A DNA stretch of 64,000 nucleotides from a virus: IMG/VR virus record IMGVR_UViG_3300036770_001537. One strand, 5' to 3'. Both the position numbers and the translations under genes were made by a program. Under the pieces are notes generated by a model. It did not search any database. It was not told the DNA's origin and was given only the letters and a program-made list of their open reading frames with translations. Positions 1 through 64,000 of the stretch are shown piece by piece. How positions within the stretch are numbered: position 1 is the first letter of the stretch; every line of letters starts with the position of its first letter.

Positions 1-113
1 ATCACACAACTACAGTATGGATCATCTTTATTCTCTGGTCCAACACAAGCACAAGGATAACTAGTTTGTAGATCAAGACTTTTAATAAAATCATCGAAAC
101 TTATTTTGCTCAT
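1..113 (-). CDS. partial small Cys-rich hypothetical protein (runs off window edge)
   Basis: ATG at 113 overlaps the upstream stop; reads MSKISFDDFIKSLDLQTSYPCACVGPENKDDPYCSCV... Confidence 0.55.
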   Translation of the reverse strand, partial: MSKISFDDFIKSLDLQTSYPCACVGPENKDDPYCSCV

Positions 114-367
114 TTATTAAATTCCTTCATAAATTCTGGAGTCATTAGTTCCAGTGCATTTTGATAGATAATGTCATCAAGAATGTGTGCTGAAACCAGT
201 CCTTCTTCGGTCATAAACTTGATATCAAGAAGCACTCTTTCCAATGCTCCACGAAGTCTACTGATTTCAGTAATGGCAGCAGTTGTACGATTCATTTCAG
301 TTGTCATACCTGCAATCTGGCAACACTCTGCATATTCACGAAGTTGTGTGACAATATCATTGGTCAT
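110..367 (-). CDS. hypothetical protein
   Basis: 85 aa ORF, tightly packed with overlapping start/stop in the minus-strand operon. Confidence 0.7.
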   Translation of the reverse strand: MTNDIVTQLREYAECCQIAGMTTEMNRTTAAITEISRLRGALERVLLDIKFMTEEGLVSAHILDDIIYQNALELMTPEFMKEFNK

Positions 368-617
368 TTGTTTGTCCCTTCAAATATTCTTTTGACATTT
401 GTTTTAGGGCATCAATCATCCCATCTCTAAATAGTTCTGTGTCCGAATACGACATTCCAATTGAGTATGCAGTTTCATTAATTGCACAATAAATAAAATC
501 TCTATATAAAGGAATGGTGTGAATTTCTTGATCTGGATCACCATATTCCTCGGCAATTTTTCTTGCCAAGGATACTAATTCTTTGTCTGTTAAAGCACTT
601 TCATACACGGAAGTCAT
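357..617 (-). CDS. hypothetical protein
   Basis: 86 aa ORF, operon packing, GGAG RBS. Confidence 0.7.
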   Translation of the reverse strand: MTSVYESALTDKELVSLARKIAEEYGDPDQEIHTIPLYRDFIYCAINETAYSIGMSYSDTELFRDGMIDALKQMSKEYLKGQTNDQ

Positions 618-994
618 TTGTTAATCTCCATCCGAATAGGTGCTTTTGGTGCAATAATTGTTTTACCATCACGCTCAATAGCAACTACTTCTGCAATTGG
701 TAGATAACGATCATTTACCTTCACCCAGCATCCTGTTGAGATGGAATGTGAGTGTTCTACATTCAACAGTTTGGCTTTATTGGCACAAGGAACACCACGA
801 TATGAACGACGGTCCTTTACATCACCTTGATAGATTCGTTTACATACAGAAAAGAATGCTTTTAATTGATCGTCATATGAAAGATTGTTCCAGAATTGAT
901 CACAGTCTGCCTCATATTCTCGTTCAAGTTGTTCTTGCATTTCAGAATGTTTTGATAGTGTCTCAAAAAGGTTGTTTGTGTCAGTCATTTTCAA
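614..994 (-). CDS. hypothetical protein, possibly a fusion of two phage genes
   Basis: 126 aa ORF; composition changes abruptly after SYRGV. Confidence 0.6.
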   Translation of the reverse strand: MKMTDTNNLFETLSKHSEMQEQLEREYEADCDQFWNNLSYDDQLKAFFSVCKRIYQGDVKDRRSYRGVPCANKAKLLNVEHSHSISTGCWVKVNDRYLPIAEVVAIERDGKTIIAPKAPIRMEINK

Positions 995-1986
995 GCCCTC
1001 ACGAATTTTCCGTTTTCATCTAGTTTATATGGTACATTTGGTTCAATGCCGTCTCCACCAACATAGGCAATTGATATTCGATATCTTTTGCCATCATGCC
1101 ATTTGATTGATAGTGTTGAATCATTGCCACCAGTTACAGTTGAATGATAACCACCAGTTACAATTGAATCAACACCACCAGTTACAGTTGAATGATAACC
1201 ACCAGTTACTGTTGAACTATAACCACCAGTTACAATTGAATCAACACCACCAGTTACTGTTGAATAATTACCACCAGTTACAGTTGAATGATAACCACCA
1301 GTTACAATTGAATCATTACCACCAGTTACAGTTGAACCATTACCACCAGTTACAGTTGAACCATGTTCACCAGTTACAGTTGAATCATTACCACCAGTTA
1401 CAGTTGAACCATTACCACCAGTTACAGTTGAATGATAACCACCAGTTACAATTGAATCAACACCACCAGTTACTGTTGAATAATTACCACCAGTTACAGT
1501 TGAATGATAACCACCAGTTACTGTTGAATAATTACCACCAGTTATAGTTGAATAATCACCACCAGTTACAGTTGAATAATCACCACCAGTTACAGTTGAA
1601 CCATAACCACCAGTTACAGTTGAATTATTGCCGCCAATAATAAAAGCACCAACAACTTTGGCTGGATTACATCCAGAAGCAATTAAGAAATCAGTAGCAC
1701 CTTTTCGATCACCAACAAATAATGTTTTGGCTTTTGAGGTTTTAATTTTTTTATTGATATCAACGATTGGACCTAATGCGTCACAAACCATCCATATAGC
1801 ACTTGAAGACCAATCAAGATACTCGCCATCGCCTTTACCATGAAGAAGGCCATGAAGTCCATTACCGCAATTTGGTTCTGGATTCCAATCAGGGGCTTCT
1901 GTAATTCCACCAATTTCTAGATTCCATTGGAATCCACCATAAGATGTGCCATCAGCATTACAAGTTCTCAAGAATAGATTATTCAT
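991..1986 (-). CDS. ice-nucleation-protein-like octapeptide-repeat protein (paralogue 1)
   Basis: Likely start MNNLFLRTC at 1986 (matches paralogue 2); 22 GGxxSTVT-type repeats; InaZ-like N- and C-terminal domains. Confidence 0.85.
   Translation of the reverse strand: MNNLFLRTCNADGTSYGGFQWNLEIGGITEAPDWNPEPNCGNGLHGLLHGKGDGEYLDWSSSAIWMVCDALGPIVDINKKIKTSKAKTLFVGDRKGATDFLIASGCNPAKVVGAFIIGGNNSTVTGGYGSTVTGGDYSTVTGGDYSTITGGNYSTVTGGYHSTVTGGNYSTVTGGVDSIVTGGYHSTVTGGNGSTVTGGNDSTVTGEHGSTVTGGNGSTVTGGNDSIVTGGYHSTVTGGNYSTVTGGVDSIVTGGYSSTVTGGYHSTVTGGVDSIVTGGYHSTVTGGNDSTLSIKWHDGKRYRISIAYVGGDGIEPNVPYKLDENGKFVRA
1107..1636 (-). repeat. 24-nt tandem repeat array (GGxxSTVT codons)
   Basis: accaccagttacagttgaa core recurring every 24 nt. 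Confidence 0.95.
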
Positions 1987-2254
1987 TTTGAAAATACCTT
2001 TCATATAGCCATCGAATGCCATGTAGATCAGGATGTTTGTGAATCCACATTCCTGTGTCTGGCTCAAACTGCTTCTTGAAGAACATATCAAGATTCTTGT
2101 GTCCTGTCAAGACAGATTTATCGATCTTCCGTGAGAGTGCATCATATTCAGCATCTGGTATGATTGAATGATCATGAAATTCATATGCGTATGCGAAAAT
2201 AGAGAGTCTGATTCGATTCCGCCTCTCTTGCTCAACCTTTGGATTTGATTTCAT
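1979..2254 (-). CDS. small protein resembling the N-terminal (Ia) domain of NAD+-dependent DNA ligase
   Basis: AYAYEFHDHSIIPDAEYDAL resembles the YYxxDxPxISDAEYDxL motif. Confidence 0.65.
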   Translation of the reverse strand: MKSNPKVEQERRNRIRLSIFAYAYEFHDHSIIPDAEYDALSRKIDKSVLTGHKNLDMFFKKQFEPDTGMWIHKHPDLHGIRWLYERYFQNE

Positions 2255-2594
2255 CGATGATTTCCTCCAGATTCTTTTTGAGATGGTGCAGATAATTCAT
2301 TCGATTTAGATTAGTTTCTTCCTCATATAATGCACCAATTTCTTCCAAAACTTGTTCGAGGATAAATACTTTGTCGATACTCTCTGTCTTTTTTGCACCT
2401 TTCTTCCATGCATACTGAATAGCTACCCAGTCATCAATGCAGTTTTGCTCGGTGATTGAGTAGTGACCTTCTCCATATTTCTTGATCATTTTAATATACC
2501 AGATACCCCAATAATAGTCAAGGATTTTTTTTCCTGTAATTTCCTCTATTTTGCCTAGGCTATCGTAACAATAAACTTGATCTTCATAGTTCAT
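2232..2594 (-). CDS. hypothetical protein
   Basis: 120 aa ORF in operon. Confidence 0.65.
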   Translation of the reverse strand: MNYEDQVYCYDSLGKIEEITGKKILDYYWGIWYIKMIKKYGEGHYSITEQNCIDDWVAIQYAWKKGAKKTESIDKVFILEQVLEEIGALYEEETNLNRMNYLHHLKKNLEEIIDEIKSKG

Positions 2595-2815
2595 TGCTTA
2601 TTCCTTTTGATTTCTTCATTGATAATCATCAACTCATCAGCAAGACCTTCATAAAACTTATGTCTCAAAAACTCATCAGGATTTTTCTTTTCTTGATATT
2701 CAAGACGTGCTTTACCGGAAGCACGTCGAACAGCAAGTTCTACATATTCAAGTTCAGTCATTCTCATCATCCTTCTTGTAAGGATCAAAGGCCCAATCAC
2801 CAGAGAAATACTCAT
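2591..2815 (-). CDS. hypothetical protein (true start probably MTELE, ~2761)
   Basis: ORF packing. Confidence 0.55.
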   Translation of the reverse strand: MSISLVIGPLILTRRMMRMTELEYVELAVRRASGKARLEYQEKKNPDEFLRHKFYEGLADELMIINEEIKRNKQ

Positions 2816-3011
2816 ATACGTGAGTCATACATTCTACATCTTTACGCCAGTTTTGTAAATCCTCTTTTTGAAAAGCCGCTAGATTATCTTTGGACTCATA
2901 GTCTTCAATGTCTCTCACAGTTGCTTCAATAATTTCTTTAAGACGGTGACTAATAATATTATCAAAGAAATCGGAGTGAAAAAAATCATTTAGTAGTTTA
3001 TTAGCGTCCAT
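2754..3011 (-). CDS. hypothetical protein
   Basis: 85 aa acidic ORF with GGAG RBS. Confidence 0.65.
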   Translation of the reverse strand: MDANKLLNDFFHSDFFDNIISHRLKEIIEATVRDIEDYESKDNLAAFQKEDLQNWRKDVECMTHVYEYFSGDWAFDPYKKDDEND

Positions 3012-3062
3012 TATAAAATCTCCCGATGGATTTCTCTTGAAGTGTCAATGCTGTTACAGTGA

Positions 3063-3431
3063 TCAGTCATTTTCTTTCCACTCTACCCATTTGCCATCAT
3101 CTTTGACTTCAATTCGAATGTTGTGTGGCTGCATCATTCGATCCACTTCTTCTTCGACTTCTTGAAGTTTACCAGTCTTTCTAGCAGCTTCAATTCTCAA
3201 CCACTTTTGCATTTCTGGTGAGTTGGCCATTCGAGTAAAGGCTGTTCTTTCATTGGCCAATTTCTCTCTGTGGTCTTGACAGTTTCCACGAGCACCAGAA
3301 GGAGGATGATGAACCCGAACACAGTTGCGATGTTTGTTTCTATGTTGTCCGCCAGCACCAGACCCAGAATAATAATCCCATTCAAAATCTTTTCGGGTCA
3401 ATGAAAAAATTATTTTATTATCATCAGTCAT
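3063..3431 (-). CDS. RF-1 domain (GGQ) peptidyl-tRNA hydrolase / release-factor-like protein
   Basis: SGSGAGGQHRNKHRNCVRVHHPPSG...CQDHREKLAN matches the class I RF domain 3 / ArfB signature. Confidence 0.85.
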   Translation of the reverse strand: MTDDNKIIFSLTRKDFEWDYYSGSGAGGQHRNKHRNCVRVHHPPSGARGNCQDHREKLANERTAFTRMANSPEMQKWLRIEAARKTGKLQEVEEEVDRMMQPHNIRIEVKDDGKWVEWKEND

Positions 3432-3434
3432 CGT

Positions 3435-3638
3435 TTATTTTCTTTCTCTTTTTTTCCTACAATTTATAAAATATAAAGCAGAACCATATGCAACAATGCC
3501 TGACATTACAGATATATTAATTGCAATGAACTTGGTCGGGGAAATATAAACACCAGCATACCAAACATTGATAGTATGAATTGTTAATGCACAAAAAAAG
3601 CAAATAAGTAATGAGATATAATCATCACGATTTAACAT
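3435..3638 (-). CDS. small membrane protein
   Basis: two hydrophobic segments and a basic tail. Confidence 0.6.
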   Translation of the reverse strand: MLNRDDYISLLICFFCALTIHTINVWYAGVYISPTKFIAINISVMSGIVAYGSALYFINCRKKRERK

Positions 3639-3639
3639 T

Positions 3640-3867
3640 TCATTGTTCCTCTTGATATAAAAGTCCGTGTTTCTTCATTAGCAATTTTGTATAAATGTCA
3701 AGACCAAAGAAAATTGTAAACAAACCCATCATTATAACAATATGAACAATTTCAATTTGTGGCAATTTATACAAATGATAAGCATTTGTAACATGACAGA
3801 GAAAAATACAAATATGATATAGAGTATAATACTTGAATGCTTCTAGTTTATACTCAGAATCAGTCAT
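3640..3867 (-). CDS. small membrane protein
   Basis: two hydrophobic segments. Confidence 0.6.
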   Translation of the reverse strand: MTDSEYKLEAFKYYTLYHICIFLCHVTNAYHLYKLPQIEIVHIVIMMGLFTIFFGLDIYTKLLMKKHGLLYQEEQ

Positions 3868-4123
3868 GTTTTACCTTATTCATCTTAGCTGCCTTGACCT
3901 TATTCATATCGAAAAACTGAAACCTTAGATGCTGTACTTCGCAGACAAACTTTCCATTACGATCATAGCAAGAAGGGCCATGTGAAACATCCAGGAAAGC
4001 AAAGCACTCTCCATTATGCCACAACTTCTTATATCCTGCAACATCTGTTTCAGTTATAGTTATGGCTCCTGTATCAACGTCGATAAAGTTGCCATCATCA
4101 TCAAATTCAATCGTGATCTTCAT
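3860..4123 (-). CDS. hypothetical protein
   Basis: 87 aa ORF with AAGGA RBS. Confidence 0.65.
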   Translation of the reverse strand: MKITIEFDDDGNFIDVDTGAITITETDVAGYKKLWHNGECFAFLDVSHGPSCYDRNGKFVCEVQHLRFQFFDMNKVKAAKMNKVKHD

Positions 4124-4134
4124 TTGTCAGTCCT

Positions 4135-4617
4135 TCAATGTCGAACAACAGATACGAGATCAAAGCCTTCTGCCTCAGTTGGCATTTGAAATGATTGTTT
4201 CATGGTTTCGAGAACATTGGTAGGAATTGTCTTTCCGGGTCTATCCAATCGTGTTTCCCAATCATCAGGAATATTAAACACAACTGCATGTTTGATATAA
4301 TGTTTCGGAATCGTTGCCAGTTTATTGGCACGAGACTTGACAGTAAGATTGGTTTGATCCCAAATAATCCTATCGTTTCGTTCAACAGCCAACCTTGCGA
4401 TATTAAACATCATCTTTTCTGAGAAAGAATATGTGTTATTACTGAACAATTCATTATATGTGAAATGATATTTTTTGCCAATCATTTCCATGATATCGTC
4501 GGAAGAAATCACGGTAAATTCTTGATCAATATTTAATTGATTACAAAAAGTAGATTTGCCTGTTCCGGGCAAACCTACCATCATATAAAACTCATTCCTT
4601 GTTTGTTGAACCGACAT
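4135..4617 (-). CDS. P-loop polynucleotide-kinase-like protein (AAA_33)
   Basis: MVGLPGTGKST Walker A, ISSDD, WDQTNLTVKSR; adjacent to RNA ligase. Confidence 0.85.
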   Translation of the reverse strand: MSVQQTRNEFYMMVGLPGTGKSTFCNQLNIDQEFTVISSDDIMEMIGKKYHFTYNELFSNNTYSFSEKMMFNIARLAVERNDRIIWDQTNLTVKSRANKLATIPKHYIKHAVVFNIPDDWETRLDRPGKTIPTNVLETMKQSFQMPTEAEGFDLVSVVRH

Positions 4618-5725
4618 TCCAAGTTGCTCCTATGTACGACCTGATTGAGTCTACTGTAGCCTGAGTCGATGTCTTTGTCAATATCTTTTTGATCCACTCG
4701 TCACGTAGTTTGGTTGTATCATCAAGGCACTTGAAAATAATCGAACGAGCAAACTCTGGAATAGATTCATTGACAATCGAAGCAATAGACTTTCGATCAT
4801 TGTCCAACCACTCCAAATAATCGATAAACTGCTTGCATTCTTTTACATGAGTATCAATAGAAGAAACCAAACACGTTTGATATTTCAATAGACGATCACG
4901 ATCCTTTTCTGGCAGATTTGGCAGAATGTCATCCAATTGTTCATTCAGAATCAACTTGATTACATTCTTTTCAAATAGAAGATTTTCCTTTGCTTTATGA
5001 ATGGCAATATACCAATCAGTCTTGATCTTGAGCATATGTCCATTTTCAAACAAAACAACCACGCCTTCAATATCAGTCTGTTCTTTTAGTTTAAATAATG
5101 TACCAGAATACTTTTGAACAACTGGAACATTCCAGAACTTGGCAGCCTCCACCAACTTGTCATAGGAAACATATTCGCCAGTCTTATTATGCCGAATGGC
5201 CAAAAGGATCAAGTTTTCTTCTTGGTATTCAATCACGATACGATTGGATGGTGCAATGTATTCAAAGATAGGAGTTAGATTAACTTCGTTCATTGAATAA
5301 GCAAACGAGCAATAATTCTGCTTATCTTTGACGAATTTCTCGCACTGCAAACCAACATCAGTGATTCCCATCTTGGTTCCCCAACGTATTTTTCCACTAA
5401 CAACGATTGGAGAAATCATTGAACCGTCCATCTTATGTAAAACCACATGAGGAATCCCCCAATCAATATTAAGATTGTTGGTTTCTTCACGTTCGTTTAG
5501 ATTAAAGAACTTATGAAAACGCCGTGAGAGCACTTCGCCAGTCTGGGCACAAAACACCAAACCACGAAGTTCTCGTCTCATATGACAATCAAAGGAATCT
5601 TCCTTGGATAGATTATAGTTGAAAATAATATGATCACCCCGATGTGCTTCCACAAATTCGGGACGATCCTTAATTGCTTCTCGTGCTTGTTCGATGTTCG
5701 TGATTATCGGAAATTGATAGTTCAT
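4592..5725 (-). CDS. rnlA: RNA ligase 1 (T4 RnlA-like)
   Basis: ELRGL, FHKFFNLNE, KMDGS (motif I), FEY, EGVV, KIKTDWY. Confidence 0.9.
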   Translation of the reverse strand: MNYQFPIITNIEQAREAIKDRPEFVEAHRGDHIIFNYNLSKEDSFDCHMRRELRGLVFCAQTGEVLSRRFHKFFNLNEREETNNLNIDWGIPHVVLHKMDGSMISPIVVSGKIRWGTKMGITDVGLQCEKFVKDKQNYCSFAYSMNEVNLTPIFEYIAPSNRIVIEYQEENLILLAIRHNKTGEYVSYDKLVEAAKFWNVPVVQKYSGTLFKLKEQTDIEGVVVLFENGHMLKIKTDWYIAIHKAKENLLFEKNVIKLILNEQLDDILPNLPEKDRDRLLKYQTCLVSSIDTHVKECKQFIDYLEWLDNDRKSIASIVNESIPEFARSIIFKCLDDTTKLRDEWIKKILTKTSTQATVDSIRSYIGATWNVGSTNKE

Positions 5726-5958
5726 TTTAGCCCCAATAAGATTTTGTCGCCTTCGGTTAGTTTATCCAGTGCTTCTTTTTTACGATGTTCTATTTCCTTT
5801 GATTGAAGTTCTTCCTCACTGTTTACATAATCAAAAGTCATAGATTTTACAGAATCAAACGGACGACTATGTTTCCAATAGAGTGCAAATTCCTGATCTT
5901 TGGTATGGTATACTCGACCTGAACCACAAAGTTCAATTTTGTAAATAACTTCGATCAT
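5722..5958 (-). CDS. hypothetical protein
   Basis: 78 aa ORF ending in a common phage C-terminal motif (ALDKLT...LLGL). Confidence 0.65.
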   Translation of the reverse strand: MIEVIYKIELCGSGRVYHTKDQEFALYWKHSRPFDSVKSMTFDYVNSEEELQSKEIEHRKKEALDKLTEGDKILLGLK

Positions 5959-6473
5959 TTTACCCTCGCAATGATATCTTCAATATGAACAGGTGTGTAG
6001 TTAGTATGCTCAACACACACATTTACCCACCTTGGATCACCAATCGTTTTATCATGAATATGTCCATGAAGATTGATTCCATTGTCACCTACTCTATACT
6101 GAAACGAGGAAAGATGCAAGGGAAAATGACACATCACGACTGGAACACGAAGTTTCTTCATCTCATGAAAAGACATTACCTTTTCAAAATTCTCAACATA
6201 ATCCTTGGCGTCATAGTCATGATTGCCAAGTATCAGCCTTTTCTTTCCATTAAGACGAGAAGCAAACTTGGCAATGTTCTGTTTTCCGCCAAAAGTGAAA
6301 TCTCCAAGATGGTAAATAATATCGTTTGGCTTAACTGTTTTATTCCAGTTGTCGATAATCCTTTCGTTCATTTCATCCAGATCATTAAATCCTGGACGAA
6401 TTTTGTTGCCGTTTTTATCGGTAAACACAAGAATATTCTTGTGAGAGAAATGCGTATCCGATATCACAAACAT
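5955..6473 (-). CDS. calcineurin-like metallophosphoesterase
   Basis: SDTHFSH, HLGD, LGNHD, HFP, HGHIH. Confidence 0.9.
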   Translation of the reverse strand: MFVISDTHFSHKNILVFTDKNGNKIRPGFNDLDEMNERIIDNWNKTVKPNDIIYHLGDFTFGGKQNIAKFASRLNGKKRLILGNHDYDAKDYVENFEKVMSFHEMKKLRVPVVMCHFPLHLSSFQYRVGDNGINLHGHIHDKTIGDPRWVNVCVEHTNYTPVHIEDIIARVK

Positions 6474-6826
6474 TAATCTGCTACCTTCCAAGAAACGTCA
6501 TAATAACATTCAATTCTCTCCCAGCCATCATGTTCTTCAATTCGATATAGAGTTCCTTTTGGAATATCCTCAACTTCTAATTTAGCACAGCTTCCGGATG
6601 ATTTTTTTGACCCCAAATATTCCACGACCTGAACTAGAATAGGATCATCTCTTTCGATATCTTTAATATACCCATAATCAAAAGGTACAATTTCTCCGTC
6701 TTTATAAGAATCCCCTTTGATACATGGGCCTCCCCAATTAGGATTATTTGAAAACGCTCGGCCTAAAAGAACGGCTTCACGAGACAGAGAAAAGCCACCA
6801 TAGCACTTGTTTAGTACGATTTTCAT
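6473..6826 (-). CDS. conserved phage hypothetical protein
   Basis: KIVLNKCYGGFSLS...RDDPILVQVVE...IEEHDGWE, a familiar phage family. Confidence 0.75.
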   Translation of the reverse strand: MKIVLNKCYGGFSLSREAVLLGRAFSNNPNWGGPCIKGDSYKDGEIVPFDYGYIKDIERDDPILVQVVEYLGSKKSSGSCAKLEVEDIPKGTLYRIEEHDGWERIECYYDVSWKVAD

Positions 6827-6829
6827 TTG

Positions 6830-7060
6830 TCAGTCCTCATAATTAGGAGTTGGGTAGAACGTCACTTCTTTCATCCTTACTTCTACCATAACCATACCAC
6901 ACTCGTCAATACATTTTCGGTGTTCCCATGCAGATTTTTCTGTTGGATATATTTCAACAACTGCTTTTCCAAGTTCAACATCAAAGTCGGTCATACACAT
7001 ATAACCAGTAAATGTTTTATACTTATCCATTATCCACAACTCCATGTATAACATATTCAA
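6830..7060 (-). CDS. hypothetical protein
   Basis: ORF in operon. Confidence 0.6.
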   Translation of the reverse strand: MNMLYMELWIMDKYKTFTGYMCMTDFDVELGKAVVEIYPTEKSAWEHRKCIDECGMVMVEVRMKEVTFYPTPNYED

Positions 7061-7319
7061 TATTTTCAGTTGTAGTATGAGTCACATTTTTATATTTTGT
7101 TATGACGACTTTAAGATCGAATATATTATGATTCTTTTTAAAATACTGTATCCATTTTTCAAGAGGGACTTCTATAGGAATCATCTTTCTCTGGAATTGT
7201 TCATCGACATGATGTTCATCATAAAATACTCTCAGTAATCCATAAGGTTTTTCAGAGTCTGTTCGTCCATACAATTCACATTTTCTATATTCATGTTCGT
7301 AACTAGATGAGCTATTCAT
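7023..7319 (-). CDS. hypothetical protein
   Basis: 98 aa ORF. Confidence 0.6.
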   Translation of the reverse strand: MNSSSSYEHEYRKCELYGRTDSEKPYGLLRVFYDEHHVDEQFQRKMIPIEVPLEKWIQYFKKNHNIFDLKVVITKYKNVTHTTTENIEYVIHGVVDNG

Positions 7320-7361
7320 AAAAATAATCCTTCAATAATAACAAAAATAATAGAATCATAA

Positions 7362-7398
7362 AAAAGAAAAAGACATAACCTTGTGGAGTTATGTCTTT
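7362..7398 (-). terminator. intrinsic terminator
   Basis: AAAGACATAAC..GTTATGTCTT hairpin followed by a U-tract on the minus strand. Confidence 0.6.
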
Positions 7399-7417
7399 CA
7401 GTTCTTTCAACATGCCT

Positions 7418-7912
7418 TTAATCGTGTTCAAATGAATTTACCTCGAATCCATCTTTAGTTGCAACAACATATGAATGGTCATCAAACATATGCAAATATA
7501 TTTCATCGTCAATTGAACAAAGAAACTTTTCGAAAGTTTTCATTGCTTCAAAATGTTCTGGAGTTACACCTTCTTTATATTGTGATTCATAATAGGATTG
7601 TTCTCCAGCAGCATATTCTTCGGCATATGAACCACCTTCGTCCATGAAGTCTTCGAGACCCTTTTGCGTCAAGAAATACTTTTCGCCAACTCCAAATTCA
7701 CAGGCTTCTCCATCATTAAAATAAGGAGTATATTGTTGCCATGTTACTGCTTTAATCGAAGGCACTTGTTCAAAAAATTGTTTAAACGCTTCGATAAAAA
7801 GTTTCTTTGATTTCTCTTGATACTCTTTCTTCAGTGTTTCGAATTGCTCGTTCATTTCTTGTTGGTGCTTTTGAATTTCCTTAAGATCAAACATTTTCTG
7901 TCTCCATTGCAA
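7418..7912 (-). CDS. conserved phage hypothetical protein
   Basis: WQQYTPYFNDGEAC motif, C-terminal EHD. Confidence 0.75.
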   Translation of the reverse strand: MQWRQKMFDLKEIQKHQQEMNEQFETLKKEYQEKSKKLFIEAFKQFFEQVPSIKAVTWQQYTPYFNDGEACEFGVGEKYFLTQKGLEDFMDEGGSYAEEYAAGEQSYYESQYKEGVTPEHFEAMKTFEKFLCSIDDEIYLHMFDDHSYVVATKDGFEVNSFEHD

Positions 7913-8261
7913 TGAATTTACGCTTCTCTCGTTCAGTCTTGTTTGCTGGACCGCCCATCCAACCTTGAATCTTCATGTTTCCAAGCCAATGCTCCACTGT
8001 AGGAATGAATCCCAAGTCTTCCATACAATGATCTTCGGCAATATCTCTGGTAGAATAATCCTTTCCATCAGAATTTGTACGAACATTTCCAAACATTTGT
8101 TGAACAATATAACAGCCAAAGGTTGAATGGAGAATTGCTCGATGTCTTACGTCACCAAGAGTTGCTTTGGACGAATCCATGAACTCATGGATATCCAAAT
8201 AGTCTTGATATTTTCCTCCGTACTTTCGTGCAGAGGACTTAGCATGAATAAAAGGTTTCAT
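7887..8261 (-). CDS. conserved hypothetical protein (DUF6915-like)
   Basis: HAKSSARKYGG..IHEFMDSSK..RHRAILH..AEDHCMEDLG. Confidence 0.75.
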   Translation of the reverse strand: MKPFIHAKSSARKYGGKYQDYLDIHEFMDSSKATLGDVRHRAILHSTFGCYIVQQMFGNVRTNSDGKDYSTRDIAEDHCMEDLGFIPTVEHWLGNMKIQGWMGGPANKTEREKRKFIAMETENV

Positions 8262-8404
8262 TCAACAATCTCCGAATAGACGATCTGAACCACTTTAGCA
8301 TACCGGAAGTTTCTTGGTTCTTGAAACAAGATGATTGCTCTTGTTATATCATAACCAAGCAGATAGTTGTCATCGTGTTCATAGCATAGCCAAGCAAGTT
8401 TCAT
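8258..8404 (-). CDS. small hypothetical protein (48 aa, not in ORF track)
   Basis: MKLAWLCYEHDDNYLLGYDITRAIILFQEPRNFRYAKVVQIVYSEIVE fills the gap with overlapping stop/start. Confidence 0.55.
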   Translation of the reverse strand: MKLAWLCYEHDDNYLLGYDITRAIILFQEPRNFRYAKVVQIVYSEIVE

Positions 8405-8407
8405 TTG

Positions 8408-8764
8408 TCAAGCCTTCACGAACTTTGCTTCACGATCAAGTTTATACATCACATTAGGTTCAATACCGTCTTCACCAACATATGCGATAGCAATTCGATC
8501 TCTTTTACCATCAAAATAATCGATAGTCAAAACAGAATCAATTCCACCAGATACCATCGAACCATAACCACCAGATACGAACGAACGATCACCACCAACA
8601 AGAACTGATCCACGACCACCAGTTATGTTCGATAGATATCCGCTTTCGATAATTGAATTATTTCCACCAACAATAGTCGTATGTGAATCGCCTTCATAGG
8701 TTTGACCTTCACCAAAAGCAACAAATTCACCATCTCGAATGTTGATCATAAATTCCATAGCCAT
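8408..8764 (-). CDS. short ice-nucleation-protein-like paralogue 3 (lacks the N-domain)
   Basis: about 6 degenerate GGxxSxxx repeats plus C-domain DGKRDRIAIAYVGEDGIEPNVMYKLD; start 8764 or 8758 after own promoter and RBS. Confidence 0.8.
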   Translation of the reverse strand: MAMEFMINIRDGEFVAFGEGQTYEGDSHTTIVGGNNSIIESGYLSNITGGRGSVLVGGDRSFVSGGYGSMVSGGIDSVLTIDYFDGKRDRIAIAYVGEDGIEPNVMYKLDREAKFVKA

Positions 8765-8785
8765 GCCCTTTCCCGATTCTGTAGT

Positions 8786-8814
8786 ATTATAGCACATGAT
8801 ATTGGGGATGTCAA
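8786..8814 (-). promoter_or_regulatory. sigma70-type early promoter
   Basis: TTGACA-17-TATAAT followed by ACTACAGAAT, shared with the next two promoters. Confidence 0.8.
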
Positions 8815-9716
8815 GCCCCAATATCAAAACTTTTTGTGCCACCAAAATGTCGAGCACATGCCTCAAACGAATAACCACGCTGATTACTGAGAATACGGCA
8901 CTCTCCGATTGGATAATCTACCGTATGATGCGTGTGTCCATGAATCCAGAACTTGATATTAGGAGAATCCAGAATCACAGAAGACAAGTCTGAAGCATAT
9001 GCTCCATTCAAATCATCAGTGCCATAAATTCCTCCAGAAACATGAACTGGATCGATAGACTTGAAACTTGGTGCATGATGAGTGAGAACAACTACTGGAA
9101 GATCAGTATCGTTTGCCTTCTCGTAGATATAAGAAACAGACTCCAGATGAACATCCAATATAAACTGAGGATTGATCTTTCGGTTATGCCTACGATTGAA
9201 ATAGTTCATGTCCGCAACAGTATGAAGACCAATCATGTTATAATCATTCATTCCACGCTCAACAATCTCCATTGTTAGTGGATTACCCTTCTTATAATCA
9301 GTCCATAGAGTTGCACCAATAAACCGAACACCATCAAAATCTAGATAATCATTCTCCATTACCATGATATTATTGAACTTGTTGTTAGTCAAGAATGTCT
9401 TGATATCAGGAATAGTATTCTTGTAAATGGAAGAGTAATGCTCATGGTTGCCCATTACATACAGAACCTGTCGATACTTGGAAATAAACTCCTTGAATGG
9501 ACCGTTCAACCACTTCTTAATCTTCTTTGAATCTGCATCAGTACGATGTGGAGCAACCATATTGGCAGTAAAGATATCACCTGCCAAAATAAGAACATCT
9601 CCACCCTGATCATCATGAAGATTAGGATAGTTCAAAAACTCTGCGTGAAGCTAAAGGTCGGAGACATAGCTAACTTTTAGCTTCTTATCTCCGACCAACC
9701 TCCTTCCTTTATCCAT
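8811..9716 (-). CDS. metallophosphoesterase with an in-frame TAG inside motif I (candidate stop-hop, or pseudogene)
   Basis: MDKGRRLVGDKKLKVSYVSDL-TAG-LHAEFLNYP..., then LAGDI, GNHEHY, THHAPS, HGHTH. Confidence 0.8.
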
Positions 9717-9748
9717 AATGTTTCCTTTCATTACTATGTCCTTTCTTG

Positions 9749-9787
9749 ATTCTGTAGTATTGTACCACAAAATCTAATTGGTGTCAA
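9749..9787 (-). promoter_or_regulatory. early promoter, 39-nt direct repeat copy 1
   Basis: TTGACA-17-TACAAT; identical to 10115-10153. Confidence 0.85.
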
Positions 9788-10134
9788 GGCCAAACTTGAT
9801 GTGCCCATATTATTTTTGAATTGGTCTTTTCATATTCTTCTACTAATTGTTCTAATGTGTAGACAGTTTCAGTTTTGAAATTCCATAACCATTGAGAAAA
9901 CCCTAAGAAACTTAGACCATCCATAATAGGCAGTAATATTTCCATTCCATATGGTTCATTTGTACCATAAACATCTATTCTACCACCACCCCATGATTCA
10001 GTTATGACATTTCGTCCATTTTCATTTTTGACTAGACCTCTTTTTTCAAACCATTCAAAATTTATTGGTCCCATAAAATTAGCATGATATGTTATCATCA
10101 CACACCCTTTCTCTATTCTGTAGTATTGTACCAC
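9784..10134 (-). CDS. hypothetical protein (true start probably MITYHANF)
   Basis: ORF between the two identical promoters. Confidence 0.65.
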   Translation of the reverse strand: MVQYYRIEKGCVMITYHANFMGPINFEWFEKRGLVKNENGRNVITESWGGGRIDVYGTNEPYGMEILLPIMDGLSFLGFSQWLWNFKTETVYTLEQLVEEYEKTNSKIIWAHQVWP

Positions 10135-10153
10135 AAAATCTAATTGGTGTCAA
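10115..10153 (-). promoter_or_regulatory. early promoter, 39-nt direct repeat copy 2
   Basis: identical to 9749-9787. Confidence 0.85.
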
Positions 10154-10362
10154 TTACTTTTTTCAAATTCTTCCAAAGTTCCTTTATGAAAATGTGTAAC
10201 CCTGTTTCCACAATTTTCACAATACCAAGGAACACCCAATTCTTGCAATTCTTTTGGATTTAACAGAGAAGATTTCCAATTGCATTTTTTACATTCTAAC
10301 ATTATATAATATATTTTATTTTCTTTCATAAGAAATATCTTTAGAATGCATAAACCTATCAA
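10150..10362 (-). CDS. small zinc-ribbon protein
   Basis: CKKC ... CENC. Confidence 0.6.
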   Translation of the reverse strand: MIGLCILKIFLMKENKIYYIMLECKKCNWKSSLLNPKELQELGVPWYCENCGNRVTHFHKGTLEEFEKSN

Positions 10363-10819
10363 AAATAGTAATTACATGCTTATCAGTTATTCCAGTTTTC
10401 AAATCAACATTCACCAAATGTGGTCCACATCTTAATGGAATATCATCAACGACAATCCATTTACAAACCACATTCTGTGGAACATTGTTCATCAACCAAT
10501 CTCTAATTGCATATAATCTATCATCAATAACAGATGGAAACTTTGTTTTATAATTTGGATGAATTAACTCTGGATTTAGACCGTTTTTAATAGCACAATT
10601 TTTAACATCAATTACCCCTTGATTGTCATTGTGGGCAGTATTAAACACAATTTGAATTTTTTGTGGCGGACAATGCTCGTTCAACTCTTTGATAAACTGT
10701 TTGTCATACACATAAGTCCTATCATCATATCTATCATAACCATATGTGTTCTCTGCTGATCTAACATGAAGTCGTAGAGGAATCAAAGGACCATCAACAT
10801 CAAGAAATAGAATTTTCAT
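10316..10819 (-). CDS. HAD-superfamily protein (RNA-repair-associated HAD type)
   Basis: ILFLDVDGPL, WIVVDD, GIT. Confidence 0.75.
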   Translation of the reverse strand: MKILFLDVDGPLIPLRLHVRSAENTYGYDRYDDRTYVYDKQFIKELNEHCPPQKIQIVFNTAHNDNQGVIDVKNCAIKNGLNPELIHPNYKTKFPSVIDDRLYAIRDWLMNNVPQNVVCKWIVVDDIPLRCGPHLVNVDLKTGITDKHVITIFDRFMHSKDISYERK

Positions 10820-11274
10820 TTTAAATATCTACCTTTTTCTGCAACAGGTGCCATGTTTTTATAACGAACGTCTTCATCAAACTTGACAATATCGATAGTT
10901 TTATCATCTAATGAATATGCAAACCTTCCACCAAAATATACACAAAAAGTTAATGTTACGTTTGAATAGACGATAATTGTATATGCGGATGTAAGTGCCT
11001 GTCCTCCCATTCCTCCAAATCCTAGAGCAGTTGATCCCCATGTTTGAAGGAACATTGTACATACATGTAGTTCATCTGCAAAATGATCTCGTTCATATGT
11101 TTCATATGCAGACTTTTGCCATTTCTTATATTCTGCAATGTTTGCCCTATGACCTTTATATGGTTCGGAGCCAACTTTTCTGCGAGAATCTTTAACCTTT
11201 GGCATATCCCTATATTGTGCGGATGCCAATGCTGAAGTTAGACAGACGATTGGATTATCATTCATTCGAAACAC
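10816..11274 (-). CDS. conserved phage hypothetical protein
   Basis: FLQTWGSTALGFGGMGGQALTSAYT..VYFGGRFAY. Confidence 0.75.
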   Translation of the reverse strand: MFRMNDNPIVCLTSALASAQYRDMPKVKDSRRKVGSEPYKGHRANIAEYKKWQKSAYETYERDHFADELHVCTMFLQTWGSTALGFGGMGGQALTSAYTIIVYSNVTLTFCVYFGGRFAYSLDDKTIDIVKFDEDVRYKNMAPVAEKGRYLK

Positions 11275-11549
11275 TTCCTTTCACGAAACACCACTTTACC
11301 CTGCATTACTCCAAGTGGAGATGATTGTTGATATACAATTTCTTCAAAGGTTTCATTTGGCTTTGCTGATCGATGAGCAAACCAGATAGAATTATCCTGA
11401 TCTTTCCAAGAAGAATGAACGAACTTTCTTCCACATGGAATTTCAATATATGCAGTGCCAAGACCAGTTCTTGCCAACCAGTTTTCACAACCAGCAAGAA
11501 ACATAGCAGATACAGCAGTGATAATAACAAGAGTCTTTTTCATTTTCAA
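11262..11549 (-). CDS. putative lipoprotein
   Basis: signal peptide ending in lipobox LAGC. Confidence 0.7.
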   Translation of the reverse strand: MKMKKTLVIITAVSAMFLAGCENWLARTGLGTAYIEIPCGRKFVHSSWKDQDNSIWFAHRSAKPNETFEEIVYQQSSPLGVMQGKVVFRERKCFE

Positions 11550-12421
11550 GCCCTCACGAACTTTCTATTTGCATCTAGTTTATATGGTACATTAGGTTCA
11601 ATACCATCTTCGCCAACATAAGCAACGGTAATTCTTGGTCTAAAACTATCGTACCATTTGATAGAAAGTGCTGAACCATGTTCACCAGTTATAATTGAAT
11701 CAACACCACCAATTACAGTTGAATCAACACCACCAGTTACAGTTGAACCAGCACCACCAGTTACAGTTGAATAATCACCGCCAGTCACAGTTGAATCAAC
11801 ACCACCAGTTACAGTTGAACCAGCACCACCAGTTACAGTTGAATAATCACCGCCAGTCACAGTTGAATCAACACCACCAATTACAGTTGAATCAACACCA
11901 CCAGTTACAGTTGAATAATCACCGCCAGTCACAGTTGAATCAACACCACCAGTTACAGTTGAACCAGCACCACCAGTTACAGTTGAACGAACACCACCAG
12001 TTACAGTTGAATAATCACCGCCAGTTACAGTTGACCAATTACCACCAGTCACAATTGAATAATCACCACCAATAATAAAAGCACCAACTACTTCGACAGG
12101 ATTGCAGCCAGAGGCAATTAAGAAATCAGTTGCACCTTTTCTATTACCAATAAACAAGGTTTTAGCCTTTGAAGTTTTAATTTTTTCATCAATATCTACG
12201 ATTGGACCTAGTGCGTCACACACCATCCATAAAGCATCATCATTCCAATTTAAATAACCACCATAACCTTTGCCATGAAGAAGGCCATGAAGGCCACCTC
12301 CACATTCTGGTTCTGGATTCCAGTCTGGAGATTCTGTGATTCCACCAATTTCTAGATTCCATTGAAATCTATTATGAGATGTACCATCAGCATTACAAGT
12401 TCTCAAGAATAGATTTTTCAT
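11546..12421 (-). CDS. ice-nucleation-protein-like octapeptide-repeat protein (paralogue 2)
   Basis: N- and C-domains nearly identical to 991-1986; 17 GGxxSTVT-type repeats. Confidence 0.85.
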   Translation of the reverse strand: MKNLFLRTCNADGTSHNRFQWNLEIGGITESPDWNPEPECGGGLHGLLHGKGYGGYLNWNDDALWMVCDALGPIVDIDEKIKTSKAKTLFIGNRKGATDFLIASGCNPVEVVGAFIIGGDYSIVTGGNWSTVTGGDYSTVTGGVRSTVTGGAGSTVTGGVDSTVTGGDYSTVTGGVDSTVIGGVDSTVTGGDYSTVTGGAGSTVTGGVDSTVTGGDYSTVTGGAGSTVTGGVDSTVIGGVDSIITGEHGSALSIKWYDSFRPRITVAYVGEDGIEPNVPYKLDANRKFVRA

Positions 12422-12422
12422 C

Positions 12423-13478
12423 TCACTCTTCCTTGATCAAGAATTGGTTGTTGATCACCTTGAACGACACTTCTGGATGTTCAAGAGAACGATACACAAT
12501 ACCTTCGGCAATTGGATTGTTCAACGACTTAATTTCAGACAACTTTAAAAGTTCATCAAAAGAATAATTTTTAAGATAATGATCATAACCAACAAAAGGA
12601 ACCACGCTGATATCAATACCATCCATAAAGTCTTCCAAATCCATTAGAGTATTATGTTTCTCATCAGGACCAATATAACACTGTTTGTCAATGTCCCAGA
12701 TATCAAACACATAGAAATCATGATAATGTAATTTTTCACGATTGCCTTGAATGCCCGGACCCATTAACTCACCTTGAATAGCAATGTTTTTGCCATACTT
12801 CCTCATTACTTCTTCAAATTTATAATTCCGTGCAACTTTCCAATAAGTATTATCATCAGTTTCCTTTAGTTCAAGGTTTCTGGAACATACACCAAACTCA
12901 CCATTGTTATAATACACGGTCATCGATGAACCATCAAGTTTCAGTGTTGCCTCAAACAAATCGTCCTTATATTTCTTGACCAGATCATTATAGCAATTTT
13001 GAATCCGTTCTTGATCGGTTTTACGAATGAATGAAGGGAAATTGCCTTTTACTGTTCCAGCAAGTTGTGCAGGTATAGGAACTTCCCACTTTTGAACGCC
13101 GAGAATTTCTGTTACATCTTCACCTTCAATTGGCGAAACATATGAACTGCAATTATTAGTCATAAAGTCTCTTCCAAAAACAACTGTTAAAGGCAAACAA
13201 AGTCCTTGAGAAATCTGACCACGAAGTTTCACGGTCTTCAAACGGAATCCATCACCAAGGTTCTTGGTTGACCGAAAGCACGACTTCCGAAGAAATTCAA
13301 ATTCAGGACGAACTGGTAAAAAACTATCAATTTCAAAAAATACGCATAGGTCATCAACCTGAAATTCACCTTTTTTGGATACACACCACCAACCATCAAC
13401 ACGAATGGCTTCAATGGCATCTGCACCATCAATTGGCTTGATCTCTGCAACACGACGAATAGAAGCAAGTTTTCGCAT
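12423..13478 (-). CDS. RNA ligase 2 family (DRB0094-like)
   Basis: RKLASIRR, FPSFIRKTDQERIQN, KLDGSSMT, QGELMGPGIQGN, FDI, EGIV, SFKVINN. Confidence 0.9.
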   Translation of the reverse strand: MRKLASIRRVAEIKPIDGADAIEAIRVDGWWCVSKKGEFQVDDLCVFFEIDSFLPVRPEFEFLRKSCFRSTKNLGDGFRLKTVKLRGQISQGLCLPLTVVFGRDFMTNNCSSYVSPIEGEDVTEILGVQKWEVPIPAQLAGTVKGNFPSFIRKTDQERIQNCYNDLVKKYKDDLFEATLKLDGSSMTVYYNNGEFGVCSRNLELKETDDNTYWKVARNYKFEEVMRKYGKNIAIQGELMGPGIQGNREKLHYHDFYVFDIWDIDKQCYIGPDEKHNTLMDLEDFMDGIDISVVPFVGYDHYLKNYSFDELLKLSEIKSLNNPIAEGIVYRSLEHPEVSFKVINNQFLIKEE

Positions 13479-13494
13479 ATCGTTCTCCAATATC

Positions 13495-13536
13495 AAAAGA
13501 CCAGATGATCCTACACCATCTGGTCTCGGTTGTCAA
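13495..13536 (-). promoter_or_regulatory. overlapping intrinsic terminator and early promoter
   Basis: TTGACA-17-TAGGAT embedded in hairpin AGACCAGATG/CATCTGGTCT + TTT. Confidence 0.65.
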
Positions 13537-13543
13537 GCAGTGT

Positions 13544-13858
13544 TTATAGATACCACCTATTAACATTCACAATATCAATCTTCATCTCACTAATATTTTC
13601 AATTTTAGATAAGTCATTAAGATGTCTCAGAATTGCTGCTTCTTTTAGATCAGTGGAATCCTTAATTTCCATCGTTTCCACAGTTGAAAAAATTATTCTA
13701 TTATGATCGGGAGTTTCTTTTTGTCTTAGATCAACAACAATTAAACGATATTCAACAAAGGACGTTTTTGATTTTTGTACTGCCATTTTGCCGTCATAGT
13801 AAGGAAGTGTGAAAGAGCCAGTGATAATTTCATTCATTTTGTTTCTCCTATTAGACAT
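13544..13858 (-). CDS. hypothetical protein
   Basis: ORF with AGGAG RBS. Confidence 0.6.
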   Translation of the reverse strand: MSNRRNKMNEIITGSFTLPYYDGKMAVQKSKTSFVEYRLIVVDLRQKETPDHNRIIFSTVETMEIKDSTDLKEAAILRHLNDLSKIENISEMKIDIVNVNRWYL

Positions 13859-14201
13859 TCATATCAGCAATCAATTCTTCTGATAACAAATTGATATCCA
13901 ACAATGCTTTTTTAATAGTAAAACTAACCGAATTATCTTCAGTTTCCTTTGAGTTGGGTGTATAAAAAATTAAAATATATGGCAATAATAAATTGAATTT
14001 ATGTGTTCTATCATCTTCACATTTTCTTAAAGTTTCTCTTACTTGCCTAATGATTTCTTCTTTGGTGCCATAAGGCATTGAAGTGGGGTGACAATACATT
14101 TCACTACATATCTCTTCAATTGTCATTTTTCGTGTAGTTTGTAATAATTTTTCTGCCCATTCAGCGTCAGTCATTTTGTTTCTCCTATCAATAATTTCCA
14201 T
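13851..14201 (-). CDS. hypothetical protein
   Basis: ORF with AGGAG RBS. Confidence 0.6.
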   Translation of the reverse strand: MEIIDRRNKMTDAEWAEKLLQTTRKMTIEEICSEMYCHPTSMPYGTKEEIIRQVRETLRKCEDDRTHKFNLLLPYILIFYTPNSKETEDNSVSFTIKKALLDINLLSEELIADMNV

Positions 14202-14204
14202 TTT

Positions 14205-14483
14205 CTAGTTTTGTGTAAAATTGCTCGATAAGATTTTGTTTCTTATCATATTTTTTTCATCATCTGGCAACTGGGCAACACTGACCAATCTCCAATCAAC
14301 TATTGGTTTGGTCCAAATTACAGGATCGTATCCATAATCAACCTGAGAACAATATAAAAGTTCTCCAGCAATCATTCGAACGGTTCCAACAACAACACCT
14401 TTTTCTTTGGAAGACAAAACATCAAAGACACCAGAAGTTTTTTTATATTTAATACCTGAAATTTGATAATATGTTTTAATCAT
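14205..14483 (-). CDS. hypothetical protein
   Basis: ORF in operon. Confidence 0.6.
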   Translation of the reverse strand: MIKTYYQISGIKYKKTSGVFDVLSSKEKGVVVGTVRMIAGELLYCSQVDYGYDPVIWTKPIVDWRLVSVAQLPDDEKNMIRNKILSSNFTQN

Positions 14484-14791
14484 TTTTTAGTTTCCTCAAA
14501 ATACATTGGTTTCTTGCCAAAATACTGGCCTAAGTCTTCAAATCGTTTCCACTTAGATTCTAGTTGCCATAGATAATATACCAATCTAGCATCTGCAAGA
14601 ACTGCTCTACTTTTTGAAAGATGATAGGTTCCATCACTGAAGGTTCTTGCATATAGTTCATGTCTTGGTCTAACTGATAAACTATTGTCAAAAACGACTT
14701 CTACAACACCCAATGTCCTTGAATCCAAGTCCCCATTATCAGTCCTTTCAAGGACAATATCACCAACTTTGAACTCGGGCTTATCTGTCAT
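14480..14791 (-). CDS. hypothetical protein (FKVGDIV, SH3-like start)
   Basis: ORF in operon. Confidence 0.6.
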   Translation of the reverse strand: MTDKPEFKVGDIVLERTDNGDLDSRTLGVVEVVFDNSLSVRPRHELYARTFSDGTYHLSKSRAVLADARLVYYLWQLESKWKRFEDLGQYFGKKPMYFEETKK

Positions 14792-15076
14792 TTCAAATAT
14801 TTCCTTCTTACTTCACCGGACATTTTTCTATATTTCCATCTTAACCAAAGTTTTTTAATTGGAGAATATATGTAGTTGTAATGAAGATATCCAATATACA
14901 TTATATAAGGTTCTATGTTTCGTGGATTAATCATCCATTTTCCTCAATTTCATGAACCAAATCTTTGATAAATTGTCGCCAATGCTCTTTTTGTTCTTCG
15001 GTATAATGTGATGACCACTTGCCACCATTATTCCCCAATGCCACACGAATAGCAAATTTTTCAATAATTTCATTTG

Positions 15077-15691
15077 TCATTTCAATGCTCTTTCTATTGC
15101 CAATATCACCTCGGGACTCTGTAGAATCTCCGAGTGATTTTTCTCAACCATCGTGATCTTAGCACCAGATGGTGCCCATGTCAACTGTGATTTTAATGGA
15201 ACAACACCATCAGATTCGACCGGAATCATTGGATTGTATCCCGAACATGCAACAAGACACTCCACAGTATTCTTGGAATAGTCTTTTTTGTGAAGATACT
15301 TAATAAACTTTGATGAAGGCGTTAGATGTTTGAATATAGGTGCGGCATACATCATATAATAATGGACGAATGGATTGAGAGATTCCAGTCCAGATAAAGG
15401 AGATGCCATTGTGATTGTATGTTGAACATATGGTCTTTGAGACAATCTCAACGCAAAAAGGCCGCCCAATGAGTGGCCCACAACTACAGTCTTTAAGCCA
15501 TTTTTAGACAATTCATATAATTCATTTTTAGACCTGCTAATAATACTTTCTATAGATTCAGTTTGGCAATCATATGAAAAACATTTTATTGCACCAATAT
15601 TATTATCATCAAGAATTTTTTTAATTATATAATTGAAACTAGATGGCGTGCACCATGCACCATGGCATAAAAAAAGATTTTTATTTGTCAT
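15077..15691 (-). CDS. alpha/beta hydrolase (lipase/esterase-like)
   Basis: HGAW, GHSLGG nucleophile elbow, SDGVVP, NHSEIL. Confidence 0.85.
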
Positions 15692-16263
15692 GTCATTGTT
15701 TCTATTTTACTAGATTCGTCTTTTCGTTTTAATATTTTCCCTTTGTTCCATGGGATAATACCTTTTTTTGAACTGGACATTTTTCTTTTTGTTTCTTCAC
15801 TCAGTTTTCTTCCTGTTAATTTTAATTTTGTTTCTTCTGAATGTTTTTTTCCAAAAAAATGATTTTTCTTACCTTTTGTTGATTCTGATATTTTTTTCTT
15901 TGTTTCTTCAGACAAATTTTTACCTTTTCTAATTTTTGATAAATTCTTTTTGCTTTCAACACTGCGGATTGAACCAGAACCACCTTCGCCACCATCTGTT
16001 CTATTTCTTAATATTCCAGTGCCATTATCTTTACGACCGTACCATCTAATAAGTCTTCGTTCAAGGGCAAAAGCACCTAACTCAGTTAAGTTCGACTCAC
16101 ATATGACAATTCTTGATTTGTTTTTTGGTGGTTTCTGTTTATCTCTATTTTTCTTTAACCATGCTCTATTACATTTTCCTTTACCAATATAGTAAGGCGT
16201 ACCATCTTCTCTAAGATAAGCATAAACATAAAACTCTAATGAATTTGATTTATAAATAGGCAT
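15688..16263 (-). CDS. GIY-YIG homing endonuclease with NUMOD3 repeats
   Basis: [32 protein letters not shown] repeats. Confidence 0.85.
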
Positions 16264-16337
16264 GTGCTGATACTCCTGTAAGTATTAGGGTGGTTGGAGA
16301 TTGCCGTCTCGTGAACCACATTACATGCCTATTTATA
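16251..16337 (+). ncRNA. structured leader/antisense element, copy 1
   Basis: 15-bp inverted repeat carrying convergent TATAAATA boxes; two internal hairpins covary with copy 2 at 61495-61577. Confidence 0.55.
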
Positions 16338-16469
16338 TAATTTTATAATTTTATATCAAAGATTTTTATTCATCATCGTTCCATATGTTATATTTAATAC
16401 AAGTCTTTGCAATTATCAGGCATCCAAAATAGAGATATAATGCCAAAATTGAAACTATTATAAACTCCA

Positions 16470-16688
16470 TTATAGTCCTGTAAATCCGTTGAACCAAATA
16501 TAAACGCCATGAATTGCACCAATTGGTGGAACAACACCTGATACAATAGCAAGTAATAATGTTTGATTGCCAATTTCCTTTGCTGATACTAGTAGTTTGA
16601 AAATCCAAATATAGTTAGTAATCACAGCACACAAAGCAGTAAAAATCCAAACTACCCATGCGATATAAAAGGCAAGTACCGGATTCAT
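16470..16688 (-). CDS. small membrane protein
   Basis: hydrophobic 72 aa ORF, GGAG RBS. Confidence 0.65.
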   Translation of the reverse strand: MNPVLAFYIAWVVWIFTALCAVITNYIWIFKLLVSAKEIGNQTLLLAIVSGVVPPIGAIHGVYIWFNGFTGL

Positions 16689-16718
16689 CGGTCATTCTCC
16701 ATAAATTAGGTTTGATTA

Positions 16719-17702
16719 TCATTTATGATTAATATTATCTAATGTCCATTTTGCTTGATCTCTAACACTTAAGCTCGCATCATTTACTAGTTTTTCAGCA
16801 TGTTCTGGGTGCTTCGCCACTTCCATTCTGACCATATAATGTTTATCATTTACTAGTTTTTCAGCATGTTCTGGGTGCTTCGCCACTTCCATTCTGACCT
16901 TATAATCTGGATCGTATAATAGTTTTCCAGCAGTATCAGACGATAATGTGTAATGTGGATTACCGAAATAAAGATTCAATTTCGAAATTTCTAGTCGATT
17001 TGATTGAGCCAATGATTTTGGGATATCTGGATGTAAATCTTCAAATGAAACATTTACATTTCTTTCATCTTTAAATTCTCTGGTTGCAGTCTGGAATTGA
17101 TATTTTCGACCCTGGTGTTGAATAATGTGTATAGGGCCTTCCCATTTAAGTTCATCGAATTTATTATCTTTAGTACCAGTAGTACACCATTTTGTTCCTG
17201 CTCCATATGAGCAAGAAGCCTCTTTTGTTTTTATATGATGAACTGTTACGCCAAAATCTTTATCATCATGCACCAAATCTGCACCTTCAGATTTAATTTC
17301 TCGCTTTTCTTCTTTACCAGACTTAACTTCAGCGTAAGGTTGGATTGCTGTCTCTAATGAGGATAATGATCGGTATCTATTAATATCTGTTGGTCTGCCA
17401 GAACTTTTCAGTTCATTTTTTATGGCAGGACTCTTAAATTTGGTTAAAATGTCTCTAATTCTTGGATGATCTTCTTGTTTTATAGAACCTTCTTTATATC
17501 TATTCATGATCCATTCGGTATGAACTTTATTTATTGTTGGATCTGCATTAGTTGCAAAATGATCGACTATTGAATCGGAATCTTTATGTTGTCCTAATGG
17601 ATCATGCTCTGTTGATATATTTTTAAATAGATTTTTGATAAAATCGATTCTATTTTCAAGAATAATTAATTGTTCTGAAATAAATTGTTTAAAAGTTAAC
17701 AT
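16719..17702 (-). CDS. putative internal head protein with HEAT-like C-terminal repeats
   Basis: MLTFKQFISEQLIILE resembles the T4 capsid-targeting sequence; late promoter at 17736-17743; YGAGTKWC motif; 66-nt tandem repeat. Confidence 0.65.
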   Translation of the reverse strand: MLTFKQFISEQLIILENRIDFIKNLFKNISTEHDPLGQHKDSDSIVDHFATNADPTINKVHTEWIMNRYKEGSIKQEDHPRIRDILTKFKSPAIKNELKSSGRPTDINRYRSLSSLETAIQPYAEVKSGKEEKREIKSEGADLVHDDKDFGVTVHHIKTKEASCSYGAGTKWCTTGTKDNKFDELKWEGPIHIIQHQGRKYQFQTATREFKDERNVNVSFEDLHPDIPKSLAQSNRLEISKLNLYFGNPHYTLSSDTAGKLLYDPDYKVRMEVAKHPEHAEKLVNDKHYMVRMEVAKHPEHAEKLVNDASLSVRDQAKWTLDNINHK

Positions 17703-17748
17703 TTACCCATTCCATCTATTAAGATTGTGCAAGGTTATTTATACATAT

Positions 17749-18126
17749 TCATGCTCCATAAATTACCTTTGCTGCCAGATTAGCATCATCAACCGAAGTA
17801 AATGTGCCATAAGATTCAATTGAAATCATCTCTTTCTCAAACCGAATCTTTTTGTCTCCATAAACCAGATAGCAGCCAGTTTTCTTATGGCAAGCATGAT
17901 ACAAACCAGCCTTAAACATTAGTTCAGTGGCACGGTTCTTCAAGGGTTCAGAGTTTGGCATATTTTGATTCTTGACAAAGAACTCGTGGAACTCGATGAA
18001 TGCCAACTTCTGATTTGTCAGATGATATTCTGTTTCTGTGTGGATTGGGCGTTCTGTTCTGGCTACAGTAACAGCACAACCAGACATAACAACCGAGAGT
18101 GCCACGGCAATCAAAGTTTTCATCAT
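17749..18126 (-). CDS. putative lipoprotein
   Basis: signal peptide with lipobox MSGC. Confidence 0.65.
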   Translation of the reverse strand: MMKTLIAVALSVVMSGCAVTVARTERPIHTETEYHLTNQKLAFIEFHEFFVKNQNMPNSEPLKNRATELMFKAGLYHACHKKTGCYLVYGDKKIRFEKEMISIESYGTFTSVDDANLAAKVIYGA

Positions 18127-18380
18127 AGATATCCATTCCCCATAAGAACAAGACCGGCAACCAATCCGAAGAAACCTAGAATATACACCGCATATGCTAG
18201 GTATCCAATAGCAACTACCATATCACGAAACATCATAGCCTCTTTTCTAGTTGATCGTAGATGTGTTCTTCGATGATCGAACGAGCCAATCTTAGCAGGT
18301 CTTTCTGCTCCTTGTCAAGTGTATGGTTCTCGATATCACGAAGAAGTTTAACCAACTTATCATACTTTTCTAGGTGCATA

Positions 18381-18980
18381 TTATGCTCCCTGTTCCTTTT
18401 TCTTGGGCGTTTCTTTAGGACCGTTCAACCTTACACTCTTTGAAGTATCAAGGCAAGACATTAGAAGTTCAGTAGCAGAACTTGAGTCGTTTAGGTCAAT
18501 ATCTACATTCTGAATATTCCCAGGCATGATGATCTTAAACTTTGCTGCCGCAGAAAAATCTCGGAGGAATGGACCACCTTTTAGGTGCCGAATCAACAAG
18601 AGATTCTTGGTAATCAACTGGTAATATACTGCTGCATTTGAAGTTCCGCGTTCACCGATGAATACAATCTTGGCAGGATTTGTGCCGGGCTTGTTACCAT
18701 ATTCGCCAGGAGGATCACCAATTTCCCAGACCGTATTTTCAACACGAATATAAAACTCTCCATCAGAAAGATCAAAGATTAACTGCATAGATGAACCATC
18801 AGTCCATTCACGGCCAATTACACACGCTGGCCGAATATTATCATCGCCTTTATGGCCGATCACAACCCATGTTCCAACTGCTTGTCGGAAAAATAGTTGG
18901 TTTTCTTGGCTGAATGCTGCCGATGTAGCAGCAAGAATCGTTAGTGCAGTAGTCGTGATAAAAGTCAAAATCTTCTTCAT
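18381..18980 (-). CDS. secreted/periplasmic protein
   Basis: MKKILTFITTTALTILAATSAAFSQ signal peptide; own early promoter. Confidence 0.7.
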   Translation of the reverse strand: MKKILTFITTTALTILAATSAAFSQENQLFFRQAVGTWVVIGHKGDDNIRPACVIGREWTDGSSMQLIFDLSDGEFYIRVENTVWEIGDPPGEYGNKPGTNPAKIVFIGERGTSNAAVYYQLITKNLLLIRHLKGGPFLRDFSAAAKFKIIMPGNIQNVDIDLNDSSSATELLMSCLDTSKSVRLNGPKETPKKKEQGA

Positions 18981-19012
18981 GGTGTATCCTTTCATACCAA
19001 CCGAATGATACA

Positions 19013-19041
19013 AGTATATAGCGATTCGGCTGGCATGTCAA
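19013..19041 (-). promoter_or_regulatory. early promoter
   Basis: TTGACA-17-TATACT. Confidence 0.7.
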
Positions 19042-19049
19042 GTTGAGAT

Positions 19050-19268
19050 TTAGTGGATTGTATGGGACATTAACGAGTGAATTGCTTTACGAGAAATTTT
19101 GATTTGAGCATCAATTTCATCATCAACAATATTTTCCTCTTTTGCCAGATCATCAACTTCTTGCAGAAGAACTCCAAGTCGGCTGACAAATTCATCATGT
19201 GGAATTGTATCGTCGTCCAACTCTTCTAATTGTTGGTGAAGATACTCAATCTTTTCATCGAATGTCAT
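19050..19268 (-). CDS. small acidic hypothetical protein
   Basis: start MTFDEK after AGGAAAGG. Confidence 0.6.
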   Translation of the reverse strand: MTFDEKIEYLHQQLEELDDDTIPHDEFVSRLGVLLQEVDDLAKEENIVDDEIDAQIKISRKAIHSLMSHTIH

Positions 19269-19317
19269 ATTAGTACCTTTCCTGTTCAACAGTATCCACA
19301 TCATACCATATGATTGC

Positions 19318-20046
19318 TTAGCTGTCAATAATTTTTATTCTTCCGTGTTCCCAAGAGGAATCTGGAACTTCGTTCGGGAAAAACAATCTATTTGTCTTTC
19401 CGTTATTAAACCATTTTTTACCTTTAGTGCTTTTATTCCCCATTGCTCTCTGTGACATTTCTTTTTTAACTGCAACATATTCTTCATCTGTCAAATTACA
19501 TCTTTCTTTCAGGGACTTATTTTTCATAGAAATAGATAATTTTTTCTTAGTTTCATCGCTTTTTTTAACATTTTTCAATTTCGACTCATTATTTTCATAA
19601 TATGATATTATAGATTTTTTTCTTTTTTCTTTGACAATTTTTGTTTGTAAATGATTATATTTTTGTAGTTGATCCTTTCTCATTTCTTTTATGTAAGATG
19701 CTTTTTCTTTGCCATATATTTCTTCATATGACATACCTAAAAATTTTGTATTTTTATTTTTATTCCAAGGGATTTGGCCAGTTTTTATCCCTTTATTCCA
19801 AGGGTCACAGTTTTTGCCGCCCAATTTAACATAAGAAGATAAATCTTGCCATTTTCCATAAATTTTCCACCTCAATTTGTGTATTATTCTATGCTCTTTT
19901 CTCGTTAAAAGGCAAATGTTACTTTCTTCATATAAACCGTTTTCAAACCCTGGTAATATTCTATGTCTGTGTAATCCGTCATTTTTTGTTTTATTTCTTT
20001 TAGACGCCCTATCGATAATAGAGTTGTATATTTTAATATAGTTCAT
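19318..20046 (-). CDS. HNH/NUMOD-type homing endonuclease
   Basis: MNYIKIYNSII..HRHRILP..NICLLTRKEHRIIHKL; PWNKG repeats; KWFNNG..N C-terminus. Confidence 0.75.
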   Translation of the reverse strand: MNYIKIYNSIIDRASKRNKTKNDGLHRHRILPGFENGLYEESNICLLTRKEHRIIHKLRWKIYGKWQDLSSYVKLGGKNCDPWNKGIKTGQIPWNKNKNTKFLGMSYEEIYGKEKASYIKEMRKDQLQKYNHLQTKIVKEKRKKSIISYYENNESKLKNVKKSDETKKKLSISMKNKSLKERCNLTDEEYVAVKKEMSQRAMGNKSTKGKKWFNNGKTNRLFFPNEVPDSSWEHGRIKIIDS

Positions 20047-20053
20047 AATATTC

Positions 20054-20111
20054 TCCCGCAAGGTAAAGTTTGTTGAATATTTATAATATCATAATTCTTT
20101 ACCTTGCGGGA
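20054..20111 (-). promoter_or_regulatory. late promoter inside a 15-bp RBS-sequestering hairpin
   Basis: tcccgcaaggtaaag / ctttaccttgcggga perfect inverted repeat; TATAAATA at 20078-20085 in the loop. Confidence 0.8.
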
Positions 20112-20115
20112 CATA

Positions 20116-20601
20116 TTAATTAATAACCTCTACAGTCACAGGAACTACGCCATTTTTAATCATATCAATTTGGCGAGCCGCTGCTTTAGATAAATCAATG
20201 ATACGACCTTTGATATATGGCCCACGGTCATTAATAGTTACAACTACAGATTTTCCATTATTTCTATTTGTGACTCTTACTCTGGTGCCACACTTCAAAT
20301 GTTTTGATGCTGCTGTCATTGCTTCTGGATTGAAACGACCACCACACGCAACTCCTTGTGGTTGCCAATAAAAAGAAGCAATTCCCTGCTCCATACCACG
20401 AACAATGTCACCAACAATTGGAATATCCCGAACTGTAACTGGACGAGTTTTCTTAGTCTTCTTGAATGTGAATTGCCCGTCTGATACTGTTGCACTCCTT
20501 GCAAATGGTTTCCCAGAACTCCAATTTGATGCCCATTCATCGGCAAGTGTTGAAGTTGATGATACTGCAAGTAGTGTTAGAGCCAAAAGTAGTTTCTTCA
20601 T
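20116..20601 (-). CDS. rlpA: RlpA-like lytic transglycosylase (DPBB)
   Basis: GIASFY, AMTAAS, GTRVRVTN, VTINDRGPY, RIIDLSKAAA; signal peptide. Confidence 0.85.
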   Translation of the reverse strand: MKKLLLALTLLAVSSTSTLADEWASNWSSGKPFARSATVSDGQFTFKKTKKTRPVTVRDIPIVGDIVRGMEQGIASFYWQPQGVACGGRFNPEAMTAASKHLKCGTRVRVTNRNNGKSVVVTINDRGPYIKGRIIDLSKAAARQIDMIKNGVVPVTVEVIN

Positions 20602-21059
20602 TTACACCAATCCTTTATCTTTCTTTTACCTTCATAGGACACAGCAAAGTTGTTTTCCAATAGAATGACAGATAGTTTTTTACCATCCAATACAATGTCA
20701 CCTAATACTCTGCCGCCATATTTGTCCCACTTCTTAATTTCTACAGCGATATCCAAAGACCTGGAAATCATTTCTTCAACAAAATGCTTTGCATCTGCTG
20801 AAGTCTTTTTCTCTTTCTCACATTTAGCAAGTCCTCCTTTTTCTGCTGTATCCACACCCAAAATTCTAACTTTTAGTTTATTACCCAATTCTGGTGGAAG
20901 GAAATCTACTTCAATCTCAATTGTATCACCATCAATAACACGGGTAACTTTATATGGGTATGGGTTGGCAATTGCAGGAACTGCCAACCATAGTAAAATA
21001 ATACTACTCCAAAAGTAACTTCTGTTGTTTTTTATGAATTGAAATGGTTGAATCTTCAT
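20598..21059 (-). CDS. thermonuclease (SNase) family, probably secreted
   Basis: RVIDGDTI, RILGVDTAE, DKYGGRVLG. Confidence 0.85.
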   Translation of the reverse strand: MKIQPFQFIKNNRSYFWSSIILLWLAVPAIANPYPYKVTRVIDGDTIEIEVDFLPPELGNKLKVRILGVDTAEKGGLAKCEKEKKTSADAKHFVEEMISRSLDIAVEIKKWDKYGGRVLGDIVLDGKKLSVILLENNFAVSYEGKRKIKDWCK

Positions 21060-21189
21060 GCAACTCCTTTAGTTCATTGAACATATCTAATGCATCGTCA
21101 TAGTTGTCAAATGACATATTGAACTTGACATCACCTTTGCCATCCTGTCGTTCAACTACCCATGACGTGACAGTTTTTGTGTTATACAT
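21004..21189 (-). CDS. small hypothetical protein
   Basis: AGGAG RBS, 61 aa. Confidence 0.6.
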   Translation of the reverse strand: MYNTKTVTSWVVERQDGKGDVKFNMSFDNYDDALDMFNELKELHEDSTISIHKKQQKLLLE

Positions 21190-21213
21190 TTTCAGTCTCC
21201 TTATTTTGACAAA

Positions 21214-21681
21214 TCATAGCATAGCATACCCTTCATTGTCAAGTGTATATATAACTCTTTTGATGTTGAAGGTGTTGATGCACCTAAAACAGCCAGGACA
21301 CGGTTTAGACAGACCAAAGATCATCTTGGTCTTGGTGAAATCGTGATACTTGACCCTGCAAATATAGAGAGTTGAATTTTCTAGTTCATCCTGAGTTATA
21401 TACTTAAGTGCATTTTTGATAGCAGAAGTTTCTGCGTGAAGATAAACAGAGTCTTTGTTCTTACCATATCGTGCTTGAAATGGATGCGATTTCATCTCAT
21501 TCACACCAAACGACACGACATCATTCTTATATACTACACATGCAGCAAGACGAGCATTATTGACTGCTGGTGTTACAACATCTGCTGCAAGTTTGGATAG
21601 CATATTGATATAACGAGAATGCTTGATGCCCAAAGGTCTCTTTCCTTTGGGCATAGTCGGGTAAGGTATAACATTAGACAT
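21214..21681 (-). CDS. cytidine/dCMP deaminase-family protein
   Basis: HAE ... PCPGC zinc motif. Confidence 0.8.
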   Translation of the reverse strand: MSNVIPYPTMPKGKRPLGIKHSRYINMLSKLAADVVTPAVNNARLAACVVYKNDVVSFGVNEMKSHPFQARYGKNKDSVYLHAETSAIKNALKYITQDELENSTLYICRVKYHDFTKTKMIFGLSKPCPGCFRCINTFNIKRVIYTLDNEGYAML

Positions 21682-21684
21682 TGT

Positions 21685-22143
21685 TTATCCTTTCAGATGC
21701 TTCTTATACTTGTTATAGAGAACCGATTCTAGTTCATTTGCTTCAGTTTCCCACGGTGCAGTGTAGTAATCCTTATCTTCTGTGATAAGTAATTTGACAC
21801 CTTTCCACTTGAACTTACAGTAACTATAATCTTTGAGTTCGCCACGGGCATACTGTTTTACATGAACCATCTCATGACATATTGTCTTCATCTGTTCTTT
21901 TTTAGAAATCTCAGGTGAAATCCATATGTCAAAGTCTCTATGTGTTTTGTAATCGTAATCTGTAGGACTACATAATCCCCAAACATTACCTTCTAGTGGT
22001 TGAAAGTGTAACTCGACATAAACATTTGGGGCAAGTTTAGGACCAAGAAGTTCTTGGCCCAGAAATGATAATAGTGACTTGGTTTCTTTTTTGGTAAGTT
22101 TTTCGTTCTTACCACGAACAGACATCTGCATGTGCTTCTCCAT
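21685..22143 (-). CDS. HEXXH zinc metallopeptidase-like protein
   Basis: ICHEMVHVKQY ... PWETEA. Confidence 0.75.
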   Translation of the reverse strand: MEKHMQMSVRGKNEKLTKKETKSLLSFLGQELLGPKLAPNVYVELHFQPLEGNVWGLCSPTDYDYKTHRDFDIWISPEISKKEQMKTICHEMVHVKQYARGELKDYSYCKFKWKGVKLLITEDKDYYTAPWETEANELESVLYNKYKKHLKG

Positions 22144-22191
22144 TCATTGTCACAGTATAGCCTACAATGAAATAAAAGTCAAGCACTTTTT

Positions 22192-22431
22192 TTATGCGAA
22201 ATTATCTGAGAAAATAGTGTTAATATCTACGAGCTTTTCCATATCAATTTCATTTGTAATAAATGCTGGAGTGAATCCATCAAATCCACCGCCCAATTCT
22301 AAAAACCTAGCATATTCTACTGCATCTTCTTCAAAAGCAAAATATTTTATTAGTTGTTCAGTATCATTCTCCCAAACACAATGAAGGATTGCATTGTCAT
22401 CATCTTTCACAGAATATACAGTATATTTCAT
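22192..22431 (-). CDS. hypothetical protein
   Basis: 79 aa ORF after gene 41. Confidence 0.65.
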   Translation of the reverse strand: MKYTVYSVKDDDNAILHCVWENDTEQLIKYFAFEEDAVEYARFLELGGGFDGFTPAFITNEIDMEKLVDINTIFSDNFA

Positions 22432-22432
22432 T

Positions 22433-23809
22433 TTACACCTTTAGGGTTTTGAATTTATCTTTGAACGATGGCTTATTATCTACCTGCTGACCTGAATCTA
22501 CGATATTCTTTTGAGCAGACTCCTCGATATCATACAACTTCATCTTACTCCTGTCAATACCTACCACAAATCTTTTGTTGGCTGTTGGATCATTATAACG
22601 ATTCTTCAACTGCTTGACCATGATTTGACCCAGAGCATCTAGTTCTTCCGATGAAATCAAAGCAAACATAAAGTCTGCTGTTGCAGGAAGACCAAATGAT
22701 TCTGAGGTATCTTCAAGACCAATGTCAGAAGAAACGAATCCTGATCGAGTTGTTTGTGTTGCACTAACTAGAGGAACTTCATTTTCTACTGCAAGCCCTC
22801 TAAGTTCTTCGGCAATAGCCTTGACATATGTATATGAATTTACTCCATTTCCTTGTTTGATTCGTGATGACATACAGATATTAAGATAATCAACAAAAAT
22901 GATATCTGGTTTGAAAGACTTCTTAAGATTTAGTTCGTTTAGCAATGCACGAAAATGAACTACAGATGCACCAGCGGTTGGATATTCTTTGACGATGAGC
23001 TTACCATTGGTTCTGTTCTTGATAGCAAGGGCCTTCTTTTCATACATTTGCTTAGATAACTGCATCAAATCTTCAAACGAGATATTCATCAAGTTGGCAT
23101 CAATACGCTTGGCAACTTCTTCTTCTGCAAGTTCAAGGGTAATATATAGAACATTTTTGCCTTGATTGAGACAAGATGCTGCCACATGACACATAAACAA
23201 ACTTTTACCAACACCAGTTCCTGCAAGTGCAATATTCAAAGTTTTCTTGGGCAGACCATCTTTGGTGATCTTATTGAAGTATTCAAGATCAAATGGAATC
23301 TTTTCTTGAACACGATGATAATACTCAAACCGATCATCATACTGTTCAAGATAATCATGACCCACATTTGGATCAAATGAAATAGCAAGTGCATCGGATA
23401 ACAATTGAGGAATAGCACCTTTTGTTAGTGTGCTATTCTTATTATTCATGATATCAATAGACTTCATGATGGCATTATAAATGCCTTTTTCTTGACAGAA
23501 TTTCTCTGTTGCATCAGTAAGCCATTGAATATGTGTTTGTTCTGTATCATTAGAAAAGTCGGCCAGGATTTTCCCGACCGACTTTACCACTTCTTCTGAC
23601 AGACCATTCCTTGAATTTACCTCAAGAATGATAGCATCTGTATTTGGTTGAGTATTATACTTGAGGACGAAATCACGAATTGTCTGATATAATACTCGGT
23701 CATCTTCAGACATGAAATATTCATCTTTTAGAAAGGGTAGAGCCTTTCTAGTATATTCTTCATTCCTCAACAGATTTTTGAGTATTACTTTATCAATTTC
23801 CATTAGCAC
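22433..23809 (-). CDS. 41: replicative DNA helicase gp41
   Basis: LAGTGVGKSL, DYLNI, AEELRGL, SESFGLPATAD, KQLKNRY. Confidence 0.95.
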   Translation of the reverse strand: MLMEIDKVILKNLLRNEEYTRKALPFLKDEYFMSEDDRVLYQTIRDFVLKYNTQPNTDAIILEVNSRNGLSEEVVKSVGKILADFSNDTEQTHIQWLTDATEKFCQEKGIYNAIMKSIDIMNNKNSTLTKGAIPQLLSDALAISFDPNVGHDYLEQYDDRFEYYHRVQEKIPFDLEYFNKITKDGLPKKTLNIALAGTGVGKSLFMCHVAASCLNQGKNVLYITLELAEEEVAKRIDANLMNISFEDLMQLSKQMYEKKALAIKNRTNGKLIVKEYPTAGASVVHFRALLNELNLKKSFKPDIIFVDYLNICMSSRIKQGNGVNSYTYVKAIAEELRGLAVENEVPLVSATQTTRSGFVSSDIGLEDTSESFGLPATADFMFALISSEELDALGQIMVKQLKNRYNDPTANKRFVVGIDRSKMKLYDIEESAQKNIVDSGQQVDNKPSFKDKFKTLKV

Positions 23810-24084
23810 CCAGGTTCGTTTAGCGATTCCATAATAAGACTGTTTAGAATCTTACCAGCATAAATTTGAAAATTTTCATCAGCCCTAAGTTTAGTTTCTG
23901 TGAAATTTCCCATCTCAACAAGTTCATAAACAAAACTTACAGTTGCCGACATATCATCATTTTCCTTGACAGAAATGTTGTCAAATCGAACAACTACATC
24001 TTTATATACGCCTGTTTTGATCTGAATGGGAACCGTATCCGCTTTGATATCATCACGAAATGAATAGTCTTCACCGAGAATCAT
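23803..24084 (-). CDS. 40: gp40-like head vertex assembly chaperone
   Basis: synteny between uvsX and 41, matching size. Confidence 0.6.
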
Positions 24085-25130
24085 TCTACTGCCTCCATGA
24101 CATTAGTTTTACCATACAGGAACTCATTCTTACATTTTTCGTCAATAATGTCAAGGACTTCCTTGGTGAAATACTTTTCTGGATTCTTGACGATAGTTGA
24201 TTCAAATGCTTTTGTTCCATCAGGTAGTTCATATCTAGTTGAAACTTTCTTGAAGATTTCAAACTTCTCAGCAAGTTCTAATAGACCATAATATGGATCA
24301 AGACCATCAGTATATTCTAGTAGAGTCTCAACCTTCTTATTTTCAATGGTCAATCGGGCTTTCTTGAGAACAGCAGTAACGATTGCACCTGTTACTTCAT
24401 TATCAGTCTTATCCTTTTTCTTGGATAGGAACACGATAGTAGATGCTGCATATTCAAGACCAGAACCACCACCCATCTTTTTGATTGGAACATATGCACC
24501 AGTAACATCATACACATGGTTTGTCACAATCATTGGAACTTTGGCTTTACCCAACTTGAGAGTCAGAACACGAAATGCACCACGAATCAATTGTGCTCGT
24601 GTCATATCACGAGTATCCTTGCCGTCTGTCATATCCGAAATTTCTTTTTCGGTTGATAGATTGCCAAGAGAATCAAGAACAAATAGCATAGGTGGCTTTT
24701 CAGACTTATCGCCTTTCTCTCTTTCCATATACTTATCAAGGATTTTGATGGCTTGTGTCCTAAATTCTTGAACGGTTGCAACTGGAATGACTGCAATTCG
24801 TTTTGTATCTACACCTCTATCAGACAACATTTCCTTAGAGATTGCAGACTCTGACTCAAAATAGAAAATAAAACCAGTAGGATTGGACTTTAGAAATTCT
24901 CTACAAATATTGATTGCATAGAATGTTTTGCCGGTAGATGGTTCTCCAGCCAATGCAGTAACCTTGTTTGCAGGAAATCCACCATAGATAGACCCCGACA
25001 TTAGTGCATTTAGTGAATATGAACCTGTTGAGATATAACCTGTAATATCACCTGCTTCAATTCCATCTTCTGCAATTGTAGCATATTCATTACCAGTCTC
25101 TTTCATTAGAGTTTCAAACATATCTGACAT
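24081..25130 (-). CDS. uvsX: RecA-like recombinase UvsX
   Basis: [28 protein letters not shown]. Confidence 0.95.
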
Positions 25131-25172
25131 AAGTTTCTCCTTTTTTGAAAATCAATCGGAATCTCCCGATTG

Positions 25173-25799
25173 TTATACTTCATAAACAACTTTGAAGTCT
25201 TCGCAATCACGAAACATTTGAGGAAGTAGATTACCTTCTTGAATAATCATTTCTTCAAATTTTGCGAAGTTCTCATTATACTCGTTATTTGCCATCAAGG
25301 CAATACGTACTAACTCTACACATGAAATATAGTTTTGATCTGCCAACTGAAACAAATCATCGTATGGTCTGCCATTATATCTAAGTAGAGCATCAATGAC
25401 TTCAGTCCATCTCTCATTCTTCATATGAGTTGGGGAAAGTAAGCAGACAGTATCACAATCAAATACTTCATCAAATGTAGAGTAATGAACACCAGCAACA
25501 GTAGCCTCCATAAACTTAAATCGTCCAACATCTTCTGGTTTCTCCATAAAGTCGCAATTCATTAGAACATGACTATACCGTGTTTTCTTCTTTAATTTTA
25601 TTAGAGTCATAAACTTCACAAATAGACTTGACAAATGATAGTTGTTGCCCGTGAGTATAATATAATAACCAGAAGCAAGCAGATTTATTATTTTCTGCTT
25701 TTCTTCTGGTGTTAGTGGGTCTTTGGTCTCGAATCTTATCATTGGTGGTATTTGTGCCAACCAATGATAAATTCTGTATATTAGACCAGAGTATTTCAT
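25173..25799 (-). CDS. permuted papain-like (YiiX/NlpC-P60-type) protein
   Basis: YSHV, GRPYD, YISCVELV. Confidence 0.6.
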   Translation of the reverse strand: MKYSGLIYRIYHWLAQIPPMIRFETKDPLTPEEKQKIINLLASGYYIILTGNNYHLSSLFVKFMTLIKLKKKTRYSHVLMNCDFMEKPEDVGRFKFMEATVAGVHYSTFDEVFDCDTVCLLSPTHMKNERWTEVIDALLRYNGRPYDDLFQLADQNYISCVELVRIALMANNEYNENFAKFEEMIIQEGNLLPQMFRDCEDFKVVYEV

Positions 25800-25914
25800 G
25801 CGTTCCTCAAAAAGATATACATGATTACAAGTATCGCAATTATGGCGATTGTTCCTGTATATCTACTGAATATTTCACAAATCCATAACCATATAATGTA
25901 TAGTGGTAAAGGTA

Positions 25915-26769
25915 TCATGATGGTTCTTCAGCCTTCTTTTTGGTGCTTCTACGTCTTTTATATGGTTGTGGTTGAATCGTGATATATTCCATATCACTAT
26001 AATCGTCATAATTTTTCTTGGATTTCTTGACAGGAACCTTGTTATTTAGTGTGATATTATATGCAATAAGAAGCAAAACTGCCAGTGGATCAAAAACAAA
26101 TATGATGATTAGTATCACCATTCTTACTGCTTTATCCAAGATTTTTTCGTCAGATTCACCATACACAAGTTCTGCAACATATTTTACAGGACCAACTTCA
26201 GCCTCAACCTTTCTAAACTCAGATTCATACTTGATTAATTGCTCTTTGAGTTTAGATAGTTCTAGGATTTCAGTATTCTTACTTTCTACTAGGGTTTCTC
26301 TATTCTTTCTCTGTTGACCAGATGCTTTTAATGAGTCATTAGACCTGCCCTTTTCATTCAGTTTTTCAACTGCATTATCGATCATAAGAATTTGCTTATC
26401 GATGTCTTTGATAGAATCTTCTTTGACCTTCATTCTACTTTTGACGACTGATATCTCGTTTGCGACACCAGTATTCAGTTTAAGTTGTTGTTCAATATGT
26501 GAACGGGATAAAAACCCAAAGATACCCATAGAAGTAATAAGCATCAAAACTGCTACGGTGATAGATAGATATGTCCTTACAAAATTCGGACAGGTTTTCC
26601 AATTGTGATATAACCAAGACACTGTTACCAGTTTAGCAACTTCAAGTGCAGTTCCCATAATTACAATGGACCAGAAATCTCCTGAAAAGATTGCTGTCAG
26701 ACCAACAATGCTGAAAAATGCAGCAACCCCAGATAATACAAGTCCAGTGAATAATACTAGGTATTGCAT
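25915..26769 (-). CDS. membrane protein with long coiled coil
   Basis: three N-terminal TM segments, coiled coil, EAEVGPVKY, IFVFDPLAV. Confidence 0.75.
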   Translation of the reverse strand: MQYLVLFTGLVLSGVAAFFSIVGLTAIFSGDFWSIVIMGTALEVAKLVTVSWLYHNWKTCPNFVRTYLSITVAVLMLITSMGIFGFLSRSHIEQQLKLNTGVANEISVVKSRMKVKEDSIKDIDKQILMIDNAVEKLNEKGRSNDSLKASGQQRKNRETLVESKNTEILELSKLKEQLIKYESEFRKVEAEVGPVKYVAELVYGESDEKILDKAVRMVILIIIFVFDPLAVLLLIAYNITLNNKVPVKKSKKNYDDYSDMEYITIQPQPYKRRRSTKKKAEEPS

Positions 26770-26784
26770 AACCCCCCTCTAAAT

Positions 26785-26810
26785 AAAAAATGTGGGGAAT
26801 TTCCCCACAT
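26785..26810 (-). terminator. intrinsic terminator after the tRNA operon
   Basis: ATGTGGGGA / TCCCCACAT hairpin + U-tract. Confidence 0.75.
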
Positions 26811-27056
26811 TGTTGATAACATAGTATTTATAGATGATACAGCATGGTTTCCATGAACAATAAAACCGAGAAGAAAAAGATTGTGATATACAGAATCAGT
26901 TTATCGCTCATTTTAACCTCACAGGAATGTTGTCACATAAACTACAAGACCAATTTGAATCACATTACACAGTAGAATAAGACCGACGAGAAGTTTCATT
27001 GCATTCTCCTGTTATGGTGCGAATGGTGAGATTCGAACTCACACTTTGCAGATTTT

Positions 27057-27751
27057 CATACCACTATAGTTTTCACTACCAGAATATACATAAATAGGTA
27101 TAGGCTGTTTGTGGTCTGGACTTTATCTTTACCATATATGTTACCATACTTAGGTACTGGCCGTCAAGTCTCTACACTTCCAAAGGAGGAACTATGGTTA
27201 AACATCGATACACAGAAGAAGAATTGCGACACGCTATATCTTCTTCTCGGTCTATTCGAGAAGCACTTATCACTTTAGGTATCTCTTGTCAAGGAGGAAA
27301 TTATCGAGTCATTCACAAGGCCGTTGCCAAGTATAATATCGACATTTCCCACTTTAGTCAACAAGGATGGGCCAAAGGACAAGTTTTTGGCCCAAAAAGA
27401 GATATTAAGGATTACTTATCTAACCAGTATCCTATATCGTCCTTTAAGCTCAAAAACAGGTTGTTGGAAGAAGGTTTATTAGAACGAGTTTGTTCTAACT
27501 GTTCTTCAACAACTTGGCTAAACGAACCAATTCCTCTGGAATTAGATCACATAGACGGAGATAACGAAAACAACAACTTCAATAATCTCCGTCTTTTGTG
27601 TCCTAATTGCCATGCTCTCACTCCTACTTATCGTGGAAAAAATAAGAAGAAGTGAAGGCACTTTGTTTAGCTCGGTATTGCCATTTTACAGGTTTCACCG
27701 AATTTGACCAGATTCATATAGAAGTTTCCTATCTATATGCTCAAATTGTAT
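27057..27751 (-). mobile_element. group I intron (IC3, trnL-type), 695 nt
   Basis: P AAATTCGGTGAAA (27705-27693), Q AATACCGAGC (27679-27670), R GTGTAGAGACTTGACGG (27177-27161), S AAAGATAAAGTCC (27130-27118); exon U:G P1 pair; terminal G. Confidence 0.92.
27194..27655 (+). CDS. HNH endonuclease, antisense within the intron P6a loop
   Basis: CSNC..LELDHIDGDNENN..NLRLLCPNCH; AAGGAGG RBS. Confidence 0.9.
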   Translation: MVKHRYTEEELRHAISSSRSIREALITLGISCQGGNYRVIHKAVAKYNIDISHFSQQGWAKGQVFGPKRDIKDYLSNQYPISSFKLKNRLLEEGLLERVCSNCSSTTWLNEPIPLELDHIDGDNENNNFNNLRLLCPNCHALTPTYRGKNKKK

Positions 27752-27787
27752 AAGTCTGCTGTCTCTACCTGTTGGACTACATTCGCA

Positions 27788-27863
27788 TGGTGGACCCGGA
27801 GGGATTTGAACCCCCATCTGAACCGTTATGAGCGATTGGCATTAACCGTTATGCTACAGGTCC
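27788..27863 (-). tRNA. tRNA with CAU anticodon (Ile2-like or Met)
   Basis: GGACCTG TAGCATAACGGTTAATGC C AATCG CTCATAA CGGTT CAGAT GGGGG TTCAAAT CCCTC CGGGTCC A CCA. Confidence 0.9.
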
Positions 27864-27882
27864 GTTTCTTTAGTGTCCGAGA

Positions 27883-27911
27883 AGTATAACCGATGGTTGG
27901 TCGGATGTCAA
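27883..27911 (-). promoter_or_regulatory. early promoter of the tRNA operon
   Basis: TTGACA-17-TATACT. Confidence 0.8.
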
Positions 27912-29003
27912 GAGAAAAATGCTTCGAGGGATGAAGTTTTTTCCGTCTTCCACCCAATAGAGTCAAGAATAATTTTGAGTGGTTCAACAAACGACTTCTC
28001 GAACTGTATATCATAGTCGATATATTTTGTCAAGTCAAATTCTTCTGGAATAGTTTGTGGGAATGAGATGATATTAGATTTAACGGTATTTGGTTCTTTG
28101 AGATAGATAAATTTGATCTTTTCACCTTCCTTGATAAGTTGATACTTCTTATCCAGCTTTTTCATAGCCACAAGTTTGTTATAAAGTAATGACCCTCTCA
28201 CATGAATGGGTATTCCTTTATCAACCCTGGAATATTTATCTAGTCCATTTACACCTCTTGGAAAAGCAATATCTGCTGGATTCTGCTTTCTAAATTTTGC
28301 CTTGAAATCTTGAATGAAGTCGATAAGTTCTGCCTCACTTTTGTTTAGAATAATATCCAATGCTTCCCATAGTTTATCCTTACACGCGGATGGTGTAGAA
28401 CTCTTAATCATTTCAAGACCCATAACCTTTGGTTCTGGTTTGGCATACTCTACGCCTTCATTATTATACACATTCATAACATATCTTTTCTTGGCAGTCC
28501 AGATACCCTTATCTGCCAAGGCTTCACGCTTCATGATCATCTTTTGAGAATACGCATTAGTATATCTATAAAGTTCATCATAAGAATCGTTAATAAATGG
28601 TTGAATTTTATTTTCGCATACCTTATCCAAGAATGCGATAATCGATTTTGTTGAAGCAGAATGATTCTGTTTTTTAATAGTCTGCCTAACAAGTTCATCA
28701 AATACAATATAAATTGAGTCAGTATCCGATGCAACGATGTAATCCTTATTGCTGTTCAGTATTTTATTTAGGTATTGATTAATTTTCTTTTCAATCCATC
28801 GAATTGACAATTGCCCTGATGTGGTAATTGCTGTTGCCTGACGAATATCATAAAACCTAAAATATTCATTACCAATTGATCCATATGCCGAGTTAAAGAC
28901 ACACCTTTTTAGCCAATTGCAGGTTATTATACCTTGCAATTTTCATTTCAAGAATATGCTTAAGTTCTTCTAATTCACTGTCAGATAAATTTTCTAACTG
29001 CAT
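27908..29003 (-). CDS. 43: DNA polymerase gp43, C-terminal subunit; needs a +1 shift at 28898-28892
   Basis: ATG 29003 MQLENLSDSELEELKHILEMKIARYNNLQLAKKVCL-TAA; +1 frame NSAYG..., ASDTDS, AKKRY. Confidence 0.85.
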
Positions 29004-29745
29004 CAAAACATTTCCCTTTCGTTTTTTTAATCTCTATATCCGTAAATCTAATTATATCATAACCGTGTTGGATTGCAAGTTTATTATATTCTTCATCCAA
29101 CATCTTCTGTTTATCTGTACTATGCCAAAATACTCCATCAAGTTCTATAAGAAGTTTATCTAATACCAAAAAATCATATCTGTGTCCTTCACCATTAATT
29201 TGATATTGTTTAATGAATGATATATTATTTTCTTGGCAAAATTTTTCGAAAGACCTCTCAATCGAGGTTTCTCTTCTATTAAAATTTTTATTATGAATAC
29301 CTGTTACGCCATCGAATGCTAATTGACGAAGAATATCTTTTATTTCCGGTTTCTTCTCATACATCAAAAGAGACGCATCTCTTTTGGACCTTGTATCAAC
29401 ACCAAGTTTTTTCATATATAAAAAAACAGATGATGCACTCATATCATACTTATCAGCAATTTCATATAAATTTAATTTATTATCAATATATTCTTCTTTT
29501 AATGTATCATAATCAAATTTTTGAATGCGATCATGATACTGCTTAGAAGTTTTTGATTTTCCATTTTTACTCACACTAACAAAATGTGACATATTATGCC
29601 TTCTTATGCCGTTATAAATAGCGGCATAAGGCAAACTTAGTGATTTGGAAATCTCACTTACACTGAATCCTTCAATAAGCATTTTTTCAATTTGTTTTAT
29701 GTTCAAATTAACAATTTTGGTGATATGACTATTTTGATTTGGCAT
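28981..29745 (-). CDS. EDxHD/Vsr-like (DUF559) homing endonuclease with N-terminal HTH repeats
   Basis: ETSIE..KQYQI..YDF..IELDGVFWH..D; lies between the two gp43 halves. Confidence 0.8.
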   Translation of the reverse strand: MPNQNSHITKIVNLNIKQIEKMLIEGFSVSEISKSLSLPYAAIYNGIRRHNMSHFVSVSKNGKSKTSKQYHDRIQKFDYDTLKEEYIDNKLNLYEIADKYDMSASSVFLYMKKLGVDTRSKRDASLLMYEKKPEIKDILRQLAFDGVTGIHNKNFNRRETSIERSFEKFCQENNISFIKQYQINGEGHRYDFLVLDKLLIELDGVFWHSTDKQKMLDEEYNKLAIQHGYDIIRFTDIEIKKTKGKCFDAVRKFI

Positions 29746-29793
29746 AAAATACTCCCGCTTTCGGAACAGAGGTATTTAGTATTATTTTGTCTG

Positions 29794-31299
29794 CTATACT
29801 TTTTTGCGACGATTAATCTCCGCCATAACTTTCTCTAGGTCTTTCTTCGCTTCAATCGCTTTCTTTTTATATACAGTTCTATCATTATACATATCTTCCA
29901 TCATCTTAGAAAGAAATCCTTGCTTATCCACACGGAAGAATTGTCCGTTTGGAGTCAGCGTAACAGATTCTTTAGGCAGACCTGATGTATCAATTTCTTT
30001 CTCCAACATTCTATCTACAGTAATGCCCTGACTGATAATATCCCTCATGTTATGGTTATACTTATCAGGCTCAATAAACATTTCTGGTGATATGTTGTAT
30101 TGAATAATCAAATGTGGATATAGAGAGTTCAAATCAAAGGATGCCATCCAATGATGTAGGCCGATGATAGGTTCTTTAACATATGCTCCAACATATGCTG
30201 CATTCTTACTGTTTTTGCGAACAGGAGGAATTACAACATTGTTTTTCTTGAGATGATTATAGATGAGAGCATCCCACATTCTAACCTGTGTGAATACATC
30301 ATCATAATTGGTCTTGGAATCATATGCTAGAGTTAGGGCAAGTTCTAATAGTTTTAGTTTGTCATCAAGCCTCTCGATCAGTTCAACGTCCTTGATGTTA
30401 TACTCAATGAACAGTTGAAAATTGTCACGATAAAGAGTATGAAGATTCCCATATTCCTCATATGACAACTTACGCTCTTTCAGTTCAATATGTGCGATGT
30501 TATCAAGTCTATATGAATCCCTAGACTTTCCAGAAGGAGCATACTTTTGATATAGTTCAATATAATCCAGACAAGAAATGCCTAGAATTGTGTATGTCTT
30601 GGACTGTCTGCCCATACTGAAATTGGTAATTCTATCATATACAGTATTCCAAGGGGAAAGTCTTTTCATAAAGTCTTCTCCCATCAACTTGGTAATTCTA
30701 TTCACAAGATATGGAATATCGAACATCTTCACGTTCCATCCCGTGATGATGTCTGGATAATTGCCCGACCATTCATCAATGAATCTCTTGATTAGATCGA
30801 TTTCATTCGCACATTTGATATACTTAACATCATCTCTAGTATTGTGGAAATCTCCACAACCAAAGACGATATAGGTATCACCCATCTTATATGTGATGGC
30901 AGTAATAGGTTCATATGCAGTTTCGGGCTCAGGAAAACCATTTTCCGAGCCTACCTCGATGTCAATATTGCAGATATTAATATAGTCTTTATCCCATTCA
31001 ACATCATCTGGATGCTGATCAGAAATGAACGCATACTCATACTTCTGCATACCATATACTTTGAAGTTTTCAACTTCACTGTACTTATCGACAAAATCCC
31101 GACAGTCTCTGATACTGCCGGGTTCAATCTTATCTACATATTCACCATAAATTGTGGTATATTTTGTGGGCTTGTTTGATGAAACAAATAGAGTGGGATT
31201 ATACCCCACTCTACCTCTTACTTTTCTACCATTTTCAACACCTCGGTAAAGAATTTTTGAACCATAAGTCTGAACATTTGTGTAGAATGTCTTTGTCAT
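29794..31299 (-). CDS. 43: DNA polymerase gp43, N-terminal subunit (exonuclease + motif A)
   Basis: DIEV, ITGWN..FDIPY, YNIKDV, SFDLNSLYPHLI; ends in the fingers at DRTVYKKKAIEAKK... Confidence 0.92.
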   Translation of the reverse strand: MTKTFYTNVQTYGSKILYRGVENGRKVRGRVGYNPTLFVSSNKPTKYTTIYGEYVDKIEPGSIRDCRDFVDKYSEVENFKVYGMQKYEYAFISDQHPDDVEWDKDYINICNIDIEVGSENGFPEPETAYEPITAITYKMGDTYIVFGCGDFHNTRDDVKYIKCANEIDLIKRFIDEWSGNYPDIITGWNVKMFDIPYLVNRITKLMGEDFMKRLSPWNTVYDRITNFSMGRQSKTYTILGISCLDYIELYQKYAPSGKSRDSYRLDNIAHIELKERKLSYEEYGNLHTLYRDNFQLFIEYNIKDVELIERLDDKLKLLELALTLAYDSKTNYDDVFTQVRMWDALIYNHLKKNNVVIPPVRKNSKNAAYVGAYVKEPIIGLHHWMASFDLNSLYPHLIIQYNISPEMFIEPDKYNHNMRDIISQGITVDRMLEKEIDTSGLPKESVTLTPNGQFFRVDKQGFLSKMMEDMYNDRTVYKKKAIEAKKDLEKVMAEINRRKKV

Positions 31300-31301
31300 T
31301 T

Positions 31302-31616
31302 TTATCCTTGTGGTAAAAGTAGTCCGCTTGTTGGAGTAATGATTCCAGAGAATGTTGAATTATACTGAGACACAAACTCTTTCACAGGGTTCATTATAGC
31401 AAGAACATGAGATTTTTCAAGCAAAAACGCCTCATCGTCCGAAAATTCTGCCCACGGTGCAAGACCAACTGTTGGGCTGTTTGGATTCGATTTGTTTGGA
31501 ATCACAACAACCCTAAGAGGATTCTTGACCGTAACTTGAAATCCTACATCAGATACCACTTCACATAGAATTTCTTCACCATTGATTAGTCTAACCAGTT
31601 TAATATTTTTTGTCAT
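31302..31616 (-). CDS. Sm-like conserved T4-like protein
   Basis: IKLVRLINGEEILC..NPL..LAPW. Confidence 0.7.
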   Translation of the reverse strand: MTKNIKLVRLINGEEILCEVVSDVGFQVTVKNPLRVVVIPNKSNPNSPTVGLAPWAEFSDDEAFLLEKSHVLAIMNPVKEFVSQYNSTFSGIITPTSGLLLPQG

Positions 31617-31819
31617 TAGTCTACAATCTCCGCCATATAGTCGATTACATCGACAGTTACCCATTTCTCGGGAATTAGTGTTACAGATACACCATTCTCA
31701 TTACGATATGTGTATCCATTTTCAGTGTCCATAATCTTGACAACTTTTTCCCATTTGTTGTCATATGCACGTTGAATAAAGTCTGTTTCAAGAACAACCA
31801 TTTCAGTTAAGTTCATCAT
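31616..31819 (-). CDS. hypothetical protein
   Basis: AGGAG RBS. Confidence 0.65.
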   Translation of the reverse strand: MMNLTEMVVLETDFIQRAYDNKWEKVVKIMDTENGYTYRNENGVSVTLIPEKWVTVDVIDYMAEIVD

Positions 31820-32646
31820 TATCTCCTATTAAAATTTTTCATAACAACATTCCACTCTTTCCAATTCTCATTCTGTATATCTATCTTATGTAGATCAAAC
31901 ATTTTAGGATTTGCTCTATAATTCATCAAAAGAATTGTTTGATCATCATCAACCAACCCACAGTCTAAAAGAGAGCCCATAGACCTCATATTCATATGTT
32001 TGTGTTTTAACCAAGGGTCTTTACCGCCTACAATGTGACATCCCATGATATATACTGAATTTGTTCGCACAATATCAAATATTGGCCGTCCAAAATCCAT
32101 AGGCCGTTTAATAAAATAGTGCATTTTATCTGAATCGAAATCATATTCCCATAAAAGAGTATCGGGTAACATTTCAGGATTTCTGACATATCCAAAGTCT
32201 AACCAAGCAGCCAAATTTGTCTTGATAATCGCATTATCATATGCATGATTAACGAAATCTGTTTTCATATAATTTACCAAAACATAATCAGCATTCCAAT
32301 ACTCCGGCATACGTGGGTCGTCAACAAATTTATAATACTCTGGTTGCCTTTGAATTTTTTCTATAGTAGGCTTCATATTCTTTACTGTTTCTTGAAAATT
32401 TGTAGAAATCACCGTAGTATTTGATTCGGGTGCATTATTTTTTCTGATATTTTCAATACGATTGACATTTTGTTCATCGCAAAATATGATCATATCATTT
32501 TTCATTTTAGATAAATTTTCAAAATAACTAAAATATAATTCTGTTGACCTTGGAATGTAATGTGGAGTTTCGACATTGTGTATAGTTTTATTCCAATTAG
32601 ACCTTCCTATATCAAAGAAGGCCGTTACAATTGTTATATCACTCAT
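31819..32646 (-). CDS. HtrL/YibB-family protein
   Basis: ITIVTAFFDIGR, WNADY, WLDFGY, VDDDQTI. Confidence 0.8.
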   Translation of the reverse strand: MSDITIVTAFFDIGRSNWNKTIHNVETPHYIPRSTELYFSYFENLSKMKNDMIIFCDEQNVNRIENIRKNNAPESNTTVISTNFQETVKNMKPTIEKIQRQPEYYKFVDDPRMPEYWNADYVLVNYMKTDFVNHAYDNAIIKTNLAAWLDFGYVRNPEMLPDTLLWEYDFDSDKMHYFIKRPMDFGRPIFDIVRTNSVYIMGCHIVGGKDPWLKHKHMNMRSMGSLLDCGLVDDDQTILLMNYRANPKMFDLHKIDIQNENWKEWNVVMKNFNRR

Positions 32647-32670
32647 GATATTACATCCTTTTTAAGAAAA

Positions 32671-33534
32671 TTATAGAAAGCGAATCCTCGACATTATGCT
32701 ATTATCCCACCAATCTAAGAAGATATTCATATCCATATATTTGTTGGGCCTGTTATTCCTGAACATAGGCTGACTTAACATATTATAGTACAACTCATCA
32801 TTGTTGTCAACTTCAATTATTCTTTCTAAAAATTTAGTATCATCACGATAATCATGCCAGTTAATCATAGCATCTGGATTAAAATCTAAATCTATTGTTG
32901 GGCTTCCCCAATACACAGGAATTGTTCTAGCATAAAAAGAATGTAATATTTTTTCTGTAGCATATCCAGCATAACTACTATTCTCAAACGCCAAATTGAA
33001 TTTTCTAGTTTCAAGAAATTCTATCTTATCTCTGGTCAATCTTGATAATTTATAGCCTATATTATTGAAAAGTGGACCTCCGCTATCAACCTTTTTATAT
33101 TCATTGATGAGACCAAATAATTGATTGCGTTTTTCAGAGTATGGATTACTGACTACAAAAGTTGCAAATCCGGTTTTATCTTTTGGAGGAGGGAAATTAT
33201 CAATATCATAAAATCCTTGTTCTTTGGTTAGAGAGTATATTTCATGTATATATAGAGGCATTCTGAAATGACGACTGTCATCAATATGATCAAAAGTTAT
33301 ACCAGCATGACACTTATAATTCCAAAATCTCCTATTTTCTCCTGTAACAAAAACTTTAAATACTTTTTGGGGATCATATTGTTCATTCTTATTACCGAAA
33401 TTCTCATCACCAAATATCAATATATGTGGATTGTCGTCATCTCTAACAACATCATATTTTTGTTTTAATATACCCATAAACCAATCTGGCGTCATTCCAA
33501 AATCTGCAAATCCTATCTTTATCATGCGTATCAC
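32671..33534 (-). CDS. GT10 alpha-1,3-fucosyltransferase-like glycosyltransferase
   Basis: TGEN, FVVSN, KFNLAFENSSYAGYATEKI, PVYWG. Confidence 0.88.
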   Translation of the reverse strand: MIRMIKIGFADFGMTPDWFMGILKQKYDVVRDDDNPHILIFGDENFGNKNEQYDPQKVFKVFVTGENRRFWNYKCHAGITFDHIDDSRHFRMPLYIHEIYSLTKEQGFYDIDNFPPPKDKTGFATFVVSNPYSEKRNQLFGLINEYKKVDSGGPLFNNIGYKLSRLTRDKIEFLETRKFNLAFENSSYAGYATEKILHSFYARTIPVYWGSPTIDLDFNPDAMINWHDYRDDTKFLERIIEVDNNDELYYNMLSQPMFRNNRPNKYMDMNIFLDWWDNSIMSRIRFL

Positions 33535-33540
33535 CTATAA

Positions 33541-34101
33541 TTATTTGTACCAATACCAAACGTCGTGCTCTGTTGTTAGAATTTCTTTTCCTTTTGTTTT
33601 TGCAAAGTCTTTAACTGCTCGATTAATACAATCTATCAAACTGAAGTCGTGGCCTGAAAAAATTCCACCAGATTTCACCTTATCATAATAATTTTGCATG
33701 TCTTTGGTGACTTGTTCATATGTATGTAGGCCGTCAATGAAAATAAAGTCTAAAGAATTGTCGGGAACATCATTAACTGCATCATCTGAATATTTTTTAA
33801 TAATGTTAACCCTATCACTAAATGGAGACATCCTCTGTAGGAACTCTTTGTATACCATATCTCTCTCATTCTTATTTTCACCGTTCCAGTCAATATAATT
33901 TGCAAAAGGGTCGATACAGTAAATTTTTGTTGTTTTATTGACTCTCAAAAAATATTCTGTCGTATATCCTCTTTCAACTCCAATTTCACATCCAACTGGA
34001 TCGGTCATATTTTTAATCAAATTTCCTATGCCATATCCAGAGATTCCGTGCCCATTAGGTAGTCTACCGCTTGAACTGTATATAAAAACATCGTCGTTCA
34101 T
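33541..34101 (-). CDS. class I SAM methyltransferase (Methyltransf_24)
   Basis: EIGVERG, IDPF, DFIFIDGLHTYE, GGIFSGHD. Confidence 0.85.
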   Translation of the reverse strand: MNDDVFIYSSSGRLPNGHGISGYGIGNLIKNMTDPVGCEIGVERGYTTEYFLRVNKTTKIYCIDPFANYIDWNGENKNERDMVYKEFLQRMSPFSDRVNIIKKYSDDAVNDVPDNSLDFIFIDGLHTYEQVTKDMQNYYDKVKSGGIFSGHDFSLIDCINRAVKDFAKTKGKEILTTEHDVWYWYK

Positions 34102-34138
34102 AATATTTTCCTTTGTTTAATAATTAATATCAAAAAGA

Positions 34139-35218
34139 TCAGCATACCCAAAAATGTTGACGTGCCTTAGTCTTAGCATTGGCTTCATTATCAATCTGAC
34201 TTTTTATCCAATTATATGTGTTCTCAATGCCATCTTTGAGAGAATACTTAGGTTCCCAACCAAGCTCTTTTTTGATAAGTTCATTATGGGAATTTCTTCC
34301 ACGAACACCTGTAGGACCATCGACATACTTAATCTCTACATTATTCTTTCTTTCAATAGACTTTGCGATATCAACAAGTTGATTGATCGTAACCATTTCT
34401 TCTGACCCAATATTTACAGGGCCGCTGAAATCAGACTCCATATGAAGACGTACAGCATCAATACAATCATCAATATACAAAAACGACCTTGTTTGCTCAC
34501 CATCTCCCCAAACCTCAATTGTGCCATCTGATTGAATTACCTTACGGCAAATTGCAGCAGGTGCTTTTTCTCTGCCTCCTTGCCATGTTCCCATTGGACC
34601 ATAGATATTGTGGAAACGTGCAACACGAACTGGAATGTTATAGTTTCTGCTATATGCGAAATATAGGCGTTCTGAAAATAGCTTTTCCCAACCATATTCA
34701 GAATCTGGATTGGCTGGATATGCAGTATCTTCACGACAATCTGGTGCATTTGGGTCCATTTGATTATGTTCTGGATACATACAAGCTGACGAAGAATAGA
34801 AAATCTTGGTTGGTGTTGTTCTAGTAATCTGTCCGAGATGTTGACGTACAACGCCATCCAGAACATTTAGATTGATCATTGCTGAATTGTGCATTACATC
34901 AGCATCATGTTCTCCTGTGAAAATATATCCGGCACCGCCCATATCAGCAGCAAATTGATAGATTTCATCAAAGGGAACATCAAACATAAGATTGAATGTT
35001 TGATAGGGATTTCGTTCGCATCCAGCAAATCGTAGGATTTCATACGCTTCACGAGTATCACGAAGATCACGAATAATAAAATGATCTGCATGAATTTTTC
35101 CAAACTCAGGATATTTGAGGTCTACACCTCTTACCCAATATCCTTCATCTTTCAGTCTTTTTACCATATGTGAGCCGATGAATCCACCGGCTCCTAAAAC
35201 AAGTGCAGTTTTTTTCAT
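34139..35218 (-). CDS. NAD-dependent epimerase, GDP-mannose 3,5-epimerase-like
   Basis: GAGGFIGSH, AADMGGAGYI, SSACMYP, YGWEK, GGREKAPAAICRK. Confidence 0.85.
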   Translation of the reverse strand: MKKTALVLGAGGFIGSHMVKRLKDEGYWVRGVDLKYPEFGKIHADHFIIRDLRDTREAYEILRFAGCERNPYQTFNLMFDVPFDEIYQFAADMGGAGYIFTGEHDADVMHNSAMINLNVLDGVVRQHLGQITRTTPTKIFYSSSACMYPEHNQMDPNAPDCREDTAYPANPDSEYGWEKLFSERLYFAYSRNYNIPVRVARFHNIYGPMGTWQGGREKAPAAICRKVIQSDGTIEVWGDGEQTRSFLYIDDCIDAVRLHMESDFSGPVNIGSEEMVTINQLVDIAKSIERKNNVEIKYVDGPTGVRGRNSHNELIKKELGWEPKYSLKDGIENTYNWIKSQIDNEANAKTKARQHFWVC

Positions 35219-35220
35219 AA

Positions 35221-35763
35221 TTACCTCACGTACCAGAACCAACAACCATTTGACACCATAATAGGTGTTCCAATTTTATTAGATCGTCTAAATTTAGCCA
35301 AAGATTCTTTTACATAGATTTCATCATGGTTGTTACCACAAAAAATACCATTAGACTTGACCATACTATAATACTTTTCCATCTGTTTGTCAAGATTTTT
35401 TAGTGTTGAATTTACACATACAGCATCATATTTGTCTTTAAATTCTAAAGTAGTAAATCTATCAAAGTCTTTTGTATTCTTCTTGAGTATATATTCATGT
35501 TCTGGTGGAGCATCTTCAGATACAACACCATGAATCATGAAAATTTTAGGAACCATTCCAGAATCAGACTCTAACATATATACTGCATTATCACCCTTAT
35601 CTACACCAACATCTAGGATTCTTAGATCACCCCCTCTCATCCTTTTGATATATGGCATGATACCAATTCCGACAACATCCGAAGGGGGCCAAATACCCAT
35701 TTGTTTAGATTGCTCTACTGTAAATAAAGTTGGGTCCATCATCAAATCCATATTATTCTCCAT
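35221..35763 (-). CDS. degenerate methyltransferase-like protein
   Basis: ILDVGVDKG, GIFCGNNH; paralogue of 33541-34101. Confidence 0.6.
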   Translation of the reverse strand: MENNMDLMMDPTLFTVEQSKQMGIWPPSDVVGIGIMPYIKRMRGGDLRILDVGVDKGDNAVYMLESDSGMVPKIFMIHGVVSEDAPPEHEYILKKNTKDFDRFTTLEFKDKYDAVCVNSTLKNLDKQMEKYYSMVKSNGIFCGNNHDEIYVKESLAKFRRSNKIGTPIMVSNGCWFWYVR

Positions 35764-36652
35764 AAATTCTTTCAATTTCTGCTTTGAGGCTTGGGATTCT
35801 GTCATACTGATGAACAATGGCAAATGGTTTACCATCATAAGTTTTCACCACACCAGAATCAAACTTAGGCTGATTATCTTCATAGTTCATTTGATACATC
35901 ATTTGTTTGGTGGGGTCGGCACCAAAATTCAACCCAATATCACCGCTACCGGCTTTTACTGCTTCAAGAGTTGTTCCAAGTTGAATAGCCCAAGCATCAG
36001 AATTGTTGGTCAAGAATGTTTCAGTTGAAAATGGTGGATTATCAATAATAAAGTTATATACTGCCTGATCTACAATAGGAATTGGTCTATTGATAGACAT
36101 TTGGAAAATATGTAGCATGAGCCCTTTTACTGTAAGAAATTCACCAGCAATGATTCCAACATTATAGATGTGCTTATCCTTCAACAAATTATGAAAGAAT
36201 GGTCCAAATGTTTCCATGAGATTTTGATTACCCCAAGGTTCATTTTTATATCTCATGCCTTCGGATGAAGCAACCAGATTATACATATACAGATTGTCAA
36301 CCAACCAGTCAGTAGGATTTTGTTGAAAAACAACATCTCTTGTGTCTGTTGTGATTACATATCGATACTGTGTTTTTGTTGTGTGTAGTGCATTCCAAAG
36401 ATAGAAAAATCTTTCTACATGAGGTGCATTGTTCGTTGGAGCAACCACATCACCATTATCTTTCTGTGTACCATATAATGATAACTCCACACCCATTTCT
36501 GTGAGTTTATCAATTGTTTCCTTGGTCATGTTTGTTCCTGTAAGAACAACATCACCATCAAATCCAGTCTTCTTGATAGAATTGACCCAATACTTTAAGT
36601 CATTCCAAGTATAGTTTGTTGCATTACCGATAATTAAATCTTTGATAGCCAC
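35753..36652 (-). CDS. putative nucleotide-sugar transferase
   Basis: TDTRDVVFQ, DQAVYN, VHQYDR. Confidence 0.7.
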   Translation of the reverse strand: MAIKDLIIGNATNYTWNDLKYWVNSIKKTGFDGDVVLTGTNMTKETIDKLTEMGVELSLYGTQKDNGDVVAPTNNAPHVERFFYLWNALHTTKTQYRYVITTDTRDVVFQQNPTDWLVDNLYMYNLVASSEGMRYKNEPWGNQNLMETFGPFFHNLLKDKHIYNVGIIAGEFLTVKGLMLHIFQMSINRPIPIVDQAVYNFIIDNPPFSTETFLTNNSDAWAIQLGTTLEAVKAGSGDIGLNFGADPTKQMMYQMNYEDNQPKFDSGVVKTYDGKPFAIVHQYDRIPSLKAEIERIYGE

Positions 36653-37389
36653 GGATATCCTCCACCATATTGCTTAAACATTTCAGCATTACCTTTTTCA
36701 AAAAATGAATAATCGCCACCGTATGCCTTTTCCATATCAGGAAGTCTATAGTTTAGTGTGTGCATACCAGTGGTATCAAACTTAGCCATATTTTTGATAA
36801 GCATAAAAAATCTTCTATCTCCACCCCAACCCCAATGCCAGAGATTACATACCTGAATTAGAAATTCTCTCTTGAAGCAGTATGATGATGTGTCTACTAA
36901 AAACTGCTCGGTCTTATCTTTGGTGAACCAAATCGGCCAACGTCCAATACTCTCACAGTTATCGTATGCAAGAAGTTTCTCTGGATGAATATAGACTTTT
37001 CTTAGTGAATGTGCCCATTCTAGATCATCAGTTTCAATCTTATCAACAAGAGTTGTGACATGATCATGATCCCACCAATTATCTTCATCCAGAAATAGTA
37101 CATAATCTTCATTTACCAGATGTGGATATGCAGCATATACACGATGACCGTAAAACCCATTACCACCAACATTAGTAGGTGTGCAAGTAGTAATAGTATA
37201 TTCAAAGGCTTCTTCATTCTTACTCATTAATTGATTGACCTTATCATAGTATTCCGGTCCATCAACAACAAGAAGATGTTTGATATTCTTATAAGACTGT
37301 GATCTAACAGATTCTACTGCTTTTGTTAGATCAGGGAGTCCAATAGTGGGAGTAATCACAACCACAGATTTTTCAATTTTCAATTTCAT
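36634..37389 (-). CDS. GT2 glycosyltransferase
   Basis: VITPT, VVDG, FLDEDN, GGDR. Confidence 0.85.
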   Translation of the reverse strand: MKLKIEKSVVVITPTIGLPDLTKAVESVRSQSYKNIKHLLVVDGPEYYDKVNQLMSKNEEAFEYTITTCTPTNVGGNGFYGHRVYAAYPHLVNEDYVLFLDEDNWWDHDHVTTLVDKIETDDLEWAHSLRKVYIHPEKLLAYDNCESIGRWPIWFTKDKTEQFLVDTSSYCFKREFLIQVCNLWHWGWGGDRRFFMLIKNMAKFDTTGMHTLNYRLPDMEKAYGGDYSFFEKGNAEMFKQYGGGYPWLSKI

Positions 37390-37404
37390 AATAATCCCTT
37401 CTAA

Positions 37405-37794
37405 TTATAAATGATACTTAGGATTTCTGTTACATCCTATATATTTACCATGTATATATTTTGGATGATTTTTGCCGTATGTGTGTCTCTTTTTAGTTGC
37501 CATATCCTTCATATTATCTCTTTGGTTTCCGATGAATAAATGTTCTGGATTTACACATAACGGATTATCACATTTATGTAAAACATGATGAGATTCTGTA
37601 ATATTATGATCCTTATATATTTTCCAACTAACTCTATGGGCTCTCTGCATTATCATACCACTAGGTCTATGGGTAAAAACCCCATATCCGTTTCTTTTTG
37701 TTAATACATTTCCTAACCAGAGCCAACATCCTGTATTTGGCTCTGGTGAAATTTTACTTTCAAATGATTTTATATAATATCTTTCCCAACTCAT
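37405..37794 (-). CDS. HNH endonuclease
   Basis: GCWLW, AHRVSW, VLHKCDNPLCVNPEHL..N..D. Confidence 0.88.
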   Translation of the reverse strand: MSWERYYIKSFESKISPEPNTGCWLWLGNVLTKRNGYGVFTHRPSGMIMQRAHRVSWKIYKDHNITESHHVLHKCDNPLCVNPEHLFIGNQRDNMKDMATKKRHTYGKNHPKYIHGKYIGCNRNPKYHL

Positions 37795-39098
37795 AGCAAA
37801 GCCGCTTGGTAGTGCATAGCGTCAAAATCTCTCTCTTTACCTAAATTGATAAATCCTTCATCATACCAAAATTGAACGAATGGCTCATATTCTGGTTTAC
37901 TCATTTGGGCCTTTTTCCAAGGGGTTCTTAGAGAATTTCTATCTGGGTCGATATCCACCGCAATTCCCCATGAGTGCATTGACCATGCAGAACCACCACG
38001 CATCTTACGAACATTTAGGCAACCACCAAAGTAGTGTAACCGAAGTTGAACAATCTTGTCATATCCATAATGTTCTAGAGTACGATTCCAGATTCTTTCC
38101 ATAGGCTCTTTTACTAATCTATGGCAAGTATATGAAGTCAGTTTAGATCGGGTATCCCATGCAAGAACCATAGTGAATGGAACATTACACTTAACTTGAT
38201 TTGATCCAGGCTCACCATAGAATCTCATACATTCGCTTTGTCTCGGCCATGCTCTTTTTGGTTGAACATTAACCTTCACAGGCTCATTTACTTTTACAAC
38301 AATTGGTTCAAGATAATCACTTTTACCAATCAATTTTGAATATTTAGTGTGGATTTTCAATAGGGTTTTTGCATAATCTGAAGCAGTTGCATACCCTGTT
38401 GTGCCTTGAATTTTGATTGCTTCTTCTACAGTTTTGGCTTGAAATAGTTTGGAATAACGATCATTGTTAATCAGAAGGTCCAAATAATCACCACAAGATT
38501 CATCAAGATTATTGTATGCCCTAAACTTTTGCTGAACACGAATCATCTTACCATTGACTTCTTCATTAGTCCATGCAATTCTTGAACCTGCTGGCCCTTC
38601 ACCTTTGATACCAAAGGCATTATTACCAACCATAGATTTACCATAACCAGTCTCAAGACAGTTTTGTGCTGCTCCAAGATGTGCGATAATTTCAGGATTT
38701 TCTACATCTTTTAGTTTTGCCATCGTAAACAATGATGTGTAAATTTTGGCATAATATTCTTCAGGCTTTAGTTTGACAGAATGATTTTCTTCTGCTTTGG
38801 CTCTTGATGACAATGTTACTTTGGCTTTGAATAGTTCTCTTGCATGTTCTGTAGAAGGACCAATTAGACCATCGATATTACCAACTTCAATGTCCATTGA
38901 TTTATACAGAAGCTGTTCACCAGCAATAATTAGTCTTGCATTATCCCATGTTTTTGCATCAACATTCTCATCATTCTTCAACACATCACGAATTGCTTGA
39001 TATGTGTCTTCTTTGAATTTTCCGTTGATCTTACCTTTGAAATGATTAGTGGAAGCCAGATACTTTTGTAGTTCCACCTTTGCGTCAATTACAGGCAT
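37791..39098 (-). CDS. multidomain peptidoglycan hydrolase (PG-binding + GH73 + M15 peptidase)
   Basis: IDGLIGPST; AQNCLETGYG..NNAFGIK..FRAY..GYAT; R..RGGSAWSMHSWGIAVDID..DAMHYQ. Confidence 0.85.
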   Translation of the reverse strand: MPVIDAKVELQKYLASTNHFKGKINGKFKEDTYQAIRDVLKNDENVDAKTWDNARLIIAGEQLLYKSMDIEVGNIDGLIGPSTEHARELFKAKVTLSSRAKAEENHSVKLKPEEYYAKIYTSLFTMAKLKDVENPEIIAHLGAAQNCLETGYGKSMVGNNAFGIKGEGPAGSRIAWTNEEVNGKMIRVQQKFRAYNNLDESCGDYLDLLINNDRYSKLFQAKTVEEAIKIQGTTGYATASDYAKTLLKIHTKYSKLIGKSDYLEPIVVKVNEPVKVNVQPKRAWPRQSECMRFYGEPGSNQVKCNVPFTMVLAWDTRSKLTSYTCHRLVKEPMERIWNRTLEHYGYDKIVQLRLHYFGGCLNVRKMRGGSAWSMHSWGIAVDIDPDRNSLRTPWKKAQMSKPEYEPFVQFWYDEGFINLGKERDFDAMHYQAALL

Positions 39099-39114
39099 TT
39101 TGCCCTCCTATAAT

Positions 39115-39150
39115 AAAAAGAGAGGGTGTCACCACCCTCTCCTACTTATA
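39115..39150 (-). promoter_or_regulatory. late promoter overlapping an intrinsic terminator
   Basis: TATAAGTA (39150-39143) then GAGAGGGTG/CACCCTCTC + U-tract. Confidence 0.7.
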
Positions 39151-39157
39151 AATGATT

Positions 39158-39637
39158 TTATTCGGTCAATAACTTTTTTTCGGCAGAAGACTCCTCCTTA
39201 GAACCAATTTCAATCTTCTTTGGTTTCTTATTTTCTGGAATGAATCGTTCCAACCAGATTTTAAGCATACCGTTGATTAGGTCAGCATTCTTTACTTCTA
39301 CTGTATCAGCAAGAGTAAATTTGCGTGTGAATGCACGATCCGCAATTCCTTTGAATAGGAACTCAGAATCTTCGTCACTATTCACTTGACCTTTGATTGT
39401 CAATGTTCCGTCTTCCATAACAATTTCAATATCCTGTTGTCCAAATCCGGCAACAGCGATTTCAATCACATATGTATTTTCACCAGTCTTACGAATATTG
39501 TAAGGAGGATATGTGGAAATTTTGGGAAGGGTTTCACTAATAGAAGACAGTTTTTTGATCATATCATCAAAACCAACTGTTCCTTTCGATACATTAGTGA
39601 AGCCGAATGGATCATATAGATTTACGCTTGTCATCAT
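39158..39637 (-). CDS. small heat-shock protein (Hsp20/IbpA-like)
   Basis: YPPYNI, IEIAVAGF, KGIADRAFTRKF, NGMLKI. Confidence 0.93.
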   Translation of the reverse strand: MMTSVNLYDPFGFTNVSKGTVGFDDMIKKLSSISETLPKISTYPPYNIRKTGENTYVIEIAVAGFGQQDIEIVMEDGTLTIKGQVNSDEDSEFLFKGIADRAFTRKFTLADTVEVKNADLINGMLKIWLERFIPENKKPKKIEIGSKEESSAEKKLLTE

Positions 39638-39642
39638 TTTTT

Positions 39643-39691
39643 AACTCCTATGTTAGCAAGTTATTATATTGTCTCCCTATAAGGCAAGACA
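39643..39691 (-). promoter_or_regulatory. ROSE-like RNA thermometer
   Basis: AACUUGCU-loop-AGGAGUU with bulged G opposite the SD, upstream of hsp20. Confidence 0.65.
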
Positions 39692-39768
39692 GAGTTGAGG
39701 TACGCAATAACCTTATCCCCAACATCACTATTTATAATACATTTTTATTGAGTTGTCAAGTATATTTT

Positions 39769-42700
39769 TTATGATGTCACCAAACCGGATGTTGTTGCTG
39801 ATCCAAAGTATGTTCCAGTAGCATTTCCGTTTAACCTAACTCCTATAAGTTGAGACCTTGCCGCACCTGATGATATGTTTATTCCATATCTTTGAGTCTC
39901 TGTGTATGAAAACCAAGGTGCTTTTCCAGCGGAACCACCAATCATCTGAAAACCATTTACTGTCGAAGACAAATATATCCCATCATAACCATTTGGAACG
40001 GCAGTTCCGTTATTATATACATCAATATCGGTCAATCCAATACCAGTTCCATTAAATACCGCTCCAAATGCGGCATGTCCGGCTATTTTACCATTAGACA
40101 GTCTAATTCCAGATGTATTCGTACCAAAATTCATACCAATGTCAGTGACTGCACCATGACAATATAAATTAGTTATGTTTAATCCTTCTAGATGTGAAAT
40201 ATACGCTGCATTATAATAATTAAACTCCAAATCCAAATTTTGCCCTTGAATAAATTGTGGATATGATCCGTATGGTAATCCTGGAGAATTTACACAATAT
40301 ATTCCAGTGTGGCCTCTTAATAACTGAACCTTATCCATATATATGGATGCAATAAACCCATCTATATGCAATAACTTGCAACTATTAGCGTGAGAACTTC
40401 CGGCAGAATTATTTCCAGCTAATATAACCCTTTCTAGATTTAATATATCCGATCTTTCTGTAGTACTATTTCTAGTTGAGCCTGAAGCATATATTTTCAT
40501 ACCATAATTTCCGCGAATATTTTCACAATAGAAATCTTCAAATGTTGTATTATGAACTTGTCTCATATTAACAGGGTTGTAACAATTATCAAGAAATACA
40601 TTATAAAAAGAAATTCCCTGTGTATGATCTAAATTGAAAACTATTCCTGTGTGATTTAGTCCATATATATAAATATTTTCAATATTCATCCAATATACTC
40701 TGGTTGATGTTCCACCAATAGTAAATAATGTAAATGTTCCAACTGGAGTTATTACGGTATTACCTATACCATCACCTACAATTTTTATGCCTCCTTTAGT
40801 TATAGAAGTTAATGCAGAAGTTACTTTATAATTTCCCTTTGGGAAATATAATATTCCTCCGTTAGAATTTATATATGCAATGGCAGAATTTATAGAAGAA
40901 GTATCATCATTAGAACCATTTCCAATTGCACCATAACTTTTAACATTTACCATATTCATGGTAGACCAAAGATTTGTACTATTTAATAATGTCGTGCTTG
41001 CTCCAGCCCCGGCCGTAGATAAATCAAATGTATATCCCCTAAATGTACCACCACTTTCAAAAATTCTTATATTATTTCCATTATTATCCAAAACAATGCT
41101 GCTGCCAGACAAAGTAGAAGTGGGGGCTTTAGTAAATCTAATTTCACCACCCTCAGCACCCGAAACTGATGTTCCACCTACTTCTAATGTTCCATTAATA
41201 ATTCCGCCAGTTTTGGCTAAAAATGTTGCAGTAGAATAAGCATTAGCTCCTATTCCGGTATTATAAGCAAGTAAATTAGCAGAATTGGCTTTATCATATG
41301 CAAGCTGTGTGATTGTTAAAGGAGAATAATATGATCCATGTTCTCCATCAAGTAAATCGGCATCTAGACCTGAACCAGAACCATCATTTCCTGCGTGCCA
41401 AACTTGTGCCTCATTATATTTCAATCCACCGGCACCTGCACTAGTAGCAGTAGTATCTACCTTTAACGTATTTGTCCATGAAGAAATTGTTTGTCCTGCG
41501 ACAGTTATTGGTGCTACAGATACACTAAAAACCCCAGCAGCCGAATCACTAGACATTACTAAAGCCACTGCCCCACCGTCAGATTCGTTGGTTCCCTTTG
41601 CAGCTATTACAGATCCATTGAAATAGTGTCCGGCTCTAATATTAAAGTTTCCGCCACCATCATTCCAAGAAATTCTTTTATGACCTCCATTGTCGAGTAA
41701 AATAGCACCACTGCTACCTGAAAACCATGCAGCACCTGTTGACAGAGATGTTGCAGTTGTACTATTAAAGTTGATCGTTTCGTTAAAAATCCAATCTCCA
41801 CTTATAGTCGCATTTTCTGTTTTTCTAGGAAAATCTGATGCTTGATATGTATCTAATGTGTCAGCATCTAGACCTGAACCAGAACCATCATTTCCTGCGT
41901 GCCAAACTTTATACTTGTTAGCACCCATTGACCAACCTCCAACAGAAAGTTGATTATCATCACCGCTCAATCCAAAATGAAACGCATAGTCACCACCTAC
42001 ATGAAAGGTTATTAATGCATCAGCACCTGCTGTTGGCTGATATACCTGAAGGCCATTTATTTGTCCTGTATTGGTTATATCAATAGCAGAATCATTGTAT
42101 ACTTGTAACACCCCACCACTAAATACATCACTTGCATTACTTCTCAAAAAACTAGTACTATCAAGCCCATCTAATGTTCCCGCATCACCTGTAATAGATA
42201 TTCCCCAAGTTCCAGATGCATCACCACCAGTTCTTGTTGGTACATTTAATGATGCCCTCATACCAGTTGCATCATTTTTTCTTATATACGAATCAGTGGA
42301 TGAGAAAAACACTGTCTCAGAAGATCGTGTGGTAACTGAATGACTCATATTAAAATATGATGCGAAACCATAACGACGATAATCATCGCCACTTGAGTTT
42401 CTTAGAACAATGGTATCTGCTGGTCCAGATGTTGAACCTACGCTTGCTGCATATCCATCTAGCAAATCAGCATCTAGACCTGAACCAACACCATCAACTG
42501 TCAATAGTGCAGATAGGATTTCTGATGCAGTTTGATCGGCAGTTGCACCAGATTCGATTCCATCAAGTTTTGTGCCGTCTGTTGCAATATCACGGCCATC
42601 TACTGTGCCAGTGACTGTAATATTTCCGCCAAAGTGTGAGTTACCATTAGAGAGGAATCTGGCAACAACTGTATCATAAGTTATATCAGTAGAATAATTT

Positions 42701-43917
42701 CCGCCACCTGAAATGATAGCAAAACTATCATTCACATCATTTTCCCTCAAACCGATAATTAAGTGTGCACTGCTTGGTGCGTAAATCAGTCCGCCGCCAG
42801 TTGAACCGGGTATCAAACCTGTTATATCAGTATTAGTTGATGAATAGTTAGTAAATGTACCAGATTTTAGTGTTATGTCACCAGTTGCAGTATCAGCAGC
42901 ATCACTTCGTAAGAAACTCGCAGCTTGGATTCCGTCTACCGTATCAGCATCTAATCCAGAACCAGAACCATCAACAGTTTTTATTTTGGTTAATATGTCT
43001 GATGCTGTATATGAACTTGAAGGTAAAAATGTTGCTGTAGCATAAGCATTAGCACCAGTGCCTACGGCAGTATTTGCACCAGCAATAACTGATAATAGAT
43101 AAGCATTAGCACCAGCACCAACTGATGCAGCATAAGCATTGGCACCAGCACCAACTGCTGTATTAGCACCAGCAATAACTGATCTTAAGAATGTGTTAGT
43201 GGATGTGGTAAATGCATTTGCACCAGCACCTACGGCAGTATTAGCACCAGCAATTGTAGCAGAAGTAAATGCATTAGCACCAGCACCTACGGCAGTATTA
43301 GCACCAGCAATAACTGATCTTAAGAATGTGTTAGTGGATGTGGTAAATGCATTAGCACCAGTGCCTACGGCAGTATTTGCACCAGCAATAACTGATCTTA
43401 AGAATGTGTTAGTGGATGTGGTAAATGCATTGGCACCAGCACCTACTGCTGTGTTAGCACCTGCTATAACTGATCTTAAGAATGTGTTAGTGGATGTAGT
43501 AAATGCATTAGCACCAGCACCTACGGCAGTATTAGCACCAGCAATTGTAGCAGAAGTAAATGCATTAGCACCTATTCCGGTATTATATGCTAACAAATTA
43601 GCAGCATTGGCTTTATCGTATGCAGCAATTGTCACAACAGAAATTTCACCACCACCTATAATTGCAATATCGTAAGCAGAGTTGGCTTTATCATATGCCA
43701 ACTCTGCAAGTTCAGTTGTTTGGGTTGTTAAAGATATTCCATTTACATATAGTGTTCCGTTTGGGGAAAGTTTTAGTTTTTCATCATCATTTATTGAAAA
43801 TTTTATTATGCTAGAATTTTCATTATATTCTGTAGCATTTACATTCAATCCTAGTCCTATATAATTAAAATAAGAATTTGCCCAAGTTGATGTTAAATTT
43901 GATATTGAAACAGGCAT
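39769..43917 (-). CDS. tail fibre/spike with C-terminal pectate-lyase-like beta-helix
   Basis: GSGSGLDAD repeats, VWHAGNDG, GANA/GANT repeats, VNVKSYGAIGNG..DDT..LYFPKGNY. Confidence 0.85.
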   Translation of the reverse strand: MPVSISNLTSTWANSYFNYIGLGLNVNATEYNENSSIIKFSINDDEKLKLSPNGTLYVNGISLTTQTTELAELAYDKANSAYDIAIIGGGEISVVTIAAYDKANAANLLAYNTGIGANAFTSATIAGANTAVGAGANAFTTSTNTFLRSVIAGANTAVGAGANAFTTSTNTFLRSVIAGANTAVGTGANAFTTSTNTFLRSVIAGANTAVGAGANAFTSATIAGANTAVGAGANAFTTSTNTFLRSVIAGANTAVGAGANAYAASVGAGANAYLLSVIAGANTAVGTGANAYATATFLPSSSYTASDILTKIKTVDGSGSGLDADTVDGIQAASFLRSDAADTATGDITLKSGTFTNYSSTNTDITGLIPGSTGGGLIYAPSSAHLIIGLRENDVNDSFAIISGGGNYSTDITYDTVVARFLSNGNSHFGGNITVTGTVDGRDIATDGTKLDGIESGATADQTASEILSALLTVDGVGSGLDADLLDGYAASVGSTSGPADTIVLRNSSGDDYRRYGFASYFNMSHSVTTRSSETVFFSSTDSYIRKNDATGMRASLNVPTRTGGDASGTWGISITGDAGTLDGLDSTSFLRSNASDVFSGGVLQVYNDSAIDITNTGQINGLQVYQPTAGADALITFHVGGDYAFHFGLSGDDNQLSVGGWSMGANKYKVWHAGNDGSGSGLDADTLDTYQASDFPRKTENATISGDWIFNETINFNSTTATSLSTGAAWFSGSSGAILLDNGGHKRISWNDGGGNFNIRAGHYFNGSVIAAKGTNESDGGAVALVMSSDSAAGVFSVSVAPITVAGQTISSWTNTLKVDTTATSAGAGGLKYNEAQVWHAGNDGSGSGLDADLLDGEHGSYYSPLTITQLAYDKANSANLLAYNTGIGANAYSTATFLAKTGGIINGTLEVGGTSVSGAEGGEIRFTKAPTSTLSGSSIVLDNNGNNIRIFESGGTFRGYTFDLSTAGAGASTTLLNSTNLWSTMNMVNVKSYGAIGNGSNDDTSSINSAIAYINSNGGILYFPKGNYKVTSALTSITKGGIKIVGDGIGNTVITPVGTFTLFTIGGTSTRVYWMNIENIYIYGLNHTGIVFNLDHTQGISFYNVFLDNCYNPVNMRQVHNTTFEDFYCENIRGNYGMKIYASGSTRNSTTERSDILNLERVILAGNNSAGSSHANSCKLLHIDGFIASIYMDKVQLLRGHTGIYCVNSPGLPYGSYPQFIQGQNLDLEFNYYNAAYISHLEGLNITNLYCHGAVTDIGMNFGTNTSGIRLSNGKIAGHAAFGAVFNGTGIGLTDIDVYNNGTAVPNGYDGIYLSSTVNGFQMIGGSAGKAPWFSYTETQRYGINISSGAARSQLIGVRLNGNATGTYFGSATTSGLVTS

Positions 43918-43929
43918 ATAAAAATTTCC

Positions 43930-44262
43930 TTATAATGTGATGAAATATGTTCTTTGATAATCTTGGGAGGGAAGCCCATTAAAGTGAGCATCTGTTGCAA
44001 CATATGCTCCACTATCGAGACATATTAAAATATTATCATTTTCAATTAAATAATTCTCATAATCTTGTAAATCTATTTCATCTGAAATATTAAATGTATT
44101 AAAAGTGAATCTTACACCAGATTCATCACCTGTTACAGTGTCTCCGGATTTAATTTCGCCTCGAATATCCATTAGTATAAGTGTGCTAGAGTTAGCATCA
44201 TAATATCTAACTCTAGCAGTGGAATTTCGAACTCTGACTATTTCATTTACATAGAAAGTCAA
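43930..44262 (-). CDS. hypothetical (probably virion) protein
   Basis: late-gene context. Confidence 0.6.
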   Translation of the reverse strand: MTFYVNEIVRVRNSTARVRYYDANSSTLILMDIRGEIKSGDTVTGDESGVRFTFNTFNISDEIDLQDYENYLIENDNILICLDSGAYVATDAHFNGLPSQDYQRTYFITL

Positions 44263-44579
44263 GATACTGCTCCCGTTCCTCCACCACTGGAACCATATAC
44301 GAAAGTATCTGATGATCGACCTTTAGGATCATTCACTCCAGGCGGATGTAATTTTAAATCTATTTCTTTAGTGGTGTCTCCTATGGCACATATAATAAAT
44401 TTATTCTCTACATATATGCTAGGCGGTCCGGTTACAGGTTTCAACCTACCTCCACCATGATCGCACACATCATCCTCAACTGCCCATAGTAAATTATTAA
44501 CAAATACTGTAGAATTTCCAAATACTTCTGTGGCAGCTCCACATTTTCTCTTGTCTGTGTCTCTATGTGCCCCTGGCAT
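44259..44579 (-). CDS. PAAR protein (gp5.4-like)
   Basis: MPGAHRDTD..CGA..STVFVN..H. Confidence 0.75.
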   Translation of the reverse strand: MPGAHRDTDKRKCGAATEVFGNSTVFVNNLLWAVEDDVCDHGGGRLKPVTGPPSIYVENKFIICAIGDTTKEIDLKLHPPGVNDPKGRSSDTFVYGSSGGGTGAVS

Positions 44580-44860
44580 TATTTCTTATATCCACTTTTA
44601 TCATATTCTGGGTTAAAATCAATCCTTGGTGCCTGCTCAACGATGTGTTTACCGGCACCAATATATACATTTTCTTGTGCTTGAAGGTTGATATTTTTAC
44701 CATCAAATTCAATGTCGGAGTCAGTAGTAAATTTTAGTTTACTATGACCCTCAACAGTGATTTCATTATTATCATCAATATGAATCTTAACCCCACCATA
44801 CACATTAATTGTGGTAGGCTTGGTTACATAAATTTCATCAAGTTTTAGGCTTTTTAGCAT
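44579..44860 (-). CDS. short beta-repeat protein (gp5 C-terminal-like)
   Basis: alternating beta pattern ending APRIDFN, next to PAAR. Confidence 0.5.
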   Translation of the reverse strand: MLKSLKLDEIYVTKPTTINVYGGVKIHIDDNNEITVEGHSKLKFTTDSDIEFDGKNINLQAQENVYIGAGKHIVEQAPRIDFNPEYDKSGYKK

Positions 44861-45371
44861 TACTAACTCCTGTAGAACCTAATCCGCCAACACGATTTGC
44901 TTTTAATTCTGGCTTATTCACAGTTTCAACAATATCATACTTCTCTTGTTTTACTAATTCGCCTTGGGCAATCCTATCACCATTTCTAACCCACATACCA
45001 ACAGTTGACCTATTATATAGAAGAACCATTAGCTCATCTACATAGTCAGAATCAATTACTGCTTCGCTGTTTGCTAAAACGATTCCTCGTTTGAGTGATA
45101 GACCTGATCTTGCGTGAAGTCTTACAGAATATCCTTCAGGAATATCTAGAATGAGTCCTGTAGGAACCATAACCCTTTCACCAGCATTAACGAATACATC
45201 ACCTTTCGGTGTATTTCTGGTAAAAGGTTTATTGGTCTCATTATATCCCGAATACCATTGTTTACCTGCACCTTGATATGCGATATCAAAACAAGCAGAT
45301 TGCTTGGTTGAAAATTCAGGTAATACAATATCAGGATGAGTTTTATACATAGACAATTTCACAGCCATCAT
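44838..45371 (-). CDS. dut: trimeric dUTPase
   Basis: SACFDI, VPTGL, ARSGL, VIDSDY, DRIAQ, RVGGLGSTG. Confidence 0.92.
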   Translation of the reverse strand: MMAVKLSMYKTHPDIVLPEFSTKQSACFDIAYQGAGKQWYSGYNETNKPFTRNTPKGDVFVNAGERVMVPTGLILDIPEGYSVRLHARSGLSLKRGIVLANSEAVIDSDYVDELMVLLYNRSTVGMWVRNGDRIAQGELVKQEKYDIVETVNKPELKANRVGGLGSTGVSNAKKPKT

Positions 45372-45566
45372 AATTTCCTTTCACTTACTTTTTCTTGCGG
45401 GGAGTCTTCTTCTTTTCTTTTTCTTTAAATTCTGGTTGACCGTCATTGTTCCAAGTAACATCTACGTTCTTGTTCTGCTTTAGGTCAATCTTTGGCATAT
45501 TTTCTTTCACTTTTTCATAAGTGGAAACTACCCAAATTTTGATTTTGTCAAACATTGTGTCCTCTG

Positions 45567-45977
45567 TTAGTTGACAGTTTCTTTGTTCTTTTTACCTATG
45601 GTATATTTAGTAACAAGTTTCCAGTCAGACTTTTCTTTATGAGAAATAACTTTGATTTGACTTAGTGTTGCCACTGGAGATTGAGTTTTACTCTCATCTA
45701 CCAAATCTAGCAATTCCCACTCATGAAGAAGATTGGCAATAGTATTTCTTCTTGCTTTATCATCTTCCGTGAAGTCTGAGCTTTTACCATCTAGTAAAAA
45801 CATTTCTTTGAAGTGGACGATATAATATTTGCCTTGTTTGTGTAAAATATGGCAAGATTGATATAGAGTCTTATCTTTTCGAGACGCAACACCAATCCTA
45901 GACAATGTTTCTCTAATCTTCAAAAAATCATCAGGCTCTTGAAGATTAACTTCTACGAGATCGTTTAAGTTTATCAT
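45567..45977 (-). CDS. regA: translational repressor RegA
   Basis: DDFLKIRETLSRIGVAS..LYQSCHILHKQGKYYIVHFKE. Confidence 0.95.
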   Translation of the reverse strand: MINLNDLVEVNLQEPDDFLKIRETLSRIGVASRKDKTLYQSCHILHKQGKYYIVHFKEMFLLDGKSSDFTEDDKARRNTIANLLHEWELLDLVDESKTQSPVATLSQIKVISHKEKSDWKLVTKYTIGKKNKETVN

Positions 45978-46356
45978 TTATACCACCTTTATCAAGTTTC
46001 TTCTTAATTTCATTAAGTTGTTCACCAGAAAGAACTCGTAGTGCATCTTTGGCTTTGTCATAAGAATAGTTGTAATATTCTTTAACGGCATCCAAATCTT
46101 CTATAACATCTTTCTTGTGCCACTTCTGATACGGTCTTTTGTATGACCGTATAGTATTTAGATAATAGTGATATTGTAAAAGTTTATCTGTGTTTGGATA
46201 CAGATTCATCTGATTGGCATATAGAGCACAATCATAATGCTGTGATAAAGCACGATTAACAACGAAAGGGTTATATTCCCTTTCGTTTTCTTCTGTGATT
46301 ACAGGTTCTTTGGTTTGTAGAATTGATGGGATAATGTCTTTGAATGTGTCTGTCAT
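45946..46356 (-). CDS. 62: clamp loader small subunit gp62
   Basis: YNPFVVNRALS..D; synteny 45-44-62-regA. Confidence 0.9.
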   Translation of the reverse strand: MTDTFKDIIPSILQTKEPVITEENEREYNPFVVNRALSQHYDCALYANQMNLYPNTDKLLQYHYYLNTIRSYKRPYQKWHKKDVIEDLDAVKEYYNYSYDKAKDALRVLSGEQLNEIKKKLDKGGINDKLKRSRRS

Positions 46357-47297
46357 TTCACCTCACAGTCTACCATAATTTCAGTTAGACAGGCAACAAG
46401 ATTAATCTCTTGGTCAGCAACAAATGCACTTTGATACTGATACCGAGCAATAATCACTACTGCCTGCGGAATACTTTCGGGCTTCATATACTCATACAGA
46501 CCATCATAAATCTTACGAAAGATTCGTGCAGGATCAATATCGGAATTTACGACAACCCATTTACGCATACCACCAAAGTTCTTTTCTTTTAGATTCTTAA
46601 TCAAATCAGACAGATTCTTGACATCTGTGATTTGAGCAATCATTCCAGCATCAATAGAACCGGAACCAGCATATCGTTGCAGTTCATTCAATGTCCTACG
46701 ATAATCTGGAAAGAACTTCTCTACAATCTTGATTAGAACCTGCTTATCATACTGAATATTCTCTGTTGTTAAAATCTCGCCAAGTCTCTTGAAGAATAGT
46801 GCAGCCATTTTTGGCCGTTCACCATTCACCAAAGTAAAGTCAATTACAGAACACCTTGAATGTAGAGCATCAATCAGACGAGATTTGAAGTTACAAGTAA
46901 AGATGAAGGTACAGTTGGCAGAAAATTCTTCAATTGCACCTCGCAACCCTGCTTGTGCTTCTGGTGTAATATAATCAGCCTCATCGAGAATGATGACTTT
47001 ACGACCACCAACAAGAGAAACTGTTGAAGCATAATTCTTGATTTTGGTTCTTAGAGTATCAATACCCCTTTCTTCGGACGAGTTAATGAATAGATAATTG
47101 ATGCCAATTTCTTCACACATAGCAATAGCCACAGTAGTTTTACCTACTCCGGCAGTACCAGTCAGCATCAAGTTTGGGATTGTCTTGGAATTAACATATT
47201 CCTGAAAGACCTTTTTCAGCCTTTCAGGAAGAATGCATTCCGAAACAGTCTTGGGCCTATACTTCTCCGTAAATAGAAACTCTTTATTTTCGCTCAT
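46353..47297 (-). CDS. 44: clamp loader large subunit gp44
   Basis: EKYRP, GTAGVGKTT, ILDEAD, SRC. Confidence 0.95.
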   Translation of the reverse strand: MSENKEFLFTEKYRPKTVSECILPERLKKVFQEYVNSKTIPNLMLTGTAGVGKTTVAIAMCEEIGINYLFINSSEERGIDTLRTKIKNYASTVSLVGGRKVIILDEADYITPEAQAGLRGAIEEFSANCTFIFTCNFKSRLIDALHSRCSVIDFTLVNGERPKMAALFFKRLGEILTTENIQYDKQVLIKIVEKFFPDYRRTLNELQRYAGSGSIDAGMIAQITDVKNLSDLIKNLKEKNFGGMRKWVVVNSDIDPARIFRKIYDGLYEYMKPESIPQAVVIIARYQYQSAFVADQEINLVACLTEIMVDCEVK

Positions 47298-47352
47298 GTT
47301 AAAATACCCTTTATAATAAATAATAGGACGATAGTTCACGGTGGAGAATTAC

Positions 47353-47928
47353 ATGGGACACATTTATATCATAAAAAATATGATTACGCAAGATATTTAT
47401 GTAGGAAAGACTATAAAAACCATAGAAGAAAGGATGCGGCAACATATATATAAATCTAGATATGGTGTAGACACTCATTTATATAGAGCAATAAGAAAAT
47501 ATGGTGAAATCAATTTTATAATTGAAAATTTAGAGACTGTTGAAAATTCTCAACTAAATTTACGAGAATGTCATCATATAGAATCCCTAAAACCTAGATA
47601 TAACATGACAGGAGGCGGTGATGGCGGAAATACATTTATTTTTATCACAGAAGACACAAGAAAAAAGATAAGTGAAAGCACAAAGGGCGAAAAAAACCCA
47701 ATGTATGGTAAACGTGGTAAAGATAATCCGAATTTTGGGAAAAAACGTGGAAAAAATATAAAAATAAGTAAATCTTTAAATAATCCTTGCATCTGTGAAG
47801 GCAATCTTTTCAATTCCATCACAGATGCGGAGAATTACTATCGTGGCAAATATTCTGTACGAAAAAGATTAGATAGTCCTAAATATGAAGATTGGTATAG
47901 ATTAGTTCCAAAAACAAGAAGAAAATAA
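47353..47928 (+). CDS. GIY-YIG (Seg-like) homing endonuclease, antisense to the operon
   Basis: HIYIIKN..YVGKT..R..H..E..YNMTGGGDG; NPMYGK; AATAAATA upstream. Confidence 0.85.
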   Translation: MGHIYIIKNMITQDIYVGKTIKTIEERMRQHIYKSRYGVDTHLYRAIRKYGEINFIIENLETVENSQLNLRECHHIESLKPRYNMTGGGDGGNTFIFITEDTRKKISESTKGEKNPMYGKRGKDNPNFGKKRGKNIKISKSLNNPCICEGNLFNSITDAENYYRGKYSVRKRLDSPKYEDWYRLVPKTRRK

Positions 47929-47933
47929 CTCGC

Positions 47934-48218
47934 TCACTTTAGAACTCCTTCATAAAATTCTTCAAACATCTTGTTTTCTTCCATTTCAGAAGAAAAGTTT
48001 GCCTTATGATGAACCTTTGCCATACGACGAATTAGTTTCTTATCAAGACCCAACTTTTCCGCCAGATCAGCAATTGCTTCTTTCTGTAGTTCTCGTTCGG
48101 CAGCAACTCGGGTCATAGAATCATCAAGTTCCTGAATACCCTTCTTGAGTTGTTGCTTTTGTTCAGATGATAGTGAATTTACGTTCATCACATTTTGGTT
48201 ATGACCCATTCCTGACAT
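47934..48218 (-). CDS. DsbA/GapR-like dsDNA-binding protein
   Basis: GHN N-terminus, helical body, GLDKKLIRRMAK. Confidence 0.65.
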   Translation of the reverse strand: MSGMGHNQNVMNVNSLSSEQKQQLKKGIQELDDSMTRVAAERELQKEAIADLAEKLGLDKKLIRRMAKVHHKANFSSEMEENKMFEEFYEGVLK

Positions 48219-48228
48219 AATATACTCC

Positions 48229-48885
48229 TTATGGTGTTTCTAGTGCAACAAAGTATTTGATGTTGCCGTTGGTTGATGTGAAAGTTGCAAACGCCTTATC
48301 CTTAATTTGAACCTCATAATCTCCTGGAATCATCTTCAAATTTTCTGTTTTGAAGATTGCGGTGAAACTATCACCATCATAATCCGAAATCTTATGAGAC
48401 GCAAAGTTTGATGTATCGTTCTTCTTCTCATGGACCTTGATAGTTAATTCACCATTACCACCTTCAAATGTTAGATTTGATAGATTATTCATTGAAGATA
48501 GACGAAGAAGTTTAGCCAAAACTGTATTGTGTAGAGTGAATGTTACGATTGGAGAATCAATCACCAACTCTTTATCTGGTGGCGTATCAATCAATTCTGG
48601 TGCACATGAATAATAGTTCAACTTGGTTGAGCCATCATCCATTACAACAAACTTATCTTGGAAAGTCAAGTCTGGATTAGTCAATGTCGTGACATTACCA
48701 AGAAACTGATTGAGATCATAGATACCAAACTTTGATGGAAAGTCTGCATCCTCAAATGATGCTTCAACAAGAATACTCTTGTCAGCAGAAATGGTTTTCT
48801 GAACTTTACCGGGACGAATTACCATGCCTGAATTGATTGTAGAGAAGTTTTTGAGAACGGTTAGAACCGTGTTGGATAGTTTCAT
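48229..48885 (-). CDS. 45: sliding clamp gp45
   Basis: MKLS..LKNFSTIN, FGIYDLNQFL, YFVALE. Confidence 0.95.
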   Translation of the reverse strand: MKLSNTVLTVLKNFSTINSGMVIRPGKVQKTISADKSILVEASFEDADFPSKFGIYDLNQFLGNVTTLTNPDLTFQDKFVVMDDGSTKLNYYSCAPELIDTPPDKELVIDSPIVTFTLHNTVLAKLLRLSSMNNLSNLTFEGGNGELTIKVHEKKNDTSNFASHKISDYDGDSFTAIFKTENLKMIPGDYEVQIKDKAFATFTSTNGNIKYFVALETP

Positions 48886-48940
48886 AATAAAGTCTCCTTA
48901 TTCAAGCGGACAACCATTATACGACGGCTGTCCTGAAAAA

Positions 48941-49579
48941 TCAAGGGTTTTTGATAGGGCCTTGGAAAATTTTTAGCATATGATCTGCATGGGCAACAAG
49001 TTCTGCCTTACTACCATTGTTGTCAAGCACATAGTCAAATGGAGTGCCGATCCAAGAAGTTTCTGATGAATGAATACCCAAAGCTTTCAGTTCTTTTTGA
49101 TATTTGTAGTTGGTGGAATGGTTAGCATTCATTGCTAATTGATACCAATGTGGATCGGGACCACGCACAACACGGACAACAAATCCTCTCATAGTCCTGA
49201 TAAAGTCGATTTCATTATCAAACCTAACATCAGCAACAACCACATTTTTATGCTTTAGAAGTTTCCGTTCCAGCGAATAAATCCAGATGTTGGTATTAAA
49301 AACATCTCTACATGCTTCAGTACCCAAAGTCTGGAGTGCTCGTCTTGGCGTGAAATCATATCCTAAACGATTCGTCCAAAACTTATCCGGCGTTTCTCTG
49401 AATGCACGACTTTCATCAGTATCACCTTCAAGTAGATGCCTCTCCCATCCGAAGATAGAAGAAGCAGCATCCTTGAGAGAATCGGCAAATGATAGTTTAG
49501 CAAAGCCATACTTTTCAACGAGAGTGTCGGCAACGGTTCCTTTTCCGGCACCAGCAAATCCCACTAGTCCAATAATCAT
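48941..49579 (-). CDS. 1: dNMP kinase gp1
   Basis: GFAGAGKGT, FADSLKD, PRRALQTLGTE, DVRFDNE, HSSE. Confidence 0.9.
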   Translation of the reverse strand: MIIGLVGFAGAGKGTVADTLVEKYGFAKLSFADSLKDAASSIFGWERHLLEGDTDESRAFRETPDKFWTNRLGYDFTPRRALQTLGTEACRDVFNTNIWIYSLERKLLKHKNVVVADVRFDNEIDFIRTMRGFVVRVVRGPDPHWYQLAMNANHSTNYKYQKELKALGIHSSETSWIGTPFDYVLDNNGSKAELVAHADHMLKIFQGPIKNP

Positions 49580-49603
49580 TCTAAATCTCCGCTGTAACAA
49601 ATA

Positions 49604-50422
49604 TCAAATGCTTCCGGTAATTGCCGCAATCTTTGGAAGATCACCTTTGAAACCATATGTTCCAACGTGTTCGGTTTTCATCCACGGACATAGATAGATT
49701 TGACCACCAATTGCTCGCCAATATTGACAAAACATATAATCTTCCGATAGATAACGATGAGAATCTGGGTCAATTACAGTATCAAAATATGCGTGAATAT
49801 ATCGTGATCCATCAAAGTTTGCTTGACCTAGATGATCTGGTTTGTAGTTAAGATGAGGGTATTCCTCTTTGAATTTATCAAATACAGCACGCTTTACCAT
49901 CATAAAGCCTGTGCCAATTTCCATAACCTCAAGTGGTTCTGTAACCTTGAATTGTTTTGTGCCGGGAACAGCATTGAATACATATTCACCTGTCACACCT
50001 TCAAGTTCGCCAGGATTGAACTTGGATTCATCAAAGTCTGGGTTTGATAGTAGTTTCTTAGATGCGTTCCAGACTGCTTTCCAGTTGATAGATTTCTTGG
50101 GATATGGTCCGCCAATAATATCTTTATCTAGTGCAAGTAGAGCAACAACATCGTTGGGGTCAAAATTAATATCCGAATCGATGAAAAGTAGATGAGTAAA
50201 ACCTGAACGTAGAAACTCATCAACCAAATAGTTTCGAGCACGAGTAATCAGAGATTCGTTAAACAGGAAGGAGAATCGCACTTCAATACCATATCGCATA
50301 CACAAACCTTGAAGGTCAAGGCATGATTTCATATACAGTCCATTACAATTTCCACCATACATAGGTGTAGCAACAAACAATCTATTCTTTCTTAGGTCTT
50401 CTGCTTTAATCTGTAGTTCCAT
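49604..50422 (-). CDS. glycosyltransferase-like (GT-A) protein
   Basis: ATPMYGG, SLITRARN, LFIDSDI, GTGFM, LSEDYMFC. Confidence 0.75.
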   Translation of the reverse strand: MELQIKAEDLRKNRLFVATPMYGGNCNGLYMKSCLDLQGLCMRYGIEVRFSFLFNESLITRARNYLVDEFLRSGFTHLLFIDSDINFDPNDVVALLALDKDIIGGPYPKKSINWKAVWNASKKLLSNPDFDESKFNPGELEGVTGEYVFNAVPGTKQFKVTEPLEVMEIGTGFMMVKRAVFDKFKEEYPHLNYKPDHLGQANFDGSRYIHAYFDTVIDPDSHRYLSEDYMFCQYWRAIGGQIYLCPWMKTEHVGTYGFKGDLPKIAAITGSI

Positions 50423-50469
50423 TCTTTATTCACTCCTTATAATAGTGAAGGCCACATCTCTATATAGTA

Positions 50470-50499
50470 TAAAAAAAGGTGGCTTCATCAGCCACCTTT
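50470..50499 (-). terminator. intrinsic terminator
   Basis: AAAGGTGGCT/AGCCACCTTT + U-tract. Confidence 0.75.
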
Positions 50500-50505
50500 G
50501 ATTTA

Positions 50506-51708
50506 TTAGAAAGCAACTTCATCAGTCTTTGGCGTTTCAGCAGCACTTCCGGTTGGTAGTGGATTGATTGTTTCGTCCAACTTCTTATACAAATCCATGA
50601 AAGAGTTTTTAGTATCAACGTCAAACCGATTTAGGCAGAGATTGATTGCCTTCTCACGATTCTTCTTGAAGATAACATATGCTTCACAGATGTGAACGAG
50701 GCGTCGAGTAGAAATGATTTCAGACACAGCACCTTCGTTGAATGACTTACGAATAACATCAGCCCAAGATACCAGACGATTGATATAATCGGTATCATTA
50801 GAATCAATCGCAGTCAGAGAAAGAAGATGGTTTGTAAGAATCTTCTTTTCAATCTTCTCTTGAGGATATTCTTGTTCCATAGTCACAGAGAAACGCTCAA
50901 GAAATGCTTCGTTCATAACATTCGTGCCGATGAAACGACCGTCTTCAGAACCTTTACCCTTGGTATTTGCAGTAGCAATTACATTGAAACCCTTAGCAGG
51001 AGTAATCAACTTGTTAATCTTCTTCAGGAAGATTGGCTTACCTTCAAGAACAGGCTGTAGGCACATAAGTTTGTTTGAGCCAAGATCGACCTCATCGAGA
51101 AGAAGAATTGCACCACGCTCCATTGCATGAATAACAGGACCGTTTTGCCATACTGTCCGACCGTCAATAAGACGGAAACCACCAATCAAATCATCCTCAT
51201 CAGTTTCAATTGTGATATTGACACGAATACACTCACGCTTTTCAATAGCACAAACCTGTTCAACCATCATGGTTTTACCGTTACCAGAAAGGCCGGTAAT
51301 ATACATGGGATAGAAACGAGAAGACTTTACGATTGCTCGAACATCGGCAAAGTTTCCAAAGGGAACATAACCTTCGGCCTTGGTAGGAATGAGTGAAACT
51401 GTATCGACGGTACTCGTATTAAGGGGAACGGCAGCAAGAGCCATGGCAACCTCCATTTTAGAATCAGTCTCAACAGTTTCATTAACAATTTTAGAAACGG
51501 CAACAGGCATTGGTGCAGTTACAGGGATGTTAATCATATACATTCCACGGCCAGAACGGCGTGAAGAATCATTAGTGAACCAAGTTGGAAACTTGATATT
51601 ATGCTTTTCACAAACATAGGTGATTTGCTTACGCGAAACGATATTGATATCACCAAATTCAGCCTTCACCGCATCAAAGAAGGGTTGCCGATCCACAGTC
51701 TTAGCCAT
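50506..51708 (-). CDS. cobS: CobS-like MoxR AAA+ ATPase
   Basis: GLSGNGKT, ETDEDDLIGG, LLLDE, ATANTKG, NEAFLERF. Confidence 0.9.
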   Translation of the reverse strand: MAKTVDRQPFFDAVKAEFGDINIVSRKQITYVCEKHNIKFPTWFTNDSSRRSGRGMYMINIPVTAPMPVAVSKIVNETVETDSKMEVAMALAAVPLNTSTVDTVSLIPTKAEGYVPFGNFADVRAIVKSSRFYPMYITGLSGNGKTMMVEQVCAIEKRECIRVNITIETDEDDLIGGFRLIDGRTVWQNGPVIHAMERGAILLLDEVDLGSNKLMCLQPVLEGKPIFLKKINKLITPAKGFNVIATANTKGKGSEDGRFIGTNVMNEAFLERFSVTMEQEYPQEKIEKKILTNHLLSLTAIDSNDTDYINRLVSWADVIRKSFNEGAVSEIISTRRLVHICEAYVIFKKNREKAINLCLNRFDVDTKNSFMDLYKKLDETINPLPTGSAAETPKTDEVAF

Positions 51709-51797
51709 AACGAAGTCCTTTCATATCTCGATTATGATGTATCTTAGCACATAGGAAAGTTGAAGTCAAGCGGAATATTTCATCCGCTTGCACTCTT

Positions 51798-53957
51798 TTA
51801 TTTAGCAATCCTATCGACAAATTTCGATAGGAGAACTCGATTTACAGTTTTTTTGTTTGTAAAACGAGTGAACTCTTTGGCAATTCGAGATTTAGTCATT
51901 TTAGAATCTACCTTTAGATTGTCGTTTTGAAACTTCAACTTTGCGACATTCATAATGTAGTATTCATCATAACCGGCACTCGTCACTCCAAAGAAACCGT
52001 CATTCTTCCACTTTGTAGTATTGGCTGCAATCGTTTGTGAACTAAACATATACGAAATATTGTATATGTTACCAGAGTAGAGAAAGAATCCGACCAGATT
52101 GCACCTAGTCCTGTCTTTAAGCACTCGCAGACAAATATCGGTGTTGGAGTCGTTACTAACTGGATAATACACCTTCTTTGTCTTGGTGTCAGTAAGAATG
52201 AGAACCTGTTTCCTACTAACAGAACGAGGCATATTCGTCCTGACCGACCAATAATTAGATGCACCATCGGTCAAAACAATCGTATTGACAATTTGCAACT
52301 TATTCTTCTTCTGGAAATCAAGCACGATCTTATCAAGAGAAAGAATGGCCTGATTCAGCGGAGTATCTGACATAGGTTCGTTGGCATAATGCCCTCCGTT
52401 TGCCATACTCCACAGATGAAACATTGCTTCATTTAGAGTAGCAAGATTCATCCTAGACGAAAGAATATTACGCAGCTTGAACTTATGCATAAAGATGCCA
52501 CTATTAGGGTCTTTGTTAATAACCTGCACTTTAGTACCGGCATCGTCAGAACTACATATAGAGCGGAAGGTAAAGACTTCAAACGGAACCTGAATCCTGT
52601 TGCAGAACATAACTAGACTGAAAAGATGCTTCATTGTTTCTTTGATATTCTCATGCATAGAACCAGACCAATCAAGAAGCATGACAAAGCCATGATTCTT
52701 ACCTTCGGACACGACCGACATTTTACGGAACAAATCCTCATTATACTTGTATGAATGAATTTTATTCATATCAAGCACTCCAGTCTTGGCAATAGAAGTC
52801 CGAGAATACAAATCGGCAGCCTTCTTTTGCTCAAATTCCTTGACCATAAAGGAAACAGCAGCCTTTTCTTGCGTCTTGAACTTAGCCAAATCTTCACGAA
52901 GAATACGGGTCATATCATTCGTGATATAACCAACTTTCTTACGATATTCGAGATTATCTTTCCATTCTTTGAGAACGACTTTGTAATCATCGACAATGTT
53001 AGAATGCACGAACTCAGGAATATCCACATAGACATAATCGACATTTTCACTCTTGATAATCCTATCCTGAGAACTCTTTGACGCACGTTCGGTCAAACTT
53101 TCAGCAGTATCTTCTTCGTCAGAATGTGGAGACTTCTGTTCTTCTGTTTCGTCAATAGGTTCACCGCTATAAGGTGTGCCACTATTAGATTTTGAATCTT
53201 CAGAATCATCTGAATCTTCAGAAAAAGAATCAGAGTCAGAATCAGAATCGGAATCAGAATCGGAATCAGAATCTTCGTCAAACTCCATACCGTCAGATTC
53301 TTCATCAGAATCTTCGATATTCATCGCCATAGAAGGAGCCTGCTTCTTTTCTTCGATACCATAAGAATACATATCACTAGCGATGCTAATAACATCGGAA
53401 AATGTTTCAGCATTCTCAATGCGTGTAACAAACGCCTTTTCAGCATCGGAGAACTTGATATTATATTGTGCACCATTCTTGAAGAAGATGTTGACACGAT
53501 CAATCAGTGGCAAAGAATCGATATCCCGATCCTTTACACCAAAGAAATTTTTATCATGCAGTTCCTTGTAACCGACAACATAGTTACGCTTAGAGCCGGG
53601 ATAACGACGTTTTTGCCGCTTATCGATGCGTGCATCTTCAATAACATTCAAGAAATCCTTGATGTTATTCTTTTGCTTATCAGATGCGTTTGGACCATGC
53701 TTAGAATAAGCAATAGTTTCGATGCCAGTTTCCCAAGCATCGGGGGGTGTATCAAGTGCATGGCCAACTTCATGCACGACAAGCATATCATACAAGTCTT
53801 CGGAAATGTTATGCCATACGGGCAGAACAAGAAGCCGATCTTTGATATCAAAATATGCCGTTCGTGCTGAAGGATTATGTCGCATAGTAATATTTTCAGT
53901 TGCCAAGAGCTTAGCCAACTGAGATTTGATTTCAAAACTGATAGGTGCAGCAGTCAT
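51798..53957 (-). CDS. CobT-like HEXXH + VWA protein
   Basis: LAKLLATEN, HEVGHAL, NVIEDARI, acidic DS linker, LDWSGSM MIDAS, LTDG. Confidence 0.85.
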   Translation of the reverse strand: MTAAPISFEIKSQLAKLLATENITMRHNPSARTAYFDIKDRLLVLPVWHNISEDLYDMLVVHEVGHALDTPPDAWETGIETIAYSKHGPNASDKQKNNIKDFLNVIEDARIDKRQKRRYPGSKRNYVVGYKELHDKNFFGVKDRDIDSLPLIDRVNIFFKNGAQYNIKFSDAEKAFVTRIENAETFSDVISIASDMYSYGIEEKKQAPSMAMNIEDSDEESDGMEFDEDSDSDSDSDSDSDSDSFSEDSDDSEDSKSNSGTPYSGEPIDETEEQKSPHSDEEDTAESLTERASKSSQDRIIKSENVDYVYVDIPEFVHSNIVDDYKVVLKEWKDNLEYRKKVGYITNDMTRILREDLAKFKTQEKAAVSFMVKEFEQKKAADLYSRTSIAKTGVLDMNKIHSYKYNEDLFRKMSVVSEGKNHGFVMLLDWSGSMHENIKETMKHLFSLVMFCNRIQVPFEVFTFRSICSSDDAGTKVQVINKDPNSGIFMHKFKLRNILSSRMNLATLNEAMFHLWSMANGGHYANEPMSDTPLNQAILSLDKIVLDFQKKNKLQIVNTIVLTDGASNYWSVRTNMPRSVSRKQVLILTDTKTKKVYYPVSNDSNTDICLRVLKDRTRCNLVGFFLYSGNIYNISYMFSSQTIAANTTKWKNDGFFGVTSAGYDEYYIMNVAKLKFQNDNLKVDSKMTKSRIAKEFTRFTNKKTVNRVLLSKFVDRIAK

Positions 53958-54054
53958 CGAATAACCTCCATCAACGATTGAACACCATATTACGACATTA
54001 TATGATAGAATGCAACATCAATTATCACATACCAGGTATGCAATTTAGCATACC

Positions 54055-55773
54055 TCAAGGTGCACTCAGAACACTGAAGTTCTTTTTCTTACTGAATTTA
54101 ATTGTTCTTTTGAATTTATCTGTCATTTGATCGTGCTTATGACTAATAACAAATACATTAGAATCTCCAATTAAAGACCACATTATTTTCAAAAATTCAT
54201 CTGTTCCAGAATCATCCAATGAACCATCAAATATTTCATCGAAGATCAAAAGATTTGTTGAAACACTACTTCTCATTTTCGATATTTCTCTCCAAGTGAA
54301 TAGTAATGCAAGATCAATTCTAATTTTTTCGCCTTCAGAGAAGTTTTGATATGCAAATTCATCACGATACCGTGATTTGATAGTTTCCTTGAAATTCTCA
54401 TCAATATTAAAATTTACTGAAAAATTCATCTGAGTCAAATACTTATTGATAAGTTTGTTGATCGTGGGAAGATACTGCTTGATAATTTTGGTCTTGATCC
54501 CACCATCTTTTAGTAGATTGACGGAGGTTTCAATATACAACTTTTCGTTCAATAAAGATTCTTTTTCTTTTTCAAGAGTTGCAATTTCATTTTGTATTTT
54601 GAGTAGATCATTTTCATTATTCTCAAGCAGTGAGTTTGATTTTGATAGAGAATCCATTTCTTTTTGAAGTTTGCTTACTTCTTCTGAAAATTGATTGCTT
54701 TTATACTTGTGCTGTGAAATTTGATTGGATAGTTTATTAATAGTTTCTAGTTTATTCTCAATGACTTCTATCTGAAGAACACATGAATCTATCTCAGAAA
54801 CAATCTTGGATATACCATCATTAAGGTCTACGATCTTATTTGTCAGTGAATCGACTTTATTAGACTTAAATGTTTCGTCTATTGCCTGTTTACAAGTTGG
54901 ACAATTGTCGTGTTTCTCAAAAAATGATAATTCGCAAGATTGCTTTTTGTGATTAGTTTCTATTTGTGATTTTAGTGATATTAATTTGGTATGTCGTGAT
55001 TTTAGATTCTTATAAGATGTTGTTTGCTGGAGTATCTCATTTCTTTGATCATCCAAACCTTGAATCTCTTCATTGATCTTTTTAATAGCTTTTTCATATC
55101 TTACCCTTTCGTGTTCCAGTTCTTTTAGTTTCTGATCATCATTTTGCTTCAAAGACTCTATTGTTCTCTTTATGTGATCGCAAGTTTCACTTTTACCGAG
55201 ACTTTCTATTCTATTCTTTTCCAATTTACTTTTATTGTCAGACAACTTCTGTTTGGCAATACTATTCATAACAGAAAAGATTTGAATATCCAGTAGGTCT
55301 TCAATAACAAGTCTACGATCAGCAGCAGATAATTGCATAAATGGTGTAAATGATGCTGATCCTAGAATAACAATCTGAGTGAAGGACTTATAATTCATAC
55401 GAAGGATGAACTTCTCCAGATTATCCTGGTAATCTTTTGTCGCAGAGTCTTGATTCAACAGTTTGTTATCACAATACACTTCAAAAACAGTAGGCTTGAT
55501 ACCTCTTATGACTTTATATTTCTTACCATGAGTATTAAATTCAATCTCTACTACACAATCTTTACCATTTACAGAATTGATAAGATTTGATTTGTTTATA
55601 TTCCTAAAAGATTTGCCGAACAAAGAAAAGGTAAGAGCATCTAGTAATGTGCTCTTACCTGCACCATTGTTTCCTATGATTAGTGTGTTTGGAGTATCGT
55701 CAAGGCATATTTCAGTCCATATGTTGCCAGTTGAAAGAAAATTCTTCCATCTAATCTTTTGAAAAATTATCAT
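54055..55773 (-). CDS. 46: recombination endonuclease subunit gp46 (Rad50-like)
   Basis: GNNGAGKST, CPTC hook, FSEGEK, IFDEIFD. Confidence 0.95.
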   Translation of the reverse strand: MIIFQKIRWKNFLSTGNIWTEICLDDTPNTLIIGNNGAGKSTLLDALTFSLFGKSFRNINKSNLINSVNGKDCVVEIEFNTHGKKYKVIRGIKPTVFEVYCDNKLLNQDSATKDYQDNLEKFILRMNYKSFTQIVILGSASFTPFMQLSAADRRLVIEDLLDIQIFSVMNSIAKQKLSDNKSKLEKNRIESLGKSETCDHIKRTIESLKQNDDQKLKELEHERVRYEKAIKKINEEIQGLDDQRNEILQQTTSYKNLKSRHTKLISLKSQIETNHKKQSCELSFFEKHDNCPTCKQAIDETFKSNKVDSLTNKIVDLNDGISKIVSEIDSCVLQIEVIENKLETINKLSNQISQHKYKSNQFSEEVSKLQKEMDSLSKSNSLLENNENDLLKIQNEIATLEKEKESLLNEKLYIETSVNLLKDGGIKTKIIKQYLPTINKLINKYLTQMNFSVNFNIDENFKETIKSRYRDEFAYQNFSEGEKIRIDLALLFTWREISKMRSSVSTNLLIFDEIFDGSLDDSGTDEFLKIMWSLIGDSNVFVISHKHDQMTDKFKRTIKFSKKKNFSVLSAP

Positions 55774-56221
55774 GTTCCCTCAAATAAAAAATACAGTTGT
55801 ATAATATTGACACATCTTCTCTGAGAAGACCTATTCCTGTATTGCAATTACGGCATAATATTTTCCTAACCTTTCCTGTTTTATGACAATGATCCACATG
55901 ACCACAATCCAAAATATTTTTTTTGCAAATATAACATTTATTATCTTGATTCTGTAACATAATTTTAAACTGATCAAGTGTTATACCGAAATTTTTTTGT
56001 AGCTTATAATCTTTTCTTTTTTCAGGAGACCAGCGTTGATTATTTCTTTTTTGTTTAACTTTTTTTTCTTCTAATGTCAATTTATGATATTTTTTTCTAT
56101 AATGTTCATTATAGCAATCATCACATTTACCTCTATAAAGATTACTTCCATTTTTATTTTTTCTTAAAATGCGAAATTGTGATGTTGGTTTTTCGTGTTT
56201 ACATTGAGTGCACGTTTTCAT
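55751..56221 (-). CDS. endonuclease-VII-family homing endonuclease
   Basis: KTCTQC..CDDC; CYIC..HVDHCHKTGKVRKILCRNCN; between 47 and 46. Confidence 0.85.
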   Translation of the reverse strand: MKTCTQCKHEKPTSQFRILRKNKNGSNLYRGKCDDCYNEHYRKKYHKLTLEEKKVKQKRNNQRWSPEKRKDYKLQKNFGITLDQFKIMLQNQDNKCYICKKNILDCGHVDHCHKTGKVRKILCRNCNTGIGLLREDVSILYNCIFYLREHDNFSKD

Positions 56222-56308
56222 TAGTGTTCCCTTTCTTAGTGGAAACACTATTTAGTAAAATAAGTTCTTCCACCTAATTTTTTCAAATGTAAGAATAGCC
56301 AATCTCCA

Positions 56309-57382
56309 TTATTCAATATGTTTCAAGGATACTGCTTCAGTATAAATGTCTCTCATAAACTTTTTCATCTTATCATTATCTACAGGCAGAGTCAAGTTGT
56401 TGATGTATGCGTCAATGATACTTCTGGTATCCTGTATTCCTTCAACAATATCTTCTGATTCATCCAGAAATGAAACATCTTCTATTATTGATATGTCAAT
56501 TGGTGAGACTGTGTGTATTTTGTCAATCAGGGTATCAAACGCATAAGGATTTGTCCTGTTGATACATATAACCTTAACATAAACATTTGAATACTTGCTA
56601 TAGTCTGTTTTATTGATTTCATTTAGTATATCCTTTGTCTTAACATCATCATACACAATCATCTGAAAAATGTTATATGGGCTCTGATAGAACTCAAACT
56701 TTCTTGTATTAGTATCAAAAATAGTGAATCCTCTAGGATCATTATAATCAGACCAAATAAATTCTGCAAAAGCACCAATATAATGAATGTTCTTGGCAGA
56801 AGATTTGTGATGATAGTGACCTGAAAATACAAGATCAAATTTATCATAAACCTTTCTATCTACACCATGATTAGATACAGTTCCTTTGAACATCTCAAAC
56901 CCGTTTAGTTCCAGATGTCCCATGACAACATCACATTTACTGTTCTCAATCAGTTTATATGACTGTTCGTGGTTATCATCGGAAATCCACGGAAGCAGAA
57001 GAATATCTGTTCCATTCACATTGATTTCCGTTGCATTGATATAGGTATTGATTCCTTTATATCTACCAGTTACCATTTCACTCAACGCATTGATATCATT
57101 GGTGTTTTTGTAAAACACATCATGGTTCCCTGCTATGATATGGCAATCAAGGTTTCTATTTTCAACCTGTAAAAGAAAATCTTCACGGATTCTTTTTGAT
57201 GTTAGATAATTGACATATTTTCTCCTGTCAAATAAATCACCAAGATGGACGATTGTCCTGATATCCTGATCGTCAATAATAGAAAAGAACCAATCATAGT
57301 TCTTTTTCATATAGTCATGAAAAACCATGCTGTCATTTCTAATGCCAGCATGGGTATCAGTAATCATAGCAATTTTTGTCAT
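56309..57382 (-). CDS. 47: recombination endonuclease subunit gp47 (Mre11-like)
   Basis: TDTHAG, HLGDLFDRRK, GNHD, GHLE, SGHYH. Confidence 0.95.
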   Translation of the reverse strand: MTKIAMITDTHAGIRNDSMVFHDYMKKNYDWFFSIIDDQDIRTIVHLGDLFDRRKYVNYLTSKRIREDFLLQVENRNLDCHIIAGNHDVFYKNTNDINALSEMVTGRYKGINTYINATEINVNGTDILLLPWISDDNHEQSYKLIENSKCDVVMGHLELNGFEMFKGTVSNHGVDRKVYDKFDLVFSGHYHHKSSAKNIHYIGAFAEFIWSDYNDPRGFTIFDTNTRKFEFYQSPYNIFQMIVYDDVKTKDILNEINKTDYSKYSNVYVKVICINRTNPYAFDTLIDKIHTVSPIDISIIEDVSFLDESEDIVEGIQDTRSIIDAYINNLTLPVDNDKMKKFMRDIYTEAVSLKHIE

Positions 57383-57594
57383 TATGCCCTTCTTTTCTTG
57401 GTCTTCCCCATATTTGCCATAGCAACTTCGTCATCATACTTACGAATTGCTTTATCTAACTCTCTGCGAATTTCATCAAGCCTCATTCTATAATTACCAC
57501 GAACATATACATTATCATCGCGGTTCAACATCTCACGAATTAAGTGCTGAACCTGAAACGGAATATTACTCTCTCTTTCCATTGTCTTCCTCAT
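57382..57594 (-). CDS. hypothetical protein
   Basis: ORF between 55 and 47. Confidence 0.65.
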   Translation of the reverse strand: MRKTMERESNIPFQVQHLIREMLNRDDNVYVRGNYRMRLDEIRRELDKAIRKYDDEVAMANMGKTKKRRA

Positions 57595-58129
57595 AAAATT
57601 TCTGTAAGCCTACTTTCGCATTCTTACGCTTTTCTTTTTTAAGTTCTTCTTTCTTCTCAAACTTTCTCATAAACTGATGTATGTTATCATATAGTGTGGA
57701 AGAAATCAACTGTCCATCTTCAGAATCTTTAGACTCATAAAGTTGTGTCATTGTCTCTTGAAAATTCTTATAGATTATATATCGATTCTTCTCTTCTTTA
57801 CTTATACGACGAAGAAAAGCATAGTAGATGATCTGTGTAAAGTATGCGAAAGGGTTCTGACCGATAGCAGGATTATAATCCTTGAAGTATAGAATGCAGT
57901 TTTCTATGCCGTCTGAAACCATTTCATCTCTGTATGAGTAATTCACAAAGCAGGGCTTCATGGATAAACGATCTGCAATCTTCCAGATACATTCACCGAT
58001 ATAGTCTGGCATCCTTGGTTCTTCATTCCTACCTGATGCTCTATATTCTTCCAGTTTTTTTCTGTATGCAATGATTTCTTGATAGAATCTTTCATTATCT
58101 ACATATTTCACTTTTTTCTTCTGTTTCAT
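57566..58129 (-). CDS. 55: late sigma factor gp55
   Basis: YVDN, YIGECIWKIA, YSYRDEMVSDGIENC, NPFAYFTQIIYYAFLRRI. Confidence 0.95.
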   Translation of the reverse strand: MKQKKKVKYVDNERFYQEIIAYRKKLEEYRASGRNEEPRMPDYIGECIWKIADRLSMKPCFVNYSYRDEMVSDGIENCILYFKDYNPAIGQNPFAYFTQIIYYAFLRRISKEEKNRYIIYKNFQETMTQLYESKDSEDGQLISSTLYDNIHQFMRKFEKKEELKKEKRKNAKVGLQKFYEEDNGKRE

Positions 58130-58206
58130 ACATTTTCCTCTTGACAACCTTGACAAGCACTATATAATGGCTATGTCAGCCCTTCAATGAATACTATTAG
58201 TTACTA

Positions 58207-58488
58207 TTATACATCAGTTAGTGACTTTAGCTTCTTCATCTGCTTATCAATTACTTCTGCTCTGTTAGGCCATTTAATCATAGGTTTAGATGGGTCTTTA
58301 GCCAAGTTCTCTAGTAGTGGAGTAAAGATAGCATTTACTGCATGTAATCTTTTCCTAAGATCATCTACTTCTTCCTGCAAGGAAGAGTATTGAGTATGTG
58401 ATGCTACAATTTCATCTTCATCAGAGAATGTAAAACCAAAATCATTATTAGTATCATTAACATCTAGGTATTGATTCTTGACTGCCAT
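58207..58488 (-). CDS. conserved hypothetical protein
   Basis: DFGFTF..PLLENLAKDP..IKWPNR. Confidence 0.7.
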   Translation of the reverse strand: MAVKNQYLDVNDTNNDFGFTFSDEDEIVASHTQYSSLQEEVDDLRKRLHAVNAIFTPLLENLAKDPSKPMIKWPNRAEVIDKQMKKLKSLTDV

Positions 58489-58940
58489 CAGTGTAATTTC
58501 CTCTTACCATTCTTAATTTCTTCAAGCATTTCTTTAACATACGATAATTCTGAGTCATCTACTTCAACATCAAACATATCATCAATATCTTCCATTGCTT
58601 TCTTGGAAGACTTTTCTTGTTCTAGATATGTCAATTTGGTTAGTGATTCCCAATAATAATTATCCATTTCATCAGATGCATCTGACATAGTGAGAATATC
58701 ATTTGGATAGATTGTAAATTCTTGTTTAGAGCAAATCTCTGGTAGAACCCATTGTAGTAGAGATAGACTTAGATATCCTGGTCTTGATTGACTCACAGAA
58801 TATACAATTTTTAATGGATTCAGTAGAACATAGTATTCATCATCATCTGTTTTATAGTAAACTACTTCAGACGCTAAATCTTCACCTGTATTGAGTCTGA
58901 TAAATTTAACAGAAGATGAGATTGGTTCTGGCTGGGTCAT
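58488..58940 (-). CDS. Sm-like conserved protein downstream of uvsW
   Basis: IRLNTGEDL..NPL..W. Confidence 0.7.
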   Translation of the reverse strand: MTQPEPISSSVKFIRLNTGEDLASEVVYYKTDDDEYYVLLNPLKIVYSVSQSRPGYLSLSLLQWVLPEICSKQEFTIYPNDILTMSDASDEMDNYYWESLTKLTYLEQEKSSKKAMEDIDDMFDVEVDDSELSYVKEMLEEIKNGKRKLH

Positions 58941-58945
58941 GTGTA

Positions 58946-60415
58946 TTAGCCTTTCAATTGTATCTTATAGATTTTGAATGAGAATTTTTCTTCAGAATAG
59001 ATTTGAATACGTGAAGAAAAGTGTTTGAGAGTATAGTTTTCTTTTTTACGATAGCGTAGGTCATCTGCAATATCAAATAATGTTGCTTCTGTTTTGGTAT
59101 CAGATTTTCTGAGACTTCTACCAATTGATTGCAGATTTCTAATCCTTGATTTAGATGGGCTGGCAAATATTACATTATGTAGATTCTTTATATTAACTCC
59201 TGTAGAGAATGTTCCATATGAAGCAATGATTATAGCATCTGTTTCAGATTCTACAATCTTTCGTGTTTCTTCACGAACATTTACATTCACATCACCATGA
59301 ATAAAAAATACTTTTCTATCCTTGGCTCTACTATTTATCATGTCATATAATATAGACCCATGTTTATCTACATACTGATATAATATAAGAGTATTACCAT
59401 TCAATGATAATGATAGATTGGATATGAATTTATTTCTTTCTTCATTGAGAACAAGATATTCTATTTCTTGTTGATATGTATAATTTCTTGCCAACTTACA
59501 GCTTTCATCTGAATGTTTGAGAAGAAGGCATTTAATCTTGAAATCAGCAACGTGTTTCTGGTCCATAAGCTCTTTGGTAGTAATGACTTTATGGACCGAA
59601 CCAAATAGTCCTTCCAAAACAAGTTTGTGTGTTTTTGTACCATCAAGTGTGCCTGTAGTACCAATTCTATACTTGGCATTAGTGAGAGATGTCATGATGT
59701 CTGTTAGAGATTTTGCTTTGAACTGGTGTGCTTCGTCACCGATGACAAATCCAAACTTCTTGAAGTATTTGGGAGGGAGTTTGTGTAATGATTGCCAAGT
59801 AGAAATGGTTACTCTTTTGTTGGTATCTTTGTCCTGGCCTTGGTATATTCTATGGACATTATCCTCAACATTCCAACCATTTAGTTCAGAGTAATCTTTG
59901 AAGTCTGAATATAATTGCTCTACCAGAGATATGTTGGGAACAATAATAAGACCTCGTTCTTCAGTCTCAAGAAAATGTCTAAGCATCAAATAGATAATCA
60001 AAGACTTTCCTGATGCTGTTGGTGACAGTAACAATGCTCTTTTTGATCTGACAGCATGAACGAATGCTTCAACCTGATAATCTCTTGGCTGATATTTTGG
60101 ACCTATTGTCTCAATGAATTTATTTGCTTCGTTCAATGAAAATGATGTTGTGGAATCATCATATTTGTATGTATAATTACGACTTTTACAGAATGATATA
60201 ATATGTTGGATAAGTCCTCGGTATATCCTACGATTTCTAACATCCCACAATCTTATCTTTCCGTCCCAAAGACGAGCACGAAATTGTGGTGTGAATTGAG
60301 CCCCCGGAATAGTTAAAGTAAAATAATCTCTAAGCTCATAAGATATTGATTCGTCACACTGTATAGTGACAAAGACTTCGTTTTCATTTTTTATTATTAC
60401 ATCAGCCTCTGCCAT
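58946..60415 (-). CDS. uvsW: SF2 helicase UvsW
   Basis: WDGKIRL, PTASGKS, DEAH, TGT, QSIGRSLR. Confidence 0.95.
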   Translation of the reverse strand: MAEADVIIKNENEVFVTIQCDESISYELRDYFTLTIPGAQFTPQFRARLWDGKIRLWDVRNRRIYRGLIQHIISFCKSRNYTYKYDDSTTSFSLNEANKFIETIGPKYQPRDYQVEAFVHAVRSKRALLLSPTASGKSLIIYLMLRHFLETEERGLIIVPNISLVEQLYSDFKDYSELNGWNVEDNVHRIYQGQDKDTNKRVTISTWQSLHKLPPKYFKKFGFVIGDEAHQFKAKSLTDIMTSLTNAKYRIGTTGTLDGTKTHKLVLEGLFGSVHKVITTKELMDQKHVADFKIKCLLLKHSDESCKLARNYTYQQEIEYLVLNEERNKFISNLSLSLNGNTLILYQYVDKHGSILYDMINSRAKDRKVFFIHGDVNVNVREETRKIVESETDAIIIASYGTFSTGVNIKNLHNVIFASPSKSRIRNLQSIGRSLRKSDTKTEATLFDIADDLRYRKKENYTLKHFSSRIQIYSEEKFSFKIYKIQLKG

Positions 60416-60854
60416 TAAGATACATTTCCCATTTGATTATGTTGCTCAACTGAAAAGTTCTATTGTTTAATTCTTTCAATACTCTATCACAATAGTCTAC
60501 TATTTCTTGATGAATAACTTTTTTGATTAGAATTTTATTTAGGTCATCATCAGAATCAAGATACGATGGAATATCCTGCCTCATTATCTTCTTCATCTGT
60601 GGTTCCCAACCATATTCTTTCAAGTCTTCTGGATTATTCAAATCACCCATATAATACTCAATCTTCACTTTCTTGAGAGTATTATATTCATATGATAACT
60701 TCTTGACTATTAGGTTATGATGGGATAGTATGTTGAGGTATTTTGAATGAAGGTTGGGTATTCTACTCAATTCTCTTGTAGGATCGGTAGTATCAACTGG
60801 AGAATCATTTAGCCATTCTTCAGATAGGGTATCTATTGTGACTGGTGGTTTCAT
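60402..60854 (-). CDS. uvsY: recombination mediator UvsY
   Basis: IPNLHSKY, YYMG, R.FQLSNII.W; synteny. Confidence 0.9.
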   Translation of the reverse strand: MKPPVTIDTLSEEWLNDSPVDTTDPTRELSRIPNLHSKYLNILSHHNLIVKKLSYEYNTLKKVKIEYYMGDLNNPEDLKEYGWEPQMKKIMRQDIPSYLDSDDDLNKILIKKVIHQEIVDYCDRVLKELNNRTFQLSNIIKWEMYLNGRG

Positions 60855-60906
60855 ATTTATAATCCTCTATAAAATAATATTCATTATAAAGGATTATTAT
60901 TATGTG

Positions 60907-61507
60907 TCAAGTCATAATCTTTGAATTTTTTCTTTTTTCTTCGTGATATTTTTTCATTCTTAGTGATTGTAGTATTCTATTTTTTTCGTCAGACCAATAC
61001 TTAATCCTTTTATTTTTTTGTTTTTCTTTTACATCTTTGCGTTTGCTTGGATTTTTATCTGGATTATTTTTATAATATTCTGATCTTTTTTTACCTTCTA
61101 TCCTTTATCGCCGGGATACGCATTGGATTTTTATCTGGATTATTCCTATGATAATTTTTAAGACCTTGAGTGTTTTTACCTTTCATATTATTTTTTTGTT
61201 TTTCTGTCATTCTATATCCAGAAGTTCCATCACCACCGTCTGTTCTATTCCTCAATATCCCAGTTCCATTATCTTTACGACCATACCAACGAATTAATCT
61301 GCGTTCTAAAGCAAAAGCACCAAGTTCAGTTAGGTTTGATTCGCATATAATAATCCTTGATTTCTCTTTTGGGATGCTAATAGATTCCTTTTTCCCTTTT
61401 TTAAACAATCTTTTATTTCTACCTTTGCCGATATAATATGGTGTGCCATCTTCACGAAGATATGCATAGACATAGAACTCTAATGAATTTGATTTATAAA
61501 TAGACAT
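60907..61507 (-). pseudogene. GIY-YIG homing endonuclease, frame-broken at 61091
   Basis: N-terminus nearly identical to 15688-16263; after AGA AGG TAA the +1 frame continues [16 protein letters not shown]...KRKNSKIMT. Confidence 0.75.
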
Positions 61508-61577
61508 GGCTGGTGCTCCTGTTTAGCATTAGGGTAGGTAGATGTTGGTAGCATCGTGACCTACATTTCTATTTATA
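61495..61577 (+). ncRNA. structured leader/antisense element, copy 2
   Basis: same architecture as 16251-16337 with compensatory changes. Confidence 0.55.
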
Positions 61578-62091
61578 GTCTTTGTATCTCAAAAAAGTCA
61601 TACCTAAATGTCACATCCATGACAATAGTATTATCAGCATTGTTTTTGGTATCAAACTGAATACCAGATAGAGCATATGGATGGCAGTTCTTAAATAAGA
61701 TACGTATATTCTGTATATTAGAGTTTGTATTGATCGTCAGGACTGCATCATGATATGGCGTCTTTTGTTCGTTATAGAATCTAATATACTGAGCGTAATC
61801 TTGTGGTTTGGTTAATGCTACCAACCAATCATGAGTTTCTTCCCATGTTCTAAGGTCTTCATCTACGATTGCTGTTATATTAAATTGATCATATACCAAT
61901 GTATCACCATGCCTAAACATATTGGCAAATGGTGAAGGCACCTGAACTGGTGATGTTGATATGCCTGGAATTTCTGCCGTTTGAGCAAAATACCGCAAGA
62001 AAGGCATTGTAGGAAACGAGAATGTAAATTTAGTTGCTTGTAGAAAACTGGTGTTTTCTGGAATCTTAGTTAATACTGATTGATTTGACAT
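61573..62091 (-). CDS. 3: tail tube terminator / sheath stabiliser gp3
   Basis: FLQATKF, IPGIS, GDTLVY, VDEDL..W, DAVLTI, VTFRY. Confidence 0.85.
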   Translation of the reverse strand: MSNQSVLTKIPENTSFLQATKFTFSFPTMPFLRYFAQTAEIPGISTSPVQVPSPFANMFRHGDTLVYDQFNITAIVDEDLRTWEETHDWLVALTKPQDYAQYIRFYNEQKTPYHDAVLTINTNSNIQNIRILFKNCHPYALSGIQFDTKNNADNTIVMDVTFRYDFFEIQRL

Positions 62092-63197
62092 TACTTCCTC
62101 ATATTTGCTTCTTTGCCATTTGGATGCCAGTCCCATAAATCTCGATGGTGATATTTTATTGTGGCTAATACTAGAGGATCATTTTCTCTGTTATCTAGCA
62201 ATTTTTCTGCAATATGTGAATGGCTTGCTGCTGCTGCACGCACTTGTTCATCAGGATGTTTATGTAAAACTTCTGCATGTTCGGGATGATGATTGGCTAT
62301 TGCAGCAAGAACTGTTGGCGATCTTTCTGGTTTCTTGGTGAAAAACATACCTTTACCTGGATTCATATATTTGTCGGCAACAGATTCCCATTTGGCTGCT
62401 GCTGCTCTTACATCATCTGATGGATGGTCTATAAACTCATGTGCGAGTGTTTCTGAGCCTTCTACGATTCTTCTTTTAATTCTTTTAGATGCATCAGATG
62501 TACCAGGAGATTTTTTCATATATGTGCGAAGACTATCTTCATCTTCAAATAATTTACCATATTTTGATTTTTTAAGTGCAGGAATATCTTTCAGTTCTGG
62601 ATGTTTTTTGGTAAGATCAAGTAAACTAACTTCATTATCTCTTGAATCTCTTGCTATACCGCCTTCACCTTCATGATAGGCATATACTCCTGATGGTGTA
62701 TGGATAGTATACATATGATTTCTTTCACCCGGTTCGGCATTTGCATCCCTATAATGCTCGAAAGCATTTTCCTTACCTGTGGCAGCAACACACCAATTAG
62801 TCTTTCCTCCACCATAATTTTTGATACATGCTTCTTTGGTATCAACTCTATTTACTTTGATATTATCACTTTCATGGACGGGAACAACAGCATTTTCTTG
62901 TTGTTTCTTAAACTCTCTTTTTCTCAAGTGAAACGTCACATTTTTACTCAAACTATCATAATTTTCATATGAGTTAATGTCTCTGTCATCTTTGTGCATG
63001 ATGTCTTTTACAGAATGAAAGTCTTCTATTGTCTTTGCTACTTCTTTCATATCTGCATCTGGAGGAATATTTTTACCTAACCATTCACCATATGAAGATA
63101 GATGTTTCTTTGGAAGTTCAGATAAGTGAGGATATTTTTCTATAATATCCTTGGCTCTTGCTTCTGTCAGGTATGTGTATTCTTTGAATCTTAACAT
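62091..63197 (-). CDS. putative internal head protein with HEAT-like repeats
   Basis: MLRFKEYTYLTEA capsid-targeting-like start; YGGGKTNWC; VRAAAA repeats. Confidence 0.65.
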   Translation of the reverse strand: MLRFKEYTYLTEARAKDIIEKYPHLSELPKKHLSSYGEWLGKNIPPDADMKEVAKTIEDFHSVKDIMHKDDRDINSYENYDSLSKNVTFHLRKREFKKQQENAVVPVHESDNIKVNRVDTKEACIKNYGGGKTNWCVAATGKENAFEHYRDANAEPGERNHMYTIHTPSGVYAYHEGEGGIARDSRDNEVSLLDLTKKHPELKDIPALKKSKYGKLFEDEDSLRTYMKKSPGTSDASKRIKRRIVEGSETLAHEFIDHPSDDVRAAAAKWESVADKYMNPGKGMFFTKKPERSPTVLAAIANHHPEHAEVLHKHPDEQVRAAAASHSHIAEKLLDNRENDPLVLATIKYHHRDLWDWHPNGKEANMRK

Positions 63198-63454
63198 TAG
63201 TTGATTACCTTATAAAAGTCAGCATTGACATATTCTGAAGTATTACCAACACTCACTTGAACTTCTTTGATTACTGCATCAATATTATCTTTCCAGTAGT
63301 TTAGAAACTTATGCACTCTTGGCATATCTGGAACAATGTCTTCACACTGCCAATAAAATTCATTTAGTAGATTAGTGTAGTCTGGTATATAATATATTAC
63401 GCCTACTAATATGAGTTCTTTTTTGCGAAGAATAATTATGTTACTTCCTCCCAA
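63197..63454 (-). CDS. usg: Usg-family protein
   Basis: YYIPDY..LL.EF.WQ..D..P..P....FL.YW...ID. Confidence 0.7.
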   Translation of the reverse strand: MGGSNIIILRKKELILVGVIYYIPDYTNLLNEFYWQCEDIVPDMPRVHKFLNYWKDNIDAVIKEVQVSVGNTSEYVNADFYKVIN

Positions 63455-64000
63455 TCTATTGTTCCTGAAGCATCATCACCAGCAGTTCCTGCCATTCCTG
63501 CAAGTGTTAGAACTTCTGGTGTATTTGTCAGACCATTTCTTGATAGCTGATATTTGAAAAGAGCATCTTTGTCTAATGATACTAATGCAGATGTTTGATT
63601 GGTTATTCCTACTAAACCTTGTTGAACAACAGTTCCGCCAGAGATAGAATTTGCTACCATATTATATTCTACAGGAGAATCTGATGCAGCAGATGTGAAT
63701 ACGGTATTTCCGCCAAGTGTTCCACCAGAGATCAGAGCATATTTGGCTCTACCATTATTTCCTTCTGCAAGGAATGAAATGTTTGTTGGAATCACAATAG
63801 AATCTAATTGGTCTGCTTTCAATCGTATTGAAACTATTGGATACCATATACCAGCAGTTGCCATATCAATGACAGAATTTGCAGGGGTTCCGATTGATCT
63901 TGGCTTTCCTCTTAATTCATAACCGCCTTCTGACACTACAGAAGAACATACTTGTTTGAGAGTAGAATTGTTTGCCGTTGTGTCGGTATTTGTAATTTCA
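63436..64000 (-). CDS. partial virion structural protein (3' part)
   Basis: open to the window edge; ...LKQVCSSVVSEGGY...IDWEEVT. Confidence 0.65.
   Translation of the reverse strand, partial: EITNTDTTANNSTLKQVCSSVVSEGGYELRGKPRSIGTPANSVIDMATAGIWYPIVSIRLKADQLDSIVIPTNISFLAEGNNGRAKYALISGGTLGGNTVFTSAASDSPVEYNMVANSISGGTVVQQGLVGITNQTSALVSLDKDALFKYQLSRNGLTNTPEVLTLAGMAGTAGDDASGTIDWEEVT

What the first reader, a model, noticed from the sequence alone, without database searches (positions are those of the whole stretch)
991..12421. Phage family of miniature ice-nucleation-protein homologues (three paralogues)
Seen: 991-1986 and 11546-12421 share an N-domain (LFLRTC..FQW..PDW..GLHGLLHGKG..WMVCD..G(D/N)RKGA). 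It is followed by 22 or 17 octapeptides GGxxSTVT and a C-domain (W.D..R.RI..AYVG.DGIEPNVPYKLD). 8408-8764 keeps only about 6 repeats plus the C-domain. Knowledge (recalled, not searched): Pseudomonas InaZ has the same three-part layout, with LVLRTC..GLVGLLWG..WIVCE..VGDR, AGYGSTxT octamers and WDGKRYR..GENGVE..PY. Inference: these are true INP relatives, not generic Gly/Thr repeats. With about 8-11 sixteen-residue coils they are far shorter than potent nucleators, so they may be ice-binding/antifreeze proteins, may nucleate only as multimers, or may keep an ancestral non-ice function. They sit among early genes and have no signal peptide.
Basis: partly seen in the sequence, partly recalled or inferred. 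Interest (0 to 1): 0.75.

Follow-up and report, generated by a model that had tools for sequence, protein, structure and literature searches.

The report
Phage mini ice-nucleation-protein homologues
An uncultured T4-like phage carries three early genes for small proteins that are true relatives of bacterial ice-nucleation proteins. They belong to a very large, unstudied, mostly phage-borne family, of which the famous ice nucleators look like one narrow, overgrown branch.

Summary
Three minus-strand ORFs (991-1986, 11546-12421, 8408-8764) encode 331-, 291- and 118-residue proteins. They carry 22, 17 and about 7 octapeptide repeats and share a C-terminal domain. The two long ones also share an N-terminal domain.

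The homology claim is supported. A profile of the phage family's N domain hits the N terminus of every tool-fetched Pseudomonas, Xanthomonas and Pantoea INP (E 2e-27 to 8e-24). It hits nothing else among 11,405 decoy ORFs. A C-domain profile hits the extreme C termini of INPs (E 1e-14 to 2e-8).

They are not INPs in the strict sense. The repeats fall below Pfam's Ice_nucleation cutoff. There are only 8.5-11 coils, no arginine-rich coils and no linker.

They belong to Pfam DUF7666 and phrog_18079, the family of Bordetella phage Bbp36 (non-essential, variable repeat number). The family has at least 1,654 clusters at 50% identity, nearly all of short proteins.

INP N domains form one tight clade and have lost four polar residues that are over 95% conserved in the mini-family.

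The genes sit in early/replication modules in unrelated phages. Ice activity is unlikely to be their biological role. An early, possibly membrane-associated, host-interaction role is my best guess and is unproven. A link of the N domain to the rIIB C terminus and the ADP-ribosyltransferase fold is only a lead.

The parts
991..1986 (-). P0001, a 331-aa mini-INP paralogue. N domain is residues 1-112 (1651-1986). The 22 octads are residues 116-291 (1114-1641). The C cap is residues 292-331 (994-1113). The stop codon is 991-993.
   Evidence: ORF and translation. PF24703 DUF7666 at 31.1 bits, above the cutoff of 27, and phrog_18079 at E 3.9e-50. Octad register. 24-bp tandem array at 1115-1636.
11546..12421 (-). 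P0002, a 291-aa mini-INP paralogue. N domain is residues 1-112 (12086-12421). The 17 octads are residues 116-251 (11669-12076). The C cap is residues 252-291 (11549-11668). Its start codon abuts the stop of the upstream RNA ligase gene (12423-13496).
   Evidence: AlphaFold2 model with pLDDT 97.0 and pTM 0.89.
8408..8764 (-). P0003, a 118-aa headless paralogue. It has a short unique N terminus, about 7 degenerate octads (residues 24-79, 8528-8695) without T-x-T, and a C cap (residues 80-118, 8411-8527).
   Evidence: phrog_18079 at E 1.7e-11, matching only profile positions 140-251. The C part matches NCBIfam YdhT at E 3.1e-8.
8786..8814 (-). Perfect sigma-70 consensus promoter (TTGACA, 17 nt, TG-n-TATAAT) about 20 nt upstream of the P0003 ribosome-binding site. 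It is of the type T4 uses for early genes.
   Evidence: This is a consensus match only; no transcript data exist.
2082..2110 (-). Promoter-like site (TTGACA, 17 nt, TATGTT, with TG) about 96 nt upstream of the P0001 start, inside the preceding small ORF.
   Evidence: It matches 10 of 12 consensus positions, so it is weak evidence.

Best explanation
Shown: the three genes are paralogues of a large, mainly phage-borne protein family (Pfam DUF7666, phrog_18079, Bordetella phage Bbp36). This family shares common ancestry with bacterial ice nucleation proteins at both ends: the roughly 110-residue N-terminal domain and the roughly 40-residue C-terminal cap.

Predicted: each long protein is a globular head joined directly to a narrow two-sheet beta-solenoid. 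One coil takes 16 residues, that is two GGxxSTVT octads. Outward-facing Thr-x-Thr ladders line both flat faces, and an INP-type cap closes the rod. The rod length changes quickly through gain and loss of 24-bp units. Two rods may pair in parallel through one Thr face.

Inferred: the proteins are made early from host-type promoters. They stay in the cell or at its membrane rather than in the virion. They act as dispensable host-interaction or anti-defence factors. In this reading the head carries the activity or anchoring site, built from the conserved residues Arg7, Cys9, Asp33, Cys40, His45, Lys80 and Lys82. The variable rod sets reach or binds a target.

Classical INPs look like one narrow branch of this family. 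In that branch the head lost Asp33, Cys40, His45 and Lys80, while the rod expanded and gained arginine-rich coils. Ice nucleation is therefore not the function I expect here.

My odds: homology to INPs 0.95; an early, non-virion, non-ice role 0.6; a specifically membrane-associated rII-like or anti-defence role 0.3.
For: Homology to INPs:
- BLASTP of the phage N domain against the Xanthomonas nasturtii INP N domain gives 33% identity over 105 aa, E 1e-13. The C domains give 42% over 48 aa, E 6e-12.
- HMMs built from 62 family members hit all INP N termini at E 2e-27 to 8e-24 across profile positions 3-110. They hit INP C termini at E 1e-14 to 2e-8. Among 11,405 six-frame ORFs, the N profile otherwise hit only the phage homologues Mica and BPP-1, plus one weak partial match at E 0.077 to a 5'-truncated INP ORF. 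The C profile otherwise hit only those two and E. coli YdhT.
- 21 columns are invariant across 2 phage and 13 INP N domains.
- Two of the three cap residues that are essential in PbINP (D1208 and Y1230, PMC10727499) are identical at the same spacing in all three phage proteins. The third is conservative (F to I).

Structure:
- AlphaFold2 gives pLDDT 97 with strands every 8 residues.
- The homodimer prediction scores 0.48 against a best control of 0.00. That mark was reached by 20 of 30 solved homodimers and 1 of 23 monomers. The runs agree in at least 97% of contacts and partner pLDDT is 90. Contacts recur every 16 residues on one T-x-T face.

Family size and shape:
- 1,654 clusters at 50% identity score E <= 1e-3, and the top 150 are all 85-526 aa long.
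- 200 of 268 sampled members have head, repeats (6-207 aa) and cap.
- INP heads are monophyletic (support 0.96) and less diverse than the mini-family (0.78 against 1.74).
- Asp33, Cys40, His45 and Lys80 are 95-97% conserved in the mini-family and replaced in INPs.

Setting:
- There is a perfect sigma-70 promoter before P0003.
- The gene lies among replication and recombination genes in the window, in Mica, in BPP-1 and in 80 IMG/VR loci.
- bbp36 is non-essential and carries 9-20 repeat copies between isolates (PMC2884959).
- The N domain was found in only 3 of 401 sampled Pseudomonadota genomes.

Head fold lead:
- About 40 of the top 50 PDB matches are ADP-ribosyltransferase-fold proteins.
- BFVD lists many T4-like rIIB proteins at TM 0.57-0.68.
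- T4 rIIB carries TCSRGLHVC, against the family's CGNGLHG. hhalign gives E 1e-4.
Against: No function has been measured for any family member, so the functional part is inference from context.

Pfam DUF7666 itself does not hit INPs at E <= 0.1. The link therefore rests on my own profiles and on pairwise BLAST.

The tree is unrooted, so 'INPs are derived' depends on residue polarity and on the weak rIIB outgroup.

T-x-T ladders on both faces are exactly what hyperactive antifreeze proteins use, so ice binding in vitro cannot be excluded. A six-repeat INP fragment was reported to bind ice (PMC9418140).

Promoter calls are consensus matches only.
Confidence: 0.5

Rival explanations
1. Ice-active proteins. 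The short T-x-T solenoids would bind ice as antifreeze or recrystallisation inhibitors, or nucleate ice weakly after multimerising. This would help the phage or its host in cold water.
Against: The same family occurs in phages of Bordetella (a pathogen of warm-blooded hosts) and Burkholderia. There are 8.5-11 coils, below the 13-15 needed for any INP activity (PMC9418140). There are no R-coils, with K+R of 0-1 in the repeat regions, and R-coils are required for INP multimers (PMC10727499). P0003 lacks T-x-T. The predicted dimer buries one Thr face. The genes are early and have no export signal, so the proteins would be cytoplasmic. The head's conserved polar residues have no role in ice binding.
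Confidence: 0.12
2. Cell-surface display. Like INPs, which reach the outer membrane through their N domain without a signal peptide, the phage proteins would be exported and decorate the infected cell. They could then block superinfection or change adhesion.
For: The N domain is homologous to the INP domain that is credited with outer-membrane anchoring (PMC10727499 citing Li 2012). A small lipoprotein gene follows P0002 with overlapping stop and start codons, and the same pair occurs in a related contig. The closest fold matches of the rod include adhesin heads.
Against: How INPs are exported is unknown. INPs have lost the residues that are most conserved in the mini-family head. No partner gene is conserved across 80 loci. 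The lipoprotein neighbour is seen only in the closest relative.
Confidence: 0.15
3. DNA mimic or anti-restriction decoy. The acidic rigid rod would imitate DNA, as pentapeptide-repeat proteins and Ocr do, and block a host nuclease or another DNA-binding defence protein early in infection.
Against: Acidity is not a family trait: many members carry GTATAG(D/Y)R octads with balanced charge. This idea leaves the conserved head and cap unexplained. Thr ladders, not charge ladders, are the conserved feature of the rod.
Confidence: 0.08
4. Virion fibre or baseplate component. The octad repeats resemble the T4 gp5 needle, so the proteins would be structural.
For: There are weak hits to phrog_430 (baseplate hub, E 3e-8) and to PF22178 Gp5_trimer_C (E 0.027).
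Against: Those hits cover only the repeats and are below the family cutoffs. INPs give the same weak gp5 hits. The gene sits in replication modules in every phage examined. bbp36 is non-essential. The model is a confident single-chain solenoid, not an intertwined trimer.
Confidence: 0.04

Closest known systems
Bacterial ice nucleation proteins (InaZ, InaA, InaX, PbINP; Pfam PF00818 repeats)
   Same: The N-terminal domain of about 110 residues is homologous, with 21 invariant columns. The C-terminal cap is homologous and keeps the essential Asp and Tyr. The middle is a solenoid of 16 residues per coil with T-x-T ladders. There is no signal peptide.
   Different: The phage proteins have 8.5-11 coils against 50-80. 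The repeat unit is a single 8-residue octad (24-bp and 72-bp DNA periods) in which both half-coils are alike. INPs instead have a 16-residue unit with distinct TQT and SLT halves (their 48-bp and 144-bp DNA periods are recalled from the INP literature, not measured here). The phage proteins have no arginine-rich R-coils and no linker of about 50 residues. The head keeps Asp33, Cys40, His45 and Lys80, which INPs have lost. They are phage early genes, not chromosomal genes of plant epiphytes.
Bordetella phage BPP-1/BMP-1/BIP-1 Bbp36 with variable region 2, and phrog_18079 / Pfam DUF7666
   Same: Same three-part architecture and same family: phrog_18079 at E 4e-50, and my N and C profiles hit Bbp36 at E 1e-36 and 3e-23. 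The tandem unit is 24 bp. The gene sits in the early region.
   Different: Identity is about 32-36%. The window phage is a T4-like myovirus with three paralogues, one of them headless, whereas BPP-1 is a small podovirus with one copy. No function is known for either.
Burkholderia phage Mica gp52, annotated 'ice nucleation protein' (PMC7883832)
   Same: Same family (N profile E 4e-40, C profile E 1e-22), and it lies among replication genes.
   Different: Its annotation rests on one BLAST hit to InaA, and its proposed virulence role is untested. It is shorter (219 aa) and comes from a temperate phage.
E. coli YdhT (NCBIfam NF007410)
   Same: It has degenerate 8-residue solenoid repeats followed by the same C cap (C profile E 6e-12; BLASTP to P0003 E 1e-8).
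   Different: Its N-terminal part is unrelated. It is the last gene of the ydhYVWXUT oxidoreductase operon. Scores of 19-33 bits are far below the family cutoff of 300, so the phage proteins are not YdhT.
C-terminal domain of T4 rIIB (anti-RexAB protein; Pfam PF26926 in the precomputed tables)
   Same: Both are early, dispensable phage proteins. The predicted fold is similar (Foldseek TM 0.57-0.68 to many rIIB models). They share a C-x-x-G-L-H motif followed by a strand (hhalign E 1e-4).
   Different: The sequence signal is confined to a short motif and is not above block-shuffle controls. rIIB has an N-terminal helix-turn-helix and no solenoid. This is a lead, not an established relationship.
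T-x-T beta-solenoid antifreeze proteins (for example insect AFPs, MpAFP, ryegrass IBP 3ult)
   Same: They have flat beta-sheets with regular outward Thr ladders on a narrow solenoid of similar length.
   Different: No sequence relationship was shown. Those proteins are secreted or extracellular, come from cold-adapted organisms, and have no such head or cap.

Membership tests
Bacterial ice nucleation protein (INP sensu stricto) | N-terminal domain of about 100 residues of the INP type | tested here: met
   The family N profile hits all INP N termini at E 2e-27 to 8e-24. BLASTP gives E 1e-13. 21 columns are invariant.
Bacterial ice nucleation protein (INP sensu stricto) | C-terminal capping domain with the essential Phe/Asp/Tyr positions | tested here: met
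   The C profile hits INP C termini at E 1e-14 to 2e-8. BLASTP gives E 6e-12. Asp and Tyr are identical at the INP spacing (+4, +22) and Phe is replaced by Ile (residues from PMC10727499).
Bacterial ice nucleation protein (INP sensu stricto) | Central 16-residue AGYGSTxTAxxxSxL[TI] repeats recognised by Pfam PF00818 above its gathering score | tested here: not met
   P0001 scores 23.7 bits against a cutoff of 27. P0002 and P0003 have no hit. Real INPs score 683-1390 bits.
Bacterial ice nucleation protein (INP sensu stricto) | Long array (tens of coils; at least 13-15 needed for any activity) | tested here: not met
   22, 17 and about 7 octads give 11, 8.5 and about 3.5 coils. The threshold is from PMC9418140.
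Bacterial ice nucleation protein (INP sensu stricto) | 10-12 arginine-rich R-coils before the cap, needed for multimerisation | tested here: not met
   The repeat regions contain 0, 1 and 2 Lys+Arg and have pI 4.0-4.4. The requirement is from PMC10727499.
Bacterial ice nucleation protein (INP sensu stricto) | Ice nucleation activity | not testable with these tools
   Needs droplet-freezing assays.
Pfam PF24703 DUF7666 | Score above the gathering cutoff (27 bits) | tested here: met
   P0001 scores 31.1 bits and P0002 29.5 bits. P0003 has no N domain. The atlas neighbours are DUF7666 clusters.
PHROG phrog_18079 (the Bbp36 family) | Full-length profile match | tested here: met
   E 3.9e-50, 8e-47 and 1.7e-11; the last matches the C half only. 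tblastn finds Bbp36 over 99% of the query.
YdhT (NCBIfam NF007410) | Equivalog score of at least 300 bits | tested here: not met
   Scores are 19-33 bits and cover only the last repeats and the cap.
rIIB C-terminal domain | Significant profile-profile match beyond a short motif | tested here: inconclusive
   hhalign gives probability 51-57%, E 1e-4 and score 30.1. Column shuffles reach at most 20.9, but block shuffles reach 29.9. Foldseek against BFVD lists many rIIB models.
ADP-ribosyltransferase fold | Structural match of the head to solved ART domains, with the catalytic H-Y-E or R-S-E triad | tested here: inconclusive

The most novel reading that the evidence does not exclude
Bacterial ice nucleation proteins arose from a phage-borne family of small head-rod-cap proteins. 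The head is an rIIB-C / ADP-ribosyltransferase-like domain with a Cys/His/Asp/Lys site that acts in early infection, possibly against host defences at the membrane. The Thr-x-Thr 'water-organising' face began as a protein-protein (dimer) interface. It was later co-opted for ice when the rod expanded and the head degenerated into a mere anchor.
Probability: 0.3. Interest if true: 0.8.

Novelty: new member of a known kind. Interest (0 to 1): 0.6.

Why it matters
INPs are the most potent biological ice nucleators. Their origin and the role of their N domain are open questions. Published surveys that I could read count only long INPs from Pseudomonas, Pantoea, Xanthomonas and some fungi.

This work shows that the INP head and cap belong to a family of at least 1,600 sequence clusters of small, mostly phage-encoded proteins. 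It gives the field an outgroup and a set of natural minimal constructs: cap plus 3-25 coils, with or without a head. It also yields a testable claim that the INP head is a degenerate form of a domain with a conserved polar site.

For phage biology, the work flags a widespread, repeat-length-variable early gene family with a possible link to the long-mysterious rIIB protein. That link is weak and needs structures.

Tried and rejected
- Megablast of 11.6 kb against 50,697 phage records found no match. The phage itself is new, with a DNA polymerase at most 49% identical to those of Synechococcus phages.
- No whole genome is held for the window.
- The search for homologous proteins with the whole protein and 'longer' lengths returned only unrelated repeat proteins (YadA-like, tail fibres). 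It found no INP and was therefore uninformative.
- Sequence search of the PDB returned only repeat-driven hits: UspA1 at E 4e-6 and gp5.
- Foldseek against the PDB found nothing at E <= 0.001 for either the whole model or the head.
- Pfam DUF7666 does not detect INP N domains at E <= 0.1.
- The local Pfam copy found only helix-turn-helix hits in T4 rIIB. tblastn found no rIIB in this window.
- Literature searches for 'DUF7666' gave 0 papers, and searches for INP-like terms gave nothing relevant.
- No RNA holder was listed among the sequencing runs.
- Laid contigs break at the repeats, so repeat-number variation in the population could not be read. Joints that skip P0003 (8412 to 8817 in three runs of one study) and P0002 (11535 to 12414 in one run) have short sides of 22-30 letters. 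They are only hints that these genes are dispensable.
- No gene neighbour is conserved across 80 viral loci.
- The gp5-needle and generic low-complexity readings were rejected, because the non-repeat domains carry the signal.

Full report
**What is there**

The window is part of an uncultured T4-like myovirus. It has a split family-B DNA polymerase at most 49% identical to those of Synechococcus phages. It also carries a DnaB-like helicase, CobS/CobT-like genes, two RNA ligases and tail-fibre genes. The contig is about 164 kb. No whole genome is held and there is no close relative among 50,697 phage records. Its DNA is found in subsurface, aquatic, lagoon and marine metagenomes.

On the minus strand, among many small genes, lie three ORFs:
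- P0001 at 991-1986, 331 aa.
- P0002 at 11546-12421, 291 aa.
- P0003 at 8408-8764, 118 aa.

P0001 has exactly 22 and P0002 exactly 17 octads of the form [VI][TI]GGxxS[TI]. P0003 has about 7 degenerate octads that have lost the Thr-x-Thr pattern. At DNA level the arrays are 24-bp tandem repeats (21.8 and 16.2 copies). P0002 also has a 72-bp higher-order unit.

**Are they INP relatives?**

I fetched real INP genes with a degenerate DNA pattern for GYGSTQTA. One example is the 1,480-aa Xanthomonas nasturtii protein, which scores 1,390 bits on PF00818.

Pairwise BLASTP gives these results:
- Phage N domain against INP N domain: 33% identity over 105 residues, E 1e-13.
- C domains: 42% over 48 residues, E 6e-12.

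For a fairer test I built HMMs of the N domain (columns 1-112) and the C domain (columns 244-291) from 62 metagenomic family members. I searched them against all 11,405 six-frame ORFs of the 123 loci held at that point.
- The N profile hit the N terminus of every INP present at E 2e-27 to 8e-24, over profile positions 3-110. It also hit the phage homologues from Mica and BPP-1. Its only other hit was a weak partial match (E 0.077) to an INP ORF cut off at the locus end.
- The C profile hit the extreme C terminus of INPs at E 1e-14 to 2e-8, the two phage homologues and E. coli YdhT.

An alignment of 2 phage and 13 INP N domains has 21 invariant columns.

The cap residues shown by mutation to be essential in PbINP are F1204, D1208 and Y1230 (PMC10727499). 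In the fetched INPs they correspond to F, D(+4) and Y(+22). All three phage proteins have I, D and Y at the same spacing.

**Why they are not INPs in the strict sense**

- PF00818 scores 23.7 bits in P0001, below the cutoff of 27, and nothing in the other two.
- There are 11, 8.5 and about 3.5 coils. At least 13-15 repeats are needed for any INP activity (PMC9418140).
- The repeat regions contain 0-2 Lys+Arg and have pI 4.0-4.4. They therefore lack the arginine-rich coils that INPs need to multimerise (PMC10727499).
- The head abuts the rod without the INP linker of about 50 residues.
- The unit of expansion is one octad, with both half-coils alike. In INPs the unit is 16 residues with distinct halves.

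**Which family they belong to**

The N domain is Pfam DUF7666 (31.1 and 29.5 bits against a cutoff of 27). The whole proteins match phrog_18079, of unknown function, at E 4e-50.

Annotated relatives include:
- Bbp36 of Bordetella phages BPP-1, BMP-1 and BIP-1. Its 'variable region 2' is the same 24-bp array, present in 9-20 copies between isolates. The gene is non-essential (PMC2884959).
- gp52 of Burkholderia phage Mica, already labelled 'ice nucleation protein' on the strength of one BLAST hit (PMC7883832).

Small Caulobacter proteins also carry that label (PMC3667746, PMC10688885). No searchable paper mentions DUF7666.

**Size and shape of the family**

A profile of the N domain found 1,654 cluster representatives (50% identity) at E <= 1e-3 among 1.84 billion proteins, and 1,064 at E <= 1e-10. 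The best 150 are all 85-526 residues long.

Of 268 members examined, 200 have a head, a repeat region of 6-207 residues (median 75) and a cap. Most of the rest are fragments. A few pair the head with other repeats, such as LRR-like ones.

IMG/VR yielded 123 loci from a single peptide pattern. In contrast, only 3 of 401 sampled Pseudomonadota genomes have the domain, and two of those are INP-type, one being the Xanthomonas INP genome used as the search centre.

In a maximum-likelihood tree of the heads, the 19 INP-type sequences form one clade (support 0.96). Their mean internal distance is 0.78, against 1.74 within the mini-family.

Column statistics show a shared core: Leu6, Arg7, Thr8, Cys9, Trp21, Trp34, Gly43, Leu44, Gly46, Gly50, Gly52, Trp65, Lys82 and Gly92. 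Four polar residues are 95-97% conserved in the mini-family: Asp33, Cys40, His45 and Lys80. INPs replace them with H/Y/F, L/H/Q/F, V/T/S/I and M/W/V. INPs thus look like a narrow branch with a degenerate head and an over-expanded rod. The tree is unrooted, so this polarity is an inference.

**Structure**

AlphaFold2 with the family alignment gives pLDDT 97.0 and pTM 0.89 for P0002. The model has a mixed head (residues 1-112) and short strands every 8 residues to the end.

A homodimer prediction passed its mark, with a score of 0.48 against a best control of 0.00. That mark was reached by 20 of 30 proteins solved as pairs and by 1 of 23 solved alone. The runs agree in at least 97% of contacts and partner pLDDT is 90. 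The contacts recur every 16 residues (123/125-127, 139/141-143 and so on) and are in register (141-141, 253-253). This independently indicates 16 residues per coil. It also suggests that one Thr-x-Thr face is a protein-protein interface. This supports pairing but does not show it.

**The head: two leads**

The head modelled alone has pLDDT 96.6. It has no Foldseek match in the PDB. However, about 40 of its 50 best alignment-based matches are ADP-ribosyltransferase-fold proteins: BC2332, Tpt1/KptA, Arr, Rhs ART toxins, PARPs, DarT, and the pertussis and diphtheria toxins. All have low Z, at most 5.2. No canonical catalytic triad is evident.

Against predicted viral structures the head matches DUF7666 proteins of phages and giant viruses, where it is joined to ankyrin, DUF4116 or pentapeptide repeats. 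It also matches many T4-like rIIB proteins at TM 0.57-0.68 and E 2e-3 to 2e-2.

T4 rIIB has TCSRGLHVC in its C-terminal domain, against the family's CGNGLHG. Profile-profile alignment gives probability 51-57% and E 1e-4. The score of 30.1 exceeds all 40 column shuffles (maximum 20.9). It does not exceed the shuffles that keep 8-column blocks intact (maximum 29.9). The sequence signal is therefore essentially one motif.

rIIB is an early, dispensable, membrane-associated anti-RexAB protein of unknown mechanism (10.1101/2023.05.28.542683). I treat the rIIB and ART link as a lead worth testing, not a result.

**Setting and expression**

P0003 is preceded by a perfect sigma-70 promoter (TTGACA, 17 nt, TG-n-TATAAT) at 8814-8786, followed by a ribosome-binding site. 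This resembles T4 early promoters, a point taken from established knowledge of T4. P0001 has a weaker site at 2110-2082. P0002 abuts the RNA ligase gene.

In Mica, in BPP-1 and in the 80 IMG/VR loci the gene lies among helicase, exonuclease, annealing-protein, dNMP-kinase and HNH genes. No single partner is conserved. Several contigs carry two paralogues and the window carries three.

**Interpretation**

The homology to INPs is secure. The role is not known.

The best-supported reading is an early, non-virion, dispensable host-interaction factor. The head carries the conserved site, and the rod is a rigid element of rapidly adjustable length that may pair through a Thr face.

An ice-related role is unlikely, given the hosts, the cytoplasmic and early setting, the short rods, the absence of R-coils and the T-x-T-less paralogue. 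Ice binding in vitro by P0001 or P0002 would not surprise me, however.

Rival readings (surface display, DNA mimicry, virion fibre) are listed with their tests.

**Novelty**

The genes are new members of a catalogued but unstudied family. The new points are:
- the tool-based proof of two-ended homology to INPs;
- the scale of the family relative to INPs;
- the lost head residues in INPs;
- the predicted Thr-face dimer;
- the tentative rIIB/ART connection.

Earlier notes of this scan on the same genome describe it as an uncultured marine T4-like phage, which agrees with what I found. One withheld report overlaps this stretch.

Noticed in passing
window 11262-11549 (-): A 95-aa lipoprotein-like gene (MKMKKTL...LAGC lipobox; phrog_12728, unknown function) starts at the stop codon of P0002. 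The same mini-INP plus lipoprotein pair occurs in the closest IMG/VR relative (L124:4001-4897 followed by 4897-5184).
   Followed up: partly
L123:8748-9560:- (E. coli K-12 ydhT): E. coli YdhT, the last gene of the ydhYVWXUT oxidoreductase operon, ends in degenerate 8-residue solenoid repeats and an INP-type C cap (C profile E 6e-12). The solenoid-plus-cap module therefore also exists with an unrelated N-terminal part in an enteric chromosome.
   Followed up: partly
protein P0211 (526 aa, metagenomic): This protein has three N-domain-like stretches, one with the INP-like motif GLTGLAWGSG. It is the sister of the INP clade in the head tree (parent support 0.90).
   Followed up: no
proteins P0273, P0238, P0263 and BFVD hits: The DUF7666 head is also found joined to LRR-like repeats, to a domain rich in Trp/Tyr/Cys, and, in giant viruses and phages, to ankyrin, DUF4116 or pentapeptide repeats. 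It behaves as a head that is combined with many kinds of repeat scaffold.
   Followed up: no
window 8412-8817 and 11535-12414: Metagenome contigs of related populations join across P0003 (three runs of one study) and across P0002 (one run). This hints that these paralogues are present in some strains and absent in others. The joint sides are short (22-30 letters).
   Followed up: partly
window 3063-3431 (-): A 122-aa ORF carries a GGQ motif (SGAGGQHRNKHRNCVRV), as in peptide-release-factor or ArfB-type peptidyl-tRNA hydrolase domains.
   Followed up: no
window 4135-4617, 4592-5725 and 12423-13496 (-): A P-loop kinase-like ORF (GLPGTGKST) lies with two RNA ligase genes (phrog_562 and phrog_968). 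This looks like a T4-style tRNA repair set next to the mini-INP genes.
   Followed up: no
Pseudomonas phage EL and relatives (hits H8-H12): Jumbo phages EL, vB_PQ1 and the GXNN phages encode hypothetical proteins that match only the last repeats and the C cap (residues 228-330 of P0001, 37% identity). They are headless like P0003.
   Followed up: no

Follow-up and report, generated by a model that had tools for sequence, protein, structure and literature searches.

A gene for a metallophosphoesterase (MPE) in a T4-like, cyanomyovirus-like phage carries an in-frame amber codon between two identical leucine codons, CTT TAG CTT, inside its first catalytic motif and directly behind a strong predicted hairpin. 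Our tentative reading is that this is a working natural stop-hop, in which the ribosome would pass from the first CUU to the second over the UAG and so yield active MPE; we hold this to be possible rather than probable. The gene lies on the minus strand of a 64,000-nt stretch of the IMG/VR virus record IMGVR_UViG_3300036770_001537, and we refer to that whole stretch as the window.

The window is AT-rich (35.6% GC), and long ORFs cover ~91% of it, almost all of them on the minus strand; its relatives are T4-like and cyanomyovirus-like phages. The gene is of the calcineurin-like family. The part downstream of the TAG matches PF00149 (Metallophos) with E 2.6e-11 and 44.8 bits (cut-off 21.5), and the phrog_1649 metallo-phosphoesterase profile matches MPE with E 2.9e-47. 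The PF00149 match covers profile positions 26-190 only, and motif I lies outside it. Read from ATG 9731 (Table 1), the frame gives MKGNIMDKGRRLVGDKKLKVSYVSDL, then the TAG, then LHAEFLNYPNLHDDQGG..., with 279 codons to the TGA at 8811. The program-made ORF list begins the enzyme at a UUG at 9635. Under standard decoding the first beta-strand does not end in the D-x-H of motif I, as the frame reads SDL-stop-LH, and D-x-H is present only after a 6-nt skip. The other metal-binding motifs are kept in the translation (AGDIF, MGNHEH, THHAP and HGHTHH), the motifs beyond motif I are conserved in the related proteins P0001-P0006, and the pairwise dN/dS of the remainder of the gene against its orthologues is 0.10-0.16. 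MPE is probably an accessory early gene and dispensable.

Table 1. Features of the MPE gene and its upstream region, by position in the window.
Feature	Position	Strand	Remarks
Early-promoter and leader cassette, 48 nt	9740..9787	-	same cassette before the orthologues in L084 and L086
Orthologous start	ATG 9731-9729	-	L084 alignment: cassette ATG, then directly AAG GTA TCA (KVSY)
Second in-frame ATG	9716-9714	-	same frame as ATG 9731
Lineage-specific insertion, 51 nt, 17 codons GNIMDKGRRLVGDKKLK	9678..9728	-	absent from L081-L086
RNA hairpin	9656..9696	-	GGUCGGAGAUA / UGUCUCCGACC outer stem; dG -23.1 kcal/mol
GAAGCTAAA	9676..9684	-	probable template for the 6 inserted nt, or may form one side of a 9-bp helix
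CTT TAG CTT	9648..9656	-	take-off Leu 9656-9654, amber 9653-9651, landing Leu 9650-9648
Rest of MPE gene	8811..9647	-	from the motif I His (CAC 9647-9645) to TGA 8813-8811; intact

The start of the gene can be placed from its upstream cassette. The promoter in the cassette has a -35 box TTGACA (9787-9782), a 17-nt spacer and a -10 box TACAAT (9764-9759), followed by the leader ACTACAGAATCAAGAAAGG. In the DNA alignment, promoter, leader and ATG are the same cassette as in the related loci L084 and L086, where the KVSY codons follow the ATG directly. Another copy of the cassette, 95.8% identical, lies at 10153-10106 and a partial one at 8788-8775. In the predicted fold a stem-loop overlaps the -10 box of the cassette promoter.

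Compared with its orthologues, the gene has gained two insertions, both in frame and 21 nt apart. The smaller one, of 6 nt, lies between the motif I codons for Asp and for His; it can be written as CTTTAG or as TTTAGC and makes up six of the nine bases of CTT TAG CTT. Skipping exactly 6 nt restores SD-x-H, whereas readthrough of the stop would give D-x-x-x-H; there is no further cognate triplet between the take-off and the landing CTT. We also tried a +1 or -1 shift at CUU-U and rejected both, as the open frame lasts for only 6 codons in the +1 register and 10 in the -1 register, so that neither leads to an enzyme. The segment GAAGCTAAA is the exact complement of TTTAGCTTC (9655-9647), 20 nt away; in RNA letters, GAAGCUAAA (9684-9676) exactly complements UUUAGCUUC (9655-9647), which is the hop site itself. 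The 9-bp helix that could form in this way is weak (-8.8 kcal/mol vs -24.9 for the hairpin). The junctions of the 6-nt insertion have microhomology of TT and TTC.

The larger insertion is stop-free and sits directly after ATG-AAA, at the shared start codon; a repeat of AAAG at its two ends leaves 4 nt of ambiguity in its boundaries. Within it lie the SD-like AAGGAAGGAGG (9709-9699), which precedes the hairpin, and all of the hairpin's 5' arm. Native codons of the gene (S Y V S D) supply the 3' arm, which finishes on the C of the take-off codon. In the fold, 11 bp (one of them G.U) make up the outer stem, and a 3x1 internal loop separates it from a 6-bp inner hairpin (AGCUAA-AAG-UUAGCU, with an AAG triloop) that ends 11 nt 5' of the take-off CUU. 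At -24.3 kcal/mol it ranks first in stability in a scan of the minus strand of the 64 kb by 31,978 overlapping windows of 45 nt (mean -5.2, sd 3.25), and the fold z-score of the 146-nt region against shuffles is -6.0. Over 75 nt, the 5' regions of the orthologues reach just -8 to -10 kcal/mol. When the 3' arm is released, the fold energy falls from -7.0 to -25.5 kcal/mol. The leader peptide MKGNIMDKGRRLVGDKKLKVSYVSDL is basic: of its 26 residues, 7 are Lys or Arg. Among the hairpins ranked next on the strand, some precede U-runs and resemble intrinsic terminators.

Much of this arrangement had been described in a first-pass annotation made from the letters of the sequence, and its description stands. 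The in-frame ATGs at 9731 and 9716, the frame to the TAG and the intact rest of the gene are as it gave them; matching CUU codons do flank the UAG, and removal of 6 nt but not readthrough restores D-x-H; the 11-bp plus 6-bp hairpin ending on the take-off C is real and exceptional, being the top fold of the strand; and the loop-side segment it proposed to pair with the hop site turned out to be an exact 9-nt complement. To that account we add that the 5' arm comes from the 51-nt insertion.

We looked for the same arrangement in relatives. The nearest proteins (P0001-P0004) are 86-70% identical to MPE, with P0001 at 86%, are 286-288 residues long and begin MKVSYVSDLHLEF, MKVAYLSDIHAEF or MKVSYLSDVHAEF. 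Orthologous proteins read SDLHLEF, SDIHAEF or SDVHAEF, and SD-x-H is uninterrupted in P0001-P0013. We compared 87 related loci and located the motif in 85; all 85 have M-x5-SD-x-H with neither interruption nor extension. The stop, the leader and the hairpin occur in none of the relatives, up to 86% protein identity. Since the orthologues have neither the hairpin nor the leader, there is no conservation or covariation evidence for a programmed site. The first-pass annotation had named two results that together would refute its idea: orthologues that read GAC CTT CAC directly and have no hairpin, and reporters that show only background product. The orthologue half is what we found (GAC-NNN-CAC read directly in every orthologue, free of hairpin and extra leader).

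Wider searches gave the same picture. The exact site pattern had 0 matches in viral contigs, and a degenerate flank pattern searched in metagenome and viral contigs found only the insert-free relatives L086 and L087. A search with the two-arm hairpin pattern returned 93 unrelated hairpins, none like the window hairpin or carrying the site. No copy of the 51-nt insertion was found elsewhere in the window or in the viral contigs searched, and an 18-nt piece of the leader had one chance match, in a GC-rich contig. The gene inserted upstream is phrog_18736; downstream of homologues of the inserted 104-aa gene there was nothing resembling the 51 nt. The DNA search of the INPHARED phage collection and the PDB sequence search with P0001 each gave no match. 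No homing endonuclease adjoins the MPE gene, and the neighbouring genes have no nuclease matches.

To see how many other genes are disrupted, we ran tblastn of every ORF in G001, a related contig of 126 kb, against the window. Some 45 genes are shared and collinear, and the only disrupted ones are MPE, by its one stop, and the DNA polymerase. From its start at ATG 29003, part B of the polymerase runs to ...IARYNNLQLAKKVCL and a TAA, and NSAYGSIGNEYF continues in the +1 frame; the G001 polymerase is continuous (...IAKYDNLQMAMKIRLNSAYG). The site reads AAGGTG-TGT-CTT-TAA-C, and a +1 shift is needed to restore KKVCL|NSAYG. Eighty relatives, at most 67% identical, read polymerase motif B with no shift, so this shift is lineage-specific too. 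A Logan assembly (L283) of SRR10854513 is 100% identical over 2,732 nt including the polymerase site; because the site is identical in this separate assembly, it is not an error. No significant structure was found at the polymerase shift site (z -1.4).

The two lesions share a context, with CUU occupying the P site, a stop the A site, and C as the base after it. On the coding strand, a long open frame in the register needed follows just two CTT-stop sites, those in MPE and the polymerase. A T4-type phage is expected to need its DNA polymerase. Since the polymerase is expected to be essential and the genotype has been assembled in several data sets, the +1 shift is presumably decoded, and CUU-stop-C recoding presumably operates in this phage-host pair. 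It is unlikely that two out of two lesions fell in this context by chance. We take the need of a second broken gene for recoding at CUU-stop-C as new support for the hop reading of MPE.

If the MPE site is hopped, we picture the events as follows. Translation would start at the conserved cassette ATG at 9731 (or at 9716) and run through the 17-codon lineage-specific leader, and the ribosome would melt the -23 kcal/mol hairpin on its way to the site. The take-off CUU would then enter the P site with UAG-C in the A site. Termination should be slow here, since UAG is the rarest stop in the phage. During the pause the peptidyl-tRNA(Leu) would unpair, the mRNA would slide by 6 nt, and the same anticodon would re-pair with the landing CUU. 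Decoding would resume at the CAC, giving ...VSYVSD-L-HAEF... with motif I restored. Zipping of the outer stem as its bases emerge from the ribosome could pull the mRNA forward and block backward movement. A +6 stop-hop would be the sole route to an active MPE product, and it would explain both insertions, why they are in frame, why the remainder of the gene is intact and why the two lesions share the CUU-stop-C context.

That hopping reaches a useful level, that the hairpin stimulates it and that selection has kept the arrangement are all things that we infer. Several points speak against the hop. No relative has the device, the polymerase shift is equally confined to this lineage, the MPE gene has neither a homing endonuclease beside it nor a take-off stem-loop 3' of the site, and hops without assistance are reported as low-level events only. 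The matched codons and the stop would be produced automatically by a template switch and so need no selection, the loss of an accessory gene such as MPE may be tolerated, and the hop would have to compete with a non-productive +1 slip at CUU-U. The proposal of hopping made in the first-pass annotation gained from the geometry, the hairpin and the second CUU-stop-C site, and lost from orthologues that do not have the device. We regard the hop reading as plausible.

The alternative that we take most seriously, and which we consider almost as likely as the hop, is that this is a plain knockout or an allele of strongly reduced function, with MPE cut after 26 codons and any hopping being unselected background. 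A quasi-palindrome template switch during replication would have put TTTAGC into the D-x-H codons: the nascent ...GACCTT would pair with the AA of GCTAAA, copy TAGCTTC and return on the TTC microhomology. This was also the alternative offered in the first-pass annotation, and it is well supported, by the exact complement and the microhomology at both junctions. The insertion has what is looked for in a hairpin-templated event, as TTTAGCTTC exactly complements GAAGCTAAA over 9 nt, 20 nt upstream, the junctions have TT/TTC microhomology, from which the duplicated CTT and the TAG follow by mechanism alone, and the relatives have the ancestral allele. The insert is absent from all relatives, MPE is taken as non-essential, and a single clonal genotype (contig L091, 100% identical over 2508 nt) fits a recent event. 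The change would at most have been favoured by destroying a nuclease target site. However, a knockout leaves the 51-nt stop-free, in-frame leader and the exceptional hairpin with no function, makes CUU-stop-C at both lesions a coincidence, and gives an in-frame 6-nt length only by chance, 1 in 3. There is also no decay in the rest of the gene, and the genotype recurs in several data sets. We believe that the 6 nt probably did arise by a template switch on the hairpin, which is compatible with a later rescue by hopping. In a third reading, which we consider improbable, the leader ORF and the hairpin are an attenuator, a processing site or a translational shut-off and no full-length enzyme is made: the 26-codon ORF would end at the UAG, and a downstream product would start at UUG 9635, where the ORF list has it, and not include motif I. 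In its favour, UUUAGCUU follows the hairpin, the AGCUAA arm has two possible partners, both copies of UUAGCU, and the element lies ~60 nt downstream of a sigma-70-like promoter. But the product from UUG 9635 would have neither the first beta-strand nor the two motif I metal ligands, keeping 279 intact codons at a dN/dS of ~0.1 would be purposeless, the U-tract is poor for an intrinsic terminator, and no relative has such a leader.

Two further readings concern the reality of the sequence and the genetic code. One is that sequencing or assembly created the 6 nt or the hairpin, which we consider very improbable. Inverted-repeat chimeras do occur in some library types, and contig L091 (JGI sample 3300034073), which matches window 9631-12138 with 100% identity, stops 20 nt beyond the TAG. 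But the identity of L091 spans the leader, the hairpin and CTT TAG CTT, and the hairpin arms, with their G.U pair and internal loop, do not match as perfectly as those of a fresh chimera would. Only two of the ~45 conserved genes are disrupted, and the disruption of the polymerase is reproduced in the separate Logan assembly. Exact-protein look-ups also place proteins of the genotype in two further runs. The sequence across the site is real, as the site is identical in the second contig. The other reading is that TAG is read as an amino acid, by an alternative code or a suppressor tRNA, giving SDL-X-LHAEF. In its favour, TAG is a rare stop, ending 3 of the 87 long ORFs. However, TAG does terminate those three ORFs, an in-frame TAG between two long open frames occurs in no further coding-strand gene (gene junctions aside), ARAGORN finds only a tRNA-Met in the window, and D-x-x-x-H occurs in 0 of the 85 related loci in which the motif was located. 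We rejected TAG recoding on these grounds and regard it as the least probable of all the readings, with very little chance of being right.

The combination proposed here, a first natural in-frame stop-hop together with an RF2-like +1 shift at CUU-UAA-C in the polymerase of the same genotype, is a prospect that we put forward with some doubt. If it is true, it would point to a phage-host pair that routinely uses slippage of the CUU P-site tRNA at stops, possibly as a way to tolerate conserved motifs that have acquired small insertions. As a model, a natural hop of 6 nt behind a defined hairpin would be minimal and easily mutated, and could serve to study how peptidyl-tRNA leaves its codon, how pairing of the exiting mRNA drives forward movement and how the landing codon is chosen, steps that the 50-nt system of gene 60 does not easily keep apart. 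Annotation would be affected as well, since short stop-containing inserts in phage catalytic motifs are now called truncated genes or pseudogenes. Having two cassettes from one phage makes the CUU-stop-C idea testable. If the gene is instead a knockout, the locus is a clean natural example of a hairpin-templated nonsense insertion.

The closest known cases are the synthetic stop-hops of E. coli (Weiss, Dunn, Atkins, Gesteland 1987; O'Connor et al. 1989; reviewed in PMC5009743). In-frame stop-hopping has so far been shown with synthetic constructs only, and no natural stop-hops are known according to the same review (PMC5009743). As at the MPE site, nine nucleotides with matched Leu codons around a UAG encode one amino acid, the A-site codon is slow, and the in-frame product is two residues shorter than that of readthrough. 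Every sequence feature known to be required for the synthetic hops is present at the MPE site. The synthetic sites differ in being engineered, with low efficiency and no stimulators, whereas the MPE site is in a natural phage gene, inside a catalytic motif, and behind a strong hairpin and a short leader. Unassisted stop-hops have been reported as low-level events only (bioRxiv 10.1101/2024.12.09.627546).

In T4 gene 60 a 50-nt bypass occurs within a MobA homing-endonuclease element (bioRxiv 10.1101/2022.08.31.505936, 10.1101/2024.12.09.627546). Its 5' stem-loop is 9 nt from the take-off codon, and pairing of the exiting mRNA has been proposed to drive forward bypassing (bioRxiv 10.1101/2024.12.09.627546). 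The likeness to MPE is considerable: both are in T4-type phages, with take-off and landing codons that match and a UAG directly after take-off, and both have a 5' stem-loop ~10 nt from take-off (9 nt in gene 60 and 11 nt in MPE, where it is a predicted fold). In both, a Lys/Arg-rich N-terminal extension has been added before the site, and the insert is in a conserved motif, where skipping restores the protein exactly. The gap, however, is 50 nt in gene 60 and only 6 nt, in frame, in MPE. Unlike gene 60, MPE has no take-off or A-site stem-loop 3' of the take-off codon, as the only folds downstream of it are a 4-bp stem and a weak outer extension, by six pairs, of the upstream hairpin onto AGCUUC. 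It also has no internal SD 6 nt before landing, no adjoining endonuclease and no homologous cassettes in relatives. The nascent chain is 26 residues in MPE, whereas the KKYK signal of gene 60 is 30 residues from the P site, and the MPE leader has no similarity to KKYK-LQNNVRRSIKSSS.

In Streptomyces phage phiHau3 the terminase gene has 10-nt coding gaps, and their bypassing is supported by mass spectrometry in E. coli with the slow codon changed to a stop (PMC10732093). Those gaps, unlike the one in MPE, change the frame, begin at the rare sense codon UUA and are in an essential gene. A different relation is that to prfB, the gene for RF2, whose programmed +1 frameshift site is CUU UGA C. The MPE site shares with it the P-site CUU, the A-site stop and the next base C, and the polymerase site is closer still, with an SD-like AAGGUG, a 3-nt spacer and CUU UAA C. 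Unlike in prfB, at the MPE site a +1 shift is non-productive, there is no SD 3 nt upstream, and the move would be 6 nt to a non-overlapping codon. Finally, the 6-nt insertion resembles quasi-palindrome mutations, in which the inserted bases exactly complement a nearby hairpin segment, with microhomology at both junctions. That model covers the origin of the 6 nt but not the 51-nt leader and the hairpin, and a rescue by hopping is still compatible with it.

The DNA polymerase in the window is split by an endonuclease ORF, and just downstream of that ORF we found a site where the reading frame of polymerase part B has to change. Joining ...LQLAKKVCL with NSAYGSIGN (motif B) requires a +1 shift, and the sequence at this point is AAGGTG-TGT-CTT-TAA-C, which is reached 36 codons after a new start. 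Its SD-like AAGGTG is supplied by the conserved K-K-V codons. The site is identical in L283, a contig from the separate Logan assembly of SRR10854513, and 80 relatives do not have the shift. We found no significant local structure at the site (z -1.4).

Positions of the features discussed here
Feature	Location	Strand	Remarks
48-nt promoter and leader cassette	window 9740-9787, 10106-10153, 8775-8788		before three consecutive genes
104-aa gene (phrog_18736)	window 9784-10098	minus	between two cassette copies
Polymerase shift region	window 28885-29003	minus	same site in L283
HNH/Vsr-like endonuclease ORF	28981-29745		splits DNA polymerase
38-nt element (examples)	L103:788-825; L104:1981-2018

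Two related loci may have irregular polymerase genes of their own. In the viral contig L249 (1033-1174) there is a 71-nt tandem duplication within motif B, so that the coding segment KISLNSAYGAIG is present twice and the frame is broken; either the assembly is at fault here or this is a further polymerase gene with an interruption. In L209, only 125 codons are open upstream of motif B, versus 498 in the other loci, and this shorter frame suggests a relative with another split polymerase.

A nearly identical 38-nt element is common to about 40 AT-rich viral contigs among L103-L191. It reads GGTCGGAGA-N20-TCTCCGACC, with GGATAAGGGGAGGACAAAAC or its complement as the loop and conserved flanks. 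The element is conserved and structured, and has no relation to the proposed stop-hop in the metallophosphoesterase gene. Separately, the metallophosphoesterase homologue P0013 contains YKLIGSQDITDMNYFN twice, a 16-residue internal tandem duplication; the region around it is conserved.

The 104-aa gene is the direct upstream neighbour of the disrupted metallophosphoesterase gene. Because it is missing at the corresponding position in the relatives L081 and L084, it looks like an insertion that arose through recombination between cassettes. The cassette consists of TTGACA, 17 nt, TACAAT and then ACTACAGAATC..GAAAGG, with a stem-loop overlapping the -10, and L081, L084 and a third relative, L086, carry the same promoter and leader. 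We take this 48-nt unit to resemble the cassettes with a promoter-early stem-loop (PeSL) that occur in T4-type phages.

Follow-up and report, generated by a model that had tools for sequence, protein, structure and literature searches.

A group I intron with an antisense HNH endonuclease gene in the tRNA-Leu(UAA) gene of a T4-like phage

The window, i.e., the whole stretch of 64,000 nt that was analysed, stems from a T4-like phage and contains a tRNA-Leu(UAA) gene that is split into two exons (Table 1). With introns allowed, ARAGORN lists the gene as tRNA-Leu(taa) i(36,695), that is with an intron of 695 nt inserted at position 36; run without introns on the window, it misses the gene. An earlier note made from the sequence alone had proposed that two tRNA halves 695 nt apart rejoin as a cloverleaf, and this is borne out by the ARAGORN prediction, in which the joined exons form a cloverleaf of 77 nt with the anticodon loop CUUAAAA. 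The tRNA-Met/tRNA-Leu unit is probably transcribed from the sigma-70-like sequence upstream of the adjacent tRNA-Met(CAU) gene, as judged from the match of this sequence to the consensus.

Table 1. Features of the tRNA-Leu(UAA) locus, with window positions.
Feature	Position	Strand	Description and basis
sigma-70-like promoter TTGACA-17-TATACT	27883..27911	-	upstream of tRNA-Met; 11 of 12 matches; consensus match only
tRNA-Met(CAU)	27788..27863	-	directly upstream of tRNA-Leu, common transcription unit
5' exon, tRNA-Leu(UAA)	27752..27786	-	acceptor, D arm, 5' anticodon stem, C32 U33 U34; ARAGORN with introns and sequence
Group I intron, IC3, 695 nt	27057..27751	-	after U-1 (27752), omega-G at 27057; ARAGORN, Rfam 5' half, alignment, HMM
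P1	27740..27754	-	C-3 U-2 U-1 and A1 (27754..27751) pair with guide U9 G10 A11 G12 (27743..27740); U-1/G wobble included
P2 hairpin	27715..27739	-	11 pairs, GAAA tetraloop; ViennaRNA fold -8.8 kcal/mol
Core 5' half	27666..27711	-	P3 5' strand 27711..27706, J3/4 AAA, P4 27702..27697, P5, P4' 27676..27671, P6 start; Rfam alignment and covariation
P6a loop, 475 nt	27186..27660	-	closed by CAAAG 27665..27661 / CUUUG 27185..27181; HNH gene lies here on the complementary strand
HNH homing-endonuclease gene, 153 aa	27194..27655	+	antisense to intron; Pfam HNH, phrog_10822, residue alignment
RBS AAGGAGG of HNH gene	27183..27189	+	overlaps complement of P6a 3' strand; sequence
Core 3' half	27057..27185	-	P6a', P6', J6/7, P7 27170..27166, P3' 27162..27157, P8/P8a 27156..27130, P7' 27123..27119, P9, P9a hairpin, omega-G
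CATAAATA	27089..27096	+	expanded P9 hairpin loop; late promoter candidate of the earlier note
3' exon, tRNA-Leu(UAA)	27015..27056	-	A35 A36 onward, 5-nt variable loop, T arm, acceptor, A73, encoded CCA; ARAGORN and sequence
Intrinsic-terminator-like hairpin and T run	26789..26811	-	downstream of tRNA-Leu; consensus match only

The insertion lies between U34 and A35, the classical trnL site CUU/AAAA. U-1 pairs with G10 (27742) and the intron ends in the omega-G, in agreement with the earlier description of an insert that follows the first anticodon U and terminates in G. A U/G pair at the U-1 position of P1 occurs in 42 out of 48 aligned phage trnL introns. In the same alignment P3, P6, P7, P8, and P9a covary, and the window sequence forms the standard pairs in P1 and in P3 to P9. 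The previously noted helices P3 (CUGGUC/GGCCAG), P6a (CAAAG/CUUUG), and P9 (ACCAC/GUGGU, 27115..27111 / 27064..27060 on the minus strand) are all present. Furthermore, when an HMM built from 33 phage trnL introns without ORF was used in an nhmmer search, the only matches in the window were 27183..27051 (E 1.7e-22) and 27758..27663 (E 3.2e-18), and mapping of these two segments places the break for the P6a loop at HMM positions 98/105. Site, U-1 and omega-G, core pairs, covariation, and HMM matches together confirm the assignment to the trnL-type IC3 group I introns.

Only part of this assignment is reflected in Rfam. In the Infernal-type check that the earlier note had suggested, the Intron_gpI model matched the 5' half searched alone with 28.6 bits (E 6e-6), but the gathering score of 50 for RF00028 is not reached. 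The 3' half alone gave no match to this model, and no intron was found in the Rfam search at gathering thresholds. Due to the 475-nt P6 loop, which splits the match, the entire intron scores 18.6 bits. We attribute the failure of Rfam to a model that lacks bacterial seeds and is unable to bridge the ORF; tRNA introns were likewise worked at 18-20 bits by Williams 2020. The conservation of the core suggests that the predicted ribozyme would be self-splicing, with a 77-nt tRNA as product.

That this tRNA lacks the long variable arm, a hallmark of bacterial tRNA-Leu, had been overlooked in the earlier note. Class II tRNA-Leu species have a variable arm of more than 10 nt and the tRNA-Leu of a sister phage (L285) has one of 13 nt, whereas that of the window has a variable loop of 5 nt. 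A73, a 3-bp D stem, and G18 G19 are retained. Because the long arm is missing, the leucine-acceptor identity rests on the anticodon and A73, and due to the 5-nt variable loop the leucine charging of the spliced tRNA is uncertain.

The P6a loop contains the 153-aa HNH ORF with its own AAGGAGG RBS, in antisense to the intron as stated in the earlier note. Of nine antisense copies inspected, most have an RBS-like AGGA/GGAG in front of the start codon, but not those of L207 and L241. The protein matches phrog_10822 strongly (E 7.8e-43) and Pfam HNH weakly (20.5 bits, just below the cut-off of 21.4; E 5e-4); nothing was found in a PDB sequence search. The catalytic residues H119, N131, and H140 as well as the CxxC zinc-binding pairs C100/C103 and C136/C139 are intact, and according to the alignment all of them are invariant in seven intron-borne copies.

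Synteny and intron/HNH layout are the same in the sister phage. The ribozymes of both phages are 93.4-93.8% identical, compared to 75.6-81.1% for the neighbouring genes and 75.3% for the HNH ORF, which has a dN/dS of 0.09 at a dS of 1.6. Where the exons differ, the changes in the D, T, and acceptor stems are compensatory. As the identity of the ribozyme exceeds the genome background and the dN/dS of the HNH gene is low, both parts of the element look selected, and since the divergence of the ORF matches that of the genome, the element appears to have been inherited vertically by these two phages. The atypically short variable loop of the window tRNA could also be read as a sign of a dead tRNA gene, in which a nuclease cassette landed and whose halves are scars instead of spliced exons. 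This is highly improbable: the flanks of the ORF make up a complete ribozyme that is conserved well above background, the exons keep every stem by means of compensatory changes, a splice site with U-1 and omega-G occurs at the classical position, and the same layout is found in bacterial chromosomes.

Among the 80 best HNH homologues in IMG/VR, approximately 15 reside inside tRNA-Leu introns and approximately 55 are free-standing, no more than 131 bp away from a tRNA-Leu(UAA) gene; an ORF-less intron of 200 nt is present in about 10 of these approximately 55 adjoining genes. The association of nuclease and tRNA-Leu genes was also observed in the isolates S-CRM01 and Erwinia phage Cronus and in bacterial genomes. 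The antisense-in-P6 layout was found in 23 out of 80 bacterial relatives, among them copies on two complete chromosomes (CP070838.1 and OZ243957.1) and in Salinisphaera sp. PC39, an isolate, and this occurrence we take as pointing to probable splicing competence. The composite of intron and HNH gene thus exists in viral contigs and bacterial chromosomes, and the element is no singular oddity but one member of a large family in phages and bacteria. Judging from gene positions, this HNH family is specialised on tRNA-Leu genes. The tRNA-Leu gene is the predicted target of the nuclease as well, with adjacency as the only pointer.

HNH genes of this family lie in or beside the presumed target and their presence varies among relatives. 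In L001 and L003, the closest intron-free relatives, the tRNA-Leu(UAA) gene in the same place, downstream of a polymerase gene, is uninterrupted, and the near-identical nucleases of L213 and L214 adjoin different tRNA-Leu cassettes. In a blastn search of the locus against 50,697 phage records no close relative was found; short core matches only were obtained, to huge uncultured phages and to introns in pelagiphage capsid genes. Many viral and bacterial introns alike share 71-77% ribozyme identity with the window, and therefore no donor lineage is indicated. Trees of the nucleases (quick IQ-TREE and FastTree) contain many unresolved forks, and for this reason we draw no conclusion on how many origins there were or in which direction transfer took place. 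On the tree, antisense-P6 nucleases cluster (11 label changes vs. 29 in shuffles), and the pairs L267/L274 and L245/L273 each unite an intron-borne and a free-standing nuclease as sisters; a further pair, L250/L266, was obtained in the first, quick tree only.

The earlier proposal of a mobile, phage-borne intron that moves between lineages gains circumstantial support from the viral and bacterial copies, the antisense-P6 cluster, and the intron-less relatives. We consider it probable that the locus represents a composite mobile element, i.e., a self-splicing IC3 intron that interrupts a phage tRNA-Leu(UAA) gene and carries a working antisense HNH homing gene in P6. An alternative is that the intron splices and is inherited purely vertically in this lineage, with an HNH protein that no longer drives homing and was kept for another role, either cutting the tRNA-Leu region of competitors (marker exclusion or superinfection competition) or aiding the folding of the ribozyme. 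The divergence of the ORF from that of the sister phage, which equals the rest of the genome (75% at the nucleotide level) and indicates long vertical descent, fits this alternative, as do the phylum-specific clades of the bacterial copies and a dN/dS indicative of strong purifying selection, which speaks for some retained function and does not specify which one. Nuclease genes at genetic-exchange boundaries of phages, as outlined in PMC10055350, are in line with it, too. On the other hand, intron presence or absence varies among relatives, copies inside introns and free-standing ones are intermingled on the tree, and one clade is common to phages and two bacterial phyla, so that continuing mobility is the simplest explanation and purely vertical inheritance is unlikely. 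As to the folding option, we know of no precedent for a maturase role of HNH proteins, which counts against it.

In case of the antisense gene, the signals for its own expression were searched for as well. The late-promoter-like CATAAATA of the earlier note is present, but its promoter role finds no support: it occurs twice in the window vs. 6.7 expected occurrences and is thus no commoner than chance, and the site is not conserved, since it reads ACTAAATA in the sister phage. On the plus strand, no promoter in front of the HNH gene was revealed by a sigma-70 scan of the window. In a family-wide scan a weak recurrent TGGTCT-17-TATNAT was detected in approximately 10 of 32 copies; the window version is degraded to TATATG, and we treat this candidate promoter as a lead, not as a finding. 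Another recurrent sequence, TAGGCA-16-TACACT, was rejected as promoter, being the complement of the conserved J6/7 core and too near to the start codon. To include the RBS, a plus-strand transcript has to start in the region complementary to P7-P9 or beyond it.

Inserts in P6 are predominantly antisense (8 viral and 23 bacterial vs. 2 and 6 in sense), and all P1-loop inserts are in sense. Such a strong tie of orientation to position, together with the required start of the plus-strand transcript, would fit a functional role of the antisense orientation, as put forward in the earlier note. The nuclease mRNA, complementary to the P6 loop and via its 5' leader to the 3' half of the ribozyme, would then lower splicing and the supply of tRNA-Leu, or abundant pre-tRNA would restrain the nuclease. 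This possibility is compatible with, and not exclusive of, a composite mobile element. However, the bias could reflect a single old invasion followed by spread, given that the antisense copies cluster, and the candidate late promoter is neither conserved nor more frequent than by chance; we regard a functional orientation as quite unlikely. It is tempting to speculate further that the antisense-P6 arrangement is a distinct old lineage and not the result of random insertion, that it is functional in that nuclease expression and ribozyme/tRNA output control each other via complementary transcripts, that the nuclease promoter lies partly in the complement of P7'/P9.0 and P8, and that phages carried the lineage between Gammaproteobacteria, Acidobacteriota, and other hosts. 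This wider scenario is doubtful.

Compared to known systems, the intron resembles the cellular and plastid trnL introns in its insertion site (CUU/a...g/AAAA) with U-1 and omega-G, in its compact IC3 core (approximately 233 nt without the ORF), and in a P6 region that is the variable, insertion-tolerant part. It differs from them in its carrier, a lytic T4-like phage, in a protein gene on the opposite strand, and in a host tRNA without long variable arm. The T4 td, nrdB, and sunY introns and the SPO1/SP82 introns with I-HmuI and I-HmuII are mobile and carry GIY-YIG or HNH genes (PMC2988022, PMC3984707). Phage host, an endonuclease gene looped out of a peripheral helix, and presumed DNA-level homing between co-infecting phages are common to these introns and the window element, but they interrupt protein-coding genes and their ORFs are on the sense strand. 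I-Ssp6803I of Synechocystis PCC 6803, encoded in a tRNA-fMet intron (Bonocora & Shub 2001, as cited in PMC3984707), likewise combines a bacterial-type group I intron in a tRNA anticodon loop with an endonuclease for the tRNA gene; this, however, is a PD-(D/E)XK enzyme encoded on the sense strand, in another tRNA gene, and cellular instead of phage-borne. Antisense endonuclease genes are described for nuclear rDNA group I introns, which contain His-Cys box genes at L2066 and other sites (PMC9548176). These genes are also opposite to the ribozyme strand and need their own transcription, but they occur in eukaryotic nuclei, belong to another nuclease family with no relation by descent, and have Pol II-type expression signals and spliceosomal introns.

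A parallel to the origin we envisage is collaborative (trans) homing (PMC3984707, PMC2790892), for which F-CphI and the psbA intron of cyanophage S-PM2 as well as mobE and the nrdB intron are examples (Zeng et al. 2009, Bonocora & Shub 2009, as cited in PMC3984707). Similar to these systems, free nuclease genes of the present family stand beside genes with or without an ORF-less intron, and the proposed end point, a nuclease gene inside the intron, is reached, with all stages seen in one HNH family. Differences are given by the target, a tRNA gene, by the embedded gene, which occurs in either orientation, and by a series that is inferred from genomes alone. Both collaborative homing and the invasion of introns by endonuclease genes have been described (PMC3984707). 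Most likely, a free-standing nuclease gene targeting tRNA-Leu would have moved into an ORF-less intron by this route. In the resulting composite element, the tRNA-Met/tRNA-Leu precursor would be transcribed from the minus strand, and the ribozyme, with the 475-nt P6 loop hanging out, would fold and splice itself to release the 77-nt tRNA. The nuclease would be translated from an independent transcript of the plus strand by way of its own RBS. By analogy to known homing, it may cleave or nick the tRNA-Leu(UAA) gene in co-infecting relatives that lack the intron, and repair from the intron-bearing copy may spread intron and nuclease together.

For forty years, the group I introns of phages have served as a model system. 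Neither an HNH gene inside a trnL intron nor a phage tRNA gene interrupted by a group I intron was found described in the literature searched, outside of which subscription journals largely fall. In IMG/VR, no fewer than 52 distinct introns are situated in tRNA genes, mostly tRNA-Leu(UAA), which contrasts with a review of 2014, according to which all phage introns known at that time were in protein-coding genes despite the many tRNA genes of phages (PMC3984707). A single nuclease family spans the stages from free next to an intron-less target and free next to an ORF-less intron to embedded in the P1 loop or, in either orientation, in the P6 loop, and collaborative homing thus becomes testable on natural material. 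How an antisense endonuclease gene within an intron of bacterial type is expressed and controlled becomes a concrete question, one posed so far for nuclear rDNA introns only. Finally, the clade common to phages and bacterial chromosomes bears on the debate about vertical versus horizontal inheritance of trnL introns.

The element is situated in a portion of a T4-like phage genome, in which nearly all genes are encoded on the minus strand and which includes a UvsX-like recombinase and a family B DNA polymerase, the latter with cyanomyovirus polymerases as best cultured relatives (about 49% identity). Immediately downstream of the polymerase gene, a sigma-70-like promoter, tRNA-Met, the split tRNA, and a terminator-like hairpin follow on the minus strand. 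The split tRNA-Leu gene of the window was not called by ARAGORN in default mode. With introns allowed, tRNA-Leu(taa) with an intron of 695 nt at position 36 was obtained, and joining the exons yields a cloverleaf of 77 nt whose anticodon loop reads CUUAAAA, with A73 and a CCA encoded in the gene. The earlier note had proposed a cloverleaf with this loop from two halves 695 nt apart.

Coordinates and strands of the features of the split tRNA-Leu locus and of promoter-like motifs in the window
Feature	Position	Strand	Remark
sigma-70-like promoter	27911..27883	-	11/12 consensus positions
tRNA-Met(CAU)	27863..27788	-	
split tRNA-Leu	27786..27015	-	
HMM match, 5' ribozyme part	27758..27663	-	E 3.2e-18, HMM positions 2-98
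HMM match, 3' ribozyme part	27183..27051	-	E 1.7e-22, HMM positions 105-214
HNH ORF, 153 aa	27194-27655	+	antisense to intron and to almost all other window genes
CATAAATA	27089-27096		in expanded P9 hairpin
TGGTCT-17-TATATG	27113-27141		
terminator-like hairpin	26811..26789	-	
TATAAATA motifs just upstream of ORF starts	16251-16337, 17736-17743, 20078-20085, 26825-26832, 39729-39736, 60854-60861, 61570-61577	-	

The polymerase gene of the window (27908-31299) consists of ORFs of 501 and 343 aa, parted by a 254-aa ORF (28981-29745) with matches to HTH and DUF559/Vsr-like endonuclease domains. Since the polymerase gene of the sister phage L285 is single and uninterrupted (850 aa), the split arose recently, by insertion of another selfish nuclease gene, the second at this locus. 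In population variants of the window's phage (L369:990-1321 and L370), a 332-bp insertion is located exactly at the tRNA-Leu 3' end (window position 27015); absent in the window and present in some samples, it carries an ORF of 105 aa that is preceded by an RBS of its own and lacks a PHROG match.

The intron begins after U34 and ends with a G. In the group I model search suggested as a check in the earlier note, Rfam Intron_gpI matched P1 to P6 in the first 122 nt of the intron alone (28.6 bits, E 6e-6); for the intron as a whole, the score was no higher than 18.6 bits, the model being interrupted by a 475-nt loop. Due to this low score, relatives of the intron were collected. A core pattern scan of IMG/VR yielded at least 118 contigs, which were filtered by ARAGORN and a splice-site check at CUU/...G/AAAA (slashes marking the splice sites), leaving 69 tRNA-Leu(UAA) genes with an intron exactly at this position. 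Of the 52 distinct introns among them, 36 measure 194-262 nt and 16 measure 671-781 nt. An HMM derived from 33 short phage trnL introns matched the 64-kb window only twice, both times on the minus strand, and from the HMM positions covered the ribozyme is therefore complete, with its only break at the tip of P6. Among 48 aligned phage trnL introns, many double compensatory changes were observed in P3, P6, P7, P8, and P9a, with P4, P5, and P9 almost invariant. Every core position of the window's ribozyme forms a standard pair, including compensatory variants in P3 (CUGGUC/GGCCAG versus consensus CUCCUC/GGGGAG) and P7 (GACUU/AAGUC versus GACUA/UAGUC). All helices named previously were correct; tetraloops GAAA and GUAA are found on P2 and P8a, respectively. 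The ribozyme fits regularly into the classical trnL class (Leu.3Ug, IC3), which has been counted in thousands of bacterial genomes (Williams 2020).

The same IMG/VR scan uncovered group I introns of about 180-260 nt in other phage tRNA genes (L081-L198), namely, by raw ARAGORN calls, Arg(UCU), Arg(CCG), Met(CAU), Gln(CUG), Ser(UGA), Thr(UGU), Ala(UGC), Pro(CGG), Asn(GUU), and Leu(UAG). In Pelagibacter phage HTVC120P (L279, MH598807.1 19433-20607) and in L280 (KT997847.1), the annotation splits the capsid gene into two CDS with a gap of about 190 nt between them. This gap contains a group I core that shares 92-95% identity with the window's P3-P6 over about 41 nt, and it is probably an intron of the major capsid gene that the annotation missed.

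The 153-aa HNH ORF on the opposite strand, including its AAGGAGG, was recovered as described before; the AAGGAGG lies four bases upstream of the ATG. It matches phrog_10822 'HNH endonuclease' (E 7.8e-43), scores slightly below the Pfam HNH cut-off, and belongs to a family of more than 6,600 homologues of similar length; the catalytic His-Asn-His and both CxxC pairs are invariant across seven intron-borne copies. The late-promoter-like CATAAATA reported upstream of this ORF is indeed present, but a promoter role is not supported: the octamer is rarer than chance in the window (2 observed, 6.7 expected), its counterpart in the sister phage reads ACTAAATA, and upstream of the other antisense copies the only late-promoter motif is a TATAAATA in the P8 loop of contig L210. 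Because TATAAATA precedes several minus-strand genes, the phage probably uses T4-type late promoters, though not demonstrably before the HNH ORF. A sigma-70 scan of the window gave no plus-strand promoter before this ORF. Across the family, a weak recurrent TGGTCT-17-TATNAT upstream of the nuclease ORFs, consisting of the complements of the P7'/P9.0 junction and of P8, is a lead only for a candidate promoter; in the window it takes the form TGGTCT-17-TATATG. Shut-off of tRNA maturation by the antisense mRNA, as suggested in the earlier note, would be a hypothetical further effect.

The closest nuclease (P0002, 76% identical) is encoded by a syntenic sister phage. Four assemblies (L285-L288) contain this phage, which shares tRNA-Met, the 695-nt intron, and the backwards ORF with the window. 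Identity between both phages amounts to 97.4% for tRNA-Met, 93.8% and 93.4% for the 5' and 3' ribozyme parts, 75.3% for the HNH ORF, 75.6-81.1% for neighbouring genes, and 71.4% for the downstream spacer. Judged by these values, constraint on the ribozyme is much stronger than on the surrounding genome. With dN 0.15, dS 1.6, and dN/dS 0.09, the HNH ORF evolves as an ordinary gene, yet under strong purifying selection. The arrangement is hence older than the split of the two phages, and presumably it functions in each of them. The tRNA-Leu exons share only 83% and 74% identity, with all stems preserved by paired changes (D stem GUG/CAC to GUC/GAC, as well as T and acceptor stems), and the variable arm of the window's tRNA-Leu has lost 8 nt relative to the sister phage. 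The spliced tRNA(UAA) (27015-27056 plus 27752-27786) has a 5-nt variable loop, compared to the long arm of bacterial tRNA-Leu; a 13-nt arm is retained in the sister phage (L285:2314-3093), and many IMG/VR phage tRNA(UAA) genes beside the nuclease family are only 73-77 nt long.

Among the best 80 IMG/VR relatives of the nuclease, about 15 are located inside tRNA-Leu introns and about 55 are free-standing with a tRNA-Leu(UAA) gene no more than 131 bp away, the typical position being about 46 bp downstream and on the same strand. Of these roughly 55 tRNA genes, about 10 contain an intron of about 200 nt that has no ORF. Other tRNA-Leu isoacceptors are the neighbours of a few of the 80. Annotated isolates with the free-standing form are Synechococcus phage S-CRM01 and Erwinia phage Cronus. 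In S-CRM01 (L282, NC_015569.1 145010-145599), the HNH CDS g201 starts inside the annotated tRNA-Leu and overlaps it by 34 nt, the start codon being probably annotated too far upstream. Deposited phage records with the intron are restricted to huge uncultured phages, without ORF in LR756501 and LR756503 and with a sense ORF in LR756511. Mapped onto the HMM, long viral introns have two insertion sites, the P6 loop (eight distinct antisense inserts including that of the window, two sense) and the P1 loop (six copies, all sense). Among the best 80 bacterial homologues, one genome per species, 23 occupy P6 of tRNA-Leu(UAA) introns in antisense orientation, 6 lie in P6 and 6-7 in P1 in sense orientation, and 32 are free beside an intron-less tRNA-Leu(UAA), the last for the most part in bacteria of the candidate phyla radiation and in Hymenobacter. 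Gammaproteobacteria and Pyrinomonadaceae are the hosts of the antisense-P6 copies, some of which reside on complete chromosomes (CP070838.1 and OZ243957.1) and one in an isolate, Salinisphaera sp. PC39.

In a weakly resolved FastTree phylogeny of 149 nucleases, one group of 47 (support 86) holds 30 of the 32 antisense-P6 copies, together with free-standing copies encoded opposite to the adjoining tRNA-Leu; the antisense-P6 label requires 11 changes versus 29.4 in shuffles. Within this group, the nucleases of the window and of L285 are set apart together on a long branch. Several intron-borne sense copies are sister to free-standing ones (L267/L274 and L245/L273 in this tree and in a first, quick one, both weakly resolved; L250/L266 in the quick tree only), which suggests repeated moves of the nuclease between both states. 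In L001 and L003, the two closest intron-free polymerase relatives (66% identity), an uninterrupted tRNA-Leu(UAA) directly follows the polymerase gene. Contigs L213 (1-1100) and L214 (1180-2070) are about 99% identical in their flanks and free-standing HNH genes, but their tRNA-Leu(UAA) cassettes are wholly different, one being class II with a 200-nt ORF-less intron and the other 73 nt and intron-less. This looks like the trace expected of nuclease-driven gene conversion with co-conversion of the target. Comparing 41 unique junctions of intron-bearing tRNA-Leu(UAA) with 23 intron-less alleles beside a free-standing HNH gene, G-5 A-4 and U+5 C+6 are nearly invariant (95-100%) in the former and vary (about 50-60%) in the latter. 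This could reflect either exon needs of the ribozyme or nuclease target and immunity.

According to a review of bacterial group I introns, all phage introns known by 2014 were in protein-coding genes (PMC3984707). In the full-text literature, without most subscription journals, no report of a phage tRNA gene interrupted by a group I intron or of an HNH gene in a trnL intron was found. Antisense endonuclease genes are known from nuclear rDNA introns of protists and fungi (PMC9548176); for bacteria or phages no description was found in the full-text literature. The anatomy of the element, selection on both of its parts, and the family's tie to tRNA-Leu genes are direct observations. Going by what is established for group I introns and for homing endonucleases (PMC3984707, PMC2988022), the precursor would self-splice, the nuclease would be expressed separately and cleave intron-less tRNA-Leu alleles, and repair would copy the element into the cut allele. 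Considering the natural series found here and the collaborative-homing model (PMC3984707), the composite most likely originated when a nuclease gene specific for tRNA-Leu, free-standing before, moved into an intron that had no ORF. The window's element is an ordinary member of a large family, which itself appears not to have been described.
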